Source of the DNA: Candidatus Heimdallarchaeota archaeon | GTDB lineage: Archaea; Asgardarchaeota; Heimdallarchaeia; Heimdallarchaeales; Heimdallarchaeaceae | Length of the DNA stretch: 21,747 nt | Direction: 5' to 3' | NCBI GenBank assembly: GCA_018238545.1 | Contig: JABCTC010000052.1 | Coordinates: forward strand, 1 to 21,747 | Part shown: piece after piece, positions 1-21,747 of the stretch | Layout: every line of letters starts with the position of its first letter | Numbering within the stretch: the stretch's first letter is position 1 | The notes under the pieces: generated by a model | The model's input: the letters and a program-made list of their open reading frames with translations, nothing else | What the model was told of the DNA's origin: nothing | The model's database searches: none | Program-made: the position numbers and the translations under genes

Positions 1-2
1 AT

Positions 3-533
3 CAGGACGGCAACGCACTATATTCTTTAGCCAAGCCATTGTCTTGCGATGGAAAAACAGTTGCGGCAAGGCGGTTGGATATCTCCGGTCTGGATACCGA
101 TGCGAAACAGGTTCTGAAACTAAAGCTCACGGGTTCCGACTCGTCGGGCGAAATATATCTCATCAAGAGCCGGGCTTTGGGGCGACAGGGGGATCATGGA
201 ATCTGGACGCCGAAAGATATCGCCAAAACGTTTATTCCCGTTGAACTGGATGTTGCTGACTTGATGGCCAAGCCGGGGAAATATCAAGTTAAGTTTGAAC
301 ATACCGGAGGCGGACACGGTCTTGATATCGGGAGTGTCGTACTCTACTGCGACGGAGAGCAGTTGGCCGAGGACAACCATGTTGGCTTTGCCGGCGGACG
401 GTCAAAAGACAATATCTACACGCTCAATGTCCCGACGCACAAAAGTAGCGCCGATTGCAGAATAAAAGCCACCATCAAGGGTAGTGGCGGTGTTGATACC
501 CACGGCAGTATCATGGTTGAAAAGATTAAATAA
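3..533 (+). CDS. Partial (5'-truncated) bacterial-type protein, probable beta-sandwich accessory domain of a glycoside hydrolase-like enzyme
   Basis: Frame is open from the window start (QDGNALYSLAKPLSCDG...). Codons are GC-rich (GCC/GGC/CGG), unlike the rest of the window. The pattern GGHGLDIGSVVLYCDGEQLAEDNHVGFAG...NIYTL resembles C-terminal domains of PVC-group glycoside hydrolases (from memory). Confidence 0.5.
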   Translation, partial: QDGNALYSLAKPLSCDGKTVAARRLDISGLDTDAKQVLKLKLTGSDSSGEIYLIKSRALGRQGDHGIWTPKDIAKTFIPVELDVADLMAKPGKYQVKFEHTGGGHGLDIGSVVLYCDGEQLAEDNHVGFAGGRSKDNIYTLNVPTHKSSADCRIKATIKGSGGVDTHGSIMVEKIK

Positions 534-951
534 TGCAAGGAAGATTCAAACAAATCCCCAAATCAAAATTTGTTTGAATGAAAATGAAGCTGGCTGGTTA
601 TTAGTAAAACTTGGAATGAACATTACTAAAGTGAATGATGATTTATTTAAGAAATTCAAAATGTGGTATGTTGAAGAATCGCTAACAATCCGAAAACAGA
701 TTTGGAATGAGTCAGATGATGGCAAATTAACAAAAAAGAAATTTTATGAAAATTTTTCCTTTGGACTGATTCCAAAGGGTTCCTTTGCAGGAAGAACTAG
801 AACAATATATGAAGTCAATAGTAAGGAGATGCAAAATTTCATCAATATTGTTAGCGATAAGTACATGCAACTTGCCTTATATTCAGATGAAAATCCTTGG
901 TTAAATTGGGCTGGAGAACTTGCCAAAGAATTAAAGAAATTGATGATATAG
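532..951 (+). CDS. Hypothetical protein, true start uncertain (possibly 5'-truncated at the composition junction)
   Basis: AT-rich part of ORF 484..951 with host-like codon usage, ending in TAG. The first ~16 codons of the called ORF overlap the GC-rich gene and are probably spurious. Confidence 0.45.
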   Translation, partial: NARKIQTNPQIKICLNENEAGWLLVKLGMNITKVNDDLFKKFKMWYVEESLTIRKQIWNESDDGKLTKKKFYENFSFGLIPKGSFAGRTRTIYEVNSKEMQNFINIVSDKYMQLALYSDENPWLNWAGELAKELKKLMI

Positions 952-976
952 AGATACTTAAACAAGCAATTAGTAC

Positions 977-2425
977 TTACAAATTCAATAATTTGTGAAA
1001 ATCTATCTTTTCATACTTCATTATATCTATCAGATTTTCAATATCATCTTTTTCAAGAGCTGCTCCAGGATATTTAGAAAGTAATTTTTCTACTCTTTCT
1101 TTTGTTCTTTGTCCAGTAGATTTTCTCCCCTTGTTTATCCATTCTTCATTTGTTGACCGATCAACAACAGTACTTGGCAAATAAAGTTCTTCTCTGAACC
1201 ACTTCAGTGTATGGTCGTGTGATAATAAATGTGTTTTCTTATCGAATTCCTTGAGTAAGTTCTTTGCTATTGGTTCATCTCTTTGTGTGATTCCTTTAAC
1301 GAATTTATAGGTCATTCCTGCGATTTCATTGTCGATTACCACTTTTTGAATACTTTGTGTTGATTCAAAGTTCATCATTCCTGCACCAGAAATCATATTA
1401 ACGCCTTTTATACCAGCCAAAAGAGATCCCATTCCTGTTTCAAACCCTGCTTGACTATCCAAAATTTTAGCATCTGACATTCCTAGATATGCATGTGTAG
1501 GTAGATTGAGATATTTACCAATTTCTACATACCCTAAATCCATGAGGATTGTATCAACCGAAGCTAAGTACATTGTCCCTTTTCTCATATCAAATGCTGC
1601 TGGTGAACCACCCCAAATTACTGGAGCACCAGGAGATACAATCTGAGTAATTACCAATCCTGCTAATGTTTCTGCTGCATGTTGAACGATCGAACCAAGT
1701 ATAGTCACTGGAGCAGTTGCACCAGTCATCGGCATAGAAACAAACTCAGATGGGATACCATATTTTGCACAATCAATTATGCTCTGACATGTTAAATCAC
1801 TCCATTTGAGTGGTGGAGATGGACATGCATCAAATATCGCCAAGGGTTTCCTCCTTAATTCTTCCTCACTTCCTCTTACAGTTACAAGCATATCCTTCAT
1901 CACTTCGAAAGATTCCTTGACGAATGTTCCTGTTACTATTGGTTTCTTTGAGTAAATCAATGCGATTAATAACCTATACCTATCACTAATCTTTTCAGGA
2001 ACATCTGAACAAGTTATAGCCGTACTTTGTGCGTGAATGTGTTCTAGTTGGTCAACTACTTTGGTAAAATCAACGAAATCTTTTGTAATTGCTGCTCTAA
2101 TCTCATTAGTTTCTTTGTCTAACACATTTAGTGCAGCTGAACCAGGATCAAAACAAATGTTATCTCCCCCGAGTTCTGATACTAAATCTCCTTCTCGATT
2201 GTAGAGGGAGATTGATTGAGGAGCTGTTTTAAGAGATTTCTTTACCAAGTCTCTTGGGATGAAAGCTTTCTGAGTCTCTGTATCTACATTGATACCTGCA
2301 TTCTGTAATATATCTACAGCTTCATTGTTTTCAACAAAGAATCCTATTTCTTCTAATATTTCCATTGCTTCTAGAACAACTTTCTCTTTCATATCTTCCT
2401 CAAGAATCTTGATAATTGGTCTCAT
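977..2425 (-). CDS. mttB: Trimethylamine methyltransferase (MttB) superfamily protein, non-pyrrolysine type (MtgB-like quaternary-amine:corrinoid methyltransferase)
   Basis: 482 aa with family motifs CPSPPLKW, MPMTGATAPVT, SDAKILDSQAGFE, GAGMMNFESTQSIQKVVIDNE. The residue before SDAK (Pyl in Methanosarcina MttB) is Met, and there is no in-frame TAG. Confidence 0.9.
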   Translation of the reverse strand: MRPIIKILEEDMKEKVVLEAMEILEEIGFFVENNEAVDILQNAGINVDTETQKAFIPRDLVKKSLKTAPQSISLYNREGDLVSELGGDNICFDPGSAALNVLDKETNEIRAAITKDFVDFTKVVDQLEHIHAQSTAITCSDVPEKISDRYRLLIALIYSKKPIVTGTFVKESFEVMKDMLVTVRGSEEELRRKPLAIFDACPSPPLKWSDLTCQSIIDCAKYGIPSEFVSMPMTGATAPVTILGSIVQHAAETLAGLVITQIVSPGAPVIWGGSPAAFDMRKGTMYLASVDTILMDLGYVEIGKYLNLPTHAYLGMSDAKILDSQAGFETGMGSLLAGIKGVNMISGAGMMNFESTQSIQKVVIDNEIAGMTYKFVKGITQRDEPIAKNLLKEFDKKTHLLSHDHTLKWFREELYLPSTVVDRSTNEEWINKGRKSTGQRTKERVEKLLSKYPGAALEKDDIENLIDIMKYEKIDFHKLLNL

Positions 2426-2515
2426 AATGTGTTCCTTTTCCGTAACTTCATACTTACTTATTCATAGAAGAATAAAAGTGTTATTTGAAGAACTTCAACT
2501 ATTTAAGATACTTTT

Positions 2516-3178
2516 TCAGTTGTCTTTTACTCTCCTATAAGCGCAATTAACCATATCACAGGTTTCGCATCCTCTTTCTCCTAATTCTTGATCAATTTCT
2601 TCCCCTATGTTAACTGCAAAAGAGACTGATTTAATTGGATGCATCATTTTTGAATCACTCAGCGAAACACCAATTTTCTCCGTACTTACTAAATTAAATA
2701 TCATTTCTTGACCTTTGTCTAATTCCCATTGACAATAACCAGGACTAAATCTAGAGGTAACTAATTTTTCCGCAATTTCATCCTTTAAATTCTCTAGAAT
2801 TATCCTATTTACGCATTCTGCGGTTTTTTCAGCTGCATGAGATGCTATAGCATCAATAATAACTCCCTTGGATAATTCACCTCTGGAAATGAATTGGGAA
2901 CCTCTTACTTCCAGTGCCTTCCCAATTGTACACACTGCTAAAACAGTTTTTTCTGATTTTTTGAAAAGGAAAGCTGGTTTTAGTGATGCACTCTCAAAGA
3001 CATCATAAATCCCCATGGGTTGAATTATCTCCAGTGATTCTATTGTCGTTTCACGAATTTGTTCAAGCAAAATGTTGGATATTTTTTTTTGTCTCTTCCG
3101 ATTTCCTTTACTACTGCTAAGCAGTCTCAGAATTTCCCTTTCATCAAGTTCAATTTGGATGTTATCAATTAGTTTCAC
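2516..3178 (-). CDS. Stand-alone B12-dependent methionine synthase activation-domain protein
   Basis: Motifs AVCTIG, IDAIASHAAE, RFSPGY, M(M)HPIKSVS and a C-terminal CETCDMVNC. The GTG start overlaps the upstream TGA (GTGA, 3175-3178). Confidence 0.85.
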   Translation of the reverse strand: MKLIDNIQIELDEREILRLLSSSKGNRKRQKKISNILLEQIRETTIESLEIIQPMGIYDVFESASLKPAFLFKKSEKTVLAVCTIGKALEVRGSQFISRGELSKGVIIDAIASHAAEKTAECVNRIILENLKDEIAEKLVTSRFSPGYCQWELDKGQEMIFNLVSTEKIGVSLSDSKMMHPIKSVSFAVNIGEEIDQELGERGCETCDMVNCAYRRVKDN

Positions 3179-4068
3179 TTTTTCTCCCTCTTAATTTGAT
3201 TTGATATCTCATTAATGAACTTAGGATTTGAACCACAACATCCTCCAACAATTGTAGCTCCATTTTTTATCATTTGTTGGATGTCACGAGTAAATTCATC
3301 AGGTTTTGATAAATAGATAGTTTTGCCTTCAACTAATTGAGGTTGTCCTGCATTAGGTTTTGCTATTATTGGGAGATCAGTGCTATTTGCAATTAGAGGA
3401 ATAAGATCTACCATCTCTTCACTACTTATAGTGCAATTTGCGCCTATTGCATCAGCACCTGCTTCTTCTAACACTTCTGAGCATTGCTCAATAGAGTTAC
3501 CCATAATTGTGAAGAACCCTCGCTTGGTTTTTTTGTAAGTTATCGATGCAAAAATAGGGGTGTTTGAAACTCTCTTGGCAGCTTTAACCGCTATCTCTGC
3601 TTCTTTGAGATCTACCATGGTTTCTATGAAAAAGAGGTCTACATCAGCTTCTGCAAGAATCGTTGTTTGCTCAATGAAACTTTCTATTAATTCCTGTTCA
3701 GTTATTGAACCAACGGGTGGTAGGAATTTTCCTGAAGGACCAATATCTCCTGCAATGTAGCCATTAGGGGGGCAAATCTCTTTAGCCAGCTCCACAGCTC
3801 TTGTATTATACTCTTTGACTTTATCTCCATGTCCATGAGCTTCTAATTTTAATCTTGAACCTCCGAAAGTGTTAGTAAGCACGATGTCTGAACCAGCACT
3901 AAAATATTCTAAGTGAATTTGTTTTATTTTTTCAGGTTGAGTTATGTTCCAGCTTTCTGGTGGTGTTCCAGGTTGTAACCCTAAATCTATAAGTCTTGAA
4001 CCCATCGCTCCATCTAGAATTACAAAACGTTCTGCAACTAATTCAAGAATTGGTTTCTTTAAGCTCAG
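3175..4068 (-). CDS. Homocysteine S-methyltransferase domain protein (split MetH-type)
   Basis: The conserved N-terminal ILDGAMGS motif begins upstream of the ORF-track start (4005). Also TNTFGG, GDIGPSG, IETM and Zn ligands GANC and GGCCG. Proposed CTG start at 4068, 6 nt after GGAGGT. Confidence 0.88.
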   Translation of the reverse strand: MSLKKPILELVAERFVILDGAMGSRLIDLGLQPGTPPESWNITQPEKIKQIHLEYFSAGSDIVLTNTFGGSRLKLEAHGHGDKVKEYNTRAVELAKEICPPNGYIAGDIGPSGKFLPPVGSITEQELIESFIEQTTILAEADVDLFFIETMVDLKEAEIAVKAAKRVSNTPIFASITYKKTKRGFFTIMGNSIEQCSEVLEEAGADAIGANCTISSEEMVDLIPLIANSTDLPIIAKPNAGQPQLVEGKTIYLSKPDEFTRDIQQMIKNGATIVGGCCGSNPKFINEISNQIKREKK

Positions 4069-4083
4069 ATGAATACCTCCTCG

Positions 4084-4716
4084 CTACTCCAATAGTTTTT
4101 TAGCTAGTTTAACTGCACTAACGGCATTTTCAGCGCTACCATCTGCTCCTATCTCCTCAACCCATTTTCTAGAAACAGGCGCGCCTCCAATAAGAATTTT
4201 GTATTTGTTTCTTATTTTTCTTTCTTTTAAGTTGTCAATCAATCTTTTTTGACCTACCATAGTCGTAGTAAGAAGTGCAGATATACAGATTAATTGTGCT
4301 CCTACTTCTTCTGCTTTATCAATGAATTTATCCACAGGGACGTCTGCTCCTAAATCAAATACCTCAAATCCTTCTGCAGACATAATAGCAGCAACTAGTG
4401 TCTTTCCGATGTCGTGAATGTCTCCTTCTATGGTCCCAATTACAACTTTGCCTAGATATCTATCTTCCTTATTTTCCATTATCTTGGGTTCAAGGATGGT
4501 CATCGCTGCTTTCATAGCTTCTGCGCTGCGCATAAGTTCAGGAAGAAAAAACTCTCCTTCTTCAAATAAATCTCCAGCTTCTCTTATAGCTTCTGAAAAT
4601 TGATCGATAACTAGGTTGATTTCAAGATTATCGTTAATTGCCTTACTTGCAAGAGATTCAGCTAGTGAGATGTTACCATTTAGTATAGCTTCTTTGTATT
4701 CTTTTTCTATGATCAA
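4084..4716 (-). CDS. Methyltransferase cognate corrinoid (B12-binding) protein, MttC/MtgC-like
   Basis: GDIHDIGK (DxHxxG cobalamin motif), DLGADVP, SALLTTTM, IGGAPV and cap-domain FFLPEL. Likely TTG start at 4716 after GGTGG (alternative 4728). Confidence 0.92.
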   Translation of the reverse strand: MIIEKEYKEAILNGNISLAESLASKAINDNLEINLVIDQFSEAIREAGDLFEEGEFFLPELMRSAEAMKAAMTILEPKIMENKEDRYLGKVVIGTIEGDIHDIGKTLVAAIMSAEGFEVFDLGADVPVDKFIDKAEEVGAQLICISALLTTTMVGQKRLIDNLKERKIRNKYKILIGGAPVSRKWVEEIGADGSAENAVSAVKLAKKLLE

Positions 4717-4814
4717 AATAACCACCAAGGAGTTACTAATATAGACAATCTACATGTTATTTAAATCATTTCTGAGGAAAATGCTAAAATAATTTCACAA
4801 AAAACTTGACTTTT

Positions 4815-5696
4815 TTAGCACTCAAATGTTAGAATATTCCCAACTCTGAAGGCTTTTACTATTTCTTCTCCAAATCTTTTTGTTAGGTACTTGATTGCTC
4901 TTTTACCTGTGCAGTGACTGAAGTAGAGGGAAGGTTTGTTATACTCTTTCTCAAGTTTATCGGCAACATAATCCAATTCTTCATCGGTTTTTAGAGCAAC
5001 TAGATGTGTTCCACCAATTATGGATTTTATTTCCTCATCAGGATAGAGCTCTTTTGCTCTTGCGCAGATATTTAATACTCCTGCATGACCACATCCACAA
5101 ATAACAACAATGCCATCTTTTGTTTTTAAAACTAGAGAGAGATCATCAAGAAGTTCGTCTTTGACGTATTTACTGTCAAGTTTAATAGTTAAAGAGTCTA
5201 TCTTACTAGGTTTTTCCTTCCACTCAGATATTTCTCCAATCGTTTTAAGAATTGGTGTTAATTCATAAGGCTCTGTTATAGGTTTGAAGAAGAGTTTTTC
5301 CTTCACATCATCTGGTAATTTTGGAAAACCGAAATTATACCACCTATATTTGACTAGATATTTAACCCTGCGATGTAGTTTTGCGACTCTTCTTTTTGCA
5401 AATGCATGAGGGTGACCAATAATAACTAACTCGTTCTTTTCTGTTCTAGCTGTAACTAAAGCCTCTATACCAAAGGTGTGATCCCAGTGCCCGTGACTGA
5501 GAACTAACAAATCAATGGAATTAGGATTAATATTTAACAATCGCATGTTATTGATTAATATACTCCCTTTTTCTCCTGTATCAAAAAGAATTTTCTTATC
5601 TTCTGTTTCAATTAGAAACGACAAACCATTGGATGGTATGAAGCCTTCAGTTCCATCAGTTTCAATATCACAAATGTTGGTTAATTTAACTTGCAT
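4815..5696 (-). CDS. MBL-fold metallo-hydrolase (dihydropterin/RFA-P synthase-like family)
   Basis: LFDTG, SHGHWDH (HxHxDH), GCGHAG, GGTHL and HCTG. Confidence 0.88.
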   Translation of the reverse strand: MQVKLTNICDIETDGTEGFIPSNGLSFLIETEDKKILFDTGEKGSILINNMRLLNINPNSIDLLVLSHGHWDHTFGIEALVTARTEKNELVIIGHPHAFAKRRVAKLHRRVKYLVKYRWYNFGFPKLPDDVKEKLFFKPITEPYELTPILKTIGEISEWKEKPSKIDSLTIKLDSKYVKDELLDDLSLVLKTKDGIVVICGCGHAGVLNICARAKELYPDEEIKSIIGGTHLVALKTDEELDYVADKLEKEYNKPSLYFSHCTGKRAIKYLTKRFGEEIVKAFRVGNILTFEC

Positions 5697-5734
5697 TAAT
5701 ATCCAAATTGCATTCTTTGTTAATCTATATATCT

Positions 5735-6595
5735 TTATCTCAATCGAGATTGAGCTACATAGTCATAAACAAAATTTATTGCTGGAACATGGTTATCAAT
5801 TTCATATAGAAATCCTTCATTAAATCTCCTTAAACCTTCCAGCTCCAAAGCTCTTCTTAGAACTGCTCTTACTAGTAACTGTTTGAAATGTTTAACATCC
5901 TCAAAGACTGCTACCACTTCATTTCGTGGGAGACAATCACAACCTTCTTTACACCAACAGAGTAGATAATCTGCTGCTAAAATTGCTAGAGAAAAATCTG
6001 CTGGTCTCCAATACCAAGATAAATCAATGAGAGCTGGAGGTTCTGTTTTATGAAACAAGATGTTACTTGGATTTCCTTGAATTAGTTGATTAACAACTCT
6101 AAGGGGGGCTCTTTGTTTGTAAAGATCTTGGATAGCTTTTAGAATGCGTTCATGGCAATTTAATGGTATTTCATCCCAGACCATCTTATCAGCCATAGTC
6201 CAAGGGTCCTTTCTATCCACCATGAGATGTGGGGGTTTAGGGACATTTTTTATTTCCTTATGGAAGGCTTCAAGAACTCTTCTCTTTTCAGGTAGACAAC
6301 CTTTGATATGATTTCCAGAAAGAAAATAATATGCGCTCCACCCATCCTCAATATATCTGCCATCCTCAGATTTTAGGTGCTTCTGTACGCGAAATTCTTT
6401 AGATTCTATTGAATTAAGTAGATTAGGTAACCAACTAGCTTCCTCCTCACTTGTATCTGGAAGATACTTAAGAACTATATCTCCTGCTTTGAAGCATCTC
6501 TTTAAACCACCATTCATTAACTGTAAGTTATCTTTAACACCAAATTTCTTCAAGACTTCCTTAGATGGTTTCAATCCTTCTTTAGGTACAAACAT
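5735..6595 (-). CDS. Aminoglycoside-phosphotransferase-like (TIGR02569-like) kinase-fold protein, degenerate catalytic motif
   Basis: GDIVLK, DGWSA, NILF, PALIDLSWYWRP. The Brenner HGD motif reads QGN. Confidence 0.7.
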   Translation of the reverse strand: MFVPKEGLKPSKEVLKKFGVKDNLQLMNGGLKRCFKAGDIVLKYLPDTSEEEASWLPNLLNSIESKEFRVQKHLKSEDGRYIEDGWSAYYFLSGNHIKGCLPEKRRVLEAFHKEIKNVPKPPHLMVDRKDPWTMADKMVWDEIPLNCHERILKAIQDLYKQRAPLRVVNQLIQGNPSNILFHKTEPPALIDLSWYWRPADFSLAILAADYLLCWCKEGCDCLPRNEVVAVFEDVKHFKQLLVRAVLRRALELEGLRRFNEGFLYEIDNHVPAINFVYDYVAQSRLR

Positions 6596-6684
6596 ACCAA
6601 ATATATTATTACCATACCTAACCTATAAACTTTATTCCACGATATCCTGAGGAATTATTTAAAAAAAGAATGGAGAGTAGATCC

Positions 6685-7068
6685 TTATTTTTTGTCAACT
6701 ATTGTAGTTCCAAAAGGCGCAAAAGCAATTTCAATCATTTTGAAATGTTGCTTTGCAAAAGGAATGCCAATTATTGTAATTGCAAAAATAATACCCACTA
6801 TTATATGCGAGATTGCAAGAGCCAATCCGAAAACGATGACCCAAAGTAAATTGAGAATGAATCTTCCTGCACCACCTTCATTGCGTTTAACTTCTCTCCC
6901 AAATGGCCAAACGACAAAACCTGCCATTTTAATACATTGAACACCAAAAGGAATTCCAATAATTGTTATACATAGAACAATTCCTATAGTTACCCAAGCT
7001 ACTGCTGTTTCAAGACCTCCGAGAATAACCCAAAGAATATTTCCTAATAAATTTAGAGTTTTACCCAT
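6685..7068 (-). CDS. yccF: YccF (DUF307) domain membrane protein
   Basis: Two internal repeats N(I/L)LWV...ITIIGIPF...(W/A)PFG. Confidence 0.9.
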   Translation of the reverse strand: MGKTLNLLGNILWVILGGLETAVAWVTIGIVLCITIIGIPFGVQCIKMAGFVVWPFGREVKRNEGGAGRFILNLLWVIVFGLALAISHIIVGIIFAITIIGIPFAKQHFKMIEIAFAPFGTTIVDKK

Positions 7069-7155
7069 TATTACACCTTATCCAAATGAATTTAGCTATC
7101 TTAATAATAAATTCTAAAAGATGCTTAGCTCTTCTCTTCTTAAATTTATTCCACA

Positions 7156-7224
7156 ATTACGTCTCGGGACAAAAATATTTTTATAGCTGCCTGATCAACG
7201 TAATATTGTCTCGGGACAAAAATA
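7156..7224 (+). promoter_or_regulatory. Putative promoter with operator: 17-bp perfect direct repeat flanking a TATA box
   Basis: GTCTCGGGACAAAAATA at 7161-7177 and 7208-7224, TATA-like TTTTTATAG at 7178-7186 between them, and inverted ATTACGT (7156-7162) / ACGTAAT (7198-7204). Confidence 0.7.
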
Positions 7225-7225
7225 A

Positions 7226-8092
7226 GTGATGACTATGAATGATGAAAAGAAGAAAAGCCCAGGAAGACCAAGAAAATATGATACTAACGCAGAGCGAAAA
7301 AAGGCCTATCGTGAGCGTAAGAAAGAAGCTCATAGCAATTTGGAAGAACGGGCAAAAAGAATCACAGAATTAAAAGGAAGAATTGATAATATGGAAAGAA
7401 AATTAGTGAAATCGACTTACACAGATCAACATGTACCTGAAGAAATTTCAGAAGTCCATGAACAAATTAAAGATCGTTCTAGGAAATATGCTCCTTCAGA
7501 GCTAATGGATTTAGAAATTCATGAGCTTAAACGTATACAATCTGGTATTTACTCTAGATATCATGGAAGCTTCTACAACCCTCTACGTGCAGCGCTTGAA
7601 AGTGCTATAATGCCATCGGTTGACAAAGAATTTGATTCTAGAAAACAGAGTTTAGGAGAAAAACCTTACGAAGTTGTAGTTAAAGAAAAATTAGCTAAAT
7701 CGAGTGATGAAGTTACCCCGAAAACAGATATGAAAACAGAAGAATATATACAGAAAGCTAAGGAAAAAGGTTTAGAGGTTTCTGATGAGGATTTATTTGT
7801 TAAACCATCTACGATGGAGAAGAAAAATATAACGAGTCCCAAGCACTGGAAATATTTGAAAGATATATATAGGACAGATCAATTATTCGAGGTCTTTCAA
7901 GAACTGATACTTCTCTATACAGTAGAAGCAGAAATATCTAGACGAGAAAGAGAAGTTGTTCAATCTATGGATATCGAGAGATTAGAGAAAAAACAAATTG
8001 AACTTGAAAAAATCATGAAAGATGATACACTTAGACATGTAAAATCCACTGTGAACAAGATGAAAGCAAAAAAGAAAAGTGATAAAAAATGA
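7226..8092 (+). CDS. Putative DNA-binding coiled-coil protein (GRPRK motif plus bZIP-like basic region and zipper)
   Basis: PGRPRKY, then N21-x7-R29-x9-L39-x6-I46-x6-I53-x6-L60. Highly charged helical remainder with a second heptad region and a basic tail. Start could be 7226, 7229 or 7235. Confidence 0.75.
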   Translation: MMTMNDEKKKSPGRPRKYDTNAERKKAYRERKKEAHSNLEERAKRITELKGRIDNMERKLVKSTYTDQHVPEEISEVHEQIKDRSRKYAPSELMDLEIHELKRIQSGIYSRYHGSFYNPLRAALESAIMPSVDKEFDSRKQSLGEKPYEVVVKEKLAKSSDEVTPKTDMKTEEYIQKAKEKGLEVSDEDLFVKPSTMEKKNITSPKHWKYLKDIYRTDQLFEVFQELILLYTVEAEISRREREVVQSMDIERLEKKQIELEKIMKDDTLRHVKSTVNKMKAKKKSDKK

Positions 8093-8095
8093 GAA

Positions 8096-8162
8096 ATATA
8101 AATTGTGAAACGAAAATGAATTGTAAAACGCACACGGAAGAAGAAATAGAGACCAAAGGAGG
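8096..8162 (+). promoter_or_regulatory. Putative actin promoter, tandem repeat and Shine-Dalgarno
   Basis: ATATAAA at 8096-8102 after a purine run, AATTGT(G/A)AAACG at 8101-8112 and 8119-8130, and GGAGG at 8158-8162 before TTG 8172. Confidence 0.5.
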
Positions 8163-8171
8163 CATCTAAGT

Positions 8172-9308
8172 TTGTCGGACGAACTTCATACCAAGCCTCT
8201 GGTCTTAGATAACGGAACTGGATATACTAAAATAGGTTTCGCTGGTGAAGATCAACCAAGAAGTGTTTTTCCAACTCTGATAGGTTATCCTAAAAACCCA
8301 ATAGTTATGCCTGATGTAGAAGCCTACTTCAGAGAATACTATATTGGTGAAGAAGCTATGAACTTACGAGGTGTTCTCAAACTTCAGTATCCAATGGAGC
8401 ATGGACAAGTTAAGGACTGGCAAGCAATGGAACGAATCTGGCATTATATTTATTATAATGACTTAAGAGTTAATCCAAATGAGCACCCAGTAATGTTAAC
8501 TGAACCACCTTTAAACGATAAAAAAAACAAGGAGAAGATGGCCGAGTTAATGTTTGAACAATTTAACGTTCCAGCCATGTATGTCTCCATGCAAGCAATA
8601 TTGTCTCTATATGCTTCTGGTAGGACAACTGGACTTGTTATAGATGCAGGTGATGGTGTAATTCATATCGTTCCAGTTTACGAAGGTTTTGCTATTTCTC
8701 ATGCGATACATCGTTCAGATATTGGTGGGCGAGATATTACTAACTATCTTAGAACCCTTTTGAAACAACGTGGGTATTCATTGACAACCAGTGCTGAGAA
8801 AGAAATCGTTAGAGATATCAAGGAACGACTCTGTTACATAGCTCTTGATCCAGAAAAAGAATTGAAGCTTGCAGAAAAAGTTTCAGGAATGGAGAAAGAT
8901 TATACCATGCCTGATGGCGAGGTTATCAACATAGGATCAGAACGTTTCATGGCTCCAGAACTGCTCTTTAGTCCAGGTGTTATTGGTTCTGAGGAAGAAC
9001 CGTTGGATGAACTAATTTATAGAATGGTACAGAATTGTGATGTAGATCTACGTCGAGATTTGTTTTCAAATATTGTACTTTCTGGTGGTTCAACAATGTT
9101 TCCAGGACTTAAAGAACGACTACATAAGGAATTAGTAGAGCTTGTTCCTGATACAACTGAAGTGAAGATAATCTCTCCTCCGGAACGAAGATACTCCGTA
9201 TGGATAGGCGGAAGTATTCTCAGTTCTCTTAAAACATTCAAGAAATTATGGGTAACAAAAAAAGAATATAAGGAGAATGGTCCTTCAGCTGTTTATCGTT
9301 GTATCTAA
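8172..9308 (+). CDS. Actin, Lokiactin/Asgard conserved-actin type
   Basis: 378 aa with DNGTG, GFAGEDQPRSVFP, YPMEHG, LTEPPLN, LSLYASGRTTG, DAGDG, TTSAEKEIVRDIKE, LSGGSTMFPG, PPERRYSVWIGGSIL and C-terminal RCI. Confidence 0.97.
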   Translation: MSDELHTKPLVLDNGTGYTKIGFAGEDQPRSVFPTLIGYPKNPIVMPDVEAYFREYYIGEEAMNLRGVLKLQYPMEHGQVKDWQAMERIWHYIYYNDLRVNPNEHPVMLTEPPLNDKKNKEKMAELMFEQFNVPAMYVSMQAILSLYASGRTTGLVIDAGDGVIHIVPVYEGFAISHAIHRSDIGGRDITNYLRTLLKQRGYSLTTSAEKEIVRDIKERLCYIALDPEKELKLAEKVSGMEKDYTMPDGEVINIGSERFMAPELLFSPGVIGSEEEPLDELIYRMVQNCDVDLRRDLFSNIVLSGGSTMFPGLKERLHKELVELVPDTTEVKIISPPERRYSVWIGGSILSSLKTFKKLWVTKKEYKENGPSAVYRCI

Positions 9309-9311
9309 ATC

Positions 9312-10647
9312 TTATTTCTCAATTTTTTTCTTTTTTTTCCAAATATAACCCGTTATTACAATTGTTCCAAGTAATGCTACTCCAGCTGATATTGAGCTGA
9401 TAATAATTGTGAGATTAGTTGATGTTCCTTCAAAGATGTCCAATGCTTTTGTCATACTACTTAAATAACCCTCAAAATCTCCTTCAAGAAATCTGTTAAT
9501 TGCCTCCTCCTGAAATCTCTTGGACTTTGCTAGAAATCTTTCTGTATTGGTTGAAGAATGATCTCCAATCATTTCTTTATTGTATTCCCAAACATTTTTC
9601 GTCAGATTAATAGCTTGGTCAAAATTGTTTTGAGTAGTTGTAATCTGATAATAGTCTATTGAGCACCTATCTCCTACGATTCCCCATAGGACGTTAGGAT
9701 TTGTAGTCCCCCAATAAACAACAAACCCATTATTGTGATTCAAACCATTATGAACACTTTGAGAAGTTTCTTCACTTGTATTTATACAGTAAGTAATTGT
9801 TGTCGCATGAAACGACCAAGGTGTTACACCACCCGTCGATTCTGATCTTATCCAACCATATGGATGAAGGTAAAATTCGATAAGATAGTGTATTAGTGGT
9901 CCTATGAAAATCGATCGAGCAGGTATCCCAAGTGACCTTAGAAGAGCAACTGCTAGATTTGCTTTACCAACACAAACTCCTGTCCCTTCTTGTAGAACTG
10001 TAAGAGCATCATGACCAGAGCTGTAACCAAATATAAGTTCGTTTCAAGTGAAGTTAGCTATAGATTCAGCAATAATTAATACGTCTGTATCACTTCCCAT
10101 AAGTTCTTCAGCTTTAGAAACTATTTCGGGATTTTCACTTTGGACATACTCGGTATTGTCCAACCATCCAACCACTTCTTCAGGCAAAAGATGCTCTGGA
10201 GTTATGGAAACACCTGAGGGTAAATCATCAAATTTGTTGTATTCAATAAGAACTGGTACATTCCAGTAAATATAAACAACATCTGTATTCTCTAGATTAC
10301 TTATTGAAACTTCCAGAAGAGCATTTTCAGAAGGGTAATCGGACGATATCCTATAATTCTCTATGATATCTACTGGATCAGAACGAACTGAAAGAAGTAT
10401 TGGAGCTTGATTTAGGTGGGCAATAGGTATGTGCATATAAATCTTAAATGGACCAGTATCAGGTGTTGCTGCCTGGACAGCAAAACATCCAGAAACATTA
10501 TACAGATATATTTAATTTTTCAACGGAAGTTGTTTGTTGGGAGTTTATTGCAGATGATTCAAGTGATGAATATTGAGTAGAAGTTAACTGAATTCCTATT
10601 AGCAAAATTATGAAAACAAATTTTAAAACATTTCTGGAATTATGCAT
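9312..10647 (-). pseudogene. Interrupted secreted, membrane-anchored transglutaminase-like protein
   Basis: Signal-peptide-like start at 10647, a frameshift near 10500-10520 and an in-frame TGA at 10046-10044. The frame continues through GVCVGKANLAVALLRSLGIPAR...HYLIEFYLHPYGWIRSE into ORF 9312..9743, which ends in a TM helix plus KKKKK. Confidence 0.8.
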
Positions 10648-10745
10648 ATCTGCTGTCTTTTTGATGCACTTATATTTGTTTTCTATACTTCTTAACTTAG
10701 AGCAAAAGTTATATTCTTTAACTGTAACAATCATATAGTGATTCT

Positions 10746-10931
10746 ATGTCAGTATATAGACCAGATGCTTTCATCTGCAACAATTGTGGACACAGGTTCA
10801 ATAACGAAGAAAAAAAGATTTTGAAGGAGCAAGTTGATGGAATTTTCACAAAAAAGACAGTTTGTCCAGAATGTCTCTCTGCAGACATTAAAACAACAAT
10901 TACGGGACAAAGAGATCCTGACAATTCTTGA
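10746..10931 (+). CDS. Small Zn-ribbon protein
   Basis: CNNC...CPEC, with a TATA-like AAAAGTTATATT about 30-40 nt upstream. Confidence 0.7.
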   Translation: MSVYRPDAFICNNCGHRFNNEEKKILKEQVDGIFTKKTVCPECLSADIKTTITGQRDPDNS

Positions 10932-10998
10932 AAATGTATTACGACGGTAATTTCCTTATCTTACCTATTTTATAATTAGATTTAGCTTATTTCTGAGT

Positions 10999-11172
10999 AT
11001 GCAACCTGAAACTCTTATAGAAGATATGAACAAAATCTTGGGGAAAATGGATAAAGAATTGAAGGGTTTAAATCGCGAATTAGATAAGATTTTGAGAAAA
11101 TATCCTCGATATATAGAAGAAGATGAATCGAAGTTGAAGTATGCTCTACGTAAGTACAATCACGGAAAATAA
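10999..11172 (+). CDS. Small helical/coiled-coil hypothetical protein (57 aa, not in ORF track)
   Basis: MQPETLIEDMNKILGKMDKELKGLNRELDKILRKYPRYIEEDESKLKYALRKYNHGK. TTTTATAA lies about 25 nt upstream, and the ORF fills an otherwise empty gap. Confidence 0.6.
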   Translation: MQPETLIEDMNKILGKMDKELKGLNRELDKILRKYPRYIEEDESKLKYALRKYNHGK

Positions 11173-11315
11173 TAATCCTACGTTTGTATTTTGTAGAAAG
11201 CAATACAATTGATGATTTAAGGTAATAAATACATTAGTAATTTGATTCAGAATTTTGACAAAAGTATTTTAAATACAGTTTCAATGTACTATCAGTACCA
11301 CAAGTGGTTCTTACT

Positions 11316-12338
11316 ATGAAGGATGTTAAAATAATAATTCCAGCAGACAAGTTGGATATTGTTAAGGAGTTAGAAGAAAAGCTTGCAATTGTCTTTAATG
11401 TGACAATTTTCGATGAAATCTCAACTTTGCATACAGTTGTAGAAAACCAACAAACCTCAATTTTACTTGAAGAATTAAAAGGATTAGGCGTCGGAACTGT
11501 ATTTGGAAACATAATAGTTACGCCTGTATCTTTAACGATATCTTCTGACAAAAAGGAGGTTTCTGTAAAAGGCAGAGGAATAAGCACAGATGAAATGATT
11601 GCTAATATCAAGGGTCTTGCCTTACTTAACCCTACATTCATAGCTCTTATATTTTTAGCAGGAGTTCTTGCATCTTTTGGTTTAATTTACGATAATGTTA
11701 TTATTATTATCGCAAGTATGATAATTGCTCCTTTGCTAGCTCCTATAGCTCTTACAGTTTTAGGCACTATGACTCCTAAGAATATCTTTTCGAAAAAAGC
11801 AATGATTGCTGAGGTAGTGGGTTTAGTTATAATAATAGCAATTGGCTTAATAGTTGGAGCAATTTTCAATTGGACTAATCCTGAAATGATGGAAGCAAGT
11901 AAACAAATAGATATCAGAACAAATCCAGGAATTGGTGACATAATATTTGCTATAGCAAGTGGATTAGCTGCAGGTTTGTTCATTATTCGCGGAGAAAGCA
12001 CCTCAATTGTGGGAGTTGCAGTTGCTGCATCTTTGTGCCCACCAGCTGCAAATGTAGGTGTTCTATTAGTAAATGTTGCAAATCCATTATTCCTTCAAGA
12101 AGCACTTGGATCATTGATACTGCTGGTTTTGAACGTGATTTCTATCTATGCATCATGTGCGTTAATTTTCTGGACAGCTCAATCTTTTGTAAAAGGAGGC
12201 TCAGTATCAACTAGACAATTTAGAAAAATCAGCAAAATATACATGATACAAATTGTAATGGCTTTTCTTATCCTAATATTGATTATAGTATTCATTATAC
12301 TGAATAATCAGTTTAGTTGGCTTGAGTTCAACTTGTGA
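11316..12338 (+). CDS. TIGR00341 / DUF389 family multi-pass membrane protein
   Basis: IIIASMIIAPLLAPI, AIASGLAAG, VGVAVAASLCPPA, about 7 TM segments and an N-terminal PII-like soluble region. Start 11316 (alternative GTG 11304). Confidence 0.85.
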   Translation: MKDVKIIIPADKLDIVKELEEKLAIVFNVTIFDEISTLHTVVENQQTSILLEELKGLGVGTVFGNIIVTPVSLTISSDKKEVSVKGRGISTDEMIANIKGLALLNPTFIALIFLAGVLASFGLIYDNVIIIIASMIIAPLLAPIALTVLGTMTPKNIFSKKAMIAEVVGLVIIIAIGLIVGAIFNWTNPEMMEASKQIDIRTNPGIGDIIFAIASGLAAGLFIIRGESTSIVGVAVAASLCPPAANVGVLLVNVANPLFLQEALGSLILLVLNVISIYASCALIFWTAQSFVKGGSVSTRQFRKISKIYMIQIVMAFLILILIIVFIILNNQFSWLEFNL

Positions 12339-12363
12339 AAGCTTGAAAACTTTTAGGCTTTTC

Positions 12364-12540
12364 TTATCTAAAATGCTCAATCATAGATTTCATGATCATA
12401 CTTACAGCAAACTGAGCTTCTTCTGATAAGTCAGAAAAACCTTTTCCACAGCTAGGACAAGCTTCATACCCTTCTGGATCACTTTTAGTGAATTTTTCAC
12501 CACAAGCAAAACAATAGATTGTATTAGGTAATGCGCCCAT
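12364..12540 (-). CDS. Small Zn-finger protein
   Basis: CFAC...CPSC, ATG at 12540. Confidence 0.65.
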   Translation of the reverse strand: MGALPNTIYCFACGEKFTKSDPEGYEACPSCGKGFSDLSEEAQFAVSMIMKSMIEHFR

Positions 12541-12665
12541 ATGTATCAAAGAACATATGAAATTTCACTCAAATAAACTTTCTCTCAAAAAGCCTAGATT
12601 TGCGAGGAAGATATATAATATTAGATTCAACAGTTATTATATTAGAACCAATTTTTGGTGATAAC

Positions 12666-13858
12666 ATGAAAAAGACAAGTAAAATGGGATTAAGTATTGG
12701 GTTTTTCCTGATACTGTTAAGTTTAGGTTTGATTTCAAATTCACACGTTACATTCTCGCAACAAAACGATTCTATAACACAAATCACAATTGAAGATTTA
12801 ATTGAGATACCAGAGATAATGATATCACACGACGATAATTTCACAGATTACACTACTTCAGGCGTTGGAACCCCAGAAGATCCTTATGTAATAGAAAACT
12901 ATAACATAACAAGTGGAGGTCCATGGGGGATATTAATCAATGGAACAGAAAGCGGTCAAATAAGTGTTAATTTCATAATAAGAAATTGTTGGATAACAGC
13001 AATTGATGTTTGTATACTAATAATAGATGCTTATCCAAATTTAGTAACTATAGATAATTGTACATGTGTTAACACATTAGGTGGAGATGGGTTAGGAATT
13101 TACTTAGTTAACTGTGATGGTGCAACAATAATAAACTGTAAATGTTTGAATAATTTACATGGAGGAATGCGTTTAGACCTATCAGATAGTCTTTGGATAG
13201 AAAATAATACTTGCTCTTCTAATGGGGGTGAAGGAATATTCATTGACAATGCATCCGAATTCTGCTTAATCTTGAATAATACCTGTTTGTTAAATGTACA
13301 ATGGGGTATTACTAATCAATTTTCTAATGATAATACTTTCAGATATAATAACTGTTCAAACAACATAGTTACAGGTTAGTTACAGGTTTTGGTATATATT
13401 ACTCTGATAGGACAATTCTGGAAAATAATACAGCTTCATCAAACGGTATCTATGGTATGCATGTTTTGTCTTCTGGTTATGTTGACATTATATTCAACCA
13501 GTTAAAAGATAATGCGTGGTATGGAGTATACAAGGATTCTGGTTCTCCTTATAATAGAATACATCACAATAACTTCATTGGAAACAACGATGGACTTGGA
13601 CAACAAGCTTACGAAAGCGGTCTATTAACTTCCCAAAATGCAACATGGTACGACATAGGAACAAATGAAGGAAATTACTGGAATGACTACATTAGTGGTC
13701 CTTACTCTATAGATGGCACTGCATTGAACAGTGATCCTTACCCTATAGGTTCTCCAGTAGGTATAGAATTTATATCAGAATATGCAAGTAGTATCCTTTC
13801 AATCATCTTGCTAATATCATTTATAGGTACTATAAGTTTTGTAATTAGAAAGAAGTAA
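12666..13858 (+). pseudogene. Frameshifted NosD/right-handed beta-helix surface protein with C-terminal TM anchor
   Basis: GGTGA then ATG 12666, signal peptide, GxGTPEDPYVIENYNI, NNT/NN repeats, GNYWNDY...DPYP and TM+RKK. An 11-bp tandem duplication at 13366-13387 splits the gene. Confidence 0.85.
13366..13387 (+). repeat. Perfect 11-bp tandem duplication TAGTTACAGGT x2
   Basis: Copies at 13366-13376 and 13377-13387. The second copy supplies the TAG stop. Confidence 0.95.
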
Positions 13859-13932
13859 GTTACCTTTCCCTTTTTTCCTTTTTTATCTAAATACTAAAGA
13901 TTTATTATTCTTTTAGCAACAAGAAACTTAGT

Positions 13933-15876
13933 ATGAGTTCAATTGAAGAAATCTGCGAAAAATACGCTGTTCAAAATGCTTTAGAGCATGGAGAAGCAAA
14001 AATTACCCCAGTAATGAGAATAATAATGGTTGCTCATCCTGAATTACGCAAGGATGTTAATAGTGTAAAAATTATCGCTCAACAGAAGATAGATTACATT
14101 AATTCTTTGGAAATCGCAGAAATACAAAAATTGGCTCAAACAAAGTATACTGAACTTCTAAAAGAAGTAACCGATGATAAAGAACCCGTAGAAGGTCTTA
14201 ACTTCATAAGAACAATTATAGAAGAGCACAATAGGACAGGTAGATTCGGTGGTAAAGTTCATACGAGATTTCCTCCTGAACCAAATGGTTGGTTACATAT
14301 AGGTCATGCCTGTTCAATCTTGATGAACCATAAAATTGCCATGGATTATGACGGAATTTTTAATTTCCGGTTTGATGATACAAATCCCATAACAGAAGAA
14401 GAATCATATGTTAATGCAATGATTGAGGATATTAAGTGGTTAGGAGTATACAAGGAATATGAAAATGGAAGTAATAATATCTTCTTTGGATCAGGTTATT
14501 TTGATCAGTTCTATGAATACGCTGAACAATTAGTTGAGAAAGGTTTAGCTTATGTTGATGATTCTAGTGCTGAAGAAATCAAGGAACAACGTGGATCAAT
14601 AACAGAACTCGGAACAGAAAGTCCTTACAGAACTAGAACAATTGAAGAGAACATTGATTTGTTCAAAAGAATGAAAAAATGTGAGTTCCCAAATGGATCT
14701 AAGGTTCTAAGAGCCAAATTAGACATGTCACATCCAAACCTACTCATGCGAGACCCTATCATTTATCGGATACTTCATACTCCCCATCATAATACAGGAG
14801 ATAAATGGTGCATCTATCCTATGTACGATTGGGCACATGGTTTAGAGGATTCTATAGAAGGAATCACACAATCTATCTGCACTTTAGAGTTTGAAGTTCA
14901 CAGACCATTATACGATTGGTTTCTAAACCAATTAACTGACGAGGAAGGTAAACCTATCTTTCATCCTCAGCAAATAGAATTTGCAAAAGTTAATCTTTCA
15001 CATACAGTTTTGGGTAAGCGTGTGATGATCCAATTAGTAAAAGATAAACATGTGAACGGTTGGGATGATCCTAGGATGCTAACAATTGCAGGACTAAGAA
15101 GAAGAGGGGTAACAGCCGAAGCGCTAAGAAAATTCATGGAGACAATAGGTGTATCAAAAAGAGATAAAATTATTGACCAATCTATACTAGATTACTGTAT
15201 CAGAGAAGATTTGAACAATAGATGTCCCAGAGTAATGAGTGTTCTTAAACCTCTAAAGGTTGTTATAACCAACTATTCAGCTGAAAAGAAGGAAGAGCTA
15301 GAAGTTCAAAATCATCCTACTATTAAGGAAATGGGGGCAAGAAAAATTATTTTTTCCAAAACCCTCTATATCGAACAAGATGATTTTATGGAAAATCCTC
15401 CTGAGGACTATTATAGACTTTCGCCTGGTGAAAAAGTTAGATTGAAAAACGCCTACATTATCAAATGTGAGAATGTTATCAAAGATGAAAAAACAGGTGA
15501 GATTAGTGAACTACATTGTTCTTATGAACCTAGACCAGCAGATAGTGCTTCAGATGATTCTAAAGTTAGAGGCACCATACACTGGATTTCAGCTGAAAAT
15601 AGTATAATCGCAGAAGTAAGATTAATTGATAGACTTTTCTTAAAAGAAAATCCAATGGAAACTGAAGAAGGAAAGGTTTTCGCAGATTACATAAACCCAC
15701 AATCACTGGAAATTACAGAAGCACTTGTTGAATCATTCCTGAAGGATGCTAAATTAGGATCAAGATTTCAGTTTGAGAGATTGGGCTATTTCTATCTAGA
15801 ACCAATTGATTCAACAGAAAATAATCTTGTCTTCAACAGAATTATCTCATTGAGAGATTCATGGTCAAAAAGATAG
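13933..15876 (+). CDS. glnS: Glutaminyl-tRNA synthetase with archaeal GluRS-type N-terminal domain
   Basis: NFIRTII, VHTRFPPEPNGWLHIGH, RFDDTNP, WCIYPMYD, SICTLEF, GWDDPRMLTIAGLRRRG, GTIHWIS, FQFERLGYF and FNRIISLRDSW, all typical of bacterial GlnRS. Confidence 0.92.
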   Translation: MSSIEEICEKYAVQNALEHGEAKITPVMRIIMVAHPELRKDVNSVKIIAQQKIDYINSLEIAEIQKLAQTKYTELLKEVTDDKEPVEGLNFIRTIIEEHNRTGRFGGKVHTRFPPEPNGWLHIGHACSILMNHKIAMDYDGIFNFRFDDTNPITEEESYVNAMIEDIKWLGVYKEYENGSNNIFFGSGYFDQFYEYAEQLVEKGLAYVDDSSAEEIKEQRGSITELGTESPYRTRTIEENIDLFKRMKKCEFPNGSKVLRAKLDMSHPNLLMRDPIIYRILHTPHHNTGDKWCIYPMYDWAHGLEDSIEGITQSICTLEFEVHRPLYDWFLNQLTDEEGKPIFHPQQIEFAKVNLSHTVLGKRVMIQLVKDKHVNGWDDPRMLTIAGLRRRGVTAEALRKFMETIGVSKRDKIIDQSILDYCIREDLNNRCPRVMSVLKPLKVVITNYSAEKKEELEVQNHPTIKEMGARKIIFSKTLYIEQDDFMENPPEDYYRLSPGEKVRLKNAYIIKCENVIKDEKTGEISELHCSYEPRPADSASDDSKVRGTIHWISAENSIIAEVRLIDRLFLKENPMETEEGKVFADYINPQSLEITEALVESFLKDAKLGSRFQFERLGYFYLEPIDSTENNLVFNRIISLRDSWSKR

Positions 15877-15960
15877 CACAAAAACTTGAGTTTCAAAAGA
15901 AAAATTTAAAACCATAATATGAAATGAACTTCTGAAGGTAACTACACCCTTTCAAAAAAT

Positions 15961-16065
15961 AGTCCCGTAGTGTAGCGGCAATCATTCCGGACTTTGAATC
16001 CGGCGACCGGGGTTCGAGAGAGTTCTTCCTGTTGGAAAATTCCGAATTTCCCCTCGGGACTACCA
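15961..16065 (+). tRNA. tRNA-Gln(UUG) with 30-nt intron at position 59/60 (intron 16019-16048)
   Basis: Acceptor AGTCCCG/CGGGACT, anticodon stem CCGGA/TCCGG, anticodon TTG at 15994-15996 and encoded CCA. A bulge-helix-bulge motif sits in the T-loop. Confidence 0.93.
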
Positions 16066-16076
16066 CTTTTCTTCTT

Positions 16077-16544
16077 CTAGCATTTTTTGCAGATATCTTC
16101 TTGCTGTACGGTTTTCTCCGTACAGGTTTCACACTTTTTGATTTCAAGTTTGCTTAAATCTATCTTTTCAATTTTTTCGATTAGTTCTTCTTTTGTCTTA
16201 TATTTCAATATCAATGTGTGGGGCCCTCCTTCGACCATTCTGGAAAGAGGAACATTTTTCTCGTCAAGAAGACAAATAACTGGAATTTCATGTTCATAAG
16301 CATACATTAATTCCATTCCTACACCATGTGAAGGTTCATTCACATCTGCAATGATGATAGAAGATTGTTTTAACCAATTAAGATCCCTATCAAAAATGAC
16401 TTTGGATGGTGCATCATCCATCTTTCCTGGAACAAATGGATGGTAACCCTGTGTTTGTACATATTTAACTAAATAATCTAATAGTGAGAAATCTAATTGT
16501 TGAGCTTTGATCATCGAACAAGCAATGTATGCATTCTTTCTCAT
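16077..16544 (-). CDS. Nucleoside 2-deoxyribosyltransferase / DNPH1(RCL)-like N-glycosidase with C-terminal Cys4 tail
   Basis: AYIACSM, IFDRDLNWL, ADVNEPSHGVGMELMYA, LSRMVEG, and tail CETC...CKKC. Confidence 0.8.
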   Translation of the reverse strand: MRKNAYIACSMIKAQQLDFSLLDYLVKYVQTQGYHPFVPGKMDDAPSKVIFDRDLNWLKQSSIIIADVNEPSHGVGMELMYAYEHEIPVICLLDEKNVPLSRMVEGGPHTLILKYKTKEELIEKIEKIDLSKLEIKKCETCTEKTVQQEDICKKC

Positions 16545-16599
16545 AATATATCTAACCTTTCACTTAATTTTGGGTAAAAAAGTGTTGAGCTGAAGCAAG

Positions 16600-18021
16600 T
16601 TATGCTGCTTCTTGTTCAGCCATTTTCTTAAGAACACTCAAAGCTCTTAGTGCAATTGTTGTTTCTTCAATATTTGCTCCCCAAAGACCACCTTTATCTT
16701 GAATTGCTAACAAATAAAGGGCAGCTTTTTTCAATATCAATGAATCAGCTGTTTCACTTGGAGCTAATGCTTGAATGACATATCCTGTTGTTCCAATATT
16801 TCCTGACCATGAACCTTCAATGAATTGAGTTCCTCCTATAGCTTGAGTGAATTGCTGTCTTTTTGTTGGAGCTCTTCGCATATCATGTAAAGCAAGCATC
16901 AGACGGGCAAACATTTCAATAGGTGTTTTACCTGTTTGTGATGTTGAGAATCTTGCGTATCCTCGTTTTACTGCAATTTCTATACAAGCTGAGAACAATT
17001 TTGCTAATCTATCTAGTAATTTTATGTTTCCTGTCACATCAGCAACATAACTCATTACTACATGTTGTGGAGTAGTTCTTGATCGTAAGTTTGATGTAAA
17101 TCTATTCAATTTGTTTATGAAATCCCATTCAGTGTCCTCAAAAATTGAATCTCTGAACTCTTCTATATCGCTCACTCTTTTATCAAATATTGTTGGGTCA
17201 AACAAGCTTACAGCATACATGACGTAAAATTGCTCATATGAAAGTTCTAGTGTTTCTAAGGTTTCGATTATTGCTGATAAGTTCTCTATAGGTTTTCGTA
17301 AGGTTACAGCTACTTTACCTTCATTGGTAGACATAATCCATTCTGTATCAAGATTATACCCAAGACTGTAGAAGAGTTCCAATACAGTGGCTGTTTCATA
17401 AACAGGATTAATGTCCCCCCAATACCCTTCTTCATTTATCCTTCTCTTCAAGGCATTGATTCCCTTGTCAAATGCTTTGTTAATTGGTAAATCTCCCAAT
17501 TTTTTTGACTTCAAGGTTTCTTCAAGTTGAGAAAATTGGTACTCTAGTCCAAATACTTCTGATTTTTCCACACGAGGATTGGAATAAAGGAAATAAGCCG
17601 TTTCTATTACACTTAATAAGAAAAATAGAACAACAAGAGATATGTTTAAACCACTTATTTCTACTAAAGCATATAGGCCTGGAATTGTTGCATATAATAC
17701 AATTACAACTAAAGAAATAAAACTCAGTATAGCTAGAAATTTGTTTGTATTTTCTCCAAAGATGTCTAAATGATAGTGAGCTTCAATATAGCTTAAAATA
17801 AGTGCAATTTCCATAAATATGCCTATTGGGAAGAAAATATATTTACCAGCAGGTGAGAAAGCATGCTGTGAACCCTCAGGTCGTGTCATTATGAAGAAAT
17901 ACACGAGAGTAATAGCGAAAATAGTCAGTCCAAATAATATCGTCTCAAAAATTCTTCTAATTCCAATTTTTTGACCAAATTTTAAAACTCTAGTATAAAT
18001 TCGATATGTCTCGTGGGTCAT
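16600..18021 (-). CDS. Membrane protein with C-terminal prenyltransferase/squalene-cyclase-repeat (alpha/alpha toroid) domain
   Basis: About 4 N-terminal TM helices and QW-like motifs NEEGYWG, QFIEGSWSG, QDKGGLWG. Start likely 18021 (alternative 18069). Confidence 0.65.
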   Translation of the reverse strand: MTHETYRIYTRVLKFGQKIGIRRIFETILFGLTIFAITLVYFFIMTRPEGSQHAFSPAGKYIFFPIGIFMEIALILSYIEAHYHLDIFGENTNKFLAILSFISLVVIVLYATIPGLYALVEISGLNISLVVLFFLLSVIETAYFLYSNPRVEKSEVFGLEYQFSQLEETLKSKKLGDLPINKAFDKGINALKRRINEEGYWGDINPVYETATVLELFYSLGYNLDTEWIMSTNEGKVAVTLRKPIENLSAIIETLETLELSYEQFYVMYAVSLFDPTIFDKRVSDIEEFRDSIFEDTEWDFINKLNRFTSNLRSRTTPQHVVMSYVADVTGNIKLLDRLAKLFSACIEIAVKRGYARFSTSQTGKTPIEMFARLMLALHDMRRAPTKRQQFTQAIGGTQFIEGSWSGNIGTTGYVIQALAPSETADSLILKKAALYLLAIQDKGGLWGANIEETTIALRALSVLKKMAEQEAA

Positions 18022-18075
18022 TAGAAAAAATATTCTTTTCAAGATATAAAAAAATTGCTGATAAAACAATGTAAA

Positions 18076-18417
18076 TTAAGCTATAATTAGACCTATAATA
18101 ATAACAATTAAGGCAATTACAGAAATAGTACCCATTATCCATACCCAATCTTTGAATAATTTTTCAACAGATGTAGGATCTTCTCTCTTTCTCATTCTTG
18201 TAGAAGCTGCTAATCCTGAGACAATCATGGGATATAATATGAAAACAATATTTACCACATTAAATTTACCACTTAGAAATACAGTGAGGAGTGACACTAT
18301 GAATAGTGCAAAACCAGTTATTGATATTAAATCCAATATTTTATCACTGAATTCAATCTTTCCATATTCTTTTTTGATGTTACTCAATGTGTCGCGTATA
18401 TTTTGTTTAATGCTCAT
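18076..18417 (-). CDS. Small 3-TM hypothetical membrane protein
   Basis: Three hydrophobic segments, co-oriented with its neighbours. Confidence 0.7.
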   Translation of the reverse strand: MSIKQNIRDTLSNIKKEYGKIEFSDKILDLISITGFALFIVSLLTVFLSGKFNVVNIVFILYPMIVSGLAASTRMRKREDPTSVEKLFKDWVWIMGTISVIALIVIIIGLIIA

Positions 18418-18491
18418 GATAGTTACCTTGATTTGGCTTTCGTTCTAATGACGGGAAGTCTATTTATAAGCATTTTTGTTTCAAATAAAAA

Positions 18492-18866
18492 TTACTTTTG
18501 TATTGATTCAATTCTAACTCCTGTAGAACTTTCAAATTTCTCAATCAACTTCATATTCTTGGTAATGGAACCAATATTTGCAACCTTAAGGTCAAATCTT
18601 GTATCGGTTAATAATATAATTACCGCTTTTGATCGTGGATCGAAAATTATGTCGCCTTTCTTACCTAGATTGACAGGCTTTTCAGCAGCATAATAGAAAG
18701 TCACGGGAATAAAGAGAAGATTCTCTCTCTTCAAAGCTCTCGAGTTTACTGGTAAGTTTCTGTTGAAGATTTCTGTTAAATGTGGACCTTTTACTCTAAT
18801 AAGCTCTCCTTCAGATTCTCCCTTATTTGGAAAAATGAGTTTGATTTTATACAATTCACCAGTCAT
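18492..18866 (-). CDS. Cyclophilin-like fold protein (UPF0288/DUF369-like)
   Basis: 124 aa with P(H)LT...LP, KKGDIIFDP...IILL and VANIGSI, the pattern of TM1367-like proteins. Confidence 0.6.
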   Translation of the reverse strand: MTGELYKIKLIFPNKGESEGELIRVKGPHLTEIFNRNLPVNSRALKRENLLFIPVTFYYAAEKPVNLGKKGDIIFDPRSKAVIILLTDTRFDLKVANIGSITKNMKLIEKFESSTGVRIESIQK

Positions 18867-19038
18867 TGCGTTTAGAAAAAACCACCAATATTTATATCTA
18901 TCTCATGAATGATAGATGTACCAAGACAAAAATCTCTATAGTTTCTCGGTATTGGCTGAATTTTCTTGAAAAATAACATATATTAATGGGTTTGTACATA
19001 TAAAACAAATACACATACCGTACTATTTACACTGAAGG

Positions 19039-19242
19039 GTGAAAGAAGTGTCAAAATATATTACTCCTAAAATGGATCCAAAGGAACTATTGTTAGTTTC
19101 AGAAGAGGAATCGGAGATAAAGTGTGGAAAATGCGGGAAACCGATGAAGTTTACCATATTTTACAAAGACAAAGAATCCCATGATTTTCTAGTTTGCAGT
19201 GACTGCGAAATTTACCTTCAAAGAGTAATTGTTGAAGATTGA
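19039..19242 (+). CDS. Small Zn-ribbon protein
   Basis: CGKCGKPM...CSDC. Start uncertain (GTG 19039 or 19048, ATG 19072). Confidence 0.65.
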   Translation: MKEVSKYITPKMDPKELLLVSEEESEIKCGKCGKPMKFTIFYKDKESHDFLVCSDCEIYLQRVIVED

Positions 19243-19340
19243 ATATTCTATTTTCCTTAGATTTTTACTATATTGTATATTACGTAAGAAGGGAAAAATT
19301 AAATAATTGTGCAAAAGAGTAGGGTTGTGGAAACACAAAT

Positions 19341-19416
19341 AGCTCCGTAGTCTAGCGGTCAAGGATACGGGACTCTGAATCCTGAGACGGGTGTTCAAAT
19401 CACCCCGGGGCTACCA
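19341..19416 (+). tRNA. tRNA-Gln(CUG)
   Basis: Acceptor AGCTCCG/CGGGGCT, anticodon CTG at 19375-19377, T-arm GGGTG-TTCAAAT-CACCC and encoded CCA. Confidence 0.95.
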
Positions 19417-19607
19417 TTTACTCTTTTCAGACTTGTTAGTTTTCCTGCTTTTACTGTTGTTTCTAACATTTTCTTTAAGAGAAGCGTACCAACAAAGGTA
19501 AGATATTTGCTTATTTAACAATTCCCAGTATTTGGCATTTCATGAGTTAAGAAAGTTTTATTAATACATATCCGCCTTTTTTCTTAATAAGGAGGTGTCA
19601 TAGACAA

Positions 19608-19688
19608 ATGAATGCTGGAATAGATATACTAAAACTTTCAATTGTTTGCAAATCAACTGTCACAATGGCACCTAAATTACGAAATTGA
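19608..19688 (+). CDS. Putative 26-aa small protein / leader peptide
   Basis: MNAGIDILKLSIVCKSTVTMAPKLRN, preceded by AAGGAGGTG (19589-19597) and followed by a T-run. Confidence 0.35.
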   Translation: MNAGIDILKLSIVCKSTVTMAPKLRN

Positions 19689-19780
19689 TTTTTTTCTTAG
19701 TTTTTATGCTATTACTTTTGATGTTTTTAGTATACATTTCTTTCACTTGTCTATCCCCTCTTTATGGAAGTGAAACAAAA

Positions 19781-20569
19781 GTGTTAAACGAAAAATATTG
19801 GGATAAACGAGAACAAGATGAAGAAATTCATGAGTTATCTGTCCAAGAAGCTTTAGCGGAAGCGATCGAGAACAATCTTCTAGTTGAAGCTCGTCAGATT
19901 ATCGGACAAGGAAAAGAAGCTTTTGTCTGTTGGGGAATAGATTATTTAGATAGGTTAGTTGCTATTAAAAGTTACAAACTTTTCAGAACTACACATAGAG
20001 GAGTTATACATGGGTCATATCGTACTTCCCCTTATGAAGTCATAAAACAATTCGCAAAACTTGAATATCACAAAAATCTCTATGCTTACGAAGCTAAACT
20101 TCCTGTACCTCAACCATACAAATGGGCTGGATATAGTTATGCTATGGAATTAATTGGTAGCGAGGAAGGTGCTGCTCCTTTGCTTGCTGATTTACCTAAA
20201 AACTACTTTGATGATCCTACAGAGATTCTAGAGAAATGTGTCGATGTTTTACATGACATGTTTCAAGCACAATTTGTGCATGGGGATTTCAGCGAACATA
20301 ACATTCTATGGCATGAAGGAGAAATTTATGTGATAGATTTTCTTCAATCCAAGAGATTTGCTCTAAAAGATGCCGTTCATAGAAATTCCCCACTTATACC
20401 CTTGACTAGAGCATATAGAATTCTTAGAAGAGATCTGAATGCTTTTCTACCTTTCTTCTCAAGATTGTTTAGAGTCAGAGTAAATTTTGAGGAAGTTCTA
20501 GAATATATTTTGGGAGATATCAAGGATAAAGTGGACAGAGAACTTGAATTAATTAACGAAGTTACATGA
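19781..20569 (+). CDS. rio1: RIO-family atypical Ser/Thr kinase (RIO1-like)
   Basis: IGQGKEAFV, VAIK, LPVPQPY, HGDFSEHNIL and VIDFLQ. GTG 19781 after GGAAGTGA is preferred over TTG 19685. Confidence 0.85.
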   Translation: MLNEKYWDKREQDEEIHELSVQEALAEAIENNLLVEARQIIGQGKEAFVCWGIDYLDRLVAIKSYKLFRTTHRGVIHGSYRTSPYEVIKQFAKLEYHKNLYAYEAKLPVPQPYKWAGYSYAMELIGSEEGAAPLLADLPKNYFDDPTEILEKCVDVLHDMFQAQFVHGDFSEHNILWHEGEIYVIDFLQSKRFALKDAVHRNSPLIPLTRAYRILRRDLNAFLPFFSRLFRVRVNFEEVLEYILGDIKDKVDRELELINEVT

Positions 20570-20603
20570 AAATCAGTTATTGGGAAGTTTCTTCCCCCTT
20601 TTT

Positions 20604-21290
20604 TTAAAAATATGTCTTGATTATATTCCCAACAGTTTCTAATCCATAATTGTCCATGAGGGCGTGAAATTCTTCTTTTACTTCTTGTAACATCTCAATT
20701 GCTAAATCACGCTTTTCAGGATAAGATTGAAGATAAAATTTTGCTATCATCATTCTTGTCCAAGTATCAATATCCTTCTCAAAAGGTTCTTCTGTTGCTT
20801 GTTTAGCGGTGTCTTCTAGGGTTTCTAGAGCTTCTTCAACATCCCCCTTAATGAATTTACTAATGCCTACTAACCACTTAGCCCACAACATAGGTCCCTT
20901 TTTACCAATTTCCTTGCGGATTTCATAATCCTTTACTGCTGCAAAGTAACCTGGTTCAATCAGTCTCTCTTCTACACCATCATCCATGTTTGGGAAACAA
21001 AATGAAGCTTGGTTGTGGTATAAAATTCCCGCTGTGAGTTTGTTTTCCATTTCTAGGGCTTTTTTTACTGTGATATCTGTATATTCAATTATTTCAGCTA
21101 TAGTTTCTATTTGCTTTCCAACAGGAGGATATCCTCCACCCATCTCCTTAAGTTGAATTTGAATATTTACAAGGGTTTTGAGGAGTTGAGCATCTTTCTC
21201 CAAGTTATCTGAAATGAAGCTTATAATGCTATCCTTTTCATTATTATGAATCATTTCTAGAACTGTTTTTGCTAGTTCTTTTATTTTCAT
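20604..21290 (-). CDS. Hypothetical alpha-helical (TPR-like) protein
   Basis: 228-aa ORF with amphipathic helical repeats (GDVEEALETLE, RDLAIEMLQE). Confidence 0.6.
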   Translation of the reverse strand: MKIKELAKTVLEMIHNNEKDSIISFISDNLEKDAQLLKTLVNIQIQLKEMGGGYPPVGKQIETIAEIIEYTDITVKKALEMENKLTAGILYHNQASFCFPNMDDGVEERLIEPGYFAAVKDYEIRKEIGKKGPMLWAKWLVGISKFIKGDVEEALETLEDTAKQATEEPFEKDIDTWTRMMIAKFYLQSYPEKRDLAIEMLQEVKEEFHALMDNYGLETVGNIIKTYF

Positions 21291-21351
21291 TTTACTCAGA
21301 GAAAATCATCTATAATTGAATATATAAGTTCTGTTTTCACAGCAAATGAGC

Positions 21352-21747
21352 TTAAAGGAACCAGTGGTATAAAGCAAATAGGATATTGCCGAGAAAAATG
21401 TTGAGTATATACCCAATTAAGAGGAATACTATTCCTGGAGGTAAAACCTTTACCCAGATATTCTCTCTTTTTGTCTTTTTGATTTTTTCTTCAACTTCCT
21501 GCTTATACTTCTCTTCCTCCTCAATCTCTGGAACCTGCATGAAGTGTTTGATTTCCCACTCCTCCTCCTCAACATTATACACTTCTGAATAGACAATATC
21601 TGTTCTGTTCTTAGCTTTTTCTACTGGTATAAGATAACCAGAGATCATCATCAGAAACTTACTAGCAAAGTTTGCGTTAGTGTTCTCGAATAATTTTTTC
21701 TTATTAATTTTCAAATAAATATTGTAGAAAAGTAATGGTATTGGATA
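21352..21747 (-). CDS. Partial (C-terminal) A24B prepilin/pre-archaellin peptidase-like protein
   Basis: Frame is open to the window end (YPIPLLFYNIY...). ISGY and IWVKVLPPGIVFLLIGYIL resemble the FlaK/PibD C-terminal domain. Confidence 0.6.
   Translation of the reverse strand, partial: YPIPLLFYNIYLKINKKKLFENTNANFASKFLMMISGYLIPVEKAKNRTDIVYSEVYNVEEEEWEIKHFMQVPEIEEEEKYKQEVEEKIKKTKRENIWVKVLPPGIVFLLIGYILNIFLGNILFALYHWFL

Follow-up and report, generated by a model that had tools for sequence, protein, structure and literature searches.

The ParR adaptors of the R1 and pSK41 type are ribbon-helix-helix proteins, and the archaeal regulators Lrs14, LrpA, MDR1, Phr and TrmB/TrmBL1 are helix-turn-helix proteins. 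In the ParMRC systems plasmid-borne direct repeats, arranged in series, form part of an autoregulated unit whose order is site, adaptor, actin (PMC4911067). Autoregulated operons are also known from archaea, where the TATA box lies at -26/-27 from the start site and sites placed over the start site are a sign of repression (PMC4158304). Lokiactin is likewise known, as is a patchy history for the Asgard homologues of actin, the others being Arp-like and marked by gains, losses and duplications (PMC9834061). The orfA-act2 cassette analysed here is not described in the parts consulted of the same source (PMC9834061), and a literature search on Asgard bZIP and AT-hook regulators and on Lokiactin duplicates, which took in few subscription papers, returned nothing on the cassette or on its regulator family.

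The window, meaning the whole stretch of 21,747 nucleotides analysed, is contig C52 of a Heimdallarchaeota genome of 3.63 Mb with 34% G+C. It houses two co-oriented genes, orfA (ORF 7226-8092) and an actin gene (8172-9308), separated by a gap of 79 nt and flanked on both sides by opposite-strand neighbours, yccF (6685-7068) and an ORF at 9312-9743. A preliminary description of this DNA had set out the same order of repeats, coiled-coil gene and actin, with the same spacing and flanks, and this is confirmed; it left a choice between an adaptor linking actin to DNA, as in plasmid partition, and a dedicated regulator of actin expression, taking the latter as the more conservative. We consider that the locus is probably a chromosomal, autoregulated two-gene operon, in which OrfA is predicted to repress its own promoter and act2 would provide an accessory variant actin. 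The nearest named homologues of orfA are from Heimdallarchaeaceae. The chromosomal setting, with a methyltransferase/metallo-beta-lactamase (hydrolase) cluster on one side and DUF389-GlnRS on the other, is the same in about 15 genomes, while the gene immediately upstream varies among orthologues: in the window it is yccF, and in other genomes a hydrolase, a kinase-like gene or something else. In agreement with the earlier remark that mobile-element genes are absent, the ORF list of the window, ten ORFs of which were scanned with Pfam, showed no recognisable integrase, transposase or replication gene.

Several neighbouring genes may be recorded in passing. At 977-4728 lies a cluster for an MttB methyltransferase (Pfam), a MetH activation domain, a homocysteine methyltransferase and a corrinoid protein, which is kept upstream of the cassette in many relatives. 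A glutaminyl-tRNA-synthetase-like gene of this archaeal host, whose downstream position is conserved, occupies 13933-15876. The transglutaminase-like gene on the minus strand at 9312-10645 is apparently in pieces (ORFs 10044-10436 and 9312-9743), and G016 and G022 have an intact homologue of 452-462 aa behind act2 or close by. Pfam gave no match for a small Cys-rich, zinc-finger-like ORF of about 61 aa (about 10747-10930, plus strand), which most genomes of the genus have conserved in the interval from act2 or orfA to DUF389.

Table 1. Coordinates of the features of the orfA-act2 locus, in window numbering
Feature	Position	Strand	Description
Operator 1 (candidate)	7160..7171	.	Palindrome CGTCTCGGGACA, immediately 5' of the BRE/TATA region; about -75 from the ATG in orthologues
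TATA-box candidate	7178..7185	+	TTTTTATA, between both palindromes; putative function
Operator 2 (candidate)	7207..7218	.	Palindrome TGTCTCGGGACA across the expected transcription start at about 7208
RBS-like AAGTGAT	7224..7230	+	GTG at 7226 probably part of the RBS, not a start codon
orfA	7235..8092	+	285 aa, likely start ATG 7235; predicted transcription factor
Shine-Dalgarno AAGGAGG(C)	8156..8163	+	For the TTG start of the actin; recognised by sequence and retained in orthologous loci
act2	8172..9308	+	378 aa, second Lokiactin; PF00022 E 3e-133, 445 bits
T-rich tract	9311..9340	+	Probable archaeal terminator of the two-gene transcript, to judge from its sequence

The repeat is a perfect 17-nt direct repeat, GTCTCGGGACAAAAATA, at 7161-7177 and 7208-7224, its copies 47 nt apart. 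The preliminary count of only two copies holds for the entire 3.63-Mb genome at up to one mismatch, and no further copy was found near the locus within two mismatches. Such a repeat is by itself unremarkable, as the genome has 44 places where a perfect 17-mer recurs within 100 nt; it is judged to be real because it is conserved before orthologues whose flanking DNA differs. Each copy contains a 12-bp palindrome, (C/T)GTCTCGGGACA (Table 1). When upstream regions of orthologues are aligned, TTTTTA(T/A)A(T) is conserved at a constant spacing from operator 1, and the spacing and layout of site, TATA box and site are maintained despite the changing upstream neighbour. Given the usual distance of an archaeal TATA box from the start (PMC4158304), the start site should therefore lie inside the second palindrome, while the first abuts the BRE; palindromic sites at the BRE/TATA and at the start of the regulator's own gene, a feature of autoregulated operons, are present. 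The GTG at 7226 is probably not used as a start codon, because orthologues align from the Met at 7235.

Exact matches to the site within the genus are nearly all upstream of an orfA orthologue. A search of this genome for a wider regulon found none, with 44 near-matches at one mismatch as against 57 in a reversed control, and in view of this lack of excess the site appears to be private, with neither a regulon nor a centromere-like array. T-tracts are found 3' of act2 in five other genomes as well; a scan for bacterial promoters and terminators, which is ill-suited to archaea, gave nothing above shuffled sequences.

OrfA consists of a GRP(R/K)KY arm (GRPRKY in the window, followed by NAERKKAYRERKK), a basic helix running into a coiled coil (residues 18-63), a helical core, and a C-terminal coiled coil (215-284). 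In the structural model (mean pLDDT 72.7, pTM 0.40) residues 18-63 form a single helix (pLDDT 76-89) and residues 215-284 a long helix, and in that of a short family member the corresponding helix spans residues 17-59 with pLDDT of about 90-97. In both models the basic helix is continuous with a heptad zipper, and neither has a strand of three or more residues; the OrfA zipper has L/A/I at R+10/14/17, with a shift of register thereafter. No Pfam family was matched by OrfA at E<0.1, and no PDB entry was matched by either model in Foldseek at E<=0.001. VIA-align returned generic helical hairpins only (best Z 7.0), and the best hit of an ESM Atlas feature search (0.82) was a nameless protein. As modelled, the core resembles the uL29-type arrangement of a short helix and an antiparallel hairpin (TM 0.82 by target over 74 residues; Z 6.9, rmsd 3.2-3.8, 64-67 residues aligned), a generic fold with which unrelated hairpins tie. 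A candidate WH2 motif, LRHV near the C-terminus, was rejected as it is not conserved.

The window OrfA gives no bZIP match at the Pfam cut-off, and weak matches to Pfam bZIP_1 were obtained for six of 21 family members, the best with E 3.7e-4. HapX bZIP was matched with E 0.18, and a chytrid (fungal) bZIP-like protein with E 4e-5 in a library of 1.8 billion. The Asn that is invariant in bZIP proteins (N-x7-R) is present in the window OrfA, and across 59 members the position is occupied by N in 17, D in 15, K in eight and other residues in 19. We take OrfA to be a bZIP-like, putatively DNA-binding protein, which probably works as a bZIP does.

A profile search over 399 Asgard genomes detected the OrfA family in 35, all of them from Heimdallarchaeia and belonging to four genera. 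Of 56 family genes, 46 have a YGT-N6-ACR palindrome in the 200 nt upstream, compared with 223 of 2518 control ORFs, and 38 of the 56 have two or more, compared with 11 of 2518; these counts overstate independence because kin share sites and the loose pattern was set after a few short members had been seen. A recognisable site is absent in ten of the 56. Members with an AYRER basic helix have TGTCYCGRGACA; ARQKAYYER is paired with TGTAATATTACA/TGTATAAATACA, that is, TGTA(A/T)..TACA; DRQRAYYER with TGTCTTGTTACA/TGTAACAATACG; and AYHER with TGTAGTGAGAC, that is, TGTAGT..GAC. A tree-distant member from another family (L021) has the same helix and the same site as the window, and a Hodarchaeales-labelled member, checked afterwards, bears both sites around its TATA box. 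That the site sequence changes together with the basic helix is good indirect evidence that OrfA would bind at its own gene. The label 'DNA-binding', which the preliminary description had deduced, thereby gains comparative backing from sites and proteins, and its suggestion of a dedicated regulator with autoregulation at the repeats is favoured by promoter geometry, conservation and this co-variation.

The partners of the family are diverse. Short members (about 200 aa) are mostly followed by a TPR gene of 500-620 aa instead of an actin gene, other members precede SDR genes, and the sites often lie between divergent genes; the actin-linked clade is that of long regulators with extra conserved segments. 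In genus g15 there are mini-members of 50-56 aa (L096, L099, L120, L121) reduced to GRP arm, basic helix and zipper. Several have operators of their own, and they often stand upstream of TPR genes; these are possible dominant-negative or minimal regulators. About 100 small metagenome proteins without names share the GRP-basic motif, most of them lacking the OrfA core. Given this, and the confinement of the family to four genera among those searched, the family is not claimed to be homologous with eukaryotic bZIP proteins or ancestral to them.

The mechanism proposed is as follows. OrfA would dimerise through its N-terminal zipper, placing two basic helices on the 12-bp palindrome, as the symmetry of the site and the co-variation suggest. 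With one site lying over the expected start and the other next to the BRE, the likeliest effect of bound OrfA is repression of its own promoter; activation, too, would be compatible with the position of site 1 on the upstream side of the BRE. The two genes would be carried on one transcript ending at the T-tract, to which the 79-nt gap, the Shine-Dalgarno sequence, a gene overlap in two genomes and the T-tract itself all point. The product of act2 is probably a conditionally expressed variant subunit, or a modulator, beside the housekeeping actin, to judge from its D-loop, and any signal would likely be received by the conserved helical core and the C-terminal coiled coil of OrfA. Since orfA and its sites persist without act2, control of act2 cannot be the only role of OrfA, and a part may be played by the divergent gene or by further targets.

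The genome has three actins: the main Lokiactin (act1), act2 and one Arp-like protein. The preliminary description had asked whether the cassette actin is the sole Lokiactin or a paralogue; it is a paralogue, 82% identical to act1, which is encoded on contig C21 upstream of prefoldin beta and has no operator. The best PDB match of act2 is 9wc4 (HC1 actin, E 7e-187), and its nucleotide-binding and catalytic residues are intact (D13, K20, H77, Q141, D158, D161, H165, GG305-306); Pfam matched MreB_Mbl only at E 0.02 and ParM/StbA not at all. Both copies fall inside the Lokiactin clade of the family (support 99/97), and the second copies form one clade in a first tree (90/99) which is not resolved in a second tree containing saturated rows. 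The dN/dS of act2, about 0.02-0.06, indicates purifying selection and excludes a pseudogene; an assembly duplicate of the main actin is likewise excluded, since the two copies are saturated for synonymous changes and both occur in eight other genomes. The mean dN is 0.078 for act2 and 0.018 for act1. Twenty differences between the copies are fixed, five of them in the D-loop region, where YQIIMT of the main copy is replaced by N/H/Q-P-I/V-VMP, and this suggests that filament contacts may be altered in act2. Thus act2 is a working but optional paralogue that arose inside Heimdallarchaeaceae.

More distant actins were also encountered. Highly diverged ones (36-39%), whose branches are saturated in the trees, lie behind ABC-transporter genes in other genera (L050-L053, in G026, G029, G027 and G025), three of them near DUF389 and none with a regulator or operator. 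A 1.6-kb contig (L054, G019:C391) carries a third actin (67%), which groups with the Lokiactins of another family and reflects either transfer or bin contamination.

A second close Lokiactin is present in nine genomes of the genus, in all nine directly behind orfA, and in two the act2 start overlaps the orfA stop; none was seen in the genus without orfA. The reverse does not hold. Full-length orfA occurs in 17 genomes of the genus, of which nine have act2 and six lack it, one has a TnpB-type insertion sited at the Shine-Dalgarno sequence of the actin, and one has orfA in another context. In the six lacking act2 the next conserved gene, the small zinc-finger-like ORF, is in place and synteny is intact. 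Conservation of the neighbourhood, which the preliminary description had proposed as a check, therefore stands for the second Lokiactin and fails for orfA, which at least six genomes retain without act2. There orfA and its sites are kept under selection, and no relaxation of selection on orfA was seen after actin loss, dN/dS being alike with and without act2 in the few pairs compared. In G008 and G024/G028 only decayed or deleted actin remnants are left.

One cassette of the sister genus has its actin reduced to a stub, fused at a short shared sequence. The stubs (L018:2404-2537 and L019, in G024 and G028) join about 20 N-terminal codons to about 30 C-terminal ones across a common stretch, translated as TGFTK or as LASLKT according to the frame; the arrangement looks like a microhomology deletion. 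A second sister cassette, present in two genomes and on one metagenome contig, consists of a diverged regulator and an Arp-like actin that is likewise diverged and has lost catalytic residues (E/S/Y/D-type changes). Two metagenome contigs have the same two types of cassette. At L045:6901-9396 (G024) an operator pair stands before an ORF of 172 aa, divergent from GlnRS and with no Pfam match, which is followed by a diverged regulator and an Arp-like actin. The orfA and act2 trees disagree in the grouping of G000 and G011, pointing to exchange within the genus or to mixed bins. G011 has two orfA starts with identical leaders (L034 and L048), and its complete orfA copy is close to that of the window genome although the species is distant, so that it is a mosaic allele or the product of a mixed bin. 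The linkage of orfA and act2 is old but loose.

Three other readings of the locus have to be weighed. In that drawn from plasmid partition, OrfA would link the repeat DNA to act2 filaments and so move the chromosome or an element. The order of site, adaptor and actin together with autoregulation does resemble parMRC (PMC4911067), act2 has kept its catalytic residues, and a complex prediction described below gives slight encouragement, yet the two sites are isolated and flank a TATA box rather than forming an iteron series, the chromosomal position is constant, the actin has been lost repeatedly and is absent from most family members, some of which have TPR partners instead, and the actin of a sister cassette has lost catalytic residues. 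Also, the actin is a Lokiactin and not a ParM, and OrfA is all-helical, with no strand of the ribbon-helix-helix kind. We regard partition as highly improbable, and do not favour this half of the earlier choice. It is distinctly improbable, too, that act2 is a passenger which borrows the promoter of an autoregulated regulator whose real targets are itself, the divergent gene or others. The genomes without act2 and with intact synteny, the mere remnants in G008 and G024/G028, the TPR and SDR genes behind other members and the sites between divergent genes would all be accommodated by it; but the link is older than the split of two genera, includes stop/start overlaps and is encountered again with a diverged actin; every second Lokiactin seen in the genus was accompanied by orfA, and act2 is under strong purifying selection.

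The remaining reading would add to operator binding, not replace it. OrfA might bind act2 or the main Lokiactin and alter its hold on the operator accordingly, giving feedback from the level of actin, with the short relatives using their co-encoded TPR protein in the same way. A prediction for two copies of OrfA with act2 scored 0.46, against 0.00 for the best of three controls; the runs agreed in at least 55% of contacts, with a partner pLDDT of at least 79. Among 80 solved complexes 58 attained the mark for such scores, and among 110 mismatched pairs two did; as the passing scores of 0.60 or under comprise seven of the 80 solved complexes and both mismatches, 0.46 is a weak pass. The hydrophobic cleft of actin takes many helices, which makes a pass of this kind easy to obtain. 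The extra conserved segments of the long, actin-linked clade and the sister cassette, where regulator and Arp-like actin have both diverged, would fit such contact, and binding of the main actin would explain why orfA is kept after the loss of act2. Against it, the tree disagreement at G000 and G011 is unexpected for a tight pair, the WH2-like LRHV is not conserved, and orfA has similar dN/dS whether act2 is present or absent. On balance this feedback reading is rather unlikely. Its fullest form, in which a bZIP-like OrfA binds both operators and actin, transcription of the accessory actin responds to how much Lokiactin there is or to its state, and evolution has swapped the partner (actin, Arp-like or TPR) and rewritten the operator along with the basic helix, is quite unlikely; it would be an archaeal analogue of the eukaryotic G-actin/MRTF-SRF loop.

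The autoregulated operon that we prefer would provide, for the control of cytoskeletal genes in Asgard archaea, a concrete unit of regulator, operator and actin, open to in vitro work that needs no culture. A transcription-factor family of Heimdallarchaeia is defined as well; it seemingly reads DNA by a basic helix and zipper, not by a helix-turn-helix, and its natural series of helix/operator pairs predicts a recognition code. In act2 the locus offers an archaeal example of actin duplication accompanied by D-loop divergence.

Compared with the ParMRC systems of R1 and pSK41 (PMC4911067), the cassette is alike in combining a cis site, a DNA-binding protein (here predicted) and an actin-fold ATPase in one autoregulated unit. 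It differs in having no direct-repeat series and no plasmid, an adaptor of another fold, and a true actin that is dispensable; neither a tandem-repeat parC, nor a ParM-family ATPase, nor a ribbon-helix-helix ParR, nor a plasmid or mobile element was found. Compared with Lokiactin (PMC9834061), act2, of 378 aa, has all the nucleotide-binding motifs, but unlike the main Lokiactin it is a recent family-level duplicate with about fourfold faster dN and a Pro-containing D-loop, patchy in distribution and tied to a regulator. With eukaryotic bZIP proteins (Yap1/Pap1/HapX; PF00170; PDB 7aw7) OrfA shares a basic helix passing into a heptad zipper and a palindromic site, the likeness extending to the A-[YF]-R-E-R-K motif and the R+10 hydrophobic register. 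It departs from them in retaining the invariant Asn in only 17 of 59 members, in having Arg for the bZIP Ala at N+3, and in its GRP N-terminal arm, extra helical core and second coiled coil; the site of its family is a 12-bp TGT-N6-ACA, whereas bZIP cores are TGA(C/G)TCA or ACGT. The archaeal autoregulatory repressors Lrs14, LrpA, MDR1, Phr and TrmB/TrmBL1 likewise have palindromic operators at the BRE/TATA and start, and in them, too, the regulator is the first gene of its operon (PMC4158304). From these OrfA is set apart by matching no helix-turn-helix family, by its predicted long helices, and by having a cytoskeletal gene as its presumed target.

Follow-up and report, generated by a model that had tools for sequence, protein, structure and literature searches.

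A bacterial-type glutaminyl-tRNA synthetase with an archaeal GluRS-type N-terminal domain, encoded beside tRNA-Gln genes in a Heimdallarchaeial genome

The window analyzed here, a stretch of 21,747 nucleotides from a Heimdallarchaeial assembly, carries a gene for a chimeric glutaminyl-tRNA synthetase (GlnRS) and, downstream of it on the same strand, two tRNA-Gln genes (Table 1). Pfam assigned aa 108–428 of the protein to tRNA-synt_1c, and aa 431–532 and 548–622 to the two beta-barrel anticodon-binding domains (tRNA-synt_1c_C/tRNA-synt_1c_C2). The protein matched the NCBIfam glnS family TIGR00440 at 643 bits (aa 109–646, model positions 1–524 of 524), for which the curated equivalog cut-off is 425.8 bits, and scored below the cut-offs of the archaeal GluRS families TIGR00463 (356 vs. 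401.75 bits) and PRK04156 (337.5 vs. 516). Its best PDB matches by phmmer were the GlnRSs of Pseudomonas aeruginosa and Escherichia coli (~1e-178), and these alignments begin at query aa 86–89, equivalent to chain aa 8–15 of the bacterial enzymes, which confirms the predicted co-linearity with bacterial GlnRS from the motif NFIRTII (about aa 89) onward. From aa 88/89 to the end, the domain order is that of E. coli GlnS (1GTR/1QTQ/1O0B) and P. aeruginosa GlnRS (5BNZ), to which the window enzyme adds a 75-aa N-terminal domain and a linker. The best NCBIfam score belonged to NF011291, "GlnRS/YqeY domain fusion" (788 bits, model positions 9–558 of 769). This identity was rejected, as no C-terminal YqeY/GatB-like domain, nor anything else, follows the beta-barrels; the protein ends 25 aa past its last Pfam domain, and the "YqeY fusion" name attached to a relative in the databases is therefore misleading.

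Table 1. Features of the GlnRS–tRNA-Gln locus (positions in the window)
Feature	Position	Strand	Description
Chimeric GlnRS gene	13933..15876	+	647 aa, ATG start, stop codon included
Four-helix N-domain, homologue of the archaeal GluRS N-domain	13933..14157	+	aa 1–75; sequence match and AF2 model
Acidic linker, predicted flexible	14158..14196	+	aa 76–88, LKEVTDDKEPVEG; low pLDDT, variable among relatives
Bacterial-type GlnRS core	14197..15873	+	aa 89–647; N-terminal helix (NFIR...), Rossmann catalytic domain, two beta-barrels
tRNA-Gln(UUG)	15961..16065	+	85 nt downstream of the GlnRS stop; A1:U72, G2:C71, U3:A70, A73, CCA encoded
T-loop intron of tRNA-Gln(UUG)	16019-16048	+	30 nt; removal restores the tRNA call
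tRNA-Gln(CUG)	19341..19416	+	3.5 kb downstream; A1:U72, G2:C71, C3:G70, A73, CCA encoded

The residues that define a glutamine-type enzyme were compared in the window protein and 30 other Heimdall copies, with E. coli K-12 GlnS (from NC_000913.3) as the reference for numbering and alignment. The glutamine-pocket residues R30, Y211, H215, S227, C229, F233, and Q255 have the E. coli identity in 31/31 copies, the five named in the original prediction (R30, Y211, C229, F233, and Q255) among them, and in the GluRS of the host genome the positions of C229 and Q255 are occupied by Arg and F. The readers of the YUG anticodon, R341, R402, Q517, and R520, are likewise kept in all 31, and so is the Lys equivalent to K270 of the MSK motif; the HIGH motif was read from the translation at aa 122–125. 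Beyond the altered C229 position, the archaeal GluRS differs in lacking the GlnRS-specific N-terminal helix and the G36-reading R402, where the host GluRS has Leu. D235 of E. coli GlnRS reads the acceptor stem at G2:C71 and G3:C70. The equivalent position is V in the window enzyme and V, T, I, or S across all 31 copies, and L136 of the unpairing loop is replaced by Ile in the window protein. Judged by its architecture and pocket, both intact, the product of this archaeal gene is a true GlnRS of the glutamine type.

The N-terminal domain has a different affinity. When aa 1–95 were searched alone against the PDB, the only match was the GluRS of Methanothermobacter thermautotrophicus (3aii, aa 3–70, E 5.5e-4), and the N-terminus of the host's own GluRS is 37% identical over 70 aa (E 7e-11). 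Alignment of the domain to the N-termini of 15 Heimdall GluRSs needs almost no gaps, and some Heimdall GluRSs have the same one-residue deletion. The domain contains N15, G20, and A22, which are invariant across the GlnRS N-domains and common to GluRS too. The TIGR00463 alignment of the window protein begins at aa 5, and the ~85-aa N-terminal helical domain of archaeal GluRS is thus present. These matches identify the segment as homologous to the archaeal GluRS N-domain, in line with the earlier reading of the first ~75 aa. AF2 models it as helices at aa 4–19, 24–34, 36–57, and 61–71 (pLDDT 80–97), followed by a linker that is predicted to be flexible (pLDDT < 50 at aa 78–89) and that differs in sequence and length between relatives. 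By residue count, the domain is slightly acidic and the linker acidic, the linker of GluRS being Lys-rich, so that a role in tRNA binding is not obvious from the sequence.

Searches with the domain beyond GluRS gave no significant relative. Among 32 N-domains, Pfam returned noise only, with no hit to the YqeY/GatB tail families (PF02637, PF09424), and hhalign comparison of the N-domain profile found no significant match in the C-terminal YqeY domains of bacterial GlnRS (probability 1%) or in the N-terminal regions of eukaryotic GlnRS (probability 0.1%). VIA-align superposed the model on the C-terminal halves of YqeY proteins (1ng6, 8xjg) with Z 4.9–5.0 and an rmsd of 2.1–2.2 Å over 46–48 residues, which is not above background, and a wide search with the same program reached a top Z of 6.6 with unrelated helical proteins. 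A Foldseek search of the model against the PDB gave nothing at E <= 0.001, which is partly expected because residues 1–89 of 3AII are absent from the crystal model (PMC2978374).

The contig is archaeal: over its 21.7 kb the GlnRS gene is accompanied by genes for an Asgard actin (445 bits) and a RIO kinase. The gene has the GC content of the whole window (0.347 for both), and its GC3 of 0.258 lies within the range of the neighboring genes (0.229–0.272), which agrees with the host-like codon usage noted before. As the host assembly consists of 128 contigs (92% complete) with an estimated contamination of 4.2%, a mis-binned bacterial GlnRS contig or a chimeric join of GluRS and GlnRS reads had to be considered. 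Both the archaeal neighbors and the matching composition speak against such an artefact, and the fusion is spanned by an independent Logan contig that covers 13850–15011, the GluRS/GlnRS junction included, without a single difference. Some Logan runs cover the gene incompletely, which carries no weight either way. The sequence is also present in samples from marine sediment and cold seeps, with no RNA run listed among those that contain it. The same junction is found in NCBI, ENA, and Logan proteins and is repeated in at least 19 other assemblies, closed genomes among them. The artefact reading is effectively refuted.

GlnRS was found in three of the 33 Asgard families sampled, namely the family of the host genome (f1) and two others (f5 and f7), and was absent from the remaining 30; three other families of the host's order lack it in all genomes sampled (0/16). 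The canonical statement that archaea lack GlnRS, from which the original prediction started, is thus what the reviews say, yet these families are an exception to it. In the literature searched on GlnRS in these Heimdall lineages, only a passing mention was found, which concerns Hodarchaeales and Kariarchaeaceae (bioRxiv 10.1101/2024.07.04.601786). The GlnRS frame is open in ~40 genomes. The form with the N-domain is represented by 19 copies of 641–653 aa in f1 and f7, and the chimera occurs in at least 19 species-level genomes, two of which are closed single contigs. Within this group, the N-domains have a mean identity of 55% and the cores are 63–97% identical, and this conservation marks the chimera as genuine and maintained by selection. 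The f5 genes lack the N-domain, their in-frame open frames amounting to merely 578–602 aa. On the bacterial side, none of 78 named relatives (0/78) carries the N-domain on its GlnRS. For the best 150 cluster representatives, which include GlnRSs of eukaryotic architecture, no alignment with the query extends further upstream than aa 52. Some bacterial tblastn matches reach query aa 28–60, but these traces of an N-domain in bacteria are spurious, as the N-termini of those proteins are short.

The origin of the core was addressed by quick PMSF and FastTree analyses and by short IQ-TREE searches with AU tests. Phylogenetic analysis revealed that the Heimdall GlnRS clade is nested among bacteria in three trees with moderate SH-like support (81–96), and that the N-domain forms make up a single, 100%-supported subclade, inside which the f7 copies nest within f1, a pattern that implies lateral movement of the gene. 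With denser bacterial sampling, the N-domain forms fell beside sequences of Ignavibacteriota and Bacteroidota. Similarity points the same way: the best tblastn segments of the core are 52–58% identical to Ignavibacteriota, Chloroflexota, Planctomycetota, Nitrospirota, and other sequences, vs. ~40–45% for cluster representatives of eukaryotic architecture, and the solved bacterial GlnRS reached 599 bits in phmmer vs. 401 for the eukaryotic one. A bacterial origin followed by fusion is the best fit, although not proven. The AU tests on two data sets also keep positions outside the bacteria, with the Heimdall clade sister to all bacterial-type GlnRS (p 0.46–0.60, delta lnL 3.5–10.5), sister to eukaryotes (p 0.29–0.39), or basal to all GlnRS (p 0.24–0.38). 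The predicted horizontal acquisition is therefore favored by the best trees, while its direction is not established.

The positions that the AU tests keep would also suit a quite unlikely alternative, in which an archaeal GluRS was duplicated on the Heimdall/eukaryote stem to give rise to GlnRS, f1 and f7 kept the parental N-domain, it was lost or exchanged in f5, bacteria, and eukaryotes, and the bacterial enzyme came from a Heimdall-like archaeon. One ML tree, in which the bacterial-type clade has diplonemid, apicomplexan, and Heimdall sequences at its base, is consistent with this, and the retention of GatDE and GluRS would have made losses of a redundant GlnRS cheap. The N-domain and the core have moreover diverged equally from GluRS (31% identity each; for some Heimdall GluRS up to 39% vs. 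33%). The N-domain, however, evolves faster than the core within families (identity ratio 0.76–0.88), and with that difference in rate an equal divergence from GluRS points to a younger junction. The N-domain forms are also a derived subclade and not basal, they fall by Ignavibacteriota and Bacteroidota under the denser sampling, and their N-domain has no profile similarity to that of eukaryotic GlnRS; the absences listed above (0/16 genomes of the order's other families, 30 of 33 Asgard families) and the lateral movement between f1 and f7 argue against retention as well. A fusion that postdates the core is further favored by the lack of the domain in f5 and in the bacterial relatives and by the one-residue deletion that it has in common with some Heimdall GluRSs. 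It also appears quite improbable, a long shot in our judgment, that the Heimdall GlnRS was never imported and is a surviving early form of an archaeal GluRS duplicate that predates the divergence of eukaryotes, with the parental N-domain kept and with bacteria having received their GlnRS from a Heimdall-like donor and not from eukaryotes.

The linkage of the GlnRS gene to tRNA-Gln genes is new here; absent from the original prediction, it bears directly on mechanism. The tRNA-Gln(UUG) gene, with its intron in place, was not detected by default ARAGORN or Rfam, and once the intron is removed, ARAGORN calls a 75-nt tRNA-Gln(ttg). The host genome, 92% complete, yielded no tRNA-Gln genes besides the two linked ones. 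Two other ARAGORN calls there, "tRNA-Stop(tta)" and "tRNA-SeC", were considered as suppressor tRNAs and rejected as mis-predicted introns. Linkage of glnS to tRNA-Gln genes recurs in f1, f5, and f7. The window tRNAs have A1:U72 and A73, unlike the U1:A72 and G73 of the bacterial system, and also differ at position 73 from the tRNA-Gln pairs that adjoin the N-less f5 GlnRS genes, where the discriminator is G73 and CCA is mostly not encoded. Two closed f5 genomes retain a separate, unlinked tRNA-Gln(CUG) with A73 and an intron, and in several species of the host's genus the CUG isoacceptor has G73 although their GlnRS bears the N-domain. The association between the N-domain and A73 is thus imperfect, and the contrast comprises two independent lineages only. 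The 3:70 pair of the Heimdall tRNA-Gln varies alongside the replacement at the D235 position in all 31 enzymes.

The host genome also carries the components of the indirect route that the original prediction had proposed to look for, with open frames for gltX (archaeal GluRS), gatD, and gatE; GatB (TIGR00133) gave sub-threshold matches only, all of them on GatE. GatE is kept in all GlnRS-bearing families, and its f1 form is divergent, scoring ~375–410 bits vs. 560–650 for one f7 copy and for the families that lack GlnRS. As the full older route leaves GlnRS formally dispensable, the gene could be non-functional as a GlnRS in vivo, whether as a decaying import, a Glu-charging enzyme, or a paralogue with another role. 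We consider this very unlikely in view of the frame that stays open in ~40 genomes, the complete conservation of catalytic, pocket, and anticodon-reading residues, the core identity of 63–97% in the N-domain clade, and linked tRNA-Gln genes that have co-evolved with the enzyme, G73 switches included.

Appended domains are known from other GlnRSs, and the parallel drawn in the original prediction holds. The eukaryotic enzymes (human 4YE6, yeast 4H3S) also bear a helical domain at the N-terminus. Their GatB-like N-terminal domain is thought to aid tRNA binding. It is ~200 aa long, with no profile similarity to the window N-domain that hhalign could detect, and the eukaryotic core is the more distant one. 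The GlnRS of Deinococcus radiodurans (2HZ7) also joins a GlnRS core to a flexibly tethered helical domain related to the indirect pathway of Gln-tRNA synthesis, and its YqeY domain, described as disordered, is reported to raise the affinity for tRNA-Gln in cis (PMC1865053); that appendage is C-terminal, ~215 aa long, and YqeY/GatB-like, unlike the 75-aa N-terminal domain of archaeal GluRS type in the window enzyme. The N-terminus of M. thermautotrophicus GluRS has itself been named a disordered YQEY domain (Nureki et al., 2010; PMC2978374). With this archaeal non-discriminating GluRS (3AII, TIGR00463), the window enzyme shares the N-domain and the GlxRS fold with beta-barrel anticodon domains, its core being ~31% identical.

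Taken together, it is probable that a bacterial core was imported, captured the GluRS N-domain as a tRNA-binding helper, and works beside GluRS and GatDE. The gene product would be a working glutamine-specific GlnRS whose bacterial-type core was gained from bacteria by horizontal transfer. The ~75-aa helical domain of the resident archaeal GluRS would then have been joined to it through the short linker in the ancestor of the f1/f7 clade, after which the glnS–tRNA-Gln cassette may have spread among Heimdall lineages. By analogy with the YqeY domain of Deinococcus GlnRS, the N-domain may act in cis to bind tRNA, helping a core that normally depends on a G73 discriminator to use the host's archaeal-type tRNA-Gln (A1:U72, A73). 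The enzyme would operate beside the retained GluRS and GatDE route, on the same two tRNA-Gln species encoded by the neighboring genes.

With the same origin, the N-domain could alternatively be a protein–protein or regulatory module, for example one that docks to a partner of GluRS such as GatDE. The acidic character of domain and linker would suit such a role, as would the association of M. thermautotrophicus GluRS with GatDE without tRNA (PMC2943598) and the retention of GatE, divergent in f1, wherever GlnRS occurs. The same study, however, ascribes the contact between GluRS and GatDE to the insertion domain of GatE and is silent on the N-terminus of GluRS, and the sole GlnRS appendages of this kind that have been studied experimentally act on tRNA (PMC1865053). 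We regard docking as unlikely and prefer the tRNA-binding helper.

Reviews have ascribed the supposed absence of GlnRS from all archaea to incompatibility, in that archaeal tRNA-Gln (A1:U72, A73) has evolved jointly with GatDE and is unlike the targets of bacterial and eukaryotic GlnRS (PMC9499178, PMC2978374). The Heimdall lineages are a natural counter-example, in which two solutions seem to coexist: in the window, a GlnRS that has gained a GluRS-derived domain is paired with unchanged A73 tRNAs, and in f5 an unmodified enzyme is paired with dedicated copies that have switched to G73. The incompatibility hypothesis is now directly testable with the enzyme with and without its N-domain on A73 and G73 tRNAs. 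Both routes to Gln-tRNA, direct and indirect, are found together here in the archaea most closely related to eukaryotes, which is relevant to the time and place of origin of the direct one. The compact glnS–tRNA-Gln cassette could, in addition, be of use to those who engineer orthogonal translation systems.

The window covers the entire 21,747-bp contig (C52) of a 3.63-Mb genome, which comprises 128 contigs and is estimated to be 92% complete and 4% contaminated. The chimeric protein is a member of the glutaminyl-tRNA synthetase (GlnRS) family. It scores 643 bits over the full length of the NCBIfam glnS equivalog TIGR00440 (cut-off 425.8) and 356 bits, below the cut-off of 401.75, with the archaeal glutamyl-tRNA synthetase (GluRS) model TIGR00463, whose alignment nonetheless starts at aa 5. 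The top matches among PDB sequences are the GlnRSs of P. aeruginosa and E. coli (~1e-178), with alignments beginning at query aa 86–89; eukaryotic GlnRSs give ~400 bits, and the archaeal GluRS 3AII gives 187 bits from aa 3. The original prediction of a GlnRS in an archaeon, co-linear with the E. coli enzyme from about aa 89, is in agreement with these searches. Membership in the GlnRS/YqeY C-terminal fusion family was rejected for the window enzyme; one relative is annotated under that name.

Features of the chimeric GlnRS, its neighborhood, and related tRNA loci
Feature	Sequence	Position	Strand	Remarks
GlnRS ORF	C52	13933–15876	+	647 aa
Class I Glu/Gln catalytic domain	GlnRS	aa 108–428		Pfam
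Two beta-barrel anticodon-binding domains	GlnRS	aa 431–532, 548–622		Pfam
tRNA-Gln(UUG)	C52	15961–16065		85 nt downstream of GlnRS stop; 30-nt T-loop insert, 16019–16048
tRNA-Gln(CUG)	C52	19341–19416		
MttB-family methyltransferase	C52	977–4728		
PYLIS_3 match	C52	1381–1480		Rfam, 47 bits
Charged coiled-coil protein	C52	7226–8092		288 aa
Actin	C52	8172–9308		Pfam Actin, 445 bits
Odd tRNA	L026	1168–1242	-	
Odd tRNA	L032	1132–1206	-	
Odd tRNA	L036, L060–L062			
Relative of odd tRNA	L050	1330–1403	+	anticodon called UUA

E. coli K-12 glnS (NC_000913.3) was aligned with the archaeal GlnRSs (the window protein and 30 related copies) and with the GluRS of the window genome. R30, D66, Y211, H215, S227, C229, F233, Q255, and K270 are the same as in E. 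coli in 31/31 archaeal GlnRSs, including the Gln-pocket residues predicted to be kept (R30, Y211, C229, F233, and Q255). In the organism's own GluRS, position 229 is the expected Arg and position 255 is Phe. No variation occurs among the 31 at the anticodon readers R341, R402, Q517, and R520. The core appears to have everything needed for Gln activation and YUG anticodon reading. The E. coli residue D235 reads G2:C71 and G3:C70; it is replaced by Val in the window protein and is V, T, I, or S across all archaeal copies. L136 of the unpairing loop is also variable (I/L/S/V).

The resemblance of the first ~75 aa to the N-terminal extension of archaeal GluRS was likewise recovered. Searched alone, aa 1–95 have a single PDB-sequence match, M. 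thermautotrophicus GluRS aa 3–70 (E 5.5e-4), and share 37% identity over 70 aa with the organism's own GluRS (P0007, contig C62; E 7e-11). The N-domains of 17 GlnRSs and 15 Heimdall GluRSs align co-linearly, with N15, G20, and A22 invariant and A16, P36, E37, N57, and P73 nearly so. AlphaFold2 predicts four helices (aa 4–19, 24–34, 36–57, and 61–71; pLDDT 80–97) followed by a linker (aa 78–89) with pLDDT <50. The N-terminus of archaeal GluRS is called a YQEY domain by Nureki et al. (PMC2978374). Regarding a link to YqeY, Pfam gave no match for the N-domain, and an hhalign comparison with the YqeY domains found at the C-terminus of bacterial GlnRS gave a probability of 1%. The C-terminal halves of YqeY superpose with Z 4.9–5.0 and rmsd 2.1–2.2 Å, values within the background for small helical domains.

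A survey of 399 genomes of the phylum, counting GlnRS above the cut-off, found it confined to three families of one class, f1 (that of the window genome; 20/29), f5 (12/22), and f7 (10/12), and in 0/16 genomes of three other families of the window's own order. GlnRSs of f1 and f7 are 641–653 aa long and have the N-domain; those of f5 have an in-frame open stretch of just 578–602 aa, with a short, bacteria-like N-terminus. A search of aa 1–90 against 5.8 billion proteins returned only five other clusters, all of the same architecture. No alignment to the 150 best cluster representatives reached upstream of query aa 52, and the N-domain was found in 0/78 named bacterial GlnRSs. In a marine-sediment run that may be the source sample, a Logan contig covering 13850–15011 spans the fusion with no differences; two further studies yielded contigs that extend over the N-domain as far as the linker. 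Conservation across independent assemblies is the strongest evidence for the junction. According to reviews published up to 2022, GlnRS is missing from all archaea (PMC9499178, PMC2978374, PMC1865053). A literature search found a single passing mention in these lineages, of GlnRS beside cox genes in Hodarchaeales and Kariarchaeaceae (bioRxiv 10.1101/2024.07.04.601786), and no description of the chimeric architecture, the tRNA linkage, or the G73/A73 pattern.

Three trees (FastTree, 156 rows; quick IQ-TREE LG+C20 PMSF, 78 rows; FastTree, 133 rows including named GTDB bacteria) all separated a eukaryotic GlnRS clade from a bacterial-type clade holding the Heimdall sequences. The N-domain copies of f1 and f7 formed one clade and those of f5 another (100% support each), and under dense sampling f1 and f7 adjoined Ignavibacteriota and Bacteroidota sequences (support 89). 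The predicted horizontal acquisition thus agrees with the best trees. The nesting is not statistically secure, however: AU tests (LG+F+G4; 50-row and 75-row sets) left three other placements of Heimdall unrejected, namely as the sister group of all bacterial-type GlnRSs (p 0.46, 0.60), as the sister group of eukaryotes (p 0.39, 0.29), and at the base of all GlnRSs (p 0.38, 0.24). Because these placements are left standing, import of the core from bacteria is put forward as the most probable origin and not as an established one; in its favor are the best trees, the greater sequence identity to bacteria, and a patchy occurrence in Asgard archaea in which lateral movement is evident. Since f7 copies (L014, L027, L029, L038, and L039), from a different order, nest inside f1 in all trees, the chimeric glnS–tRNA-Gln cassette seems to have moved between Heimdall lineages. 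Apicomplexan (Plasmodium, Cryptosporidium) and diplonemid GlnRSs (P0011, P0014, P0031, and P0024) also fell in the bacterial-type clade near Heimdall; as all of these sequences are AT-rich, compositional attraction is possible.

It is suggested that the N-domain was captured once, in the common ancestor of the f1 and f7 GlnRSs, since the N-domain forms are a derived subclade, f5, bacteria, and eukaryotes have none, and no profile similarity links it to the N-terminal domain of eukaryotic GlnRS. A one-residue deletion common to the GlnRS N-domain and a subset of Heimdall GluRSs also favors a capture, as does the divergence pattern: the N-domain evolves faster than the core within families (identity ratio 0.76 and 0.88), and matches GluRS as well as the core does, or better (31% each; up to 39% vs 33%). 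At its length, the N-domain cannot give a decisive tree.

The glnS–tRNA-Gln linkage (0.1–5.6 kb) recurs in f1, f5, and f7. In the window, default ARAGORN and Rfam miss tRNA-Gln(UUG) because a T-loop intron interrupts it; with the insert removed, it is a standard 75-nt tRNA. Both window tRNA-Gln genes have A1:U72, G2:C71, A73, and encoded CCA, and no further copies were found in the 92% complete genome. G73 is an identity element of bacterial tRNA-Gln. The linked tRNA-Gln genes of the N-less f5 are all G73, mostly without encoded CCA; A73 is found in f7, in the f1 genera f1g2 and f1g3, and in f3, a family without GlnRS. In the window's genus, the UUG isoacceptor is always A73, and the CUG isoacceptor is A73 or G73 by species. 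Two closed f5 genomes hold an additional unlinked, intron-bearing tRNA-Gln(CUG) with A73. The tRNA-Gln(UUG) genes of relatives have canonical or other introns (L029, L039, and L050). A low-depth DNA contig from run X1 joins 16018, the 5' intron boundary, directly to 16075, omitting the intron and the 3' part of tRNA-Gln(UUG); strain variation or an artefact of the assembly graph could explain this join. An odd tRNA gene, absent from the window genome, is conserved in several species of its genus, where it adjoins tRNA-Gln(UUG) on the downstream side of glnS. Its body resembles tRNA-Gln, it has A73-CCA, and its anticodon loop is 6 nt long (UUUAGG; ARAGORN "tRNA-???"); it could be a suppressor or pseudo-tRNA.

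The system departs from bacterial ones in the acceptor end of its tRNAs (A73, variable 3:70), with D235 correspondingly lost. G73 tRNAs accompany the N-less enzymes, and mostly A73 tRNAs those with the N-domain. From this contrast of two lineages, which has an exception within the window's genus, it is suggested that the N-domain may compensate for weak acceptor-end recognition of archaeal tRNA-Gln. The N-domain is not basic. Its predicted linker would tether it flexibly, much as in Deinococcus GlnRS, whose YqeY domain is disordered in the crystal and must be in cis to boost tRNA-Gln affinity (PMC1865053).

The host, an archaeon, has retained the older Gln-tRNA pathway. The contig also encodes actin, a RIO kinase, and a corrinoid methyltransferase cluster, and a close relative of the window protein carries the label Candidatus Heimdallarchaeota. 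The host-like codon usage noted earlier holds, as the GC (0.347) and GC3 (0.258) of the gene are in line with the window. All three genes of the indirect route are present in the genome: its archaeal GluRS exceeds the cut-off, and GatD and GatE lie side by side, each with an open frame. A profile search found no GatB. GatE and archaeal GluRS occur in essentially all genomes of the class, with or without GlnRS. GlnRS and the GluRS/GatDE route presumably share substrates in this organism, since only two tRNA-Gln genes were detected.

On the gatE_arch model, f1 GatE (own genome, C9:6446–9695, and relatives) scores ~375–410 bits versus 560–650 in families without GlnRS; f7 has two GatE genes (~640 and ~430 bits), and f5 GatE has ~550-bit and ~335-bit forms. 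This pattern may reflect relaxed or altered GatDE constraint following the arrival of GlnRS. The f5 genomes encode two distinct archaeal GluRS types (L071–L086), one of which (L082–L086) has the N-domain closest to that of GlnRS (36–39% identity). Elsewhere in the window, the actin is bona fide, and the gene of the coiled-coil protein lies directly upstream of it. The MttB-family gene lacks an in-frame TAG yet has a PYLIS_3 match, and adjoins genes for a homocysteine S-methyltransferase and a B12-binding protein.

Follow-up and report, generated by a model that had tools for sequence, protein, structure and literature searches.

A bacterial-type glutaminyl-tRNA synthetase gene linked to archaeal tRNA-Gln genes in Heimdallarchaeia

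The glnS gene and the neighbouring tRNA-Gln genes

We analysed a 21,747-nt stretch of DNA from Candidatus Heimdallarchaeota archaeon (assembly GCA_018238545.1, contig JABCTC010000052.1; henceforth referred to as the window), in which a glnS gene occupies positions 13933 to 15876 of the + strand and encodes a glutaminyl-tRNA synthetase (GlnRS) of 647 aa with a bacterial-type core. The product scored 643 bits against the NCBIfam glnS equivalog model TIGR00440 (cut-off 425.8), and archaeal glutamyl-tRNA synthetase (GluRS) was rejected as its identity, as the corresponding models gave sub-threshold scores of 356 (cut-off 401.75) and 337 bits. Matches to the Pfam families PF00749 (tRNA-synt_1c, 301.8 bits), PF03950 (105.9 bits) and PF20974 (70.7 bits) describe a class I catalytic domain with two E/Q anticodon-binding beta-barrels. 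In the translation, the HIGH motif is found at residues 122–125 and the KMSKS-type motif reads VLGKR, standing where E. coli GlnRS has VMSKR. Together, these features support the assignment of the gene as a true GlnRS; the contig is archaeal, with an Asgard actin gene and archaeal tRNAs on it.

The first ~85 residues of the enzyme (13933 to 14187, + strand) form an N-terminal domain for which a Pfam search returned no family, and which we recognised by BLASTP homology to the N-terminus of archaeal GluRS. It is 35% identical over 80 aa to the GluRS encoded in the same genome (E value of 5e-10), and the Methanothermobacter thermautotrophicus GluRS (PDB 3aii) aligns from residue 3, whereas alignments with bacterial homologues begin only at about residue 75–90. 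The domain is carried by the GlnRS of two Heimdallarchaeia families, f1 (the family of the window) and f7, and is missing from the Heimdallarchaeia GlnRS of family f5 and from bacterial GlnRS.

The first-pass annotation had placed two tRNA-Gln genes downstream of glnS on the same strand, and the coordinates bear this out: the tRNA-Gln(UUG) gene begins at 15961, exactly 84 nt past the glnS stop codon, and the tRNA-Gln(CUG) gene (19341 to 19416, + strand; called by ARAGORN, 61.6 bits against the Rfam tRNA model) lies 3.3 kb further on. No other tRNA-Gln gene was found in the genome, which is 92% complete. As had also been read at first pass, the two genes share the anticodon arm GGA-CUYUGAA-UCC (loops CUUUGAA and CUCUGAA, respectively), which we take to be identical to that of human tRNA-Gln(CUG). 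They are alike in having A37, A38, the A1:U72 pair, A73 and an encoded CCA. Both thus display the A1:U72 pair, A73 and YUG anticodon of archaeal tRNA-Gln, and depart from it in having A37 in place of G37, which is typical of archaeal tRNA-Gln but does not define it. Judged from their sequences, both are native archaeal tRNAs.

The tRNA-Gln(UUG) gene is interrupted at T-loop position 59/60 by a 30-nt intron (16019 to 16048), which separates exon 1 (15961 to 16018, tRNA positions 1–59 with A37) from exon 2 (16049 to 16065, positions 60–73 and the encoded CCA), all on the + strand. Because of this intron the unspliced gene is not called by ARAGORN and scores only 25.9 bits with Rfam; exon 1 was assigned by sequence reading, the partial Rfam match, a pattern scan and comparison with an intronless gene of the related genome G035, and exon 2 by sequence reading. 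The predicted fold is a canonical bulge-helix-bulge, in which a 4-bp helix (UUCG:CGAA) next to the T-stem (GGGG:CCCC) is flanked by 3-nt bulges on opposite strands (AGA and UUU), and excision restores the cloverleaf. The G035 gene (allele L127), which ARAGORN calls as tRNA-Gln(UUG), matches the predicted spliced product at 100% identity and thereby confirms the intron boundaries. The same 4-bp helix and two 3-nt bulges on the T-stem characterise non-canonical archaeal tRNA introns at position 59/60, among which the example in the window is in no way unusual. The intron varies between strains: it is absent from G035, and genomes G017, G019, G024 and G033 have an intron of another sequence at this site of the same tRNA; no homologue of the intron was found elsewhere in the genome. 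The first-pass annotation did not mention it.

By our own arithmetic, random placement in a genome of 3.63 Mb would put two genes into the 3.6 kb after glnS with a probability of ~1e-6. At least 16 genomes of family f1 show the same arrangement of glnS and tRNA, and the order of glnS and tRNA-Gln(UUG) is conserved in genera g1, g2 and g3; the synteny proposed as a check at first pass is thus conserved in this family. In family f5, glnS and a tRNA-Gln gene form a convergent pair, a linkage arranged independently of that in f1.

GlnRS, GatE and base 37 across Asgard archaea

Among 399 Asgard genomes from 33 families, GlnRS was found only in the three Heimdallarchaeia families f1, f5 and f7, scoring above the cut-off in 41 genomes; it was not found in Heimdallarchaeia families f2, f3, f4 and f6 or in any of the 135 genomes of f20. 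The genome of the window (G000) also encodes an intact archaeal GluRS, an adjacent GatD/GatE pair and AsnRS, and GatB was not found in it; since a GatDE-type enzyme is still present, both the direct and the indirect route to Gln-tRNA-Gln are encoded. Heimdallarchaeia have two GatE paralogues, one canonical and one divergent. Although the G000 GatE scored 396 bits, above the TIGR00134 cut-off, its identity as a canonical archaeal GatE was rejected, as it proved orthologous to the divergent paralogue (48–54% identity to divergent copies and 36–39% to canonical ones). Canonical GatE is missing from all 30 f1 genomes, whose copies scored 375–410 bits compared to 530–650 bits for canonical copies elsewhere, and its loss is confined to GlnRS-bearing lineages, namely f1 and one part of f5.

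The reading we favour, with a probability of roughly 0.6, is that these archaea acquired a bacterial-type GlnRS that probably provides the main, direct route to Gln-tRNA-Gln, that canonical GatE was lost, and that A37 does not signal the presence of GlnRS. A Heimdallarchaeial genome would have acquired the bacterial-type enzyme, which in f1 and f7 bears the ~85-residue domain derived from archaeal GluRS. The archaeal endonuclease must first remove the intron of the tRNA-Gln(UUG) transcript at the T-loop bulge-helix-bulge, and GlnRS would then most likely charge both tRNAs directly with glutamine, as what would probably be the main route. The whole of f1 has lost the canonical GatE of the indirect route, with only the conserved GatDE paralogue remaining.

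The first-pass annotation had gone further and seen here a complete direct-glutaminylation module with co-adapted tRNAs. Extended to the other families, such a model would make A37 (together with G73 in f5) a specific adaptation to the acquired GlnRS; G37 tRNAs would stay substrates of non-discriminating GluRS (ND-GluRS) and GatDE, and Heimdallarchaeia would represent successive stages of the indirect-to-direct switch. A true GlnRS linked to the only tRNA-Gln genes of the genome is indeed what we find. The co-adaptation itself is possible, though we hold it to be a good deal less probable than the favoured reading. A37 belongs to the identity set of E. coli GlnRS and fits the preference of bacterial GlnRS. 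All three GlnRS families of Heimdallarchaeia have A37, whereas among the families lacking GlnRS f2, f3 and f6 show G37 exclusively and f4 shows it with two genomes as exceptions; in f1, all 16 glnS-adjacent UUG tRNAs examined have A37. In f5, the glnS-linked tRNAs combine A37 with G73, while four genomes (G063, G065, G066 and G073) keep an unlinked UUG copy with G37 and A73 and have canonical GatE as well; where all tRNA-Gln of an f5 genome are of the A37/G73 kind, its only GatE is the divergent one. The tRNA-Gln bodies are lineage-specific and archaeal, so the G-to-A changes arose more than once and not by import. Other observations count against co-adaptation. The two exceptional f4 genomes (G044 and G050) have A37 without GlnRS, and G73 is also seen in GlnRS-less f4. 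Conversely, the UUG tRNA of f7 mostly has G37. In the genus of the window, roughly half of the genomes (six in g1) have G37 in the CUG tRNA, although these genomes possess GlnRS and lack canonical GatE. The comparison comes down to only about three independent contrasts.

The expectation of G37 in archaeal tRNA-Gln is borne out in most Asgard families (f2–f4, f6, f8–f11, f24, f26, f28, f30, f31 and f33) but not in f19, f20 and f21, where A37 was found. A37 tRNAs, which we verified, were found in 41 of the 135 f20 genomes; among those at least 90% complete, A37 was seen in ~32 of 89 and G37 in one of 89. All four f21 genomes have A37, and f21, like f20 (where GatE scores 600–625 bits), combines the lack of GlnRS with canonical GatE. 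Being the norm in a GlnRS-less family with canonical GatDE and varying within the window's own genus, A37 is not a signature of the switch, and its role is permissive or fine-tuning at most. Tabulating base 37 thus gave a divided answer to the question raised at first pass, with A37 tracking GlnRS in Heimdallarchaeia and yet being usual in f20, which by the standard set there refutes the co-adaptation in part. 'Merely permissive' may nevertheless understate its role, given this tracking and the uniform A37 of the glnS-adjacent UUG tRNAs examined. More speculatively, Heimdallarchaeia might stand at different stages of a replacement in which the GluRS domain graft fitted the acquired enzyme to its host and the linked tRNAs were retuned, with two separate tRNA-Gln sets in some cells and f1, without canonical GatE, as the end stage. 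If so, unlinked native G37/A73 copies would serve GluRS and GatDE, and glnS-linked A37 copies (with G73 in f5) would serve GlnRS.

It is unlikely, in our estimation, that GlnRS is instead accessory or redundant, with ND-GluRS and the GatDE paralogue making most Gln-tRNA-Gln and GlnRS reserved for a single isoacceptor, for some special condition or for a different function. The intact GluRS and the adjacent GatD/GatE pair would allow it, and both tRNAs in the window keep A1:U72, which is the GatDE determinant. Of 104 residues that never vary in canonical GatE, the divergent paralogue retains 79–91 (about 85%), and it is itself conserved at a mean identity of 51%; the indirect route may therefore remain functional and might even be the principal one. 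Against this, canonical GatE has been lost only where GlnRS exists, glnS is intact, conserved in 41 genomes and linked to tRNA genes, and the paralogue occurs alongside canonical GatE in f7 and in genome G010, which suggests that it has a distinct role.

Origin of the synthetase

In comparisons with proteins of known structure, the window GlnRS scored 599 bits against the E. coli and Pseudomonas aeruginosa enzymes, but only 401 and 362 bits against the human and yeast enzymes, respectively, and its closest non-Asgard homologues are bacterial (52–61% identity). The N-terminal RNA-binding domain PF04558, present in all ten eukaryote-type GlnRS representatives, was not found in the window enzyme by Pfam search, nor was PF04557, and in our trees no Heimdallarchaeia GlnRS fell inside the eukaryote-type clade formed by the ten PF04558 sequences (100% support). 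A eukaryote-type identity was rejected on these grounds; the enzyme is bacterial-type and not related to the eukaryotic one. The window, which the first-pass annotation had considered a possible snapshot of the pathway switch that also took place in the eukaryotic lineage, consequently offers no direct view of the eukaryotic event.

We think it improbable that the f1 and f7 enzymes are an old archaeal GlnRS that is basal to bacterial GlnRS, has retained a GluRS-type N-terminal domain and was transferred from Heimdallarchaeia to bacteria. Such an origin would accommodate the homology of this domain to its archaeal GluRS counterpart, and a fully searched LG+F+G4 tree rooted on the eukaryote-type sequences makes f1/f7 the sister group of f5 together with all bacterial sequences, while a GluRS-rooted tree likewise sets f1/f7 near the base. 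The basal split is nevertheless weak (SH-aLRT 86, UFBoot 43), a C20 mixture tree of 68 taxa nests f1/f7 among bacteria, and a tree in which a single Heimdallarchaeia clade is nested beside Bacteroidota, Chlorobiota and Ignavibacteriota is equally likely (AU 0.52 vs 0.48). Furthermore, GlnRS is restricted to 3 of the 33 Asgard families and was found in none of the sister families f2–f4, and the identity of the enzyme to bacterial sequences (52–58%) is in a range similar to its identity to the f5 type (51–54%). Finally, the misplacement of a bacterial glnS contig into an archaeal bin, to which the bacterial-type core and a contamination estimate of 4% for the bin might point, is effectively refuted by the Asgard actin homologue (445 bits), the RIO kinase and the archaeal tRNAs with their bulge-helix-bulge intron on the same contig, by its GC content of 34.7% compared to 34.0% for the genome, by the recurrence of the locus in at least 16 related genomes, and by the presence of glnS in the single-contig genomes G015 and G016.

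Known glutaminylation systems and the Heimdallarchaeia case

The tRNAs of the window have G2:C71, G10, the YUG anticodon and A37 in common with what we take to be the E. coli tRNA-Gln set, but differ from it in having A1:U72, A73 and A38 where E. coli would have U1:A72, G73 and U38. The E. coli enzyme (PDB 1GTR, 1QTQ) has the same domain layout as the Heimdallarchaeia GlnRS; the system described here differs in its archaeal host, in the additional ~85-residue GluRS-type domain and in the intron of the UUG gene. The genome of the window shares an archaeal GluRS, GatD/GatE, A1:U72 and A73 with the indirect route of M. thermautotrophicus (PDB 3AII, 2D6F), from which it is set apart by a divergent GatE, the absence of canonical GatE in f1 and the presence of GlnRS. 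Eukaryotic cytosolic GlnRS (human 4R3Z, yeast 4H3S) likewise represents direct glutaminylation in the archaeal-eukaryotic lineage with tRNA-Gln that has A37, whereas the Heimdallarchaeia enzyme lacks PF04558 and PF04557 and is separate from the fully supported eukaryote-type clade. In bacteria such as Deinococcus radiodurans (GlnRS-YqeY, 2HZ7), GlnRS and a Gat-type amidotransferase coexist as they do here, and an appended tRNA-binding domain, a C-terminal YqeY there and an N-terminal GluRS-type domain here, helps an acquired or odd GlnRS; in D. radiodurans-like bacteria, however, the amidotransferase serves Asn, while the window genome has AsnRS and no detected GatB.

Reviews published in 2022 state that no archaeon has GlnRS, the reason given being that archaeal tRNA-Gln, with A1:U72 and A73, is unusable by bacterial or eukaryotic GlnRS (PMC9499178, PMC8762117). 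Contrary to this, three families of Heimdallarchaeia, a group that belongs to the closest archaeal relatives of eukaryotes, have a bacterial-type GlnRS as a fixed trait; its gene adjoins archaeal-type tRNA-Gln genes, a GluRS domain has been grafted onto it in two of the three families, and two lineages no longer have canonical GatE. The Heimdallarchaeia GlnRS does not explain the eukaryotic switch, and A37 alone does not mark a switch. The long-standing question of what a change from the indirect to the direct route requires does, however, become directly testable in these archaea, for which a handful of recombinant proteins and transcribed tRNAs would be enough.

A bacterial-type GlnRS encoded on an archaeal contig

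The glnS gene on the forward strand of the window (13933-15876) encodes a GlnRS of 647 residues in which a class I Glu/Gln catalytic domain is followed by both beta-barrel anticodon-binding domains. In an NCBIfam profile search the protein scored 643 bits on the GlnRS equivalog (cut-off 425.8) and fell below the cut-offs of the archaeal GluRS models. Its core is 52-61% identical to GlnRS of many bacterial phyla, and comparison with the PDB returned 599 bits for the E. coli and P. aeruginosa enzymes, against 401 for human and 362 for yeast GlnRS. A domain search found no eukaryotic N-terminal domain, and ten eukaryote-type GlnRS sequences, selected by the presence of PF04558, formed a separate, fully supported clade in our trees. 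Judged by alignment, the archaeal GluRS N-terminus has a homologue in residues 1-85, that of the genome's own GluRS being 35% identical over 80 residues (E 5e-10). This GluRS-type N-domain is present in the enzymes of the window's own family (f1) and of f7, another family of the class Heimdallarchaeia (about 641-655 residues), and absent from those of a third, f5 (about 565-600 residues), which are 51-54% identical to the window's enzyme and thus no closer to it than bacterial GlnRS. We conclude that the gene genuinely belongs to an archaeon and encodes a GlnRS of bacterial type with an archaeal GluRS N-domain, and that its likeliest function would be direct glutaminylation, a reading to which we assign a probability of about 0.6 from the sequence.

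Of 399 Asgard species genomes scanned, 41 had GlnRS above the cut-off, and all of these fall in three families of Heimdallarchaeia: f1 (20 of 29 genomes), f5 (12/22) and f7, where 10 of 12 genomes matched at E ≤ 1e-100, two of them as contig-edge fragments below the cut-off. None was found in f2-f4, the order's other families, or in the roughly 310 remaining genomes. Contamination was rejected as the source of glnS, since the same contig has the GC content of the genome and encodes a RIO kinase and an actin homologue of 378 residues (8172-9308, forward strand; Pfam Actin, 445 bits), the latter in keeping with an Asgard host. Sequences closely related to the window's GlnRS carry Heimdallarchaeota or Heimdallarchaeaceae labels, and two of the carriers are single-contig genomes. 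Quick mixture-model trees placed the f1/f7 and f5 enzymes in two separate clades among bacteria, hinting at two independent acquisitions, and a full LG+F+G4 search recovered the f1/f7 enzymes as the sister group of all bacterial sequences, a weakly supported split (86/43). However, two acquisitions cannot be claimed, because a tree constrained to one Heimdall clade, beside Bacteroidota, Chlorobiota and Ignavibacteriota, was equally likely (AU 0.52 vs 0.48). The bacterial-type label is firm, whereas the trees do not settle how many transfers occurred or in which direction. Reviews from 2022 place GlnRS in no archaeon (PMC9499178, PMC8762117), one preprint reports that GlnRS adjoins cox genes in Hodarchaeales and Kariarchaeaceae, and our literature search found no study of Heimdall GlnRS with tRNA-Gln, of the chimeric domain or of the GatE paralogues.

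Elsewhere in the window, a corrinoid methyltransferase cluster on the reverse strand (977-4728) encodes MttB-family, activation-domain (methionine-synthase type), homocysteine S-methyltransferase-like and B12-binding proteins. The Rfam PYLIS_3 match at 1381-1480, in the MttB-family gene, probably arises through sequence homology only; this reading frame has no in-frame stop and therefore no sign of pyrrolysine use, and the match was set aside.

The linked tRNA-Gln genes and a T-loop intron

The first-pass annotation had described two tRNA-Gln genes linked to glnS and sharing A37, A1:U72 and A73, and this description was correct. Both lie on the forward strand, tRNA-Gln(UUG) at 15961-16065, starting 84 nt past the glnS stop, and tRNA-Gln(CUG) at 19341-19416; they have in common the anticodon arm GGA-CUYUGAA-UCC (A37, A38), A1:U72, G2:C71, G10, A73 and an encoded CCA. 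ARAGORN called only the CUG gene in the window (Rfam 61.6 bits), and the UUG gene was missed or, in Rfam, low-scored (25.9 bits) because a 30-nt insert breaks its T-loop. This insert (16019-16048), an addition to the original observation, is placed by the predicted fold in a textbook bulge-helix-bulge motif, in which the T-stem GGGG:CCCC leads into a 4-bp helix, UUCG:CGAA, flanked by the 3-nt bulges AGA and UUU. Cutting after the second bulge nucleotide on either strand puts the intron at position 59/60, and splicing is predicted to yield a tRNA 100% identical to the intronless gene at the same locus of a relative, G035. At its base, the T-stem of the spliced tRNA carries a C49·U65 mismatch, also found in G035, where other relatives have a normal pair.

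Presence of the intron varies between strains, since the glnS-linked UUG genes of G035 and others lack it and those of G024, G019, G033 and G017 (loci L097, L099, L107 and L108) carry, at the same 59/60 site, introns unrelated in sequence to that of the window. No homologue of the window's intron was found elsewhere in its genome, and transposition was set aside. In f5, unlinked native tRNA-Gln(UUG) genes with G37 and A73 have an intron in or near the T-loop (L159, L161, L164 and L168, from G063, G064, G066 and G073), and in one glnS-linked UUG gene (L093, G071) the variable/T-arm region contains an insert.

A second, G37-type set of tRNA-Gln genes in the window's genome was rejected: ARAGORN with introns allowed, a genome-wide Rfam tRNA search, BLAST with both tRNAs and a pattern scan found no further copy in this 92%-complete assembly. 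BLAST also gave two short non-tRNA matches (contigs C9 and C62), and the "tRNA-Stop" and "tRNA-SeC" calls of ARAGORN in this genome are artefacts of its intron mode.

The clustering of glnS with tRNA-Gln recurs in 16 genomes from three genera of f1 (g1, the window's own, g2 and g3), where tRNA-Gln(UUG) follows glnS at a distance of about 80-260 nt (1.7 kb in G012) and the CUG gene lies 1-4 kb beyond. The f5 arrangement is a UUG-CUG pair convergent to glnS; by contrast, linkage is absent from the f1 genera g4 and g5 and from f7. Between the linked UUG and CUG genes of G018, G033 and G026 lies a conserved tRNA-Gln-like gene (L101:1168-1242, L107:1132-1206 and L111:1165-1239) with A1:U72, A73, an encoded CCA and an anticodon loop of apparently 8 nt (GUUUAGGC), for which ARAGORN gives "tRNA-???" and an anticodon of 2 nt; the gene could encode a tRNA that reads four bases or a stop codon, or could be a pseudogene. 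In G025, a tRNA with anticodon UUA (loop AUUUAUU; L006:13615-13690) lies 3.2 kb past the CUG tRNA. Its anticodon would read the UAA stop codon and its body resembles the f1 tRNA-Gln(CUG); the window's contig stops short of the corresponding position.

Loss of canonical GatE and a retained paralogue

The window's genome also encodes an archaeal GluRS, along with GatD and GatE from adjacent genes (contig C9, 6446-9695; L001 and L002). Across Heimdallarchaeia, GatE scores fall into two groups, canonical (530-650 bits) and divergent (335-440 bits). Canonical GatE occurs in f3, f4 and part of f5, and alongside a divergent copy in f2 (G010) and f7; in f6, the GatE of G078 is canonical by score (577 bits) and G077 has only a 266-bit fragment. 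The divergent form is the sole kind in one part of f5 and in all 30 f1 genomes, and f1 has lost canonical GatE. In two f7 genomes (G083, contig C54; G080, contig C20), glnS and divergent GatE share a contig, 20-50 kb apart.

With the divergent copies of f7, f2 and f5 the window genome's GatE shares 48-54% identity, and with canonical ones 36-39%; it is therefore an old paralogue rather than a decaying orthologue (relatives' GatE, L220-L226). Divergent copies average 51% identity among themselves and 34% to canonical GatE, and retain 79-91 of the 104 residues invariant in the latter; given such conservation, divergent GatE is probably an active enzyme. A role in an Asn route is not needed, since AsnRS is present and a search of the genome for GatB found none. 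Within Heimdallarchaeia, canonical GatE is lacking only in lineages that have GlnRS, a pattern that fits the direct route having replaced the indirect one.

Position 37 and the pathway switch

Position 37 was surveyed with a tRNA-Gln pattern covering positions 32-58, for which a reversed-pattern control gave ~0.05 matches per genome. Only G37 was found in f2, f3 and f6, and also in f4 save for the UUG tRNA of two genomes. Every UUG gene examined in f1 has A37, and for the f1 CUG gene eight genomes show A37 and six from the window's own genus show G37; in f7 the CUG gene has A37 and the UUG gene mostly G37. The glnS-linked pair of f5 combines A37 with G73, and several f5 genomes, which retain canonical GatE, have an unlinked UUG copy with G37 and A73. 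Bacterial import of the f5 linked tRNAs was rejected: they have A1:U72 and are nearest to Asgard tRNA-Gln (79-81% identity). The tRNA-Gln bodies are archaeal and lineage-specific, so the changes at position 37 arose repeatedly and not by import, which is the best evidence for the co-adaptation of enzyme and tRNAs that the first-pass annotation had proposed.

A37 tracks GlnRS within Heimdallarchaeia, but the association does not extend across Asgard archaea. In family f20, GlnRS is found in 0/135 genomes and A37 tRNA-Gln in 41/135; among its genomes at least 90% complete, A37 occurs in about 32 of 89 and G37 in one. A37 was also found in 4/4 genomes of f21 and in some of f19. The A37 tRNAs checked from these families are true tRNA-Gln, and their genomes have canonical GatE (600-625 bits), so A37 can go together with the indirect route and also occurs outside the GlnRS lineages. 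This counts in part against the co-adaptation proposed in the first-pass annotation. The only f20 genome with G37 tRNA-Gln, G234, has six matches, all near the ends of six small contigs, likely reflecting contamination or an unplaced tRNA array.

Overall, A37 may help the window's GlnRS, although it cannot be read as the signature of a pathway switch. Nor was the suggestion of a snapshot of the eukaryotic switch borne out: because the enzyme is of bacterial type, apart from the eukaryote-type clade, the locus is a parallel to that switch and not a snapshot of it.
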